This document shows, piece by piece, positions 1 through 64,000 of a DNA stretch of 64,000 nucleotides (position 1 is its first letter; every line of letters begins with the position of its first letter). Under the pieces are notes generated by a model that ran no database searches, had not been told where the DNA came from, and saw nothing but the letters and a program-made list of their open reading frames with translations. Location: assembly GCF_964355755.1 (NCBI RefSeq), contig NC_092679.1, forward strand, positions 18,459,432 to 18,523,431. The letters are read 5' to 3'. A program made the translations under genes and the position numbers. This stretch comes from Antedon mediterranea. Taxonomy: Eukaryota > Animalia > Echinodermata.

Positions 1-235
1 GGAGATTGTGAAAAGAAAGTTAGCCTACTTTGGCCACATCATAAGAGGAAAGCGGCATTGCACTAACACTGCAGACATTAGAAGGAAAGGTAGACAGGAA
101 GAGAAAGAAAAGAACGTCAAAGAATGGACAGGATTGAATTTAGTGCAAACCAAGCTTCTTACTCACAGACCTGCTTGGAAGAAAGAGATAAGATGTGGAC
201 AGATGGTAGCCAATTGTCAGTATTGACGGCGGCCG
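1..235 (+). mobile_element. Degenerate 3' fragment of an RTE-clade LINE ORF
   Basis: Translation KRKLAYFGHIIRG...(frameshifted) EGKV...VKEWTGL...W resembles the conserved C-terminus of RTE-type reverse transcriptases. Confidence 0.65.
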
Positions 236-287
236 AACTTGATGTTTAATTACATGTGGTTGCTATCAATTGACATAGGCTTCTTGG

Positions 288-396
288 CAGTGGCGTAGCG
301 GCTACGAGTGCTCACTGGTTAAATTCAGGGGTCTCAGAGCTTAAGAGGCCCCATGCAATTACCCATCATTGGAGGGCCCCTTGTGTTACGGCACTG
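288..396. mobile_element. Small hAT-like MITE
   Basis: Imperfect TIRs CAGTGGCGTAGC / GTTACGGCACTG; 8-bp flanks CTTCTTGG / CTTCTCTG match 6 of 8 (possible TSD). Confidence 0.5.
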
Positions 397-2565
397 CTTC
401 TCTGGAGAATGGCTATAGCAACACAAATATTAAGCAGTGACTCTCCAATAGACTTTCCAGACTACACTTCCAAACATGAATCCACTTGAATCCACTTGGC
501 CAAGATGTGTTTTAAACAAAAATTCAGAGTATTTTTAATATGATTTTATCTTCTGAATTTACTTGTATTGTTTAGGCATATACCTTGTGTATTGTTTTAT
601 CTTGTTTTTGATTTAAATGTTTTTATATTGTTGTAAATGTACTTTGATTTATTGGTGACTTATTAAGTAACGGTTCTTTTGAAATGAAAAACTAACATGG
701 TTAATAACAAAAATAAACTAAAGGCCTTATTATCAGTATAGTATGGTGGGTGGATTGACCGGTAGGAGCTAAAAAAAATTAGTTTATCATACTGTACCAC
801 ATTCTAAAATTTTACACATATTTAAGAGCATTGTTTGCAATGAAATGCTTAAGATATTTAGCCATTTTAGCGACGTCATTTACACATAGTAACACCAAAA
901 AGAAATATTTACTAAGGTCAAACTGGAGGTAAAAAATGGAGTACCGTAAATGATAGAACAAGCGCCACCAAGCTTACGATATTTATTCAACTGCCATGTT
1001 TAATTTAATAATGTATTTCCATAACAGACACATGAGCGGTATCATGTCTAGCGACAATAAACATAATGCAGTATCGTGTCTTCTGACAGCAAACTTCATC
1101 CCATACTGTAGTTTTCTGACAGATTATATAGGTTAAGTTCATATTTATGAGTTAGGTGGTATGGTCTTGTCGCAGCTAACACACACAATACATGAGAATC
1201 GGCTAAATTTTTTAATGGTTTTATCATAGTTAATTGTAGGACTTCAGTGTTTGTTCGATCATTTACGATATTAGCCCAATGGTGGGTTCAGATTTGTACC
1301 TATTTCTAATATTTTTTTCAAGTATTCTCAATCTTTGTTTTAATTACCATTAATTGTTTTTATGGTATCACTATATATACTACACTGATTTGCTAAAAAG
1401 TGCCAATTAATTCAAAATGTTATTTAAAAAAAATTCTATTTTCAATGGAAATTAAAGACAAAGAATTAATTATTATCACAACATATTGTCAGCTAAGACA
1501 CTTCTTAAAATAAGTAGGACTATATTACATTAAATTATTAATTTAAAAACATGTATAATTAATAATAATAATACTAATAATAGAATAGATTAATAATTTA
1601 AAAATTCCTATCCAAGAACAGGGTACAGGTCTATAAACAGGTTGGGAAAAAATATACAAACATATCAAGATTCAGTTATATTATATTCAATTGAATAATT
1701 CCTATACTATTTTTGTCTTCTATATATATCAAATTAAACAATATCCTAGAATTTCTACGTTATTGAGACAATTATGTGCATTTTCTATAATTTGTCTATT
1801 TCGATCGTCGTCGTATATATATTCAGATACAGTCAGAGGTCACAACCCAATCTGAACTTGTTTAAAATACAGTACTGGGCCTTCAGTAAGATTCATATTC
1901 CGAAAGATGTCAATCATATGACTGTAAACAAATGTCTTTCGTTAACTTCGTATTTTTTTTTTCCTCATAAGGCTAAATATCGGGAAGTCTTTAGTAAACC
2001 TCGCAAACATTTATCCATTTACAAATTGATTATCGCACTGTTTGAGCAAGAATCCCGCATATGACTTTACATGATACGCCGATTTTTCAAACAACGTGTA
2101 GCTCTTGCAAAAAAACAGACTGATTCTCACAATAATGTTATCGGATTTATGGTGATGATGCAAACAAGATAGATGATCTAAAGTCTCGCAACAAGCTGAT
2201 CATATTCCAAAATCTCATTGTCTCGCATCAACTGAACATGTTGAATGTTCAGAGATTTCCAACAAATTACAATATCATCTGTGCATCTGTGATCTCATAA
2301 CTCGCAAACGAAATATGCTGATCCTCATTGCAAAAAAAACTGTGATCATAAATAAAGTGATATCACTTATAGATGATCTTTTGAAAGATACTACAGTAGA
2401 TTCAAATGTTCACGTATTTCCAGTGGCGAGACTACCAAGTTGCTACACATTATGATATGTTTGCTGCCATCCGGTTCTTGCGAAATATATCTATCTAGCG
2501 TAGTACATCAATAATTCTATGCTTCCAAGTATTCAGTGGGAATTTTCATTTTATCTACACACAGG

Positions 2566-2677
2566 TTGGCTATTCCAATAATAATCTTGCTCCCTCTGTT
2601 ATAACCAGAATGTTTATCTACATTTATATGCAGGGTGGCTATTCCAATAATAATCTTGCTCCCCTCTGTTGTAACCA
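2566..2677. repeat. Local direct duplication of about 42 bp
   Basis: GGCTATTCCAATAATAATCTTGCTCCC..TCTGTT.TAACCA occurs twice, about 67 bp apart. Confidence 0.8.
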
Positions 2678-4138
2678 CTTGTTAGTGGGTTTTGGTTTGT
2701 AACAATGTTGGAAGCTGTTGTTTTGTGTTATTCAGTATTCTACAAATAAAAAGTACTTTATTTATGGTTGGTTTCCATTGAGATAGAAATGGATACTCAC
2801 AAAAACATTGGTTTCGGTAAAACATTTTGCGCATGCGGCCTCAATTTAATCATGCATCAAGACATTCATTTAAAAGGGCCATAAATGGTTTCATTTTGGT
2901 AAAAAATATGCTGTGTTTTGCTTTACCTTGTTATAAACATATTACAGTACCAACTACTTTTGATTGGAGTGGAGTTTAACTCCATAAAACACGGCCTTAT
3001 TCTCTCCGAAGAGAGTTCTCAAAATACCTGCCCATTTTGTATAGTTTTTTCAACGATTGCCTTTAATAAGTGGGAGTTTTTCAAACAGACTACCATATTC
3101 ATTGATATTGAGGCGTACAACAAACAAATGTGTATTTTTATATTGCTAAATAAGTCCGATGAAATTCAATTGAGGAAATTGGGGTTATATCCTCCACAGA
3201 CCCATGGTGCTGAGACGGACCAGTATATGTGGGTGTAACATATTCTTCAAGTGCACAAGAACAAGATTTAAGGAGAGCTTCAAACCTGTGACGATATCAT
3301 GGCTACAGTACGTGGTACCCTTGCCTTAACCGCTCAGTCACTCAACTTAATAAAAAATAAGTTTAAACAAACCTAGGTCATTTGTCTACATCACTTCGAC
3401 TGGCTAGTGTAGATAGTTTAGGAATAAGTGACTTAGTCTGAAAATAAAAATAGTATTGCATTAAGAAAAAATACTGTTAATGTAGATACAGTATTAATTT
3501 ACCAATAGCTAACTGTCTTGTTGGCGTATGCGATTGAACAATGGGAAGACGACTTGCACCCATGTGAAAGACTCCTTAGTAAATATGCTTGCTGTTGCTG
3601 TCAGTGCCTTGTCCTTCGGATGGGACATTACGCTGCATTGATCATATTTGTACACTATTTGAGAAGTTAACGGGATTATCTGCACTACAACTAATCAGAA
3701 TTTCCCAGAGTAAAAATAATTACATACATACATATATACTTTTTGGACATTTGGAAAATCCTTGATAAACCACGGTTCTAGAGACCTCAAAGATCGGTTT
3801 ATATGTGCGAACAAGGTTTTGTACATATACAGAAATTACAGACACACTAAAATGTATTAACAATTTGTGGTGAATACAAAAGCGTGTGTATATAATGTGA
3901 CACACATCTGGTACTGATACATTGCACGCACGCACATAGAAACTTCAGCGTGAAATATGTTTCCATTAACATTGAGTAACAAATGGTACCAATCTTTTAC
4001 TTCCATCCGATGGAAAAAGCCAATGAGTTTTAAGCAGATTTGTGATCTGGCATTTGGCCGTACCAACATGCTAAGCACAGTTACTTATTGCTTATTTTCA
4101 GTGCTATAGCATAGGATATAAATCCATCCACGATTCTT

Positions 4139-4283
4139 CAGTAGAACCCCTCCTTTGTGATACTCCTATTCTGGGGACCTCTTGGAAAGTTTTTGTGAAA
4201 AAAAAAACGAGGGGCAACACTGCGGCCAACCTAATCAGGGAACACTTTGTCCCGAAGGTGTCCCCTTAATAGGAGTTCTACTG
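4139..4283. mobile_element. Tc1/mariner(pogo)-like MITE, family CAGTAGAAC
   Basis: Ends CAGTAGAACCCC / GGAGTTCTACTG followed by TA; related copies at 20548, 30547, 31582 and 8980-9367. Confidence 0.6.
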
Positions 4284-5885
4284 TATACATAATTGACAAC
4301 AATCTATTAATATGATACAATTTATATTTAATGTAATATAAAATTCACCAGCTTTGCAATTCATGCTAAATCATTTAGCCCATGCAAAACAATTTCTTTA
4401 ATTTAACTGTATTTGTTTATACTTGTCATTTCAAAAGTATTGATAAAGCAAGACAAAAGCTAGGCAAAATAAGTAGAGCTTGAATTGCAAAAATGGCTGA
4501 ATTTTGCCAAGAAATTAAAAAATTAAAATCAAGTAATTAGTAAATTGAAAATTATAAATTGTATTGAACTAATAATTTCAACTGAAAAAGAAGTAGAAAA
4601 TCTACATTTATAAAGTAAATGTTACAATTTTTAAATTTTTTTAAAGAATTAATAATTAAAAAGATGATACTACAGTCCAACATAAAATTATTTTGAAATA
4701 AAATTTTGCGATTTAAAGCCAGTTGGATAAGGAAACAAAATTGCAGCTCATATTTCTTTATTTCTTTACGCTGTATAAATTTAACCGTTAGCAACTTGTT
4801 AGCATGATTCTGGATCTGTTGATTGGTTTAAGAACCATCCAATCAGATGAACCAAGTCATGAGCATTAACATTTTAACTGATGTCATTGGAAAGATGAAT
4901 TGAGGTCGCTGAATTAGTTTCATTTAGCATTAAGCCATAGCCTACAGTACATGCAACCAGGGATTTATATAATTTTTCGTCTAAAACCATTTAAAATCAG
5001 TACCAAATTGGATAAATTTTCACGCACTGATTACTTACACAAAACATGCCAGAACATCCTTTTCACTTTTGTTATTTATCCTGAGTTTCAGAGGGACATT
5101 TTTGTCACTGAGCCCATCTTCAAAATTTCATAATTTACCTCTACAAACACCTTTACATCTGTCCTATTTGAGCTTTAATGTTAGCCTATAGGGCATGGCC
5201 CCCTTTTTTCGTTTCTATTTGTAGATGCAAAGCTTGTTCTAAGCGGTTTAAATACACAATTTAAGTAATACATTTAAAACAACTTGCCTTGATATTCATC
5301 ATTATCGGATACGACAGATTTTCCTAAAAATTCAATTAAACAATTCACATACAGAAAAAGACGCAGAGTGAAGGATATAACTATATTAGAGTGTGAGTAC
5401 TTCAATAGATTTAATTTAATTGTTACTTTATGTATACAGTACCAATATCTATTGAGAAACTGGTGTGTTATAACATTATAACAGGTAATTGCCATATTGG
5501 TGTGCTTAGCTCATCCCTGAATTTATACCCAGGTAATAGACATGCAAATGCTCCCTGTAATTTACCAAATGATATGAAAAGATTGATTGTAACCTGAAAA
5601 GGTTTTAATAGAATCATAAAAAATTGATAAAATAATTGACTTAATTTTTTTTAAATGTTTACGGTGGCCCATAAGTGTCATGAAAACTTTCAAAGGTTTC
5701 ACCAAGACACCTATGGGCCACTGTAAAAAATTCAGACATTTTCAGGATACAAAATGGTTGAAAATGGATGGCAACTATATGATGATAAAATAACAATGCG
5801 ACGAAGATGCAAACAAATTGCAGAATGAGTAGTGTGGTGGAAAAGAGAGAAAATTGAGTGAAATGAACGTGTACACCTTTCCTCC

Positions 5886-5910
5886 TCACCTTATCCCAGT
5901 GGCTTGAAAC
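5886..5910 (-). CDS. RGS7: RGS7-like putative terminal micro-exon (FQATGIR*)
   Basis: Acceptor ttgttcag; phase fits the 6933-6967 exon; a gtgag donor overlaps the stop codon. Tentative. Confidence 0.3.
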
Positions 5911-6932
5911 CTGAACAAATCACGGGTATTTAAAGTAAAAAATATACACATAGAAAAAGAAAAGACAAACTTTGGTCAACATATATTTACAAGGAACATG
6001 CAAAATGCATTATCCAATCACCAGAAATGTAGGAAATACAGTATAAACATTTTACTTCGTAAATGCAAAATAAGAGTTAATTTTCAATCAAAATGCATAA
6101 CAAGGAATAATAATATTACATTTTATAATAATTAATTATGACCCAAGTGATGGGGGAGGGTGCAAAGGAATCGATTTTGCAATACTGGCATGCTTCATTG
6201 TTTGTAAAGTAATAGGCCTACTGTAAATAACTTCCTACATCATATATAATTTCCTTAAGTTTTGTATAACAACCTTCCATTGGACTCAGTACATACAGTA
6301 CATCCAATAACATTACATCATAAAGATATGAATATTTACATTTAAGTACAAAGTGTGTTTAAATTCCATGCCCAACTTATCCTGAAAACATTAATATTTA
6401 ACTCATAAATTCTTTTCATTTTTTTCTCTTCTTAACTGGTATACTAAATTGTTTTCTTTCTGGCTTTAAAATTCATTATTTAAATTATAATATCTCTATG
6501 TTTTAATGAATGATTAACAGAATGTATGGTATTACTATAACTTGTAAATTCATCCTTGAATAAATAGTTATGAACAGTATTATTTATTTTTTTTTAAATG
6601 ACAGTTGAATATTCATGCATGAAAACTCATTCATTCCACAGTGGGCAGTAAAATGATAAATTGTGCACAATAAATGAAAAATTCCTTGAAAATTGTGATT
6701 TTACTTCAAGAACCTGGGAATTGTAAAGCTAGTGTTTGTTAACAACAAGAATACATTAGGAAGACTTATTCATATAAAAAAGCACTAATGTTGTTATTGC
6801 ATTTTTTATAGTTCATGCCGTGAGGTAATTTCCCGATTGATCGTAATCAAAACGGTACTGGGTTTGGTCTACTAGCGTTCCTGCTCCCAACCAGTACATC
6901 CATTCATAGAAGCCTTAATGAAGTAAGCCTAC

Positions 6933-6967
6933 CTGGTGGTGGCCATAGAACGGTCCCGAGATAACGA
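6933..6967 (-). CDS. RGS7: RGS7-like putative C-terminal exon (SLSRDRSMATT)
   Basis: Acceptor aaaatag, donor gtaggc, phase-0 start; no recognisable homology. Confidence 0.4.
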
Positions 6968-7178
6968 CTATTTTCTTTTACGTCGCGAAAGAAAATGAAA
7001 ACACAGCTGTAAGTTTAATCAACAATTTGGTTACCTACTTTACCATTAGATTAAATTAAGTTTGTATTATATAGTATTTTAATATTTTCATAGATGTACA
7101 GTTATTATTACTCTATGGATTCAGAATTAAATAATTAATTGAATTTAATTAGACACAAAGAAATATTGCGGAACTTAC

Positions 7179-7380
7179 CTTTTTCTTTGGACTTAAAAGT
7201 TCCTTGTACTGTTCAGATTTGAGAAACCTAGGATAGCTGTCTGTCTTCATTAATTCGTGAATATGGTCCTCAGCCGCGTCAAATGCGTACCTTCCTGCCG
7301 TCTCCATGTGTTTCCGAGTCTCGTCCATAACGCGAGAGTCAATGTTGATGGGGCAGGGAGCATCCGCAGATAAAAAGTCC
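7179..7380 (-). CDS. RGS7: RGS7-like exon, RGS domain C-terminal part
   Basis: DFLSADAPCPINIDS...FDAAEDHIHELMKTDSYPRFLKSEQYKELLSPKKK; ag/gt boundaries, 202 nt. Confidence 0.93.
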
Positions 7381-7721
7381 CTATGAAAAGTTAGTCAGAA
7401 ACATTTTTTTAAATCAGTAAAAGCTAAAATGTTAAAGATGTACAGTATTGTCCACCAAAAACTTAAAAAATGAAGTAGTAATGTAGTTTTAATAAAGTTA
7501 ATTCATTTCCGTATAAAAAGACATTTTTTTTTAATACCAAAAATAAATCCATTGCAGTTTTTTCAGGTAAACAAATTTGTTTAGGTCCAATCTTTAGTGT
7601 AGTGGATAACTATTATGTGACATTAAAATGGCATTTTCAACAACAACAAAAATAAAAATTATTTTTCAGGGGGACAATACATCTTTAATAGTTACATCAT
7701 ATAATTAATACAAAAACTCAC

Positions 7722-7796
7722 TCCCATATCTGTCGTGTTTTTTGTTGCATCATTTTCATCGGAGATGCCTTCAGTTCTTGACTGGCAATCCAAAAC
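7722..7796 (-). CDS. RGS7: RGS7-like exon, RGS domain
   Basis: FWIASQELKASPMKMMQQKTRQIW; tctcag/gtgagt. Confidence 0.9.
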
Positions 7797-8522
7797 CTGA
7801 GAGATTACAATATTTTAAATTAAGAAAATCGCAAAACAAATTTAGAATGTCCGAGTTTTAAACATCAGTCAGATTCTATTTTGAGAATCCGGATGCAGAA
7901 TGCTAAAAAAGAGAACAAATTTCACAACAACAAATGTAATTATTTATAAATATAGTTTTCTATGAGAAGCAGTGGCAATTACCACAAGCATGTTAACCTT
8001 TAAAGGTCTTCGCTAGGTTTAGAATCGTGGATTAAATGACAGCTATAGACTATAATCTTGTTATATGCAAAGCATTACCGTACTCCACGACAACACACGC
8101 TGTATCGAGAGTTATAAATACCCATGAAAATAGTCCCAGACAATTCGATCAGACTATATCTTCCATTCAAACAACGCACAGCACAAGCAATCGTGGAGCA
8201 ATTAGGAAGAAGCGAGTATTTAAAATATCCGTTTCTGAATGGATATTAAAAATACAGTTATTTGCATAACAAACAAGCAAATGGTGAACCTATTTTAGCC
8301 ATGGAGATTTTATTACAACTGGAACTACAGTGTATTTTCACACCTGGAAGTTCAATGTCCATCTTGCAGATACTGATTTTCATTCTTTTGTAAAAGCATT
8401 GGTGAATAATATTATTATTAAAAGAAATAATGACATAATACATCCTAAATGTTATCTATTAATGTGAACATAAACAACCAGACATTTTATAAGTAGCAAT
8501 GGTTCAAGTAAAGACTACTAAC

Positions 8523-8655
8523 TTTATTTTTATTTTATTTATTTTTTGTTTATTCAATTTTCTGCCATATACAATACAAAGAAGACAAAACAAATATAAA
8601 AGGCAAGGAAAGACCAAACAGGTGCTAAACACCTATGCTAGTCGGTCAACCCAGA
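8523..8655 (-). mobile_element. 3'-end remnant of a CR1/L2-group LINE or LINE-derived SINE
   Basis: Minus strand has hairpin AGGTGTTTAGCACCT, then AAAATTGAATAAA and an AATAA-type tail, the same layout as the 3' end of the 10806-14355 LINE. Confidence 0.45.
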
Positions 8656-8979
8656 AAAGAGCACAGAATTGAAAAAAAAATTACATTCTACAATTAAAGC
8701 ATATACAAGAAAGTGACCAACTACACACATTTTCACAATAAAAATAAGTACTGAGATAATTGAAAAATTTGGTTTTAAGTTGCGAATTTCATATAGTAAA
8801 ATTTAAGATAAATTAAGCACTCGGAAACAGAGCTAGAAACTTGTACACAATAATATTTCACAATCAAAATTATTTCATAATAAAATGTTTGCACAATATG
8901 GACATACAATGCTCAAAGACCAGTACAAGGTCGTATCCATTGTTTAATTTTCTTGACAAAGCACACCCCTACTCAAAAG

Positions 8980-9245
8980 ACACTCTATTCAGGGGACACC
9001 TTATTCAGGGAACACCCTATTCAGGGTCCCCTTTATTCAGGGGGAACCTTTATTCAGGGGACAACCTATTCAGGGGACACCCTATTCCGGGTCCCCTTTA
9101 TTCAGAGGGAACCTTTATTCAGGGGACACACTATTCAGGGGACACCCTATTCAGGAACACCTTTATTCAGGGGGAACCTTTATTCAGGGGACACACTATT
9201 CAGGGGACATCCCTATTCAGGGACACCTTTATTTAGGGGGAAAAC
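8980..9245. repeat. Minisatellite of about 16-bp units (TTATTCAGGGGACACC)
   Basis: About 16 degenerate tandem copies; the unit is an internal motif of the CAGTAGAAC MITE family; a terminal GGATTCTACTG ends at 9367. Confidence 0.85.
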
Positions 9246-10067
9246 CAAACTTTCCTATGCAACACAAAAAAAAAAATACATATTTCCACACTAAGGTCAA
9301 CCTTCAGGGAACATTATTTATTAAGGGAACACTTTTTTTATCCTGACCCTTAAAAGGGATTCTACTGTAGTGTTTCCAAAAACTTGGCTTTTTGCTCCGG
9401 GGTTTTACTTTATGATTAAATAGCTTTTAGTTTTTTTATAAAATTGTTTTGTAATCTAAAAACGGGAACAATAAGGAAGCCACTCCCATGCAGTAGATAG
9501 TCATCCTTTGAATCCAAGGACTTAAAACAATGATGAAACAGAGATTAGAAGTTTATATCCTTTAAAGAGATCATGGAAAGGACATATATATGGGATAGTC
9601 TGAGTCCTACTTAACGGTCTTTCTCAAATGGTTTGACGGTAATATAACTTTTTTTTTTGGGCCTGTTACTGTATATGAATATGGATTTAAATACTGTATT
9701 TTGGAAAAACAGTACTAAATACAGTTATTTACATACGAAACTAACTAATGATGTAAATATTTTAGTCAATAATAAAGCTAATAATTCTCCCATTTTGATC
9801 AAATGAGGAAGTATTTAGGATATATTGAAAACTTTTCTTTTCAAGGTTTCACATGGGTTGGTGAACTATTTGTACTTTCAACAGATTTAACAAAATGTAC
9901 ATAAAATGCCCCTGGATACAAAATAATAGGTTTTGAATTTCACAAGTCATAAATTATACTGGTGCCTACTTAAAATTCTACCAGTTGATAGCAAAGTATT
10001 GTTGCTTAAGAAAAAATCCTTGATTATAATAAATAAATAAATAAACAAGTAGAAATTGATGTTTTAC

Positions 10068-10199
10068 CTTAGATTTTCTCCACTGAATTCTGTTTCTAAG
10101 AATTTCGCAAACTGTTCACGACCTAAAGGATCTCGTAGTAGTTCATCGATACCAAATGTCCATTTTTTCACACGCCATGCAGGCACGTCTTTTAGGCTC
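10068..10199 (-). CDS. RGS7: RGS7-like exon, start of RGS domain
   Basis: SLKDVPAWRVKKWTFGIDELLRDPLGREQFAKFLETEFSGENL; long polypyrimidine tract, AAG/GAG NAGNAG acceptor, gtaaaa donor. Confidence 0.92.
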
Positions 10200-10635
10200 C
10201 TTTTACAAAAAAAAAAAACAAAAAATCCTTTAGTTATAAACCTAATACTGTACAACCTTTGTGATTTTTTTTATCGGAAATTGTACAAATGTTGGTTACT
10301 TTTTTAAGGGGCAACTGACCATTGTGCTTTGTTTCTGTATCTGTCTATTGGTCGAATAAATAAATGAAATGAAATTTCAACCGATTTCATGTTTAAAGTA
10401 GGTAAAGCTAATCAGTGCTGTAAATAAATTGTACAGAATTATCAAAAAAAATAATGAATATCAAAACAAATATAATTTTAGGATATGCCCAGATTGTAAA
10501 CAGAAACAATTAGTAAGCAATATTATCTAGAACATATGTTTTAACTAAATGTAGGTCAAGTTATTTAACAATAGCAATAAAAAAAACAAAAACCACAAAA
10601 TCAAGAACTGAATAATATTTTATAATCTCAAGATG

Positions 10636-10805
10636 GCAGATGTTGTTGAAGAAGCAAGATGGCTAGGCACATACACATTCATGCTATTATTTTAAACAGT
10701 ATAAACATGGAGCTATATAGCTCCATGGTATAAAGAATACACTACTGTTAATGAAAGTATTGTCCACACCGGATTTTGTTGAAGAAGATGGCTAGGCCTA
10801 ACTAT
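10636..10805. repeat. Left part of a tandem repeat (about 100-bp unit) interrupted by the LINE
   Basis: Unit ...AAGTATTGTCCACACC.GATTTTGTTGAA.AAGATGGCTAGGCC... recurs at 14356-14550. Confidence 0.75.
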
Positions 10806-11091
10806 TTTTATTTTATTTTATTTTATTCAATTTTCAGGCACAAAAAAACATGACAACAAGACAGCGGTGCAGCACCCTGAGGATTGCCATGAGTGCAAAG
10901 CACTATCGAGATGGCTCTCCATATACTGCACTTGAACAAATAAGTAAACCATAAAAAGACAAAGATATAAAAATTTAAAATTGCGAGGCATCAAGTTGAA
11001 CAATCATTAAAATTGAATCTAAAAAATATATATATATAAATATTATGTACAGATAAAAATGATTGTTTAAAGATAAAAAAAAATAAAAAGT

Positions 11092-14000
11092 TTAAAGTTG
11101 CCTGACATAAGACCGGAGAGCTGTCACAAATGTGTTAAAACTAAATAAAGAATGTTCTCTAATATAATTAGGAATCTCTTGCCATACACGGGGAAAATTA
11201 GTGTACAATGAATATTTAAAAGAATTGGTTCTGGCATATTTGTGTTTAAAAATAACTGATTCGGAATACCTTGGATTAAAATCAACAAAATCGTGAATAT
11301 TAAGATCAATTCGACCATACATACATTTCATAATAAAAAGTATACTGAGAAAACACACTCTCTGGTCCATAGATGGCAAATTTAAATGTTCGAGCCGTTG
11401 CTCGTAATCGCCCTTAGCACACAATTTTGTGATCCTTCGAAGAGGTTTATTTATGCTAGTAATATGTTGTTTTTGATGAGGCACCCAAACAGGGGCAGCA
11501 TACTCAAGTATGGGCCTACATAAACCGTTAAAAAGCCTCATCAAAATTACAGGGTCGTTAAATATCACAAAACGCTTTATGAATCCGACAATTTGGAGAG
11601 ATTTTGTGGTAATTGCGGACACATGCGTTGACCAAGAGAGATTGCTTTCAAAGTGAATACCAAGATATTTGTAGGAGGTAACTGCTTGAAGGTCATTAGT
11701 GTGAATATGATAACGAGCATGAATGGGATTACGTTTGCGAGTAATATGGAGAACTTTGCATTTTTTAGCATTAAGTCTCATCATGTTATTTTGACACCAT
11801 TCATCGATGTTATCTAGATCTTTTTGAAGTAATATCGCATCATATTCACATCTAATTGGCCTGAACACCACCGTATCGTCGGCATATTGTCTAATTTGAG
11901 AGGTGATCGACATAGGGAGGTCAAAAACGAACGAGTTGAAAAGTAATGGGCCAAGTACCGACCCTTGAGGTACACCTGAAACAACTTGTGTACGGTCAGA
12001 TATCAGTCCATTAAGGACAATCTGTTGGCAACGATCAGTAAGAAATGAGCCCATCCATTTCAAAATTGGACCACATAGACCAAAATTGTGGAGCTTACGT
12101 AATAGTTTAGGGTGACTCACACGGTCAAATGCTTTTTCCCAATCAAGGAATATAGCATCGACGACTGGTGGGTTCGTACCATCTAATATTTTGGACCATT
12201 CGTGGTATATGGATGAAGCTTGTGTAACACAAGATCTTCCAGGATAGAACCCGTGCTGTACAGGACTAACAAACGCATTACATTGAAGATGAAATAAAAA
12301 ATGATCAGCCACAATACGTTCTAGAACTTTGCCAACAACTGAACAAAGTGATATTGGTCTATAATTACTTATATCATTTCTACTACCAGATTTAAAAATT
12401 GGTACAACATTGGCCAATTTCCATTCCTTCACCACAATGCCTTGGTCAAGGGACATTTGAAAAATTTTAAGCAAAATTGGGGATATAACAGGTGCAGCCA
12501 TACTCAACATCATAGGGGTAATCCCGTCGGGCCCAGGGGATTTATTAGTATCTAAAGATAACAGGGCACGGAAAATTTGATCCCTATTGATGACAATACT
12601 AGTTAAAGGTAAGACAATTTCACTGTGATTACAATAAGATGTTTCGTTTGTTACATTGAAATCATCATTATCTTCAGTAAAATTAGAATGAAAATATTTC
12701 GAAAATGCTTTAGTAGCATTTAAATCTGAATCTATGATATTGCCGTTTAAAGTATACTTTCTTTCTGTTGCACATTTTCGTTTTTTCTTAACATATGACC
12801 AAAATCGTTTAGGATTAGATTTACAGCCTAAACTAAGATTATGGAGGTAATCATAATGAGACTTTCTCGTAGTTTCACGCAATGCGTTACTAAATTTTCT
12901 GTATTTTTCCCACTTATACATGTTATTCGGATGTTTCTTTGCATCTCGATAAAGGCGTCTCTTTTTACGAGACATTTTAATAATTTCAGTTGTTATCCAG
13001 ATTGATTTTCTGCGAGGTTTGCTTTTAGCTTTGGGTATGCAATCATCAATTGCGGCTAGAAAAAGGTCTTTAAAACAAGCCCAAGTGGAATCTAAGTTAA
13101 GCTGTGTAAAGCAGATATCCCACGGGACTGAATTAAGAGTTTGGAAAAAATCATCATGATTAACCTTTTTATATTGATAAAAATATCTAGGAACTTGTTT
13201 AGGACAGACCAACCGTCCAGCTAAGTCAAAGAAGATACCTATATGATCACTTGTACTAATTCCAGGTTCACCTGTGACATTATGAATAATGTCATTATTA
13301 TTACAGAACACAAGGTCTAACATAGAATGTGATCCATTATTTGCATATCTGGTAGGAAAATTTACAAGTTGAACAAGATTAAGAGATGACATTATATTTT
13401 CAAACTCAATATTACAGTTCGAGTTCGAACCAAAGTCATAATTGAAATCACCAGCGATGATCACAGCAGTATATTTGTGCATGATGGAGAGTATATTGTC
13501 TGAGAGTTCTTGAAAATTGGTTAACCATTCTCTTGATGAACTCGGGGGTCTATAAACACAGCCAAGCAGAATACTTCCTCCAGATACATGGATTTCAGCC
13601 AGTTGAACCTCAATATTAGTGTCAATGTCCACAGATAATACATCTATAGAATGTTTGCATGCTATCAGAACACCACCACCGTGTCTGTTTCTGTCGTTTC
13701 TATGAACACAGTAATCTAACGGGAAAATCTCTGCACTCTTAATCGTTGGATCCAACCATGTTTCAGTCAACAACACTATATCAACATTATTTTCTATCCG
13801 TACTTGAAGATCCTGGATTTTATTAGCAATACTTCGGGCGTTGAACATAGCGATTTTTATGTTGTTGGGTCGGTGGATTTCGTTTAAATCTTTCATTCTG
13901 GAATTCATTGGACCTGGATTTGTTTCAATATCACCAGCAGACAAGATATCAATACTAAAACATGCCGTATGGTTACTGTAATAAGCGATCGGACGTGAGA

Positions 14001-14334
14001 AAAACTTACGACTTTTAGGCTGACGACAAGCAGTTCCACACTGACAGTCAGGAAGGTATGCAAACTCTATTGTATTGTGTTTCACACCTGACCACTGATC
14101 GTTGTTGTTGACAGTTCGAAAAACAATAGGCCTAGCACTTGTGGCGTCGTTGACGAACCCGTGAAAAACGTAGTTTTTGTTGTCATAAACACACCGATCG
14201 TTGAAATTTACAGTTACCTGACTCCATTGAACATATTGGTTACTATTGATTAAAATTATGTAGTAAAACCAAAGGTATAAAATCGAAAATTCCTTGATTT
14301 TCCGCAGACCGTAAAACGGTGCTGTGTGAGTCAT
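11092..14334 (-). CDS. LINE ORF: N-terminal peptide + 2A-like motif + APE endonuclease + reverse transcriptase (1080 aa)
   Basis: APE motifs ETWL, GGGV, YRPP, GDFN, LDL, SDH; RT motifs KSPGPDG, YRPISL, QHGF, KAFD, GVPQGSVLGPLLF, YADD, KYLG. Confidence 0.95.
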   Translation of the reverse strand: MTHTAPFYGLRKIKEFSILYLWFYYIILINSNQYVQWSQVTVNFNDRCVYDNKNYVFHGFVNDATSARPIVFRTVNNNDQWSGVKHNTIEFAYLPDCQCGTACRQPKSRKFFSRPIAYYSNHTACFSIDILSAGDIETNPGPMNSRMKDLNEIHRPNNIKIAMFNARSIANKIQDLQVRIENNVDIVLLTETWLDPTIKSAEIFPLDYCVHRNDRNRHGGGVLIACKHSIDVLSVDIDTNIEVQLAEIHVSGGSILLGCVYRPPSSSREWLTNFQELSDNILSIMHKYTAVIIAGDFNYDFGSNSNCNIEFENIMSSLNLVQLVNFPTRYANNGSHSMLDLVFCNNNDIIHNVTGEPGISTSDHIGIFFDLAGRLVCPKQVPRYFYQYKKVNHDDFFQTLNSVPWDICFTQLNLDSTWACFKDLFLAAIDDCIPKAKSKPRRKSIWITTEIIKMSRKKRRLYRDAKKHPNNMYKWEKYRKFSNALRETTRKSHYDYLHNLSLGCKSNPKRFWSYVKKKRKCATERKYTLNGNIIDSDLNATKAFSKYFHSNFTEDNDDFNVTNETSYCNHSEIVLPLTSIVINRDQIFRALLSLDTNKSPGPDGITPMMLSMAAPVISPILLKIFQMSLDQGIVVKEWKLANVVPIFKSGSRNDISNYRPISLCSVVGKVLERIVADHFLFHLQCNAFVSPVQHGFYPGRSCVTQASSIYHEWSKILDGTNPPVVDAIFLDWEKAFDRVSHPKLLRKLHNFGLCGPILKWMGSFLTDRCQQIVLNGLISDRTQVVSGVPQGSVLGPLLFNSFVFDLPMSITSQIRQYADDTVVFRPIRCEYDAILLQKDLDNIDEWCQNNMMRLNAKKCKVLHITRKRNPIHARYHIHTNDLQAVTSYKYLGIHFESNLSWSTHVSAITTKSLQIVGFIKRFVIFNDPVILMRLFNGLCRPILEYAAPVWVPHQKQHITSINKPLRRITKLCAKGDYEQRLEHLNLPSMDQRVCFLSILFIMKCMYGRIDLNIHDFVDFNPRYSESVIFKHKYARTNSFKYSLYTNFPRVWQEIPNYIREHSLFSFNTFVTALRSYVRQL
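13909..13935 (-). other. 2A-like (StopGo ribosome-skipping) motif GDIETNPG|P, residues 134-142
   Basis: Exact match to the D(V/I)ExNPGP consensus, immediately upstream of the APE domain. Confidence 0.85.
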
Positions 14335-14355
14335 TGTCGTCTAGCATTCGTATCG

Positions 14356-14550
14356 TAACTATACATACACATTATGCTATAATTTACATACACATTATGC
14401 TATAATTTAAATAGTAAAAGAATAACAATACTTTTAATAAAAGTATTGTCCACACCAGATTTTGTTGAAAAAGATGGCTAGGCCTAAATGCACATACACA
14501 TTTTAAGCTATCATTTTAAATAGTAAATGAATACACTACTTTTAATGAAA
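14356..14550. repeat. Right part of the tandem repeat (about 100-bp unit) flanking the LINE
   Basis: Continues the 10636-10805 unit across the TSD. Confidence 0.75.
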
Positions 14551-16909
14551 CTTGATCATCAGATAAGAGTATTTAGAGCAATAATATAGAAATAGGCCAC
14601 TTTCACATGAGGTGAAAGTTTAATGAATTCCTAATGAAATTAACTTCATAGACATACAGTAACTGAATTTGTTGTATTTCAACGTACAAACAAGCCATAC
14701 TTAACAATATAGTAGAATGCATTTAAGACCCAAAAGAGTTTACTCTGAATAGGGGTTGACCACACAGTGTCAAGACATATATAATTTCACAAGAAAGTGT
14801 ATCGGTGTCCCTCAAATTTGGGTGTCCAAAAAAAGGTGTTCCACATTCACTTACAGATCGTTGGACATAGGTAACTCGCGTAGCACTTTGGTCTTCATAG
14901 AAACAGTCCACCTTCACATGGGGCAAGCGGGGCAAGCAGAGCCGTATATTCCTAAAGTATTAAACTCTTCATTCCCAGTATAAATACAAAGATGGGAATT
15001 CTTTGCTAAGTTCAATCACCGACCGCTACAAGAACTTAGTTACAAATTTCAGCAATCTATACAATCTATAATAATCCGCAGTATTTGAATCAATGTGAGA
15101 ATATTAAAACTCTTGGTATATCTACATAAAAAATGAACCTCTCACAATGAAAGCTTCAATTCAGTTATGGAAAGCTAAACTATGTGCTATCAGTATAAAA
15201 CAAGAGTTCCACTTCCTTCTGAAAAATCTACATACACTGAATGAACAGGAAACAGTTTTACAGAACCTTGCTTCCTGGTTCCACGGACGAAAGTTCACAG
15301 CCAATCATCTTCTAGCAACTTTGCTATGTGCTAAGATGACTTAATAAACAAGTAAAAGATAAGCTTTATGTCTCTCGTTAGGATTAGGGCTAACGAGCAA
15401 GGTTAATTTAACTATTCTTAGAGTGTGGGTGGTCATTGGGCAGTTCTAGCCGTCTATTTCGAATGTGGAATAATATTTGTTATTTCTGTATCTGTGACTA
15501 AAAACAATATTTATAAATAAATAAAATTAAAATTTTTTTTTTAAATAAAGAATTTTCCTAAGGATAATCTAATAATTGAAATGTATGAAAGAAATTCAGT
15601 TACTTGATCAGATGTTTTGTCTTAATTGGATATAACAATTTAAGTAAATATTGGGTGGGACTTGAACCCAAAACCTCTGTCTGGCATTCATATCCCAAGA
15701 CCACATAGCTTGCACTGATGGCCAATATATTCGATCCCAATAAAGCAGTATAAACTGCACTAAGGGCTAAGTTCAGATGTTTTGCCATACTGTGAAAAAA
15801 CCTTTCAAATTCACCTACATATACTTTGTCAAATTTCGTCCGTTTTTTAACCTTTTGTGGACAGTGTTCATTCAAGTCTTCGTACATGCATCATTTCATG
15901 ATTGTTCATTAAAGTTAATTATCATTTAACATAAATACTTTATACTATTTAAGTATTCTGGAATAGGGTCAGTAAACACGGTGAAATAAAGTGCTAGACT
16001 TAACACATTTTCCCATCTTTTAAATTATACTTTTCTGATTTAATTTTTTCCAAAACATATTAAAGCAGGAGCTTTGACATAGAACAAAATGTAATGAATG
16101 ACTATTGCCATATTGTTTTGAAAACTAAACTTAAAAAAAAAAAAAAAACCTCAATGTGGGCGGTCCAATGTAAGGGTGTCAAATTTTTCTTGACTATAGT
16201 CCAAGAAGGAAATAAAATGTGAAAAATGTGCAACTGAGTGTAATAAATATCATCAAAACCTCAAAAGAATATTTCCAAATTTTGCATTTTATTACCTCTG
16301 TCCCTACAGACAAAAACTGAAGTTTATTTTTTTAAACCTAATATTTAAAAAGTCATTTACCTGACCTAATATTTAAAAGGTCATTAACCATAGTAGCACT
16401 ATACTTTTTGAAAAATCACTTAATAACATTCTTTATTAGATATCTGCTGATTTCAATCTAGAAAATTGTATTTATTCAACTTCAACATATTTCTCGATTC
16501 TGATACATTTAGTACAAAAACGAAACCTCAATACTAAATCCTGTATAGATAATATAATATTGATATTTACATAATTTAATAACATAAACAGATGATGTCA
16601 TTCCAACTGAATGTGAAACTTGAAGTATTCTTAACCTAAGATGACCCTTGCTGGCAACCACCTTTATATCCTAGTTTCTGAATCCAAGATATCATAAACT
16701 CAAGACATACATTACTAAATGACAACAAATTTTAGCAAATATGACGTCCAGAAATAGAGCAACACCATTTTTATGATCTTAATGTTCACAGAAAAATTTA
16801 AACAATTCATTTTTAGTAAACAAAAATGTATGTCTAATCATTCATTAAATAGATATACCAGTGAAGACTCTTTCCCGACATACAGAATTAGCCTCCAAAA
16901 TGGACTTAC

Positions 16910-17023
16910 TTCGTTTTCATTGCATCCCATAATGCCGTTTCGTCGGATATCCATGGATTCGGAGCCTCCATTGTCGTTATCAGGCCGTCGTATTCCCTAT
17001 ATTGCTGACAGTAAGACACCAAT
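16910..17023 (-). CDS. RGS7: RGS7-like exon, GGL domain
   Basis: LVSYCQQYREYDGLITTMEAPNPWISDETALWDAMKT; tttag/gtaagt. Confidence 0.92.
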
Positions 17024-17490
17024 CTAAACAAAATGCAAATTTAAAATTGATATTTTTTCCTTAATTCTTTTCTCTGTATTTTAAAGGGGGGTTAAAAGCA
17101 ACCTGGAATTCTATTGTAATCCCAGCCTGCAACAATCACAAGGAATAACCCCATGCGTTGTAAAACAATCAATAGGTTAGACCATTATATACTGATACTG
17201 TGACCAGGACACAGCGACCAGGACTTAAACATAGGATCATGAAATTGGTAAGCCAAACACCAGGCTATGGTATTTCACCACAAAATGAGGAAAATAGTGG
17301 TAGAACAATTTAATATCTCTTTTCCTCCTATCACACAATCAAATTAAACACATTAGTACAATTACATAAACAAAACTAAATACAAGTTACACAAACTAAA
17401 ACCTGCTTCTAAGCATATAATTGTACAATCAATTGTCACCTTTCAGGCCTAAAAACTCTGTATGTATATGTATTACAAAAATCAACTTAC

Positions 17491-17552
17491 AGTTCTGCTA
17501 CTTTTGAAGTTTTATATTGTCGCTTTTCAAGTCTTGCTTTTAGCATATCCAC
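17491..17552 (-). CDS. RGS7: RGS7-like exon, GGL N-terminal part
   Basis: VDMLKARLEKRQYKTSKVAE; ttcttag/gtaagt. Confidence 0.88.
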
Positions 17553-18997
17553 CTAAGAACAACAACAAACGTAAATATATAGCACAAAACACATCGAAGA
17601 GGAAGTATTAAAAATTACCACAACCCCAAAAAAATCACCACAATCTATATTAAAAGGTTACAGTAAAATTGAAACTGATTGTTCAAAACAAGGTAAAACA
17701 GATCATGGTTATACAATGTGAATTGTCCATGTGGAAAATCTGAGTGGCCCTCCACTGTTTTGTGTGACGTAGTTTAGTATAAAAATCAACATAATAGTAA
17801 CAATATTTTATATTATGTTTTGTACATTTCTCTCTGAATGCTTTCTTCACATTCTTTTTTGGCTTTATATTTTTTATCTCAATGGAGGTCAAAGGTCAAT
17901 TATTGTTGATTTTTGCATTTAGCATAGTATTAATATTTCACCTTTGGTTATAAATGCATAAACATTATCTGCAAAAACAATAATTATTTAATAACTATTC
18001 TAATTACAAAAAAATTACTCAATAATCTTTATTTCCTGAAGATACTATGACAGCTTTTTTAAATAAATATAATATTGTACAATGACCACATCAGTTGTAA
18101 TGCCACTATCAACAAGTTGATTATTATGCATTTTAAAAATAGTTCTATGTCCTGGGTGGGCTTATACCTGAAGAGCCAGGCCTCATAATCCTTCCCCCAC
18201 CCCCACCACCCCACACCCCTTAGTTCATATGAATGGACTAATACCAATATCCTAATAAGGGTAACACTAAAGGGGTTGGCAGAGTGTATATGATATGATT
18301 GATATATTGTCAATTTCAAGGGAAAGTTGTTCCTATAGGATGGAGGATGTTACACCAAAGGGGTCTACCATTGTATTTGTTCATTTTAAAAGTTTATAAG
18401 GTTTAATATTGTATTGCATTTTATCTTGATTAAATGTAATTCATTTACAGAGCGTAAAACTAGGGAGGTATAAAAATAATAATCAAATAATATAATAATT
18501 TTTTGATAATAACATTTATATAGCTGCCTGGTAAAACAATGGAGTAATTAGTTCATTTAGTTTCTAAATTCCTTAAAACAAAGTAACAATTTGGAATTCT
18601 GTGTGAAAAATACTAAAATTCAAAAGCTACAAGTTTAAGTTCATTAAAAAAAAAATTTGGATAACCGTTCAATTGACGTTTAAGAGGTTCATTTGGGATG
18701 GTCTTTGCGGTTGTAGTATTTAATCTATATATCCTCTAATAACGAAAAGGATATAACTATTTAACCACACAAGACCATAAGTACACAATACCTGTTTGTT
18801 AATGTTACATTAAAGGAATACATTTGACACCTTACGTCTGTCTCGATTATCACATGATGGCATATTATTCATTACTTTACCGCATAAAACGATGAGCTAT
18901 GCTAAACCATTTTTAACCAGTACCATGACGGAACTAGTCAGACAAGGTCCGGTTCCTGAATAAAACATGTGCACGTGGTGTTGTTTCCACACATTAA

Positions 18998-19101
18998 AGG
19001 TTGGTTCCCACTAGGACGCAACGCAGGGATGTAAGCACGCCTTAAGTAATTCAACTAATCTGGATCAACTCGTTTGTGTTGCGTACATGCGAGAACCAAG
19101 C
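18998..19101. mobile_element. Short MITE (Harbinger-like)
   Basis: Imperfect TIRs AGGTTGGTTCCCA / GAGAACCAAGCT with internal inverted ACGCAAC/GTTGCGT. Confidence 0.4.
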
Positions 19102-20547
19102 TTATGTATGTTCGTCGGACAAACAATTTGGCGCCCATATACACATTTGTTCACTCATAATTACAAATCCAGCACACAGTTCCTACTACTGTAGCTGGCT
19201 ATCTTATTCAAAACCCAGCCAAGTATACTTCACCATGTGTGTTATACAGCATCATTGTGTGGCACTACATAGTTTCGTAGCATGCTGGCACAACTGTCTG
19301 TTTTTTACCAAAAAACTAGATCAATTCATAGAAAGCTCTACAACATAAAAATAAAATCTTACATATAGGTAGGCCTATCGTACATTGTAGCAAACTAGGA
19401 TCTTTTGTGTGTGGAAAAAATTGAATATCAGCTCTTTGTACTAGCTTATAATCCTCTTGTCCAAACACAATGCTTAGGCCTACTACACCAGCTTATATGG
19501 ATCATGTTTGTATGTGAATGAAGTCATGAGGAGTATATCTTAATTCCCGTCTCTCAGCTGTTACATTTTTCTCACACTTTGACCTAAACGCATTAAGTAG
19601 TGGTTTCAAAACGATGAACAAACTATTGTTTTACATAATCTCTGTGAAAGTTGAGCAATTTAGAATGTGAAGTAGTACACATGAGCATGAATGATTCTAT
19701 TGTACATGTCAATATCATAGTTCTGCCTCTTAACATAGACACTTAGCATTACATCAAATAATTAGTATATTGCGATTCTATATATTTAAATATACATAAA
19801 CATTTTTCTTTGTAATTGTACACCACCACCACTATGTATCTATGATTGAGGTAAAATATATCAAGTAATTATAAAAGTTGGCAATTGCCAATACAGTATA
19901 TAAAAATGAAAAATCCAAGGGTATATATTTATGCACAAATATATCTCTTTTAAAAAATAAGTGACAAAATAGATTAAACAAAAAAAGAATAAAAAAATGT
20001 TTTTTTACTGTATCGTGTGAATTTATACAACATTGCTTTCTTGATATTTTCTTCTAAATACATATTGTTAAATTTATTTTCTTGCTGAATGATGTAGTTA
20101 TAAATTTGATTGTAATTGGAGAGAATACACCAACCTTCTTAGTGTAAAGTGCCATTGGTGAGCAACATGCAAAATGCAGATCGGAACAGCTCTGAACAGC
20201 ATGAAGAAAAGCGCCCCCATACAACAAAAATGTAAAAGGAAAACAAACAATTGAAAAACATAACGTAGAGTATACCGTACAGTCAACTCCGACAAAACCA
20301 GATATCGAGCACATTGGAAACTTTTTACTATTGTTGCTATAAAAACAAGGTTGACATTTATCAATGTTTTTGATTAAGTCAAGATGTGAGTGAAAGGCTG
20401 AGACTTTATTTATCTTACTAAATGGTCTTTTTCATCTAAGATTTCAGTGTAAATAATCATTAAAAATAATTGATGTCTGATTTTAGGGGAGTTGACTGTA
20501 ATAAACAAAGGATAGACAAATAGATTTGAAACATTTGAAAAAAACTA

Positions 20548-20720
20548 AAGTAGAACCTCCATTATGGGGACAACGTCCGGGACCCAACAAAGTGGCGATT
20601 TAATAGGGGTTTCCTCTGAATAGGGGTTAGCAGCAGTTTTGAATAATATATTTGCCCTTGCTTTTTTCAATACGAAAAGTGTCCCTTTAATAGGGGTGTT
20701 CAAAAGGAGGAGTTCTACTG
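20548..20720. mobile_element. Tc1/mariner-like MITE, family CAGTAGAAC
   Basis: AGTAGAACCTCC...GGAGTTCTACTG followed by TA. Confidence 0.6.
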
Positions 20721-21774
20721 TATTCAAGTATACGGTGAGGGGAAAAGAGAGCTTGGATTTTATGACACAGTAAGTTACACCATGGCGAGTGCCACAACCA
20801 GTTGTTCAAATCCTCCATAGGAAGTGTTAACACAAAGGATTGTGGGAATGAGAAGAAACAGAATTTAAAAAAAAATGTCATTAACATAGCTGTAACTGGT
20901 CAATAACTAAGAATAAAAATATACATTTACATTGAAGTAAAAATGCATAAAGAAAAGAACGATGCAAAAATATATATATTAATACATATTAATGCGAGAC
21001 ATTCTAGTTTTTTTAACAGCAAACTTTGTAGTGACTAATATACAGTAGTACAGGTGCATTGTAAAAACAGAAGTCTTCAAACTTTGAATAAGGTATAGAT
21101 TTTTTTCTAATATATTGTAAGTACACATGGAGGGCGACAAACACAATATTATGCTTTTCTTTTTAGTTTGTCACAAACAATAATTAGATGAAAATTAATT
21201 CAGAATGTAATTTGTTGATGAATAAACCAATAATTAAGATAACAAAATTATTTGAGGCTATAGAGAGTGAAGTAGAAAGAGTTGTGAGTCACTAGGTCAT
21301 TTGATACTTTTTTCTGTAATATTGTTATGTATATGCTTTGAAATTAAAAAATGTAGGATTAAAAATTGAACTCTTTCGTAAAAGCTATATTATTAATGTG
21401 AACCCAATCATAGTCAATTGAATATAACCCAATAGAAATCCTTCTACCACATACAACAGAATAATGTTATATTAATAAGGGTACGTCTGCGAGCAATTAT
21501 GTTTCGCTGTTGGTACTACTCTATTAGTACTAGCTAGGCTAGATATCTCTACCGAAAACAACAGGTCTAAAAAAGGACATGCAAAAGATTGTTAGCCTGG
21601 ACTGGTGGGATGTAACGGTGTATTTCAAAAGTTAACGCAGAATCCTTTTTATCCTCTGGAGTCTCTCGGTATAATTCTCCCTACAAAATAACATGTTATT
21701 TCGGTCTGATCATCGATCGAGCAAATAAACAGCATGCTTTTTGAGTGAGTGTTGCCATACTCACAAGTTGACTA

Positions 21775-21873
21775 GAGGTCAAAGTGTGGTCAATAATCGC
21801 TATTTGTGTTGCAGCTAAAAACTGCTCTGCAATAATCGGTTAAAATACGCAATGGATTGAGTGTTTTTAATCG
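21775..21873. repeat. Dispersed repeat of about 100 bp, second copy at 47072-47170
   Basis: GAGGTCAAA.TGTGGTCAA.AATCGCTATTTGTGTTGCAGCTAAAAACTGCTC...GGATTGAGTGTTTTTAA near-identical in both places. Confidence 0.8.
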
Positions 21874-22949
21874 GTTATGTCATTTTGCATCGTTTCTGGT
21901 GCCCAAAAATAATCAATTAAAAAAATAATCAATTAATAACCGAATTATTCCTGCTCAGCAGAAACAGGCCCTAGACCAGGATTGAACCCTGGGCTTTGGG
22001 AATAGAAGGCAAGTATGTCAACTATCAAGGTACAAGCTCCATTAAGGTATACATTACCACAACAGGCTTTTATAGTGGGTTATAAATAAACAATACAACG
22101 AGGTCTACATGTAGATAAACTTGGGTGGTAGTATTTTAGCATGTTTTTTTTGCTTTGTTTGTGTTTTTTTTACCATATTTATATGGACACAAGATGCTCT
22201 ACAGTCTTTGGGAGTGGAGTTGTAATTTTGTCCTTAGAAAAAATCACGACATGTGATGGGAATTGAACCCAGGACCCTTGGAGTGGTAGCAAGCATCATA
22301 ACCACCAAGTAGCCACAACTCTACTCCTGTTTGATAGCAACTGTAGGCCATAGAGAGCAAACTGGCAAAAATTCTAGGATATACATCTTGTAAAAGTAGT
22401 ATACTCTCATGGAATCTCTTGACTACCTAAACTAAATCCTAGCCTATTTACATTTTCCCTTGACAGATGTGGGCAATACGTGCTAATAATACTATCATTT
22501 TAAATGCACTTGTTTGAAAAGTAAACATGCCAATTATCAGTTAGTATGTACAATCAAAATATTTACACACACACTTGACTGATAGTTAGTATAAATCTAA
22601 TTGATGAATCTACTCGCATACATTTAAAAACGACAGTGATGGTGGAAGAAGTGTAAATTTATCACTTTTTCACTCATTGTAGTATAAAGATATTAAATAC
22701 ATTTCACAAAAGACAGCTAGAGTAAATAGAAAAAGGATAAATTATCACTTAGTTCCTATTGTAGTTGATATTGTATAAATGTTCAATGATAGTTACTGAT
22801 AATAGGAGAAAATGATATTGTTGTTATCACTTTTATCTTTGTATCATTTTTTTTTATTGATCAATGATCTTCTGGTATGTGTGTATGATCAAATACAATT
22901 TTAAAAACTACTATGTCATAATTACAATAGATATCTTATATATATATAT

Positions 22950-23115
22950 GCACTGATGAAGGGCTAGTGTTGCCCGAAAGCTCTGCTAACTTTTCTGGCT
23001 GTTTACTTTATCGTTTTGATTTAGCTTTTCGCTTTTTATTTTTGTATCTCCATTGAGATCCAGCCACTGATACCCACAGCATTGTCATTTTTTTCAGTAA
23101 TTTGCCTTTGGATTT
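22950..23115 (+). mobile_element. Penelope-like element terminal (pLTR) remnant between (TA)n tracts
   Basis: Begins with a hammerhead core; flanked on both sides by TA microsatellite. Confidence 0.55.
22953..22990 (+). ncRNA. Minimal hammerhead ribozyme core (stem I missing)
   Basis: CTGATGA-A-GGGC tagtgtt GCCC-GAAA-GC tct GC-TA; no 5' partner for stem I. Confidence 0.55.
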
Positions 23116-23200
23116 ATACATATATATATATATATATTATGTATTTAGAATTAATGTTCATTGCCTGATGTGTTTATATATATACATATATAAATATATA

Positions 23201-23699
23201 CGTTAAGTCTGGAAAAGAAGTAAAAACTACAGTTTGGTCTCTACAGGCTTGTTTCGTGAGTTGTGCAACTCACTCATCAGGAGACTATAATGAGAAGAAT
23301 CAATTACAACGCTGCTTATAAGCACATTTACTTGTAGAATTAGCATTTACAGGTGATATGTTTTGGAATGTCAGCTGTTATGTAACAATGCTTTCTTTCT
23401 GTGCCGGCAGGCGGACACAAGTTCGTTACGTTTGTTTAATGTCGATAATTCAGGGTGGCGGATGATAAATAATTTCTCTTTGAGGCAGAGATTGCATTTT
23501 TTGTTTGCGCTACTATATGCTTTAGTAGATGTCAAGATGCGCCATGAGGTTGTATAGTCTGTGTTATTGTCCTTGAGTGTCCAAATATGTTTACTGAGTT
23601 CAGTTGAGTTTCTAGAACGTGAATTACGGAATGATTAGGTGTGATTTCTGTATCGTGTTTTAAAATCATTTTCAGTTAGTCCGATATAAGTTTCCGAGT
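23201..23699 (-). mobile_element. Penelope-like retroelement 3' fragment (GIY-YIG endonuclease end + pLTR)
   Basis: Minus strand reads ETYIGLTENDFKTRYRNHT*SFRN...STELSKHIWTLKD...KKCNLCLKEKLFII...LNKRNELVSACRHRKK; flanked by (TA)n. Confidence 0.85.
23237..23285 (-). ncRNA. Type I hammerhead ribozyme
   Basis: GTCTC CTGATGA GTGAGTT gcac AACTCAC GAAA CA agcc TG TA GAGAC: all three stems pair, core intact, GUA cleavage triplet. Confidence 0.85.
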
Positions 23700-24185
23700 A
23701 TATTTACATATATATATATATATTATGTGTTTTAAATATGTATACCCAATTGTGAAACTATTTTTCAAAAAAATGTAAACAGTCCCTACTGTTTGTAAGT
23801 GATAATATAATAAATAACATAACCATTTGTGAAATGGTAAAAAAATATATAAAAGAGGGGTATAAAGTTGGCTTGGTTTGGATGTCCTGTTGGCACATTA
23901 TGGATTGAATTAGTACACATATAATGTAAGTGTAAACATAGCAACTAGCGTTTAAGAAATTATATAGCAAAAATGTTGCATTACAAACTTTACAAAATGC
24001 TATTAGTGTTAGCAAATAGTACAGTATCTAGGTGATGTCTGATATAGTAGCTAATTGTATCATAGAACAATGCTATGAGTGTAAACATAGAAAGTACTAT
24101 TGTGTAAAGACCCATGCACGGTAATATTTGTGACAATATCATCAACAAATTTGCACCTGTATATGTAAATATTCTAATGCCTCAC

Positions 24186-24236
24186 CTGCTTTTGTATCTC
24201 TTCTTCATGTACCGTCATATCTGTAACAGCGTAACA
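24186..24236 (-). CDS. RGS7: RGS7-like exon, linker
   Basis: CYAVTDMTVHEEEIQKQ; tttgcag/gtgagg, phase 0-0. Confidence 0.8.
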
Positions 24237-24544
24237 CTGCAAACAAGAAACAAAATGCGAGTAAATATTTAATACAAACTAAATCAACTTTGAGAAGGCG
24301 AGCGAATTAATTTATTTATGCCTATTCTTGGCAATTTTATACTGATTTTGTTGACTAACTTTAACAGTGTGTACCAGAGTCTTAAATCAGTTGCTCTGTA
24401 TGCAAATTATCCCTATATGAATGTCAATGTTTCAGAAGTGTAGTTCCCGAATAAATTATTATAATATACATCTTGCATACATTATTATCTTATCCAACAT
24501 TTATTTTCTAGATTCTGTCGGAGAGACAAACATGCCAAACTAAC

Positions 24545-24698
24545 CTTTTTAGAAGATGACCGATTCATCCGACTAACTTTCTTAATGTCCATTTCCGTTG
24601 TGTTGACGCAGCCAGGTACAGGCCGATGAACGTCCCAAAATGCCCTCTCTTGGCTGTCCAGAACTTTTCGTTCCATTTTGTCTCTCTTCTTGTCAACC
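24545..24698 (-). CDS. RGS7: RGS7-like exon, DHEX domain
   Basis: [51 protein letters not shown]. Confidence 0.95.
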
Positions 24699-25267
24699 CT
24701 ATGATGGAAACAAATTCAAAAATTATTTCTCAATTATATTACTATTATTTAAACATTCTAAATTTAACCTAAATGACTGGATTAACCAAATTGTTAAATT
24801 ATAAATTGTAAATAAATGTAAAAATAAAATTTATTTATTGACATCTTTTGTGCAATGAATAAAATCATCATATAATTATCAATTATTAAGTGCTTAATGT
24901 GTTCTAAGAACTGTTAATATATTATATATAACTATTATTACTAATAATATGATAATCAATTTTCGAGTACTAGTGATGTTAAAACGAATTTCCTATTTTA
25001 GCATATGTAAACACACCACAATTGAAACGGCAGAAAGCTGCTTGTAAAAAGCGGTTCTGTTTGTACTCTCATTATGCTGCATATCCGCTTACCGGTGCCA
25101 ATAGCTTTTTAATCACAGCCTTGTATAGGAGTATGTAGACAAAGATGAACGATGTTAAATATTCAAAATAATACTTAAATCAAAAGCCAGTGTAATAATG
25201 AATGGAATTGAATGAAAAATATCCGAAAACCAAGAAAAGACAAGCTCTTTAAAGAAATGCACAGTAG

Positions 25268-25585
25268 TAACTAAATTGTTGATAACATTTAACTAATTTG
25301 TTGATAACATTTAACTAAATTGTTGATAACATTTAACTAAATTGTTGATAACATTTAACTAAATTGTTGATAACATTTAACTAAATTGTTGATAACAATA
25401 ACATTTAACTAAATTGTTGATACCATTTAACTAAATTGTTGGTAACATGCAACTGAATTGCTATTAACATGATTGTTGATAACATGTAACTAAATTGTTG
25501 ATAACATTAACAAATTGTTGATAACATTAACAAATTCTTGATAACATTAACAAATTGTTGATATCTTTAACAAATTGTTGATAAC
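25268..25585. repeat. Minisatellite of 20-22-bp units (AACTAAATTGTTGATAACATTT)
   Basis: About 14 tandem copies; abuts the donor of the 25590 exon. Confidence 0.92.
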
Positions 25586-25589
25586 TTAC

Positions 25590-25666
25590 TTTGCTTGTAC
25601 TTCAGCTTGCATGAATATAAATTCCCACTTTCTAGAAAACATTCGTTGCAATTTTGCCAAGTTTTC
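25590..25666 (-). CDS. RGS7: RGS7-like exon, DHEX domain
   Basis: ENLAKLQRMFSRKWEFIFMQAEVQA. Confidence 0.95.
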
Positions 25667-26079
25667 CTAAAAAATTTAAGGCAAATTTGAGGAATAAGGT
25701 CATAATTTGTATTATTATTTCTCAATGTGTAAACATTTTGTTTATTTATTTAGTTTATTTCAAAAATATTTTATGAGGGTGATCTATCCAGCATCACCTG
25801 ATCATTAGGGACCCTCAAACAATACAAACAAAAAAGACAAAATAAACTATAAAAACACAAAATTAACAAAGAAAAAAAAAAATTTGATTATACAATAAGA
25901 GTATTGATAATGATGAAACAAAAATTTGAGGCGATGTAATTATGATAATGAAGATGAGAAGATAATAATGATGAGGCATATTGATGCATATTGGTTGTGA
26001 TGCTAAGGTTATAATAATTTTTGTTTATTGATATCGATCAAAATCATACCAAATCATAATTATAATTAGTTATACTTAC

Positions 26080-26144
26080 TGCTTCGTAGTCAGCCAACTC
26101 TAACCTGGACTTGTTTTGCATAGTTCTCTTACAAAGGTAAACCG
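26080..26144 (-). CDS. RGS7: RGS7-like exon
   Basis: [22 protein letters not shown]. Confidence 0.95.
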
Positions 26145-26783
26145 CTGAAAAACAACAAAAGTTTGCATAAATTACACAGAAACTGTGCTCACTTTGATAC
26201 ATGACATATATATAGAATGATATGAACCGGAGACCTCTTGTATGCAGGTTGAGTACAATACTATTAGATCACTAACACTATTTTTTATATCTTTTTTAAA
26301 GACAACTTGACCATATTTTAACAACGTATTAGGTATGTAATGACTTCAGAACCATCACGAGATTAAGGATATCTTCGCAAAATATCAATGCTTATTTTCT
26401 TCCTCTGGACCCTGCTCTGGGGCCCTGAGTTTAGCAAGTAGCCACTGAAGTGATTTACACATGTTTGTATACAGTTATAATAATAAAAACTTTATTTAAT
26501 CACGGTCACACTTGTTCACCTCAATGGTGTTTTTCGACAAGGCTGTAAGACATTTTACACAAATCAAATTTAGCAATTAAACAATTAACAACAACAGTTT
26601 ATCTTAATTTACACTTAAATTAGAATGAATTAAAAATTTACAATAGATTGTAAAAGTTTGTTTGTTTGTAATTTACAAACTTGTGATGGTTACCTAGGCA
26701 AAAATAACTTTGCTGATAACTGAAATAAAACAAATACCCAATCAATTGATCAATTAATAATTAATAAATGCGCATTTTCCTAC

Positions 26784-26942
26784 CATAATCTGTATTTTCG
26801 GGTTCCCAGCAATTTGACGGCCAGAAATATGGTGCCTGAAAGCGGTAGAACGTATTGTCGTCTTTTAAAGTCAGTACATGATCCGTAATTGGGAAGAAAT
26901 ATCCGTGTGCTGCAACTAACGAACCTAGATGTATCGCATTCA
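26784..26942 (-). CDS. RGS7: RGS7-like exon, DEP domain
   Basis: [52 protein letters not shown]. Confidence 0.95.
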
Positions 26943-27045
26943 CTAAAAGAAACAAAAACAAATGCACAAAATGAAAGATTATTTCAAAATATTTATACTG
27001 TTTAGTAATAATTAGTTTTACAGATTACTTTGAAAGAGAGTTTAA

Positions 27046-27181
27046 AGCTCTGTCTACACTATCAAACTAGTTTGATAAAAAAGTGTGATGTGCTCAAATA
27101 TGGTAGTGATATCACCATGTCCATATATGGGCACATTACATTTTTTTTTGTCACATAAAGTTTGATAGTGTGGACAGACCT
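27046..27181. mobile_element. PIF/Harbinger(Tourist)-like MITE, family AGCTCTGTCTACACTATCAAAC
   Basis: TIRs of about 23 bp with TAA on both sides; at least six copies in the window. Confidence 0.75.
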
Positions 27182-27240
27182 TAAATCATAACATTGAGTT
27201 TACATGGCCACATGGTTATTTTGCCTGCACATCCTTCCAT

Positions 27241-27535
27241 TAATAATAATATCCTGGATTTATATAACGCCTAATGTAATGAAGCGCTGAACATTATTAC
27301 CCCAGTCATTTTTTTGGATCAAACACGTATGGAAACATACTTCCATAATGCAGCTAGTAATCAGCGCAAAGTTGTGTATTGATCTAACCGGGTACCCATT
27401 TATACACCTGGGTGGAGAGAGGCAAACGTAAGTAAAGTATCTTGCCTACAGATACAAGCAATGCGGCGAGAGTTGGATTCGAACCTCGGTCTCACAATCA
27501 GTAGTCCAACGTCCAACACACTGCGCCACACGCCC
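27241..27535 (-). mobile_element. tRNA-derived SINE (CORE-like body), copy 1
   Basis: A box TGGCGCAGTGTG, B box GGTTCGAATCC, body GGCAAGATACTTTAC...CCACCCAGGTGTATAAATGGGTACC, (TTA)n tail; very similar to 46311-46627. Confidence 0.85.
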
Positions 27536-27668
27536 TCACATTAATATAATAATAATATATATAATAAAATTCTTTAGTTCTATTAATTGTTTTCTTTACT
27601 TTATGAAAAACAAGCAATACAAAAAGGTTTGTATCATTTAAACAGAATAACTAGTATGAAAATACTAA

Positions 27669-27828
27669 AGCTCTGTCTACACTATCAAACATTATGTGAC
27701 AACAAAATGTGATGTACCCATATATTGACACGATGATGTCATATCACTACCATATTTGGCCATATCAGTACCATATTTGGGCATATCAAACTTATTTTGT
27801 CCAACTAGTTTGATAGTGTAGACAGAGC
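27669..27828. mobile_element. Harbinger-like MITE copy
   Basis: Same TIRs as 27046-27181. Confidence 0.75.
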
Positions 27829-28106
27829 AAGTAATGTAGTGCTGTAGAAGCTAAATTAATACATAAGTTATTTATTTGTTTTCTTTCAGTTTGAATTACT
27901 CTATTAAAATATAAAGTTAGTAATGATCATCCTCGAGCTTCGGGAAACTGTGCGGAAATATGAGTAATAATAGTTGTAGACGAGATTAGAAATTTACTTT
28001 TTTAATCTAATAATAAAAATATATCTAATATTATCTAATCTAATATTTAATTTCATCTTTATTAATAATATTTAATTCATTTACTTTTGTAATTTTCATT
28101 TTGTTT

Positions 28107-28925
28107 AAAAATTGTATAAATGTTATTATTGGTGATGTACATTTGTACAGTGGGCCACTGATTTAAAGTCTATATCCAAATCAAAAACAACAACTACAGT
28201 ATTGTACAAAGTCTATATCCAAATAAAAATAATATGCAGGCATAAACTATTGTACAAATAATATATTTTTGTTTGTATTGTGTAAATTTGATAAACAAAC
28301 AATAAACAACAATAACTATTTTACAAAGTCTATATCCAAATAAAAAATAACAACTACAGTATTGTACAAAGTCTATATCCAAATAAAAATAATATGCAGG
28401 CATAAACTATTGTACAAATAATATATTTTTGTTTGTATTGTGTAAATTGTATAAATGTTATTATTGGTGATGTACATTTGTACAGTGGGCCACTGATTTA
28501 AAGTCTATATCCAAATCAAAATAATATGCAGGCATAAACTATTATACAAAAAAAGGTAGAAAATGTTTAGAAATTATGTAATGAAACATTGAATGATTAA
28601 AGGTGGTGGTGAACCACAAAAGATAAAAAAAAAAATATTATACAAACAATATAAGTGTATATGTATATGTATATATAGTGTATATATAAATATACATAGT
28701 GTATATATATGTATGTACAGCATGTCTATATGTATAATAAATGTTGTTATTATTGGTGATGTACAGTGGGCCACTGATTTGAAAGTCTATATCCAAATAA
28801 AAAATAACAATAACTATTGTACAAAGTCTATATCCAAATAAAAAATAATAACAACAATAACTATTGTACAAAGTCTATATCCAAATAAAAAATAATAACA
28901 AAAATAACTATTGTACAAACAATAT
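28107..28925. repeat. Complex nested tandem duplications (motif of about 40 bp, AACTATTGTACAAAGTCTATATCCAAATAAAAA, within longer duplicated blocks)
   Basis: Block GGTGATGTACA..TGGGCCACTGATTT occurs 3 times; core motif about 8 times. Confidence 0.85.
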
Positions 28926-29577
28926 AAGTGTATTTTATGTATTATAGAGTGTGTATGCGATGCGTATGTGATTTGAGCACTAATGCATGTGTTGCAACAT
29001 ACGATGAATCATATAAAGGTTAATAAGTAATTTGAAATGACCAAGTTCAGCAATATACATTATGCTAATTGGCTGTTCATAGGATTTCTACCATGGGTGC
29101 CGTGAAATTATAAATCTTAGCGATTTCATTATATTGATGAATCAAAAATACATATTTTTTTTAGAAAACATAATGATGATGATAATCAAATATTAAAAGT
29201 AATAAAATACTAGTGATATTCTGATATTTATTGGAAAATGTTTTATGATACAGATTATGCAATGGGAATGAGCGATTCGCAAGTTTTCCTGTTTTCAATA
29301 ATGGATTCCTATGGCGAAGGTTGTATCTGTAATATTATAGTGTAAAGCCTGGCCATTTTGCACCCGAAGTCTCCTCTTAATCCATGTAGCCAACATCTAA
29401 TTTTCCCGAGATGTATGTAGGCTAATTTCTCTGAAACGCTTCAACTCTTGGCCATTTTTACACAACACATGCATACAGTAGATGTCAGACATCCGAACAT
29501 GTGCAGTAGATAACAGCTAGTATTTAGTTTAATATAAACATCTGTCCACATAAGAATGTGCTATCCATGCTCTTTTA

Positions 29578-29686
29578 AGGTCTGTCCACACTATCAAACT
29601 TTATGCGACAAACAAAATGTGATGTGCCTATACGGCCATGATGATGCCATATCACTACCATATTTGGGCATATCACTACCATATAT
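29578..29686. mobile_element. Harbinger-like MITE, partial copy
   Basis: One TIR plus internal ATATCACTACCATAT repeats. Confidence 0.65.
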
Positions 29687-29892
29687 GTTATGAACTAAAT
29701 ACTAGCTGATACCTTTACTCCACAGATTTCCATTCTTCTGATTTAATATACTGTATTCTTTGAGGGAATCACTAGTAGTAGAAACAGAACCGTAATCAAA
29801 TTCTTTTCATTGGCATAATAGAAACAGTGATCCCGTATCGCGGTGGATTAAGCAAGGCAAACAAGCATTACACAAGGGAACACATACATTAC

Positions 29893-29940
29893 CTGGATCT
29901 ATCTCAAGATTTTTCATTAACCATTGCACTAAATCACCTC
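29893..29940 (-). CDS. RGS7: RGS7-like exon, DEP domain
   Basis: GGDLVQWLMKNLEIDP; tttcag/gtaatg. Confidence 0.92.
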
Positions 29941-30027
29941 CTGAAAGTCAAGAAAATAAAGCATTTCATTTAATTAATTTAAATATTCCCACAAGCTACA
30001 GATAAAAAAAGGATGTTGTTGTTGTGA

Positions 30028-30342
30028 ACGCATTGTGGCCATCAGTTTGTGTGGACACTCATTGTGGCCATCAGCTTGTGTGGACACGCATTGTCGCCAT
30101 CAGCTTGTGTGGACACGCATTGTCGCCATCAGCTTGTGTGGACACTCATTGTGGCCTTCAGCTTGTGTGGACACGCATTCTGGCCATCAGCTTGTGTGGA
30201 CACGCATTGTAGCCATCAGCTTGTGTGGACACGCATTGTAGCCATCAGCTTGTGTGGACACGCATTGTGTCCATCAGCTTGTGTGGACACGCATTGTAGC
30301 CATCAGCTTGTGTGGACACGCATTGTGGCCATCAGCTTGTGG
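30028..30342. repeat. Minisatellite of 29-bp units (GCCATCAGCTTGTGTGGACACGCATTGT.)
   Basis: About 11 tandem copies. Confidence 0.95.
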
Positions 30343-30546
30343 GAAAGTTAGTAAATATATAAATAAATTTGACTGGCATGGAGAAACTCTAAACTAAATA
30401 GACTGGAAATATATTTTTGAAACAGTAAAAATGAGAATGAGTCCCGAGATTCGAACCCGGAATCTTCTGTTTGATATGCAGGTTCTTACTATTAGATCAT
30501 TGTGATTTTTATGAATAAAAAATTTAATAGCAACTCGGTATATATA

Positions 30547-30823
30547 AAGTAGAACCCCTCTTGCGACACCCTGATGCAGGACATCCCTTTTACAGGAACA
30601 CTTACCTACACCCTGATGCAGGGGACATCCCTTTTGCGGCGGACACTAATACCTACATCCTGATTCAGGGGACATACCTTTTATGGGGGACACTTTCCTA
30701 TAAATATAACATGAGGAAATATATGTTTTAGCACTATGCCTAACCTGGGGCTAACCTCTATTCAGAGGACACCCTTAACCTTTGTTTGATTGCAATGGTG
30801 TCCCCTTATTAGAGGTTCTACTG
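30547..30823. mobile_element. Tc1/mariner-like MITE, family CAGTAGAAC, with internal subrepeats
   Basis: AGTAGAACCCCTC...GAGGTTCTACTG; internal CTGAT(G/T)CAGGGGACA repeats. Confidence 0.6.
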
Positions 30824-30846
30824 TGATTGTGGTATAAAGACAATAC

Positions 30847-30943
30847 CTGTAAAAACACTAGGAACTTTAGACATGAAGCTCCGTACGGTCTTCACTGGGA
30901 CACCATCCCTATCATCTTGCATCCGTTGGATTAGTTTCTCAAT
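30847..30943 (-). CDS. RGS7: RGS7-like exon, DEP N-terminal part
   Basis: [32 protein letters not shown]. Confidence 0.95.
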
Positions 30944-33900
30944 CTATCAAGAAAATATACACAACAGAAAATTAGTATAAAGGTTAATGAAAGGTCACGA
31001 GGTCAAATTAAATGTCAAAATATTCAGAAAAGTGATTAATAGAAAACCGTTATTATTAAAGAAAATAAAACGGGGCAGAGGATAGCAAGATCTTTGAACA
31101 TAACATTCTTTTAGTTCCTTAGTCTGTAGTGCATATTCCATTAAGTTAAATTCATTTGATCAAAACAGGATTTTAATTATGATTCGCACCAAGTATTCTG
31201 GTGCGTGTGCTTGTAAACACTCATATTTAGATTTAGCCACATCTTTATTTACTTGTACTGCATAATAAGCTTGATAGGCCATCCTTGTATCTAGCTGAAT
31301 AAATATGTATACACAAGCTAACAGGTTTACTATGTACATAGCGTATGTTATGCAAATTACACCAATTAACTCACATAAAATTACCAGCAAGTTAAGGGGT
31401 CATGTTTGTATACCTATTGTCATATATATTTATTCTTTCAAAGAGATAAGTACTCTGTGTATACCAAGTGTTGATTAATATTACGTTTTATTGTTTTATT
31501 ACAATTAAAATGACAATATCAATTATAATAAACTAGATATTAGAAAATTAATGATGATGGATTAGACAGTAATCTAACCTTGGTAGAACCTCTATTAATG
31601 GGACATCTTTGGAACCAAGCAAAGTGTCTCCTTAATAGAGGTTCTCCTGAATAGCGGTTGCTTTTAAAAGATATTTCTCATTTGTTTGTTCCACGAGAAT
31701 GTTTCCCCTTTGGGTTTAATAGGTGTCTAAAAAAAAAAGGTTCTCGCTGAATCTGCCCAACCCTTGGGGCCATAAACTTCATTTTTGGTTTGTTTCTTTC
31801 CAGTTTGTAAAAACGTGATAAAAAATATAAATTTGACGATGACAATAAGACAATAACAATGATAACAAACAAAATGATAATAATATGATAATGATCATAA
31901 TGATAACAGATGATGAGATTAAATTAATAATGATGAAGATAATGAAAATAATAATTATATCAATATGTTAAAGATATTTTTAAGTATAAAAAGCTACTAA
32001 TCATATAATTCTTAGAAAATACATCGGAAAATAAAAAAAAATTGTAATATAAATTTTTTATTTTTTATTTTAAATTATACATAAATTTATAAAGCTGTGT
32101 TATCACAAAAAAAAGCTAAAATAATAATTGTAATATAAATAAGAAAAATCTTACAGTTTTAAAGATCGTTATAATGTAATAATTTGTAGTATAATAATAA
32201 GGAAAGGCACTCCCTGTACTGATTATGTAAAATGTTTTATAATATTAATCACCTCTGATATCGTATCTGCAATTTAAAACAATATAAAATTCACAATATT
32301 ATAAATATCTGTATAATAATATAGGAAAGGATACGGCTAATATGAGCGCACAACATGCACACTATAGAAGGCATAGTTATAAATTATGTCTATGTTAATG
32401 TACCTGCCTTAAAAAACAAATTACAGAATTGAACAGTGAACCTGGCTTGCGCTGTAAATTTAAAGACACTCCGGTAAAATTACTCTATTATACTAAACTA
32501 GTTGTACATTTATCTTTCATACGTCTATATTTTAGGAATTTTAACCATATAACTGAAACGTTTATTGATATATTTTACAAGAGATATACAGGACAACGAT
32601 AACGCTAAACACCGAGTCTTTTCACAAAATTATTAGAAACAAGATAATTATAATTAATATGTCAAAAAACAAAACAGTAATTATTATTATTCATTTTTAA
32701 GAGATTGCAGCTAATAATTTCACTGGGATAATTAATTTGTGTGTTGTATTAATTATTTAATAGTATTCACAATTATAAATGTAAACTCCCCTGTTTTTTA
32801 AAATGGAATAGTCCCAGGCATAATTATGACAAAATGAAGGCCTATACAAAACTGAATACCAGGTGGCTAGTGTCATTACAGACAGACAACACATACATAA
32901 ATGCACTATAAATATAAAATATCATTTTATTATTACACATAAAACAAAACATTTTGTATATTTTATGTAAGAAATATTTATATAAAATCCATCATGAAAT
33001 ATAGACATAATTAATATTTTGTATTAAATTAAAGGCAGTAGAAGACATCTCCTCCGTAATAATAATAAGTGTTAATGCTATGCTATATTACACTAGGTAA
33101 TATATTCTATATATTATGTAATATTTCATACATATTTAATATTTTATAATCCACATTTGAGTATTTAATTAAAAAGATTATGGTAATGATTATTATTATT
33201 ATCATAATGTAAATACATATATTATTACTGTATATAAACATAATATTTATATAACCGATATCTTATCTATATGTATAAAATTGATAATAAATATTGATAT
33301 ATAATACATATATACAAATTTAATATATAAATTTAATATTTTTAAAGATATGAATATAAAGATAATAAATAATGAAATGTTTATATAGCATTTTATGTAA
33401 TATAAAATCAATATTTGATAAGAGTGATGATATTCGCTGTAAATATTAATATTTTTTATAATACTTTATACAAAAAACATTATTTATGTATATAATTGAT
33501 TTAAAAGGATAATACATTAGGATGACAAATATGAAGATGATGACGGCACTTGGGCTATCAAAATCAACAACTAGCCCAATGGGCTAGTGGGAATTATTAC
33601 CTCAAATATGCATACATGCTGAAAATATGTGAATAGCAGATACAGGAGACATTCCAATCCTTGTAACCTAGCAGGTGCTCAACAATCATGAAATCACACA
33701 TTATGGCAAGATTTTTAAAATCGGTGTGGTATAACAGAAATTGTCATACCTTCTATTTTGGTATGCAAAGCTTATTTTTGTTTTGTCCATAAACACACAA
33801 CATTTTAATAGATATTTATCCCATTGTGTACACAATTTTGAATAATATGAATGATAAATGATAATGTGAACTTAATAAAAAAAAATTTTAACAGTAAAAA

Positions 33901-36218
33901 CTAAATGGGATCAGCTAGCTGCCTTCAGATATGCTCATTCGGACTACGAATTAGTGACCGTTCGGTTTATTGATATGCCACTAGCCTATACGCAGCTGTC
34001 ACGTCGAAAAGTCAATCTGTGCACCTTCAGAAATATGAGCATACAGAGATTTTAATATTTGCGTAGTCGGTCGATATTAGTCAAATAGGAGTAGGTGTAG
34101 AACAAGGGGGAACCGTGGTAGAAGTCAATGGGTACGTTATAATCAAGAACGTTTTTTTAGGTCTTTTTAGTGGGGAAGTTGCATTGCACTGAACTTATAT
34201 CAATACTGTATAATAAAATCAATTATTAAAGTCCTTAAAATATTCTTGAGTATAAAGAACAAACAGGTTTTGAAACTTTGTAGTAAGCTCTTGATAATTA
34301 TAAAAAGGAACTTTTATTGATTGGTATTGAGAGATATTGATTGGGATTCTTATAGAATGCACTATATACAATGTTGTGTTTGGTTAGCTAAAAATATTTG
34401 AACTAGGATTTCACCAGTCAATCTTTGTGAACCAGGGCGGTTCACATTAAAACTATTCATATACAATTCAAACACAATTATACTGTGAAAATGTTGTTTA
34501 CATTGTGCAAATTCATTAATGCTAAAAATCTGGTAACAGGCTACATGACAATTTTGTAAATTGTCACCTTGCTTTTACAATGTCACAAAATTATTGTATC
34601 ACAAAACAAAAAAAATCCCCTGTTTTGCAAATGATAGGTGAATATATTTTTACTAAGAAAAGAATTTAAAAAATGTTTTGAAAACCATGGATATACCCAA
34701 ATTCTCGTTCAAAAACTCAAGTTCATATTCTATACTGCAATTCAATAATAATAATTTATACAGCAATTGAAATGTACCGCTTGACGTCTTATTGTTATTT
34801 TCATTTATGTGTTTTTATATTTTGTTAGCTTTAGTATGTTTTATTTTGGCGTCTGACACAAGCTTTTGCTTCATTGGCGACGCTACAATTTTGGAAAGAA
34901 ATGTTATTTTTTATTTGCTGTTCTATTTATTTGCTGTTAGCCGAAACCGTTCATATTAATGTAAATGTTTTTATGACATTTACAAATGACAATAAATTAA
35001 CTTGACTTGACTGAACAACATTTATACAATGTACTTCACTCAGAATGTTTAGATGGGGAGGGATAGGGAATCATCAAGCCTATTCCGATACATATGCTAG
35101 GCCAATTGGTAATAATGAGTATACATTACCAGTGTGTTTGGAGTATATACTATAATAATAATAACTTTATTTAAAAACGGATGCAACACTTGATCACCAT
35201 ATTGGTGTTTTTCACAAGGCCGTTACTTACAACAAAACTATTTAAACACAAGTTATCATTTACAGTACATATGATGAAAAAACTATACAAAAAAATTGAT
35301 TTCAATAAAAACATAAAGTTTCAAGTACAAAACGAAACCTGCATCGGATAATGAAGAACAGTTAAAAATAGCAGCAATTACACGTCACTTCATACTTCAT
35401 CTTGGGTTAGGAATTATCCGACATGTAGTATGGCAATACTATCAACTGCTAGCTCAAGAACGAAGCGATTGTTTTTTACGCTACAATGATTAAGCTCTTG
35501 TAATGACGTCATTATTTGTCAAAGCAGACATAGCCCTAGGATTTCTCACGCAGAATCCTGATTTTAACTAGTCTACTTTTTAACAGGATAGTTTCAACCC
35601 TGTGTAGATTACTATGATTGATTTCATTATTTATTCAGTCTATTTCAGTATATACATGACAAAAAAAAATCAAAATTGGGGAGACCAGGGTCAACCTTGG
35701 TGAACTTAATCACTGTAGCTGGGCCGGTTATTATATAGCCAGAGCGTCGGGTATACCTAAAATTTGTGGTGGGACGGAGCCACCCAGCATAAAGTTAATT
35801 CATTAATCTAAGCCCCCTGTTTTATCCCTAAGTACATAAGTGCTGAGTGTAATTTAAATATCTATATTGAAGTGTAAATATTAACTGTTGGTCCCCAAAT
35901 TAATGGTTAGCTAGATTAATACAGATTATATATAAAAAAGTATAATCCCACCCCACTAGAACATGAAATTGGGCCGAAATTGGGCCGACAGACTATACTC
36001 TGGGAAAATCAGGTTCAGGGAAAAAAAATGACTGTTAAAGCATTTATTGTAAACTCATCTGAACTGAATAGAGAGAGAGAGAGAGAGAGAGAGATAGGCC
36101 TACAACCAGATCAAAAGTAAATACTGGGACTATACCCGGGGATATGCCTTACATAAAGTAAACCCAAAGTGGGATTATACACGAGGATATACGGTATATG
36201 CAACATATTGTATATTAC

Positions 36219-36293
36219 CTTATGATAAACTATAGCATTCGGATTGCACTGGTCATTAGCTCCATTGGTCTTGCGCCAATGGGCCATCTTCAT
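36219..36293 (-). CDS. RGS7: RGS7-like first coding exon
   Basis: MKMAHWRKTNGANDQCNPNAIVYHK, resembling the R7 N-terminal PNxxVYxK; donor gtaata; exon extends to an acceptor at 36337-36338, so an upstream exon exists. Confidence 0.85.
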
Positions 36294-36420
36294 GATGCTC
36301 TCTCCAATGTAATAGTGGTCATTCGCTGTCTTTAGCCTGTAGGGACATAAACATTGAAAGCATTTTAAATAAAGACAATGATTAAAAAATGCAAAATCAT
36401 TCTTTTTTCAAAGTGACTAA

Positions 36421-36594
36421 AGGTCTGTTTACATTATAAAACATTATGTGACAAAAAATATGTGATGTGCCAATATATGGACGTGATGATGTCATATCGG
36501 TACCATATTTGGGTATATCACTACCATATCACTACCATATTACTGCACATCACACTTTTTTTTGTCAAACTAGTTTGATAGTGTAGACAGAGCT
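36421..36594. mobile_element. Harbinger-like MITE copy
   Basis: Same TIRs as 27046-27181, TAA on both sides. Confidence 0.75.
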
Positions 36595-38321
36595 TAAGTA
36601 AAAACCTTTTAAAAAGCTCAATTAATGTTAAATAATTTTAATTTCTTTCAATTCTCACCAACAGTGAGGATTTAAATCTAACTGCCACTCAATCTTGGTT
36701 ATATAATAATTATTTATCTTTTTTAACTATATTAAATTTCTTATAATTTTAGTATTATTCATTAAAAACACAAAAAGAAAAAATTGACTTATTTCACAGT
36801 GGTTCTTCTGCTTCATCGTTTCTCAGAAAAAAAAAATTGATGGTGCTAATTTTTAAACTAGTCCACAATCTCAAATGAAAAAAAATAAATTGATAGCATA
36901 GGGTAATTTTTTATTAACATTGTACAGCGGGCTAGTACTAATTCAAGCCCTGCAGTATATTTACTAGTCATTTAGTCCCAAAGCTCATCCAAAATAAGAG
37001 CGAAATTTTTCCATTATCATTAGCAAATGGCATTGCCATTTAAAATGTCATTATTACCATTATAGTTTTACATATTCGTTATACTGAAGATTCTGACAGG
37101 TTGAAATTGGTGTATGTTGTTGTGTTTTATGACTATGCTATATACGCATGCAATCTCTTACTTTACATGCATGTTACAAATTTGTAGTAACGTTTGATCT
37201 TTACAAAATGGAGTTACCGTTTTCAGGCGTACAGATTTAATTGATTGGAATTGAGAATATTCATTTGGTTTTGTAATAAGATGTATAACTGTAATTTTGG
37301 GATAAAAATGTAAACAGCAAATAAATTAATGACACAAATCTTTTTATTATCATTTAATACACATTATTGTAAGTATATTAGGCCACATAATGCAATTATC
37401 TGTTGTTGCATTTGCAGAATAGAATTTCTCTCTGCCTGTTAACAAATATAAATTACTTAACTTGCATATTATTAAATTTTGATTTCATAGCTATTGTGTA
37501 TTTGGTTCAGAAAAGGAATGAGATTAATTTTATAGTAAAATTAAATAATAGTTTTCATAAAATATTGGTGCAAGATAGAAAAATGACATTCGGGCTAGTT
37601 AAAGCCTATAGTACTGCCAAGACAGAAAACAAAATTAAAATAACAAATTAAAATGTTCTGCTTCAACTGTAATAATTGAAATAATATGTCATAATTGTAA
37701 TGTAGGTACAAGCTAGCAATAAATTAATAAAACTTGGGCTAGTACAGTACAGAAAACTAGAACAGTGGGCTAGTGATAACACAAAATTAAAATCATGTCC
37801 TGCTTTAACTGAATAATTGAATGAAATATCAATAGCCTCTAGGGAAAGAAACAATGATTTGGAAACTAAACAAATTAAAGGTGAGATGACAGGCAACATA
37901 AGGATTAGAATGGTCACACAACAATTAAATTCATTACGTATTCCGCATTTTGTGTCTGTCGGCGCCTTTGGGAGTTTCTATAATCCTTTGCAGCCAAACT
38001 GGAATCGTGTTTAAAGATACAAGCAAATAATGTAGAACAATATTCACAACATTAATTTGCATAAACTTATTTTTTTTGCTGCCATTTAAATGTTAATTTT
38101 AATACATGGTATGGAAAGTACAGTATACAAGATTAAAATGTTGTATCCTTGTTTTGTCAAAGAATACATAAATTAATAACTATAGGCCTACTTACAGTTA
38201 GTTATCTGTGATGAACTAATTAATACCAGTAAGGAAAAACAATAACAATGGCTCAAATTAGTATTAGCTTAGTATAAAATAAGTTGGAAAAAATCACTCT
38301 TGAAAGTTAATTCTTGTTTCC

Positions 38322-39236
38322 CCAGGCAAACAAATTCTTATTCACTCTGGGCAAGTCAAATAATATTCACTCTGGGTAAGCCAATTCTTATTCACTCTGG
38401 GCAAGCCAATTCTTATTCATTCTGGGCAAGCCAATTCTTATTCATTCTGGGCAAGCCAATTCTTATTCATCCTGGGCAAGCAAATTCTTATTCACTCTGG
38501 GCAAGCCAATTATTATTCACTCTGGGCAAGCCAATTCTTATTCACTCTGGGCAAGCCAGTTCTTATTCATTCTGGGCAAGCCAATTCTTATTCACTCTGG
38601 GCAAGCCAATTCTTATTCACTCTGGGCAAGTCAATTCTTATTCATTCTGAGCAAGCCAATTCTTATTCACTCTGGGCAAGCCAATTCTTATTCACTCTGG
38701 GCAAGCCAATTCTTATTCACTCTGGGCAAGCCAATTCTTATTCACTCTGGGCAAGCCAATTCTTATTCATTCTGGGCAAGCCAATTCTTATTCATTCTGG
38801 GCAAGCCAATTTTTATTCACCCTGGGCAAGCCAATTCTTATTCACTCTTGGCAAGGCAATTCTTATTCATTCTGGGCAAGGCAATTCTTATTCACTCTGG
38901 GCAAGCCAATTCTTATTCACTCTGGGCAAGCCAATTCTTATTCATTCTGGGCAAGGCAATTCTTATTCACTCTGGACAAGGCAATTCTTATTCACTCTGG
39001 GCAAGGCAATTCTTATTCACTCTGGGCAAGCCAATTCTTATTCATTCTGGGCAAGGCAATTCTTATTCACCCTGGGCAAGCCAATTCTTATTCACTCTGG
39101 GCAAGCCAATTCTTATTCACTCTGGGCAAGCCAATTCTTATTCACCCTGGGCAAGCCAATTCTTATTCACTCTGGGCAAGCCAATTCTTATTCACTCTGG
39201 GCAAGCCAATTCTTATTCACTCTGGGCAAGCCAATT
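38322..39236. repeat. Minisatellite of 25-bp units (GGGCAAGCCAATTCTTATTCACTCT)
   Basis: About 36 tandem copies. Confidence 0.97.
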
Positions 39237-42200
39237 AAACTGCTTCAAGGCAAATCCTCTTTCCCCTTATGTTTATACAAAATCTATACATAATAAATTT
39301 ATTTTAATGTTTATTTTATCACAGTAGTGGGCTAGTCAAATATAACAATAACTAGTTCCGTTGGCTAGTAGTGACAAGCAAAATGGAATTGACTATGTGA
39401 GTAGATTTTCTATATGAGATACCAATAATTACACTGGTATATGATCAATAATTATATAATTCTTAATAGTAATATATTACTTGTAGGTGATGACTTTGGA
39501 TCTGATTATAAATATTATAATTTTATTATAATATTTCCCTTTAGAAATTTAAATATTTTAGCCAAGAGATTGTACTGTATCTGAACAGTTAACAAATTAG
39601 ATCATCTATAGAAGTATAAAAAGAGATAATCGAATAAGAAAGAACGAAATGGAAAGAAACAGACAAAAATAGCAACATAAAAACAAATAATAATATGAAT
39701 TAAAAAAATCCCTAATGAATGCAGTTGCAATAAAAAATGTATAAATTGATAAATTTCCACGGACGGCTTCTCCTGTTTAGAGAATGAAACAAAATGATTG
39801 ATTTAAATCATTAAATAATATAGTTGAAAAAAAATACCAAAAATAGAAATTAAAAACTAATAATTACTATCAAAACTCATAATAATTATTATAGCTCTAC
39901 TAGTTTTACCATTCAGATTTTTCAAAATTAATATGTATATAATAAATGTAAAATAATAATCATTTATATCTGAGCATATATATATGAATTAAATAACTAA
40001 AATAAAAAGAATGATAATTTTAGTGTATTCTAAAAAAATATAAAAACATAAGCATATAATGTATTTAACATAACATAAAATTACGTCGTATTTGAACGTT
40101 TTTTTTCCAAGTATTAATAATTTGTAAATATTAATTAATGTAACGATTAATTGCATATTATTTGAAGTTTTAATCCTCTTTATAATCAATTTAATAATTT
40201 AAAGAGAACGACAATAAACAGCGTTGGAACGATTTACCAAACACAATCCAGCCTACCTAACATACAGCTCACAGTAAACCTAAAAGATTCAGCGTCGTGC
40301 CATCAATTTACCCGCATAGTATTACGTGTGCACTCAGGCATGACCTAAAATTCATATCACAATCTGTAAAAGAGCTAGCTACATTACTAACCTATATTGC
40401 AGAGCATTCGCTACGATTCACGGTAACCTTACTCAACGGCATTAACTGTGCGCTGAAGTGTGACAGTATTATTTGTGTAATGAAGCATGACCTTCAACTC
40501 AAGGAGTTATTTTTTTAATACCGCGGTGCATATATTCTGAGAAAGAGACAGTGTTCCGGCCAAAATCATGATGTTAATCTAAATATTATTGATTTAATAG
40601 TGTTTAATTAATATTAGTATATTGTACATTAAAAGGCCCTATTTATATTGAAACAATTGACTCTATTACTATTCACAGTCAATATTACATTATTTTTTCA
40701 ATACATTTTTTAGCACATAAAACTAAAAAAGGTAAGCACATTACAAAATGTATACAATAACTGTATTAAACACAGCTGAGTCAGCTACAAGAAAATTACC
40801 TATTATGAGAATACTTTACTTGAAATAAAATATTTAGATTTTTTTTTCAATTTACACTGTCCATCATAATAAATCTATTAACTTTTTTATAATTAATAAT
40901 TATTAAATGATTAGGCTTATTACTGTACATACATACATTTCCTGCTAGTTAAAAGTTTGACAGAAAGAAACAAAATTTGTAAGAGTCCTATTACAAGTAA
41001 CAAAACAGACGAGGATTTAAAACCTGTGCTAACAAAATGTAATATTAAAATTTAGTCAAAGAGTAGTTCATAATTTAATTTAAATTTAGCTGTCAAAAGG
41101 GGGTAACATGTTCATCCCTAGATCCTCCGCTGCAGTCAGAATAATATCTAACAGTAGTAGGGGAAAATGGTGAACAGACATCTACATTTGTATTGGGTGT
41201 AAAATCAAAACAATTGAGGGTGCACATTTTTTTTTTTTTTTTCATTCTGTATTCTGTTCCAAATGTTTGTTAAAAACTATTAATTCCTGGTGTATTTATA
41301 ATATTACAGGCAAGGTGTGGCCAAAAAATATGTTTTGATCATACATTCTAATAATTATCGATAATATCTATAATTTCCCCTATGTTTCACAATTTTTTGG
41401 GATTTTTATTGTACTACAGGATTTTGTTGAAAATAAGCATTTTTCAGTGGGGGATACTGTAGTTAAAATTCTTATTCTTTTGTACACAAAAATAGAAGGC
41501 ATTTTTAAACAATTAGGAAAAATAAATGGTGTGGTGTGGTAAAAAATATTATTAGATGACTATTATATAGGTAATATAACTTGAATTTTACGTTTCTGGT
41601 ATTTTTATTTAACTTCAGACGTTTATTTTCGCCGTATAGCAAAAATAATTGATTGCATACTTTTTTAACTTTCTACTACTGAAAAAAGTCTATCTGGTTT
41701 TTATGACAGAAATTTGCCAAATGTTGTATTTGGCCATTTTAAGGGAAATTCATGTTTTTCTGTTACACATATTTGTTTTATGTATATTTAACCAGATATT
41801 ATATTTAAAATTCACGCCTGTACCTGATACGATGAGCTTTAAACATAATTTAAATTTTCAGTGAATGGAATATTTACATTTGTCTCACTGGAAAATATTA
41901 TCTACTATAAATGGTAAAGTAAAATTTATGGTTTAACCTGTCTTTAATAAAGTATTTTCTATTTGCACTTGAGTTATCTATTGAGTGTATGTATATTGTT
42001 TAGTCTACTGTGTAGATTGTAACACATTAATTACATTATCAATACTGAAGGCCTATCTGAATATAAATGACATTATCTGAATATAAATTAAAACTCTCAA
42101 ATATAATCTGTTAATTGCTTCCAACTAGAAACATGACCAAAAAAAAAAAAAAAATAGTAAAAAACTAACATTAAAAACATACAGTAGCTGTCTATATGAA

Positions 42201-43646
42201 TCTGTATGTAATGAATAGAAATATGAATATTAGGTATGGAAAGCCCAAACTGCCTTAAAATCTACTAATCTGTTTGTGGTATGACAATTTTGTCAACTAA
42301 AGTTTGCAGTTATCAGTTTTACATCAAAGTTTTGCAGAGAACTGAGAGTTTGAGCAGTATGAGGATCCTCGCTATACAATTTAACTTGATTAATCACATA
42401 GTTGCAGTCAGTCTATTGTTCTGGTTTGGATCCAGAGTTTTGTTTTAACTGGTTTCCATATAAAAAGGAGGCTCTGGTTTTCACATGCCCATAATAGTGA
42501 TATGGAATAAAAGGTCTAACAGAATAACCAGAGTAGTAAGTGAAAGTAACTGAAATTGGTAACACGTCACCACACTAATAATAGATTTACTTTTTGAAAA
42601 CATGCGTTTCTTGCAAAATTGAAGGTGTCCAGATCTCACACTCCTTCCACTGGTTGGATCCACCTAAATCTTATGTACAGTAGGTGTGTTGGGGTCAGCA
42701 GAGATGTTGCAGATATGACAAGAAAAGTGTTTTGAATTCAAAGTTTAACTTTCACTTCACTTGGCTTGTAAATATTTCTCACCCTGTCAATGGACTTTTT
42801 GAACTACAAGAGCACACTTAATTTCAAGTTCTATATACAATGAATTAAACAAAATAATCGTACAGTTTCATCCGACATGAAGAACTGTAGTGTAATTACG
42901 ACAGTGAGGCTACTAGGCTATCTTATAAATGCTGTGTATAAGAATTATTCTGGCCACAGTGACGAAAAGAAGCGTATTGATGTTCTTTACTTTCTAGAAA
43001 TCGCAAACAAAATTCCGATCTAAACTCTATGAAAACCACATTATTTTAGAGCATTTAATATAATTAAACAACAAACAGTGGCAAATATTTTAAATCTATC
43101 TGGATTAAACTCATATCATATGGTTAGGTAATATGAATAGACCTTTGATAAATCAAGTCTCATCACTACCAGCAGAGCCAAATATTTCATGGTAATTAAC
43201 ATACGATTTTGTCAACAAACATCAATAATACAATACACAATACATCTATTTAGTAGACCTACTTACTACTCTCTAGTATCTCACAGCGTATGATGGGGAG
43301 GTTCAAGACAATTTTCTCAGCATTAACCTAAATTCAAGATGAAATACCAAAGCACCAGGATGTATCGTTAGATACCAAAAACTATATGTAAATCCCTTAT
43401 AAATTCCAAAGATATTTAATTCCAAGACTGAAAACTAAGATCACTGGTGGAAACCGGTTGCCAACCAAAACTACGTACAGTGGAGATCTGTCTCCCAATA
43501 AAATCGCGCCGCCGACCACGGAGAGAATCCCGTCCATCCAATCTCACCCGGCTATGACAACATGAATGAAAGCGATTTGATACACAAATATCATCCGAAA
43601 TGCAAGGTGTGTTTACAGAAATTAAATACAGGGAAATTGTACTCAC

Positions 43647-43820
43647 TTCCAGCCCAAGATGTCATCGAAATGGTCCAAAATTATCACCGAATTTTCACTC
43701 ACATAATGATGATAGACTTTTTTAGAAACAGACAACCATCGGCACTTATTATTTTCACCACCTTTGTAAAAAGGGAGAGAGATGGAAGAAAATTGCGCTC
43801 AACCAATCAGAGAGGCGTAT
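43647..43820 (-). promoter_or_regulatory. Candidate first (5'UTR) exon and promoter of the RGS7-like gene
   Basis: Strong minus-strand donor GAA|GTGAGT at 43646, locally CpG-richer sequence, CCAAT box at 43803-43807. Confidence 0.4.
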
Positions 43821-44939
43821 TGTGGAAACGTTCACTTAAGTACAGGGAGAGAATGTTCTTTATGATAGGAGGCTCACTTGTTAGAATACTGTATTAAAAT
43901 ATGGTAAACATGCATTACCATTTACTCGCGTGTTAAACGCGTGTATTATTCCGATGAATATAATTTAATATTATCAAAATCTGTGTATTTCAGAATAATT
44001 ATTATGAAACTAACTCGACACATTGGGTGTCCCATACAAAAAAATATTGACCTAAGTAAACTAACTTCATTATGAACCTTTACGGCAATTAATTAACCAT
44101 AATTCCATGCCAATAATTTGACGTAGGGCCTACTCCGTATGTGCGTGGTACGATGATGCACGTGTGTTTTTAAGGGGGAATTCCCGGGGGCTTTATATGG
44201 CGAAAACACGTAACTGATTTGAAGAGGAAAGCAATGTTATACAGTATATATGATTGAACATGCCAAGGCCAATACCAATGAAAACTGTCATGCATAGACA
44301 AAAAACTAATGAAATTCAAATTATTATGAAGATTCATTTTTTACTAAAAACCACGAATACGATTTATTTTTGTATTATTTGTTGTTTTTGTGACGTGAAA
44401 AAATATTGTCCCGTCAAGATATTTCCATAAAGGTGTTCCAAAGGACGAAAATCAGAAAAAAACTTCTGCAGTTTTTTTTATTAGTAACGAAAATAAAAAG
44501 TGGTCTTTAATTGGTGAATTGTAGGCCTACTCTTTTATTTTCGTTCCCATCTTTAAAAAGGCTATTGTCCATCCAAAAACATGAAAATGAAGATTTAAAA
44601 ATCAGATTTTGAATAGGCCATTTTGTAGTTTTTAATAAAGTTAATCACTTCCCCAGAAAAAACCCCGAATAATATAATGTTGCACTAATATAAAAGACAA
44701 AACAAACGGTTAAATAACCAACAACCCATTGGCTGGCAGCTAATCTGACCATTTGCATAATTTTTTTCAGGTAACAACATTTTCTTTTCGATCCAACTTT
44801 TGGTTATTATAAAGTAGGCCTATAATAATTATAGAAGACCACCATATTATATTATCTATCCAACATTGATACACAATCGTAAAACGTGCACCAAATTAGA
44901 GTTAGATTTTGTAGTGAACATTAGAACATCTATTTGGAG

Positions 44940-45090
44940 GACCCTCAGTTTGACAGGCGTGAGCCACGCCAGTCAATCAACATGCGTCAATACGTCAATC
45001 AAAATAAAATGTTTACCTTTGACACAAAACCGGAACAGCGTCGATGATCAAAACAAAAAAAACAGTTTGCAAAATAAATAAGATGGCAGA
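44940..45090 (+). promoter_or_regulatory. OTUB1 proximal promoter / 5'UTR
   Basis: CpG-richer segment with CGTCA half-CRE sites, ETS-like CCGGAA and YY1-like AAGATGGC overlapping the ATG. Confidence 0.4.
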
Positions 45091-45170
45091 CAATGAGAAT
45101 TTAGATGCAGAGAGTATAGATAACAAAAAGAAAATTAAGTTATCTGAGCCAGATATAATATCAGATGTTG
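45083..45170 (+). CDS. OTUB1: OTUB1 exon 1
   Basis: MADNENLDAESIDNKKKIKLSEPDIISDV; donor gtgagt. Confidence 0.8.
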
Positions 45171-45514
45171 GTGAGTGTTTTTTAGAATAAACAGTGCTAA
45201 ATTACAGTTATAATAGAAAGCTATTTATTGAGTGAGAAGTGAGAAATTAGATGTGATTTATGCATGGTGTTTGCGAAGCTCTGAGAGACCAGCCAAGCTA
45301 AGCCTGGCCTATGTTCGGAAAGTCGGTCAATGAGCGTGTACGAGAGGACAATGGGTGCATATATCGTAGGCCTACAAATGCCTATTAGCAGTAGGTAGCG
45401 GAAAGTTCCAATATCATCAATAGCAAGAGGTCGGCCTAGGCCTAGGTCCTCTCATATCATCATTTCTTTTTCTATACTCTACTTACCAGTTTTCAATTGA
45501 TTATTAATTAACAG

Positions 45515-45567
45515 GGAGAGCCAAAGATGAAGACATCATTGCCCAAGAAGATCGAATTCAGAATGAG
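45515..45567 (+). CDS. OTUB1: OTUB1 exon 2
   Basis: RAKDEDIIAQEDRIQNE. Confidence 0.9.
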
Positions 45568-45902
45568 GTATATTATATTAAAATACATATTTTGCAATTT
45601 CTCATACTCATTATTTATAAAAATAGTACTAATATTATTGATCATGATTCATTAACAACACTTACTTTTACTTGGTTAACATATAATATTATATGCCTAT
45701 ATATTATATAATGTAACAAATAATTACCTAAAAGTTTTTAATAAGGTTTTCCAACTCAAAAAATTTAATATAAATATATAATATAAAATTAATAAAATAG
45801 AAGCTACTAAACATTACAATAGCCTCACTTTGTCATCTTAATATTCCTAAAAATACTTTTTTCCTACAATACAATAAAGTAGTGAGGTTGATTACTTATT
45901 AG

Positions 45903-45998
45903 ATCAAAGAAAACACTGGCTTGATTGGCGCAAAAGAAGACTTGTCATCTTTACTTGAGCAATATGCAGATGATGAAGTTTACCAACAGAAGATTAGG
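45903..45998 (+). CDS. OTUB1: OTUB1 exon 3
   Basis: IKENTGLIGAKEDLSSLLEQYADDEVYQQKIR. Confidence 0.9.
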
Positions 45999-46131
45999 GT
46001 GAGCTTGACTATTTAATAATGTACAATAAAAATTCAGGAAAACATGTCCTGATCATTAAATATACAAAACACACAGACCAGAGTATAGTACACTACGATA
46101 ATTACAAACTACTGTATTTTTCATTTATCAG

Positions 46132-46250
46132 GAACTTAGAGGGCGATATCACCATGTTAGGAAATCGCGACCAGATGGTAACTGTTTTTTCCGATCATTT
46201 GGATATGCTTATATGGAATATCTACTCTCAGACAAGGAAGAATTGCACAG
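46132..46250 (+). CDS. OTUB1: OTUB1 exon 4 (catalytic Cys)
   Basis: ELRGRYHHVRKSRPDGNCFFRSFGYAYMEYLL. Confidence 0.95.
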
Positions 46251-46310
46251 GTTAGTGATGTTCTACATATACCTCCAAAAGACATGTTTTTTTTACCTCC
46301 TACAAATGTT

Positions 46311-46627
46311 GATAATAATAATAATAATACCACATTTATATAGCGCCCTTTTCATGAGTAATCATGCTCAAAGGCGCTTTACAAGCATTATTACCCCAGT
46401 ATTTTTTTGGGATCAAACACGTATAGAAACATACTCCCATAATGCAGCCGGTAACCAGCGCAAAGTTGTGTCTAGATCTAACTGGGTACCCATTTATACA
46501 CCTGGGTGGAGAGAGGCAACGTAAGTAAAGTATCTTGCCTACGGATATAAGCAATGCGGCGAGAGTTGGATTCGAACCTAGGTCTGACGATCGGTAGTCC
46601 AACGTCCAACACACTGCGCCACACGCC
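46311..46627 (-). mobile_element. tRNA-derived SINE (CORE-like body), copy 2
   Basis: A/B boxes, same body as 27241-27535, (TTA)n tail. Confidence 0.85.
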
Positions 46628-46653
46628 ATTACTAATATTTTTCTTATTCACAG

Positions 46654-46738
46654 ATTTAAAGAAATTGCTTTAAAAAGTAAGGATGAATTAGTTAGTCTTG
46701 GTTTTCCAACATTTACGATAGAAGAATTCCATGAAACA
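46654..46738 (+). CDS. OTUB1: OTUB1 exon 5
   Basis: FKEIALKSKDELVSLGFPTFTIEEFHET. Confidence 0.93.
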
Positions 46739-46987
46739 GTAAGTATATGTTAACAACAAAATATAATGCTGTCCTAGCAGATTCTTGCTAATGTATCTTT
46801 AATTTTTTCTTTATCATACAATAGGCAAATTCTATAATACAGTGTAACCTATGTATCACATGTGATGCCTGTATCATAGACCATTAGTCCTGACCTTACC
46901 ATAACATGATACTGGCACCACATACGATACGAAACACTAATACTAGAACATTTGCCTATTATGATATTAGACAGGTAATAACATAAT

Positions 46988-47339
46988 AGTGACCTTTGAT
47001 ACTGGGCCGATAATACCAGTGACCTTTGATACTTGACATATAATACCAAAGTGACCTTTGATACTTGACAGGAGGTCAAAATGTGGTCAACAATCGCTAT
47101 TTGTGTTGCAGCTAAAAACTGCTCCACAATAATCGGTTAAAACATGCAATGGATTGAGTGTTTTTAACCGATATCATTCATATAATACCAGTGACCTTTA
47201 AAATGAGACCTTTGATACTGGACCGATAATACCAAAGTGACCTTTGATACTGGAACGAAAACACCAAAGTGACCTTTGATACTGGACCGATAACACCAAA
47301 TTGACCTTTGATACTGAGCCGATAACACATAAGTGACCT
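46988..47339. repeat. Minisatellite of about 31-bp units (GTGACCTTTGATACTGGACCGATAATACCAAA), split by a dispersed repeat at 47072-47170
   Basis: About 8 copies, ending about 20 bp before the exon 6 acceptor. Confidence 0.85.
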
Positions 47340-47360
47340 AATTTTTGTTTTCCTATCCAG

Positions 47361-47555
47361 TTTATGGAAGTAATAGATCAAGTAGAAACGCATCCATCCA
47401 TAGAAGATATACAGATGACATTTAACGATCAATCTACGTCAGATTACATTGTAGTGTATCTTAGATTATTAACTTCAGGGCAGTTACAAAAGCAAGCCGA
47501 TTTCTATGCTAGTTTTATCGAGGGTAATAGAACTGTAAGAGAGTTCTGTCATCAA
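47361..47555 (+). CDS. OTUB1: OTUB1 exon 6
   Basis: FMEVIDQV...FNDQSTSDYIVVYLRLLTSGQLQ...VREFCHQ. Confidence 0.95.
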
Positions 47556-47900
47556 GTAAGTAAAATAAATAAAAATTCATAATATTCTTGGTTTCTTATG
47601 TTCTGCTGTCATTGCTGAAAAAGCATCCAAAATTACAAAAGGCATATTGTGTTGTTCCCGTTAAGGATAGGTGAGAGTACTGCCATGGAAAATGGGAAAA
47701 TGGATGAGAAAATACTGCAGTGCTAATAATGCAAGATAGATATTTTTAAGAAAGAGAAAAAAGATCATTATATAAAGAAACACTTTCTTGTTGCACAAAC
47801 CCCTAAATAAACAAATAATTACTGTACATACAAAAAAAAAAATGACACTTTAACATTAATATATTATTACAAACTAAATTAAAAATTTGATTTATTTTAG

Positions 47901-48098
47901 GAAGTAGAACCAATGGCCAAAGAAAGTGATCATATACACATAATAGCGCTAAGCTCGAAACTACAAGTTGGCGTACGTGTTGTTTACTTAGATCGTGGCA
48001 GTACAGAGAAAGCCAATCAGCACGACTTTCCAGATGATTGGGAGCCCAAAATGACTCTACTATATCGTCCTGGTCACTATGATATATTGTATGCATAG
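47901..48098 (+). CDS. OTUB1: OTUB1 exon 7 (catalytic His, stop)
   Basis: EVEPMAKESDHIHIIAL...LLYRPGHYDILYA*. Confidence 0.95.
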   Translation, partial: EVEPMAKESDHIHIIALSSKLQVGVRVVYLDRGSTEKANQHDFPDDWEPKMTLLYRPGHYDILYA

Positions 48099-48318
48099 GC
48101 CCATGGTAACTGATCAGGCCATACTGACCTGGTCACTATGACATATTGTATGCATAGGCCAATGGCAACTGACCAAGTCTTAATACTGACCTGGTCACTA
48201 TGACATATTATATGCATAGGCCCATGCTAACTGATCAGGCCTTAATATTGGCCTGGTCACTATGACATATTATATGCATAGGCCCATGCTAATAACTGAC
48301 CAGGCTGTAATACTGACC
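48069..48318. repeat. Tandem repeat of 59-62-bp units derived from the end of the OTUB1 CDS
   Basis: CCTGGTCACTATGA.ATATT.TATGCATAGGCC starts at 48069, 48128, 48190 and 48252. Confidence 0.92.
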
Positions 48319-49164
48319 GGGATATCTTTTGTTGCTACACGATTATTAGAAATAAAGATAGGGGCTTAAGGGGCATTTTTATTGTAACTTTTTTATAGAC
48401 TCGCTACCTAGCCAAGTAAAACAGCATAAATGCAAATAGTGCTTGCGGTATATCACATAAGTAATTGCGATAAATAGCTCTTAAATTTTATGGTCATTAG
48501 TGGGGTCACCTAGCAAAACTCTGGGAATATAAGATCACATGATGAGCTATGCCTGTCGAGCTATGCCTGTCACCTGATATGGGTATACCTATACCAACCT
48601 ACTTGATTTTGTTTTATTTACTCTGCCTATATCTCTTTCTTTTATATTCACTTTTAAAATGTATCTTTACACCAACTTGCATGTCACTGGACTTCTGGAA
48701 TAAAACAACTCAATGTGCTATCTAACACAATTTTTTATACTTATGTATTTATAATAATTTTTATTTATGTTAGTTTTATTTATGTCATTGATATATAAGG
48801 CTACAAAGTATTAATTAAACAATATTTTGATTTCTAGTTTAGTTTTAACATAACAGTGATAATAGAGTAACCTTTCAGTATCTTAATTCTCAGTCTAGTG
48901 GCAAATTTAATTACTTGTAGAAAATTCTAAAATATGTAATTTTTTTTGCTTAAAATAATAATTAATAATGCCATAAACTGTTTTTTATAAAGGTGTAACC
49001 TTTCTAAAAATGTTAATTTATGTCAAGAATTGATTAAATTATTTAGTTGAATAAATATTAGTATTCCTTTGAAATTCCATTTGTTGGACAAAAATCTCTA
49101 ATTATAAGGTCGACACGGAACTTAACTTTAATGCTCTTGACCGAGCGGAGCTGCTTTCCATGAA

Positions 49165-49585
49165 TTGTGTGCTTGCGTACACTAGTCCCTCTTATCAACT
49201 ATGAATAGTGGGGCGTATGCGGTATCAGTAATCAAAACTAGCTGCGATCTGTTTGCTGTTGACAAAAGTGCTCGCATACACTAGTTCCTCTTTCAACTTT
49301 GAATAGTGAAGTGCATGCGATATGGGTAATCACGACTGGCTGCGATCATCTGTTGACAAAAGTGCTCGCGTACACAAGTTCCTCTTTCAACCTTGAATAG
49401 TGGAGTGCGTGTGGGTATGGGTAATCATGACTAGGTTCTGGTCATGTTGACAAAAGTGCTCACGTACACAAGTTCCTCTTTCAACTTTGAATAGTGGGAC
49501 GCATGTGGTATGGGTAATCACGACTAGCTGCGATCTGTTTGTCGTTGAAAAGAGTGCTCGCATAACACTAGTTCTTTTTTCAACT
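49165..49585. repeat. Diverged tandem repeat of about 95-100-bp units
   Basis: GTGCTCGC.TACAC.AGTTCCTCTTTCAAC.TTGAATAGTG...GGGTAATCA.GACT...GTTGACAAAA repeated about 4.5 times. Confidence 0.85.
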
Positions 49586-50769
49586 AACCAACACCAAACG
49601 CACATACCCTAAAAAGTGAAACACAATCGGATCTGAAAGGCGTTTAATTAATTGAATTGAATATATAATTTACAATAATATTTAATTAATTGAATACATG
49701 ATATCCTGTTAATTATTCCAATTACAATATTTGGTACCTGGCAGTATTTCATTAATTATATTGCATATTACATCAAATCATTGTATATTATTTTATTATC
49801 TTAATATACATTTTTTATTTATTAGAGAATACAGTATTATAAACAGGTACTATCTTTATCAAAATGCCTAAAAGAAAGATTCAATCTAAAATTATTGTAA
49901 AAATTATCATTTCATAAAAAAATTAATTTTTAGATTCATACCAGATGAAACTATTATTATTATTATCTATTTTTGTATCAAACAAATTAGTATACACATT
50001 TATTTTATTATTAATTATTAATCAAACCACACTTTAGGGGTAAGTGGTTCTTGGTTTGGTCCCAATTCAGAATCACCCTTGATTAGGAACCAGCTATATT
50101 AGGGACCACTACACTGAAAAAACTAAAATAATGTCCTGCTATCTTGCATACTTTTACCTTACACTAAAACTAAACCCTATTTAGATGAGCATCAAATTGT
50201 ACTGTAGACCCGGAGACGTTTTCGGCCCAGGGACATTTCGTCCCACTTTTAATGTATATAATTTACATTTTACAATAAAAAAAAAAGGCGATATGCCAAC
50301 TTTTCCGACAGTACTATCACTACTATTCCACATGAATAAAAATTGCATTTAATTTGGAATTATGTAAATATTTTATTTAATAAATTTGGAACTTATATTA
50401 AAAAGCACATCAAAACATACACAAAAATTTCCTTCTATATGTATTGGCTAAACTGAAAAATATACGCACTCGATTTCCCTCCTGACATCATATCACTACC
50501 ATATTTAAGCATATCACTACCATATTTGGGCATATAAAGTTTGATAGTGTAGACAGTGCTTTAGAAATATCAGTCAAACTGATGTGTTCAGAGAGATGAG
50601 ATACGGTTCATTAGTGTGAAATCCACTTAAAAATATAATTTTCAGGATTTTTTTTGCTATGAAAAAGACAAATTTCCATACACATTATACACAAGATTCA
50701 ATATATATCCACAACAAGTAAAAAATACAGTTGTTTTTTTCCAAATTTTGGCAGCAATCTTTCCCACGA

Positions 50770-51108
50770 TTAGGACTTTCCGTTACCCGGATTTGTCTGT
50801 TTTCTACCGACTACATAAGCTTGGAGAATGAGTACAAAGAAGAGAACAAACCGCCATAAAAATGCTGGCGATAAGAATAATCCGAGTGTACCATAGCATC
50901 GTCGTATACATACACATTCATACCACTGCCATATAATTGCGGGAATTAATAGAGCGTGACAAACCAACCCGCCAACCACTTTAAAAACGTTTTTCACAAA
51001 TTGTACTATTGGTCCGGATTTGAAGCGCACACGTTGAATCGTTTGATTTTTACGATACGAAATGCAAACAGCAAGAAAAATTGTTATTGGTAGTTGAATT
51101 AGTAGCAT
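50770..51108 (-). CDS. TMEM62: TMEM62 last coding exon
   Basis: MLLIQLPITIFLAVC...YGTLGLFLSPAFLW...GKS*; acceptor tttaag, phase 0. Confidence 0.85.
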   Translation of the reverse strand: MLLIQLPITIFLAVCISYRKNQTIQRVRFKSGPIVQFVKNVFKVVGGLVCHALLIPAIIWQWYECVCIRRCYGTLGLFLSPAFLWRFVLFFVLILQAYVVGRKQTNPGNGKS

Positions 51109-51180
51109 CTTAAATAAAAAAAGAAAACAATTAATAAAATTTTAATCATTTGTCTCAATGCCGATGACTTATTTTGACAT

Positions 51181-51344
51181 TAGGAAGCTTTCGAATTGCG
51201 GCAACCGATGTGTCGTCGGTTGTCGTCTGGACCTAGAAATCATCAAAACTGTTCTGAGGTGGGGGGAGTGAGTTCCAATATCCTTGTATGCGCACAATGA
51301 ATAAATATGACGTACTTTGGTCGTCGCAAGTCAAAAGCTTTCTA
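51181..51344. mobile_element. MITE with imperfect TIRs of about 21 bp
   Basis: TAGGAAGCTTTCGAATTGCG / CGCAAGTCAAAAGCTTTCTA. Confidence 0.5.
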
Positions 51345-51483
51345 AATGTCTGAAAGGCTAAATATGTGTCAACTATAACATTTACATAAAAATTGTTAGT
51401 TTATTAGAGAGTGAGGCTGTGATTCAAAAACATTTTATCTTTTTTAAAAACTAGTCACAAATATTAATTAGGAATATACTTAC

Positions 51484-51602
51484 ATCCATAAATATTATAG
51501 TATATGAAAACTTTTCTGGAATCCATTTACCTTCAACATAAATACCATACAATAAGGAAACTCCAACTCTATCTTGTACCATCTGACCAAATATCCATGG
51601 GC
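51484..51602 (-). CDS. TMEM62: TMEM62 exon
   Basis: GPWIFGQMVQDRVGVSLLYGIYVEGKWIPEKFSYTIIFMD. Confidence 0.9.
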
Positions 51603-51985
51603 CTGAAAACAGTCAAGGATCATTTAATGTGAAATTATAAATATAAAAGATAATAATTGGTACAAACTTTTTCAAGTGAATAAAGGGATAAAGAGAAAGA
51701 ACAGAAAGTTTTTAAAAGAAAACATGAGTGTAGAATAGATAAAGAAAAAGTAAACTTTAAAGGAGATAGATTCTAAACTATAGAGTATAATAAACTGTAC
51801 ATATAAACTGAATTCTGATTGCAAAATTTTGGCTAATTTATATTGTAGACATGCCCCTCTATTGCAATGTCAAGTCAGTCCAATATTTCACAAAAAATTC
51901 AAAATATTTGGCATCGACTACAATTTATGTATTCATATCATAAATATTTGACAGTCAACATTGAATTGCACTAAACAAGACGTAC

Positions 51986-52084
51986 CGATTGCTGGATATA
52001 GTCCCATTAACAGCAAAGAATAGAAGAAGAAATCGTGATGAACAAGGTATACTAAGGCTTTGGAAATGGCATCTTGCTGGTAAT
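51986..52084 (-). CDS. TMEM62: TMEM62 exon (its 5' part and acceptor form the 118-bp repeat unit)
   Basis: YQQDAISKALVYLVHHDFFFYSLLLMGLYPAI; tttcag/gtacgt; the phase 1-1 exon needed between its neighbours. Confidence 0.85.
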
Positions 52085-52680
52085 CTGAAATAAAAGAATG
52101 CAACACTGAATTGTGGGAGATTTGCACTGAATTGTGGATAGAAGAAGAAATCGTGATAAACAAGGTATATTAAGGCTTTGGAAATGGCATCTTGCTGGTA
52201 ATCTGAAATAAAAGAATGCAACACTGAATTGTGGGAGATTTGCACTGAATTGTGGATAGAAGAAGAAATCGTGATAAACAAGGTATATTAAGGCTTTGGA
52301 AATGGCATCTTGCTGGTAATCTGAAATAAAAGAATGCAACACTGAATTGTGGGAGATTTGCACTGAATTGTGGATAGAAGAAGAAATCGTGATAAACAAG
52401 GTATATTAAGGCTTTGGAAATGGCATCTTGCTGGTAATCTGAAATAAAAGAATGCAACACTGAATTGTGGGAGATTTGCACTGAATTGTGGATAGAAGAA
52501 GAAATCGTGATAAACAAGGTATATTAAGGCTTTGGAAATGGCATCTTGCTGGTAATCTGAAATAAAAGAATGCAACACTGAATTGTGGGAGATTTGCACT
52601 GAATTGTAGATAGAAGAAGAAATCGTGATGAACACGAAAATTGCATCTTGCTGATAATGTAAAATAAAAGAATGCAATAA
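52020..52680. repeat. Tandem repeat of 118-bp units, about 5.5 copies
   Basis: Exact 118-bp periodicity (52085, 52203, 52321, 52439, 52557). Confidence 0.97.
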
Positions 52681-52728
52681 GTCTACTTTATTCATTCAAA
52701 TATTTGCATTTAATAATCTTCAGGTCTG

Positions 52729-52853
52729 GACTGAATTATTGTAGATTGCCACTGAATTGTGGGAAATTTGAACTGAATTGTGGGAGATGTGCACTGAATT
52801 GTGAGAGATGTGCACTGAATTGTGGGAGATGTGCACTGAATTGTGAGAGATGT
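52729..52853. repeat. Minisatellite of 21-bp units (CACTGAATTGTGGGAGATGTG)
   Basis: About 6 copies; the same motif occurs twice within each 118-bp unit. Confidence 0.9.
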
Positions 52854-53041
52854 GTTGACATTTCGTTATGTGTGCTGCACAAAAATGTAATTAGCATACA
52901 AATAGCATGGGCTTAGGCTTCTTTGTGTAGTCAGGCTAGGCCTACTGTCTGCCTTCTTAGCGATAGGAAATATCACGAAACAAAATGATACACAAGACTA
53001 AATATTATTTTCTTTATTAAAAACATGTATGTATCACTTAC

Positions 53042-53123
53042 TTGGTATTGGTCTTGTGTTTCTTCGTATAACAATTAGTGGAATGACTAGTACTAAAACT
53101 TCAATTACATACAGAGATAGGAA
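53042..53123 (-). CDS. TMEM62: TMEM62 exon (TM segment)
   Basis: FLSLYVIEVLVLVIPLIVIRRNTRPIP; aacag/gtaagt. Confidence 0.82.
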
Positions 53124-53246
53124 CTGTTATAAAGGAGTTAAAATAGACAATTAATATATATATACTTAATTATAATAATTTTCAGTTATTTTTTAAGCAG
53201 ATGTACTCAGGGTCAGGATCCACAAAAGATTGATATACTGCACTAA

Positions 53247-53379
53247 GGGTCTTTCACACCTGCCCTGGCAAATAAAATTGAACACCAATATTTCGTTGTT
53301 CGCGTAGGCACATGAAAACAAACCATTGACGATCGATTTTATTTGTCGGTTTCCGAACCGAAACAGGTGTTAAAGACCC
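53247..53379. mobile_element. MITE with 16-bp TIRs
   Basis: GGGTCTTTCACACCTG / CAGGTGTTAAAGACCC. Confidence 0.55.
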
Positions 53380-53588
53380 ATTAATGGGCAGGGCTTTGGT
53401 CTTGTGTAAAGACAGAATGGGGTTAACTACCATTTTTGGACATGCATCTTTGAAATGGTTCCAGAGTACAGAAGATGATGAATAAATAAAAATGCTTTTA
53501 GAAAGACTATTGAATTAGCATGCATCTAGAAAAGTCAGATCTGAGTTTTCTAGACACCCAAAATTCAACTATATACGTCATAACTCAC

Positions 53589-53699
53589 CAATGCTGGAAT
53601 ATCCGTCATGAGTACGATTGCCCCAGCTAGCCGCTGTAGAGGTCGGCTGCCATCCATAGAAAATTCTTGACTAGACTCTGATACTTGATTTGCAGAATC
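53589..53699 (-). CDS. TMEM62: TMEM62 exon
   Basis: DSANQVSESSQEFSMDGSRPLQRLAGAIVLMTDIPAL. Confidence 0.88.
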
Positions 53700-54006
53700 C
53701 TAAAATAAAATGAAATAGATTGCCCTAAATAGTGCATGTTGTCAATCTACTGTAGTTCTATATAATGCACTTTATGTACATATGACCAACAGCTTTACAT
53801 CCCATCTGAAGGGCGAGGCAATGAGTGTAAAGCATTTTGCCTGAGGATACCAACAACATGAGACAGTCTCAAACCCTCAAGCTCACACGATAGTACCTTA
53901 CCATTACATCAAATCAATCTCCACTTTGAGGTTAGATCTTTGTACTTTCAAAGGCAGATATGTGCCTCCTTGCTATTCCAAATTATATTAAAAAAGTATA
54001 TATTAC

Positions 54007-54166
54007 TTTAGCAATAACTTTCATATTATGCATCCCTTCTGCGAAATTGTTTGGTTTCCATGGTAATACATATAGTGGTCCTTCTACATGTTCCGCTTGG
54101 CCTACTTGCTCTTCGTTTATAAACACAGTCACAGAGACAATCTTATTGGGTGAAAATACAAGCAAA
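54007..54166 (-). CDS. TMEM62: TMEM62 exon
   Basis: LLVFSPNKIVSVTVFINEEQVGQAEHVEGPLYVLPWKPNNFAEGMHNMKVIAK. Confidence 0.92.
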
Positions 54167-54196
54167 CTGCAGTAGAAAAAAAATATTTAAGTTTAA

Positions 54197-54290
54197 AGCT
54201 CTGTCTCCACTATCAAACTTTATGTGATGTGCCCATATATAGACATGATGATGTCATATCACTACCATATTTGGACACATCACACCAAAA
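54197..54290. mobile_element. Harbinger-like MITE, partial copy filling most of a 138-bp intron
   Basis: AGCTCTGTCTCCACTATCAAACT TIR plus family-internal motifs. Confidence 0.65.
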
Positions 54291-54304
54291 ATGAATACAC
54301 ATAC

Positions 54305-54460
54305 CGTATATGCGTTGAATGCTGAATTTTCCCCAATGGTTCATGTTTTGGCGCCATAAAACGTGCTGCTTTAGGGTTTGTGATGACAACGAGAGGCCAT
54401 TCACCAAAACGTTTTTCAGCAAATGATAACATATCATGGTCAAACGCCACTACCCGGTAT
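54305..54460 (-). CDS. TMEM62: TMEM62 exon
   Basis: YRVVAFDHDMLSFAEKRFGEWPLVVITNPKAARFMAPKHEPLGKIQHSTHI. Confidence 0.95.
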
Positions 54461-54552
54461 CTGAAAAAAAATTAAAATAGTTAGTAATTCATTTTATTTG
54501 AAAGGGTTAAATAATGTGACAACATTTAAAATAATGTGTTTTTATGTCTTAC

Positions 54553-54675
54553 ATGCGATTGACCTTCCAGTCCTTGACCTCAAGCTCTAACGACCCAGTC
54601 CGCTGCAACGTTTGCATGTCACTGACACCACCCATGAGGTTATGCAAATGACCGCACAAGTACGCAATTCCATTT
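54553..54675 (-). CDS. TMEM62: TMEM62 exon (GHLH metal-binding motif)
   Basis: NGIAYLCGHLHNLMGGVSDMQTLQRTGSLELEVKDWKVNR. Confidence 0.95.
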
Positions 54676-54733
54676 CTGATGAAAATCAAGATACATAGTA
54701 GGTACTGGGCCTAATATTAAATTAATTAATTAA

Positions 54734-55046
54734 CACATTGACTGCCAAGGCATTTTCCGTAATTTCTGTCCCAGTGCCAAGTCCCGTTTGAGATGATTAT
54801 ATTGAGTGTGAGGGCGCCATATTCAATGCATGAGGGAATAAACACAAACAAACATATGACATTTATTTTTAGATTATCGTTTACGTACATCATTCATAAA
54901 CTGCCATGCGATAATTCCTGTTCCAGTCACCACTGCCAGCGATCTACATACAATACAAAAGTGCTACGATTTTGACGTAGTATTACGTCTTGGCAAGTAG
55001 CGACACGCAATTTTTGACGTATAAATACGCCGTGGCAGTGAACGTG
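54734..55046. mobile_element. piggyBac-like MITE
   Basis: TTAA on both sides; TIRs CACATTGACTGCCA / TGGCAGTGAACGTG. Confidence 0.7.
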
Positions 55047-55096
55047 TTAATGCATTTTCTACATTTTAACTCTTAAATTAATGGAAGAACACTTAC

Positions 55097-55221
55097 TGCA
55101 AAATATTTGATAGTCGTGCATGGTCGGTTACGATGATGGATGTTGGATAATGACCAAAGAAAACGGTTTGGTTGCTTTTTAAAGTTGTTTGTGAAAGATC
55201 TTCAATTTTCTTTAATTCGGG
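55097..55221 (-). CDS. TMEM62: TMEM62 exon
   Basis: PELKKIEDLSQTTLKSNQTVFFGHYPTSIIVTDHARLSNIL. Confidence 0.93.
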
Positions 55222-55317
55222 CTACAAGAAAAATCACACAATATTATGAACAATTTTAAAATCTTTATTTAACTATTAACATTTTTCAAAAATCACAAAA
55301 AATGGTTGGGTGAAAGA

Positions 55318-58300
55318 TGGTTTACACATAAGCACCGGTCATTGATTGTTCAGTACACACTATATAAACATGGTTCACACATAAGCACCAGTGGCTGGTC
55401 ATGGTTCAGTACACACTATATAAACATGGTTCACACATAAGCACCAGTGGCTGGTCATGGTTCAGTACACACTATATAAACATGGTTCACACATAAGCAC
55501 CAGTGGCTGGTCATGGTTCAGTACACACTATATAAACATGGTTCACACATAAGCACCAGTGGCTGGTCATGGTTCAGTACACACTATATAAACATGGTTC
55601 ACACATAAGCACCAGTGGCTGGTCATGGTTCAGTACACACTATATAAACATGGTTCACACATAAGCACCAGTGGCTGGTCATGGTTCAGTACACACTATA
55701 TAAACATGGTTCACACATAAGCACCAGTGGCTGGTCATGGTTCAGTAGACACTATATAAACCTGGTTCACACATAAGCACCAGTGGCCAGTCATGGTTCA
55801 GTACACACTATATAAACCTGGTTCACACATAAGCACCAGTGGCCAGTCATGGTTCAGTACACACTATATAAACCTGGTTCACACATAAGCACCAGTGGCC
55901 AGTCATGGTTCAGTACACACTATATAAACCTGGTTCACACATAAGCACCAGTGGCTGGTCATGGTTCAGTACACACTATATAAACCTGGTTCACACATAA
56001 GCACCAGTGGCCAGTCATGGTTCAGTACACACTATATAAACCTGGTTCACACATAAGCACCAGTGGCTGGTCATGGTTCAGTACACACTATATAAACCTG
56101 GTTCACACATAAGCACCAGTGGCCAGTCATGGTTCAGTACACACTATATAAACATGGTTCACACATAAGCACCAGTGGCCAGTCATGGTTCAGTACACAC
56201 TATATAAACCTGGTTCACACATAAGCACCAGTGGCCAGTCATGGTTCAGTACACACTATATAAACCTGGTTCACACATAAGCACCAGTGGCCAGTCATGG
56301 TTCAGTACACACTATATAAACCTGGTTCACACATAAGCACCAGTGGCCAGTCATGGTTCAGTACACACTATATAAACCTGGTTCACACATAAGCACCAGT
56401 GGCCAGTCATGGTTCAGTACACACTATATAAACCTGGTTCACACATAAGCACCAGTGGCTGGTCATGGTTCAGTACACACTATATAAACCTGGTTCACAC
56501 ATAAGCACCAGTGGCCAGTCATGGTTCAGTACACACTATATAAACCTGGTTCACACATAAGCACCAGTGGCTGGTCATGGTTCAGTACACACTATATAAA
56601 CCTGGTTCACACATAAGCACCAGTGGCCAGTCATGGTTCAGTACACACTATATAAACATGGTTCACACATAAGCACCAGTGGCTGGTCATGGTTCAGTAC
56701 ACACTATATAAACATGGTTCACACATAAGCACCAGTGGCTGGTCATGGTTCAGTACACACTATATAAACATGGTTCACACATAAGCACCAGTGGCTGGTC
56801 ATGGTTCAGTACACACTATATAAACATGGTTCACACATAAGCACCAGTGGCTGGTCATGGTTCAGTACACACTATATAAACATGGTTCACACATAAGCAC
56901 CAGTGGCTGGTCATGGTTCAGTACACACTATATAAACATGGTTCACACATAAGCACCAGTGGCTGGTCATGGTTCAGTACACACTATATAAACATGGTTC
57001 ACACATAAGCACCAGTGGCTGGTCATGGTTCAGTACACACTATATAAACATGGTTCACACATAAGCACCAGTGGCTGGTCATGGTTCAGTAGACACTATA
57101 TAAACCTGGTTCACACATAAGCACCAGTGGCCAGTCATGGTTCAGTACACACTATATAAACCTGGTTCACACATAAGCACCAGTGGCCAGTCATGGTTCA
57201 GTACACACTATATAAACCTGGTTCACACATAAGCACCAGTGGCCAGTCATGGTTCAGTACACACTATATAAACCTGGTTCACACATAAGCACCAGTGGCT
57301 GGTCATGGTTCAGTACACACTATATAAACCTGGTTCACACATAAGCACCAGTGGCCAGTCATGGTTCAGTACACACTATATAAACCTGGTTCACACATAA
57401 GCACCAGTGGCTGGTCATGGTTCAGTACACACTATATAAACCTGGTTCACACATAAGCACCAGTGGCCAGTCATGGTTCAGTACACACTATATAAACATG
57501 GTTCACACATAAGCACCAGTGGCCAGTCATGGTTCAGTACACACTATATAAACCTGGTTCACACATAAGCACCAGTGGCCAGTCATGGTTCAGTACACAC
57601 TATATAAACCTGGTTCACACATAAGCACCAGTGGCCAGTCATGGTTCAGTACACACTATATAAACCTGGTTCACACATAAGCACCAGTGGCCAGTCATGG
57701 TTCAGTACACACTATATAAACCTGGTTCACACATAAGCACCAGTGGCCAGTCATGGTTCAGTACACACTATATAAACCTGGTTCACACATAAGCACCAGT
57801 GGCTGGTCATGGTTCAGTACACACTATATAAACCTGGTTCACACATAAGCACCAGTGGCCAGTCATGGTTCAGTACACACTATATAAACCTGGTTCACAC
57901 ATAAGCACCAGTGGCTGGTCATGGTTCAGTACACACTATATAAACCTGGATCACACATAAGCACCAGTGGCCAGTCATGGTTCAGTACACACTATATAAA
58001 CATGGTTCACACATAAGCACCAGTGGCTGGTCATGGTTCAGTACACACTATATAAACCTGGTTCACACATAAGCACCAGTGGCCAGTCATGGTTCAGTAC
58101 ACACTATATAAACATGGTTCACACATAAGCACCAGTGGCCAGTCATGGTTCAGTACACACTATATAAACCTGGTTCACACATAAGCACCAGTGGCCAGTC
58201 ATGGTTCAGTACACACTATATAAACCTGGTTCACACATAAGCACCAGTGGCCAGTCATGGTTCAGTACACACTATATAAACCTGGTTCACACATAAGCAC

Positions 58301-60239
58301 CAGTGGCCAGGCATGGTTCAGTACACACTATATAAACCTGGTTCACACATAAGCACCAGTGGCCAGTCATGGTTCAGTACACACTATATAAACCTGGTTC
58401 ACACATAAGCACCAGTGGCTGGTCATGGTTCAGTACACACTATATAAACCTGGTTCACACATAAGCACCAGTGGCCAGTCATGGTTCAGTACACACTATA
58501 TAAACATGGTTCACACATAAGCACCAGTGGCCAGTCATGGTTCAGTACACACTATATAAACATGGTTCACACATAAGCACCAGTGGCCAGTCATGGTTCA
58601 GTACACACTATATAAACCTGGTTCACACATAAGCACCAGTGGCCAGTCATGGTTCAGTACACACTATATAAACATGGTTCACACATAAGCACCAGTGGCC
58701 AGTCATGGTTCAGTACACACTATATAAACCTGGTTCACACATAAGCACCAGTGGCCAGTCATGGTTCAGTACACACTATATAAACCTGGTTCACACATAA
58801 AGCACCAGTGGCCAGTCATGGTTCAGTACACACTATATAAACCTGGTTCACACATAAGCACCAGTGGCCAGTCATGGTTCAGTACACACTATATAAACCT
58901 GGTTCACACATAAGCACCAGTGGCCAGTCATGGTTCAGTACACACTATATAAACCTGGTTCACACATAAGCACCAGTGGCTGGTCATGGTTCAGTACACA
59001 CTATATAAACCTGGTTCACACATAAGCACCAGTGGCTGGTCATGGTTCAGTACACACTATATAAACCTGGTTCACACATAAGCACCAGTGGCCAGTCATG
59101 GTTCAGTACACACTATATAAACCTGGTTCACACATAAGCACCAGTGGCCAGTCATGGTTCAGTACACACTATATAAACCTGGTTCACACATAAGCACCAG
59201 TGGCCAGTCATGGTTCAGTACACACTATATAAACCTGGTTCACACATAAGCACCAGTGGCCAGGCATGGTTCAGTACACACTATATAAACCTGGTTCACA
59301 CATAAGCACCAGTGGCCAGTCATGGTTCAGTACACACTATATAAACCTGGTTCACACATAAGCACCAGTGGCCAGTCATGGTTCAGTACACACTATATAA
59401 ACCTGGTTCGCACATAAGCACCAGTGGCCAGTCATGGTTCAGTACACACTATATAAACCTGGTTCACACATAAAGCACCAGTGGCTGGTCATGGTTCAGT
59501 ACACACTATATAAACCTGGTTCACACATAAGCACCAGTGGCCAGTCATGGTTCAGTACACACTATATAAACCTGGTTCACACATAAGCACCATGTGGCTG
59601 GTCATGGTTCAGTACACACCATAACGTGGTTCACACATAAAGCACCAGTGGCTGGTCATGGTTCAGTACACACTATATAAACCTGGTTCACACATAAGCA
59701 CCAGTGGCTGGTCATGGCTAAGTACACACTATATAAACCTGGTTCACACATAAGCACCAGTGGCCAGTCATGGTTCAGTACACACCATAAACTGGTTCAC
59801 GCATAAGCACCAGTGGCCAGTCATGGTTCAGTACACACTATATAAACCTGGTTCACACATAAGCACCAGTGGCTGGTCATGGTTCAGTACACACTATATA
59901 AACCTGGTTCACACATAAGCACCAGTGGCTGGTCATGGTTCAGTACACACTATATAAACCTGGTTCACACATAAGCACCAGTGGCCAGTCATGGTTCAGT
60001 ACACACCATAACCTGGTTCACACATAAGCACCAGTGGCCAGTCATGGTTCAGTACACACCATAACCTGGTTCACACATAAGCACCAGTGGCTGGTCATGG
60101 TTCAGTACACACCATAACATGGTTCACACATAAGCACCAGTGGCTGGTCATGGTTCAGTACACAACATAACCTGGTTCACACATAAGCACCAGTGGCTGG
60201 TCATGGTTCAGTACACAACATAACCTGGTTCACGCACCA
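55318..60239. repeat. Satellite of 56-bp units, about 88 copies, intronic in TMEM62
   Basis: Unit CATGGTTCAGTACACACTATATAAAC(A/C)TGGTTCACACATAAGCACCAGTGG(CTG/CCA)GT. Confidence 0.98.
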
Positions 60240-60714
60240 TCAATCCATTTCATATGAGGTCTGCCCTTTTCTCTTTTACCTTCTATTATTATTATATTCC
60301 AATCAAATATCAATATCACACTTTTTTTTTCTTGCTGCAGCAATCATGAAATGACAGATTATTATAGTGGAATCCAAAATAATCAAGCACAAACAACATA
60401 TTTTAGTTAACATTGTATTTTAATATTAATGCAAATGCGTTTTTTGTAAGACTATTTAAACAGACTATTATCCGAAAACTCAACTATTAGGATGCACTTT
60501 CAGGTAATAACTTAGGATTAAACAAATTCAGGGCACATTAAAAAAAACAAGTTAAAATAATACACACACAGAAAGTATTAGTTAGATATTAACAAACTGA
60601 TATTATATATTGCCATATTTTGTTATATTTACACATTATATATTTTGTCTAAAAACTATAATATGTATCAAAATAGCTTAAGATTAAAACGTATTGAAAC
60701 TATCTGTTAGTCTA

Positions 60715-60798
60715 TCAATGTATGTTTGCTTACTAATACTTTGTAGAGTGCTAAACATTTTCTCAAACTCTGTATTTGTAGTTTGAATAGGTTTTTGT
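60715..60798. repeat. 84-bp direct repeat, copy 1 (3' of the Ig gene)
   Basis: 79 of 84 bases identical to 62591-62674. Confidence 0.92.
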
Positions 60799-60976
60799 TT
60801 CTTTAATCTGTGCTTGGGGCCTGATATGCTAAATAGCTGATCAGGCATGATCATAATAATTCTTTTAATGATATGAACCTACATATAATTAATATGTTTA
60901 TATCAAATTTAGTTGAGTTTGGTTTTAATATTTTGCCAACGATGCAATATTGTGAGTTTTCAAAAAAAGGTCCTGA

Positions 60977-62203
60977 TTAATTCTCCAATGTAAAATAATC
61001 ATGTGGTACTTCAGCATCTTTTTTGCTAACTCCTTCTCTGCAGTTATTGCCTGCATCTGCATTCGTATGCCTACTGTAGATGTAGTTAGTCTCGGCACTC
61101 TTTGTTGTATCTTTAATTGTGCAGTAGACTCCATCATCAGTTGTAGGGGGAATGTTAATAGTAGGCCTACGGACGGAATTCATAGTGGTGCTGTTTCTCG
61201 CATTACTTCCAGCAGGTTGTGGAGTTGTGCCAGATTTTCTCTTGAGTAGGTAGATGAGAATGAACACCACTATCAACAGAATGACTATAGTTGATGTCAG
61301 TGTTATGGTAAGGATGTTGGCATTCTCATTGGCATCTTTCACAGTAAATTCTTCCTCATCAGAACTACTTCGAGCATTAGTTGTCACCAGACACTTTATA
61401 ACATAATCACCAGCTGTTAAATTGTTGAAGCATCTTTCATTGCCATGATAATTATTTAAGTTTTGTCCATTTAACATCCAAGTATAGTGTTCCTCACCAA
61501 ACCCTCCTATAGCCTCACACTTAAAGCAACGTTCATGCATTTTCTTTATTTTAACTCTTAATTGTCTAGGATAAACTTTTAAAAGCATTGTATAGCACCG
61601 ATGGTTTTTAATCATCGAAGACATACTTCTTGTAATACAGTAAAAGAATATACCATCTCCCCGTTCATACCCTTTAAAGGTCTGATTAAAACTCATTGTG
61701 TTCCTATTTAAATTATACGACTTTGTAATGTTGTTTTTTCCTTGGATCCATCCAATTGTCAATTTATTTTGTTTGTTCTGTTTTTTTATCTGATTCACCT
61801 TACATTTGATTGTTAGTTCTTCACCTTCTATGATGTACTCCATGAAATCTTCACAGGCAATTCTCCAATTAGAATATAGTGTATCCATTTGTACAACACG
61901 TGAAGGAATCAGAAAATACTGATTATCGTCATCTTGGCAGGTGTATAATCCAACATCTTTTTGTACATTGAAGGAGATGAAGATTTCACATTTTACTTGT
62001 GTCAGCCTTGATGAGTATTGTTGGGAGCTATTGTTGCCAACAATATATGAAACATTGAACTCTTTACTTGACGGAATGATTTTAACAGCTTGTATCCCAT
62101 TTTTTTTGTTGGAGTAATACCGTGAATCAAACTTAACGTCCTGTTCTTCTGTAACAGCTTTGGCAAACAGCAAACTGATAAACGCCATTAGACACAACAT
62201 CAT
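60977..62203 (-). CDS. Type-I membrane protein with Ig-like domains (408 aa, uninterrupted ORF), nested in a TMEM62 intron
   Basis: Signal peptide MMLCLMAFISLLFAKA; Ig-like motifs DVGLYTC, ELTIKC...IGW...FYC, FKCEA...YTW...GDYVIKC; TM ILTITLTSTIVILLIVVFILIYLL followed by KRK; tail Tyr motifs VYCTI, YIYS, DYFTL. Confidence 0.85.
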   Translation of the reverse strand: MMLCLMAFISLLFAKAVTEEQDVKFDSRYYSNKKNGIQAVKIIPSSKEFNVSYIVGNNSSQQYSSRLTQVKCEIFISFNVQKDVGLYTCQDDDNQYFLIPSRVVQMDTLYSNWRIACEDFMEYIIEGEELTIKCKVNQIKKQNKQNKLTIGWIQGKNNITKSYNLNRNTMSFNQTFKGYERGDGIFFYCITRSMSSMIKNHRCYTMLLKVYPRQLRVKIKKMHERCFKCEAIGGFGEEHYTWMLNGQNLNNYHGNERCFNNLTAGDYVIKCLVTTNARSSSDEEEFTVKDANENANILTITLTSTIVILLIVVFILIYLLKRKSGTTPQPAGSNARNSTTMNSVRRPTINIPPTTDDGVYCTIKDTTKSAETNYIYSRHTNADAGNNCREGVSKKDAEVPHDYFTLEN

Positions 62204-62590
62204 TTCTAAGTTTAATGAATTGGATTCAACTTCTTTGTTCTTTGATAACTTGGTTCGAGTAAACAGATTCCTATATTTTAACTGTATGTATTTCTCCTAA
62301 TAATGGTTAAACGAAACTGAATGTCTAGTAAAGTTTGCCAAAGGCAATAAAAACCTACAATTTACTTTGTTTTGCTGCCGTCACGTGTGCTATATTTATA
62401 ATTTAAAATATAATTACTTTCTTTTTCTTATGTAAACTTAATATGATTATGTTTGTAACTTCTGAGTATAAAAGTTAAATGCATATTACTGTACAAGCAA
62501 TGAAATACACACAATCATAATTGCACTGAATCATGTCACATCAGGAAAAGACATTTCTGTTGCTAACAGCTACCATGAAAAAAAAAAGTT

Positions 62591-62674
62591 TCAATGCATG
62601 TTTGCTTTCTAATACTTTGTACAGTGCTAAAAATTTCCTCAAACTCTGTATTTGTAGTTTGAATAGGTTTTTGT
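62591..62674. repeat. 84-bp direct repeat, copy 2 (5' of the Ig gene, abutting the satellite)
   Basis: 79 of 84 bases identical to 60715-60798. Confidence 0.92.
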
Positions 62675-62892
62675 ACCAAAGACCAGTCATGGTTCAGTAC
62701 ACACCAAATAAACCTGGTTCACACATAAGCACCAGAGACCAGTCATGGTTCAGTACACACCATATAAACTGGTTCACACATAAGCACCAGAGACCAGTCA
62801 TGGTTCAGTACATACCATAACCTGGTTCACACATAACTACCAGAGACCGGTCATGGTTCAGTACATACCATTCCTGGTTCACACATAAAGCA
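62675..62892. repeat. Second block of the 56-bp satellite (about 4 diverged copies)
   Basis: Same unit as 55318-60239, with a CCAGAGACCAG variant. Confidence 0.93.
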
Positions 62893-62911
62893 TTTATATA
62901 TTTGTTCTTAC

Positions 62912-63062
62912 CTCTTCTATTGCGCCAAAGAAATTAAATGGCCTTCCTGGGCCTGGATCTAACAGAGCATCAACTGCCACAAAAGAATATGTACCAAACG
63001 AAAACTTTTTTTCTACTACGAAGGAGCTAACATCACCTTTTTGGCCAGAAATGGAATACTTT
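62912..63062 (-). CDS. TMEM62: TMEM62 exon
   Basis: KYSISGQKGDVSSFVVEKKFSFGTYSFVAVDALLDPGPGRPFNFFGAIEE. Confidence 0.93.
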
Positions 63063-63205
63063 CTATGATAAAGAGAAAAAGATAAAAACATACAATAGAA
63101 ACTGGAAAATAGCTGTGATAGCGAAAGAGACATTTCTTTACACTCTGTTCAAAAGCATTTTTAAATTGATTCATAAAATCTATTGATAAATAAATGGAAG
63201 CTTAC

Positions 63206-63251
63206 CTAAAATAGCTACTATCATCATTTTTGGATAAAACATGAAATAAAT
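63206..63251 (-). CDS. TMEM62: TMEM62 exon (most 5' exon in the window)
   Basis: (D)LFHVLSKNDDSSYF(R); gtttcag/gtaagc, phase matches the next exon. Confidence 0.8.
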
Positions 63252-64000
63252 CTGAAACAAATAAACAATAAAAATATTATTTATATCAATTGAAACTAGC
63301 GACCGTTTCTCTTTAGAAAGGTTCCTCAAACTGTTTAAGCCTGACTGACAGGTTCCCAGACAAACTGAATTAGGCTAGGTAATCTATCATTTTGTGTGAA
63401 ACTATTGCAAACAGACATTTTTATTTTTTAAATAGTCACATATAAAATTTGAGCATCACACCTCTGTCACTCATCTCAATGATATGCAAATTAGCTTAAA
63501 TATGCAAATTAGGGTGAATCTACAGGATTACTATATCTCAAAAACTACTAGTCAGAGAGAAGTACAACATTTGACTCTTGAACCCATTTCTCAATGTTTG
63601 CATACACAATGTGACTAAAATGTCCCTAGAGACTTTGTTTTGCCCTCAAATGATTTAGATACAGGTTTCAAATAGCCAGCGTATGACTGCTTTGTAATTC
63701 CCAAAATCACACCTAATTTTGGTTAAAATAATTTCATCAAAGGAAAAATTAAATAACAATACAAATTTTCCAATTTAATCTCTTCCCGAGGATTAGTTTC
63801 CAGAAATTTATCAAATTGCTATAATTTTTATGTGTTGTTTTCTGTTAAATCAATTGTTTTGAATATAATACTTGCTTCCTTGTTTCCTTTTGAAAATTAT
63901 GAAAAATATTTCCTTATATGGTCATCTACTTTTAGACAACATCAAAATTATTTTTAAAATAAGCATTGAGATAACTACTTATTAATTTATAATTTTAAAT

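What the first reader, a model, noticed from the sequence alone, without database searches (positions are those of the whole stretch)
60240..62674. Ig-receptor gene cassette inserted into a satellite inside a TMEM62 intron, on the host strand
Seen: a 2.4-kb non-satellite block splits one 56-bp satellite into about 88 and about 4 copies, with ACCA at both junctions. It carries an intact 408-aa ORF (signal peptide, about three divergent Ig-like domains, TM helix, tail with YCTI/YIYS/YFTL motifs) with no coding introns, whereas the neighbouring genes are intron-rich. Known: nested genes are more often antisense to the host, and Ig receptors with tail Tyr motifs are typical of immune or recognition families. 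Inference: this is a mobilised copy of a fast-evolving receptor family, inserted after the satellite arose; satellite flanks could drive copy-number change by unequal recombination.
Basis: partly seen in the sequence, partly recalled or inferred. Interest (0 to 1): 0.78.

Follow-up and report, generated by a model that had tools for sequence, protein, structure and literature searches.

The report
Stray Ig-receptor gene inside intron satellite
A feather star carries a whole intron-free gene for a predicted antibody-like cell-surface receptor inside a repeat tract in another gene's intron; it was likely pasted there from a tandem receptor cluster during DNA repair, an ordinary way for a gene to move, here in a little-studied receptor family.

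Summary
A 2,435-bp block (60240-62674) splits a 56-bp minisatellite (88 + 4 copies) in a TMEM62 intron and holds an intact 408-aa ORF on the host strand. The right junction recurs in a second individual, whose TMEM62 mRNA is spliced across this intron. A related species shows the satellite in few copies, with satellite-like letters where the cassette would start. The gene has several 80-99% relatives in both species; relatives in the second species are also unbroken across three domain borders. An 84-bp spacer motif brackets the gene and, in relatives, runs on into a neighbour's 3' flank. So the block is likely a slice of a tandem array, copied as DNA into a break, not a retrocopy or transposon. 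Domains 2-3 model as Ig folds; domain 1 is unresolved. The tail has two YxxI/L motifs but no canonical ITIM, ITAM or hemITAM. No satellite-driven amplification was seen. Independent expression is unshown, and 25 listed differences split 20 nonsynonymous to 5 synonymous, the neutral ratio. The scan had already noted intronless Ig arrays on other pieces of this genome, not this sequence. Ordinary mechanism, apparently undescribed family.

The parts
55097..55221 (-). TMEM62 exon downstream of the host intron
   Evidence: tblastn to P0022, 79%; AG acceptor at 55222; joined to the 62912 exon in an X5 contig
55318..60239 (.). Left arm of the 56-bp minisatellite, about 88 copies, 18 unit types; last unit lacks 6 bp and ends in ACCA
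60236..60239 (+). ACCA at the left junction (target-site duplication or microhomology)
   Evidence: sequence; junction itself seen only in the assembly
60240..62674 (-). Inserted cassette, 2,435 bp, 31.5% GC, no terminal inverted repeat, no poly(A)
60240..60290 (-). Short stretch that reads like the C-terminus of an RTE-type LINE ORF2, cut by the junction (resemblance recalled)
   Evidence: translation; no Pfam match; untested
60240..60714 (-). Likely spacer/promoter DNA of the next gene of the donor array, cut before its ATG
   Evidence: contigs join 60423 to 62496 (X5, X6, X7) and 62551 to 60257 (X6); inference
60715..60798 (-). Second copy of the 84-bp spacer motif, 179 bp after the stop codon
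   Evidence: 94% to 62591-62674
60977..62203 (-). Single-exon ORF, 408 aa: signal-like N-terminus, D1 (about 17-112, fold unresolved, V-like features), D2 (113-212) and D3 (213-289) Ig-like, TM, tail with two YxxI/L motifs
62204..62590 (-). 5' flank with a TATA-like word (62394-62400) and a CACGTG word (62382-62387); promoter role untested
   Evidence: sequence; homologous contig in organism B, 62207-62630, 16 other letters and 25 gaps
62591..62674 (-). First copy of the 84-bp spacer motif, ending at the cassette end
   Evidence: in relatives it runs on into a 60799-like flank
62675..62888 (.). Right arm of the minisatellite, 4 copies of a variant type (52/56, 52/56 and 46/56 identical to the commonest left unit), beginning with ACCA
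   Evidence: bridged to the cassette by an X5 contig
62912..63062 (-). TMEM62 exon upstream of the host intron, GT donor at 62911
   Evidence: tblastn 81%; spliced contig in X5

Best explanation
The 2.4-kb block is an intron-free gene for a predicted type I Ig-superfamily receptor, with its flanks, sitting on the host strand in a minisatellite that fills a TMEM62 intron of a feather star; it was likely copied as DNA from a tandem array of such genes into a break in the repeat by end-joining repair. Shown: the block, the ORF, the host intron, splicing of TMEM62 across it in a second individual, the right junction in that individual, several relatives in two species, and satellite-like rather than cassette letters at this position in organism B's contigs. 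Inferred: the donor is a tandem array, because the 84-bp motif occurs before and after the gene and in relatives runs on into a neighbour's 3' flank; the cut ends lie in spacer DNA, so the gene came with its own promoter region; ACCA is a short duplication or microhomology left by repair, and the 6-bp loss beside the left junction is a repair scar; the left arm expanded to 88 copies in this lineage only. Predicted: if expressed, the protein would bind a ligand with its outer domains and signal or be internalised through two YxxI/L motifs; TMEM62 would splice it out as intron. I put the odds that this copy is a working gene at about even.
For: No poly(A), no terminal inverted repeat, 471 bp of 5' and 737 bp of 3' flank. 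Loose ends behind 62674 in X1 (2 contigs), X6 (4) and X7 (2) read like window 60799 onward, not satellite; one of the X1 pair is probably the window's own left copy. Joints 62603>60747, 60423>62496 and 62551>60257 show the two flanks mixed in relatives. Organism-B contigs run unbroken over 61249-61666 and 61828-62108, across the D1/D2, D2/D3 and D3/TM borders. X5 record 9 covers 62581-62769 with 6 other letters and 2 gaps, 94 letters on the cassette side. X5 record 16 joins exon 62914-63065 to the 55221 exon and to the exon at 63208. X6 record 20 and X7 record 27 (1,124 nt, depth 235 vs 238 and 50 vs 41 for the exon) continue left of 62678 for 911 letters that start satellite-like. Summed satellite depth relative to the exon is 19,510 (X1) against 749 (X6) and 657 (X7). 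D2-D3 align to CD22 at Z 10.3, rmsd 5.6, 160 residues.
Against: No whole genome was available, so no donor array was seen in one piece. The left junction is bridged by no listed contig (1,654 pieces not shown). Organism B's 1,124-nt contig is not joined to the TMEM62 exon by a single contig, only 30 of its 911 further letters were shown, and both B samples are from one study. The closest listed B contigs differ from the cassette by about 4-11% in substitutions while the TMEM62 piece differs by 5 of 264, so the copy may be older than the species split. Of 25 listed ORF differences 20 are nonsynonymous and 5 synonymous, as expected without selection (20% synonymous; a biased subset of 615 rows). 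A source-sample contig over 61811-62667 has one gap that lies in 61811-62519 at a place not shown; it could be a frameshift in the other allele.
Confidence: 0.7

Rival explanations
1. The insertion is older than the split of organisms A and B, and B lost it cleanly by recombination between satellite units on either side, the process the first reader proposed.
For: B's closest listed contigs differ from the cassette more than TMEM62 does between the species. Satellite on both sides in direct orientation allows clean deletion. Most of the cassette has only single-copy depth in the source sample (24-39 vs 38), so no near-identical donor is evident except over 61228-61486 (depth 64).
Against: Receptor arrays diverge and recombine fast, so the divergence need not date the event. 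B has few satellite units. No outgroup was tested either way.
Confidence: 0.13
2. The cassette is a non-autonomous mobile element (composite Helitron-like or LTR-like) whose ends are the 84-bp repeats and which carries the receptor gene.
For: The right 84-bp copy ends exactly at the cassette end; ACCA is duplicated; the plus strand starts with TC after an A, and a 7-bp stem lies 12 bases from the other end (sequence; Helitron features recalled).
Against: No terminal inverted repeat, no TG...CA ends, no CTRR end; the left 84-bp copy is 475 bp inside the cassette; in all listed relatives the motif runs on into a gene's 3' flank instead of unrelated sites (7 loose-end rows not shown); no second copy in the 64-kb window.
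Confidence: 0.08
3. The cassette is a retrocopy of a spliced receptor mRNA.
For: No coding introns; short duplication; an RTE-like fragment at one end (recalled motif); an intact LINE ORF elsewhere in the window.
Against: No poly(A); carries a TATA-like word and about 280 bp beyond it, plus a second spacer motif downstream; relatives in DNA-type contigs are unbroken across three domain borders.
Confidence: 0.04
4. The block is an assembly artefact or viral DNA.
For: Long satellites are error-prone; the left junction is seen only in the assembly; intronless Ig membrane genes occur in large DNA viruses (recalled).
Against: The right junction recurs in another sample and study. No relative in viral contigs or metagenome contigs. 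The close named relatives are two Antedon mediterranea proteins on 41- and 31-Mb contigs.
Confidence: 0.03

Closest known systems
Ectopic (non-tandem) duplication of clustered immune genes, as in plant NLRs (PMC3782705, passages) by end-joining repair with microhomology (PMC3449122, passages)
   Same: A member of a clustered, fast-changing family is found away from its likely cluster, with little or no homology at the junctions.
   Different: Here the landing site is a minisatellite in an intron, on the host strand, and the single-exon gene is small enough to move whole with its flanks.
Sea-urchin Sp185/333 (SpTransformer) clusters (PMC5103432, abstract and section 17)
   Same: Echinoderm recognition genes next to tandem repeats, with repeats proposed to drive duplication and deletion.
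   Different: There GA/GAT microsatellites surround every gene in the cluster; here one copy lies in a 56-bp minisatellite that belongs to the host intron, and listed relatives are not followed by the satellite. The proteins are unrelated in layout.
Botryllus fester co-receptors FcoR (PMC12582321, abstract and section 13); CD22/Siglec, CEACAM and SIRP-type receptors
   Same: Type I membrane proteins with Ig-like domains and two or more tail tyrosine motifs; both motifs here fit FcoR 'core-1' YxxI/L/V, and the first (two acidic residues, then GVYCTI) resembles its hemITAM-like motifs.
   Different: No sequence homology detected; no canonical ITIM or hemITAM; FcoR genes are multi-intron; structural scores are generic Ig-level (12-16% identity).
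Antedon mediterranea XP_071950092.1 (P0001) and XP_071957072.1 (P0002), uncharacterised; unnamed P0003
   Same: Same ectodomain family, 40-41% identity, E 7e-62 and 9e-37, shared cysteines.
   Different: Tails unrelated (P0001) or absent (P0002); their gene structure and position could not be fetched.
Nested genes (PMC3192792, passages)
   Same: Single-exon gene within a host intron; about 41% of human nested genes are single-exon and about 63% antisense.
   Different: Same-strand and recent; transcriptional interference with the host is possible but TMEM62 is still spliced in X5.

Membership tests
Immunoglobulin superfamily receptor | Ig beta-sandwich fold in the ectodomain (D2, D3) | tested here: met
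   Model from a 4-sequence alignment (mean pLDDT 57; D3 78-89, D2 51-68); top match CD22, Z 10.3, rmsd 5.6, 160 aligned, tied with Dscam1 and non-IgSF sandwiches; Pfam Ig_3 19.7 bits, below the 30-bit cut-off
Immunoglobulin superfamily receptor | B-F strand cysteines with a C-strand tryptophan (pattern recalled) | tested here: met
   D2: C134, W152, C189; D3: C229, W242, C271; extra cysteine pairs in each
Immunoglobulin superfamily receptor | Signal peptide and one TM helix | tested here: met
   Hydropathy peaks at residue 1 and 294-326; helix 291-323 in the model; no dedicated signal-peptide predictor was run
V-set Ig domain (D1) | Nine-strand V fold with canonical Cys and Trp | tested here: inconclusive
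   F-strand DxGxYxC motif present, no Trp, only C72 and C89; model alone gives four strands, best Z 5.0 to an SH3-like fold; Atlas features resemble V-set clusters at 0.90-0.92, below unnamed clusters at 0.93
ITIM/ITSM inhibitory receptor | [ILVS]xYxx[ILV] or TxYxx[VI] in the tail | tested here: not met
   0 of 4 tail tyrosines match
ITAM/hemITAM activating receptor | Paired YxxL/I 6-12 residues apart (recalled), or [ED][ED][ED]xYxxL (PMC12582321) | tested here: not met
   Y360 and Y403 are 43 residues apart; Y360 has 2 of 3 acidic residues and I in place of L
Retrocopy | Poly(A) tail, no upstream genomic flank, introns lost relative to a parent | tested here: not met
   No poly(A); 471 bp of 5' flank; relatives unbroken over three domain borders; the signal/D1 border was not seen spanned in a relative
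TIR transposon, LTR element or Helitron | Terminal inverted repeats, TG...CA long repeats, or TC...CTRR ends (recalled) | tested here: not met
TIR transposon, LTR element or Helitron | Other copies share the same ends at unrelated sites | tested here: inconclusive
   Listed contigs run past the right end into a gene flank; no genome to search
Nested gene | Lies wholly within a spliced host intron | tested here: met
Nested gene | Own transcript from its own promoter | tested here: inconclusive
   X5 holds contigs 97-99% like the ORF, but also the intronic junction; contigs show neither strand nor start
Sp185/333-type repeat-bounded immune cluster | The same tandem repeat flanks every family member | tested here: not met
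   Listed relatives continue into gene flank, not satellite (tables were cut)
Immune or allorecognition receptor | Expression in immune cells, ligand binding, signalling | not testable with these tools
   No raw RNA reads or tissue labels were offered

The most novel reading that the evidence does not exclude
Unstable intronic minisatellites act as landing pads that seed new loci of a feather-star Ig-receptor family: this copy is a working, selected receptor that has escaped reshuffling in its array, is expressed from inside a housekeeping gene, and is switched present or absent between lineages by recombination of the flanking repeats.
Probability: 0.12. Interest if true: 0.65.

Novelty: new member of a known kind. 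Interest (0 to 1): 0.35.

Why it matters
It is a clean, datable example of how a compact recognition gene leaves its cluster with its own flanks, and it gives a ready presence/absence marker between two feather-star species. It also points to a crinoid Ig-receptor family that has only unnamed database entries. The event itself is an ordinary ectopic duplication; it would matter more if other family members also sit in minisatellites or if this copy is shown to be expressed and selected.

Tried and rejected
Whole genome: none held, so no paralogue map, flank comparison or dN/dS. Protein searches: 2 hits among 1,195 candidates; the same 2 with a profile among 4,062; 21 hits at E<=0.001 in the representative library, 3 of them clear family members and the rest weak matches mostly to D3, the six fetched being repeat proteins of PKD-like look. 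PDB sequences: best E 0.23, CD80. Viral and metagenome contigs: 0 of 66 and 0 of 187 pattern matches confirmed. Rfam: 0 matches in 55000-64000. D1 fold search: no Ig fold listed, model too weak to exclude one. Sequencing runs: no RNA holder listed on record; X5 was only a guess until its spliced contig was seen. Earlier findings by sequence or nearby place: nothing. The bacterial promoter scan is not meaningful for this animal (2 found, 2.5 expected). RTE-like end: no Pfam match for it or for the LINE-like piece at 2-223. An in-frame TMEM62-Ig fusion through the AG two bases before the ATG was considered and rejected: a phase-0 donor would meet a stop at once (sequence). Literature: eight searches; in the listings (titles and abstract starts only) none describes this family or a gene nested in TMEM62; most subscription papers and all supplements were not seen.

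Full report
Observation. The block at 60240-62674 separates 88.1 copies of a 56-bp unit (55318-60233) from 4.0 further copies (62675-62888). The array resumes in phase, with ACCA on both sides, and the last left unit lacks 6 bp. The block holds one ATG-to-stop ORF of 408 aa on the minus strand, far longer than any in 1000 shuffles (maximum 172). The host is TMEM62: the last exon found the Anneissia japonica protein at 72%, and that protein maps to 10 exon blocks on the minus strand, with a GT-AG intron at 62911..55222 holding satellite and cassette. The organism is a feather star by these relatives and by the two Antedon mediterranea hits below; I did not place it further.

The protein. It has a hydrophobic start, an ectodomain of about 275 residues, one TM helix and an 85-residue tail. 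Its clear sequence relatives are two uncharacterised A. mediterranea proteins (40-41%) and one unnamed 133-aa protein. Pfam Ig_3 scores below its cut-off. Language-model features match CD22, Siglec and HEPACAM clusters at 0.92-0.94. A model from four sequences is weak overall (pLDDT 57), but D2-D3 align with tandem Ig domains (CD22, Z 10.3, rmsd 5.6, 160 residues; Foldseek agrees at a generic level). D1 folded alone gave four strands and no Ig match, although its features lean to V-set; it stays unresolved. None of the four tail tyrosines fits an ITIM or ITSM; Y360 and Y403 are YxxI and YxxL, 43 residues apart. By the definitions in PMC12582321 (section 13 read) they are core-1 motifs and the first is near, but not, a hemITAM. 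A recognition role is inferred from layout only.

An 84-bp repeat, 94% identical, lies at 60715-60798 and 62591-62674, 1,876 bp apart, so it comes once before and once after the gene. There is no terminal inverted repeat or poly(A).

Other samples. Nine runs hold part of the stretch: four of one sample (probably the source), one more of organism A from another study (X5), three of organism B, one unlabelled. I laid 4 of the 9, all contigs. Over the cassette all four show several relatives at 80-99% (up to 6, 9 and 8 contigs carry another letter at one place in X1, X5 and X6; the totals laid also include an unrelated high-copy repeat at about 63375-63770). In organism B, contigs run unbroken across the D1/D2, D2/D3 and D3/TM borders, so the lack of coding introns belongs to the family. 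Contigs join 62603 to 60747, 60423 to 62496 and 62551 to 60257, and where the 84-bp motif ends, listed contigs of X1, X6 and X7 go on with letters like window 60799 onward. The simplest reading is a tandem array in which the motif lies in each spacer; the cassette is then one gene, its 5' spacer and part of the next spacer. I did not see such an array in one piece, since no genome is held.

The junction and the empty site. X5 has a 189-nt contig over 62581-62769 that bridges the right junction, and a 1,196-nt contig that joins the 62912 exon to both neighbouring TMEM62 exons, so X5 is RNA, the junction is not an assembly error of one animal, and the host is spliced across the intron (the spliced mRNA could come from an allele without the cassette). 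In X1 a contig from 62672 to 62743, with three cassette bases, has depth 37.2 against 38.4 for the exon, which suggests one copy on each haplotype. In organism B a 1,124-nt contig at single-copy depth continues left of 62678 with satellite-like letters resembling the start of the window's left arm, and no listed piece bridges cassette and satellite (63 pieces and 7 loose ends not shown). B has no cover on the left-arm units and about a twenty-sixth to a thirtieth of the satellite depth (the tool warns that depth is no copy number). So the satellite is older than the cassette, and the large expansion is likely specific to organism A. Limits: the left junction is bridged by no listed contig, B's contig is tied to the exon only through a chain of overlapping satellite contigs, and both B samples come from one study.

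Is it working? For: intact ORF, own 5' flank with a TATA-like word, presence in two animals, and X5 contigs 97-99% like the ORF (62032-62246, 3 other letters; 61461-61666, 6). Against or open: those contigs may be host pre-mRNA or a near-identical relative; 25 listed ORF differences split 20 to 5, matching the 20% synonymous share expected without selection (these are the ORF rows among 40 shown of 615, and two pairs share a codon); a source-sample contig has an unplaced gap that may fall in the ORF. About even odds.

Mechanism. Most likely (0.7) a DNA-level copy from an array was captured at a break in the minisatellite by end-joining, leaving a 4-bp duplication or microhomology; end-joining with microhomology is a recognised source of duplications (PMC3449122, passages), and ectopic copies of clustered immune genes are known in plant NLRs (PMC3782705, passages). 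Rivals: old insertion with clean loss in B (0.13), mobile element (0.08), retrocopy (0.04), artefact or virus (0.03; searches found no viral or metagenomic relative). Same-strand nesting is a minority, not a rarity: about 63% of human nested genes are antisense (PMC3192792, passage).

Novelty. The scan had noted arrays of intronless Ig receptors on other pieces of this genome (unreviewed AI notes); look-ups by this DNA and protein found no look-alike, so whether they are the donor family is untested. Literature listings show no description of this family or locus. Verdict: real and well supported as an insertion, ordinary in mechanism, in an apparently undescribed family. New member of a known kind; interest 0.35.

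Noticed in passing
window 51984-52634 (minus): A 118-bp tandem array (5.2 copies, 99% matches) repeats the splice acceptor and first part of a TMEM62 exon; only the last copy runs on to the exon's end, so the intron holds several near-identical acceptors in a row.
   Followed up: partly
runs X6 and X7 laid on window 62757-62822: Organism B appears to have a different, unrelated insertion in the same satellite (loose ends of 64 and 71 letters), hinting that this repeat takes up insertions repeatedly.
   Followed up: no
window 11092-14334 (minus): Intact 1,080-aa LINE ORF with endonuclease and reverse transcriptase domains (Pfam RVT_1 E 7e-36), possibly recently active.
   Followed up: partly
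window 63375-63770: High-copy repeat in the next TMEM62 intron, depth hundreds of times the single-copy level in all four runs; not identified.
   Followed up: no
window 61065, 61066, 61158: The window's letters differ from every contig laid in X1, X5 and X6, including the probable source sample: private alleles or assembly errors, all changing residues.
   Followed up: partly
window 62702-62741: In X5 the satellite unit beside the cassette bears letters like the window's third right-hand unit, so the right arm may differ in copy number between animals.
   Followed up: no
window 45000-46750 (plus) and about 7150-7400 (minus): Open stretches that look like exons of an otubain-type deubiquitinase and of an RGS protein (names recalled, not tested).
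   Followed up: no
window 38325-39236, 30028-30341, 49169-49535: Further minisatellites (25 bp x 36.5, 29 bp x 10.8, 94 bp x 3.9): tandem arrays are common in this region.
   Followed up: no
P0001 against the window ORF: The ectodomain aligns at about 40% but the tails are unrelated, as expected if ectodomains and tails are shuffled in this family.
   Followed up: no
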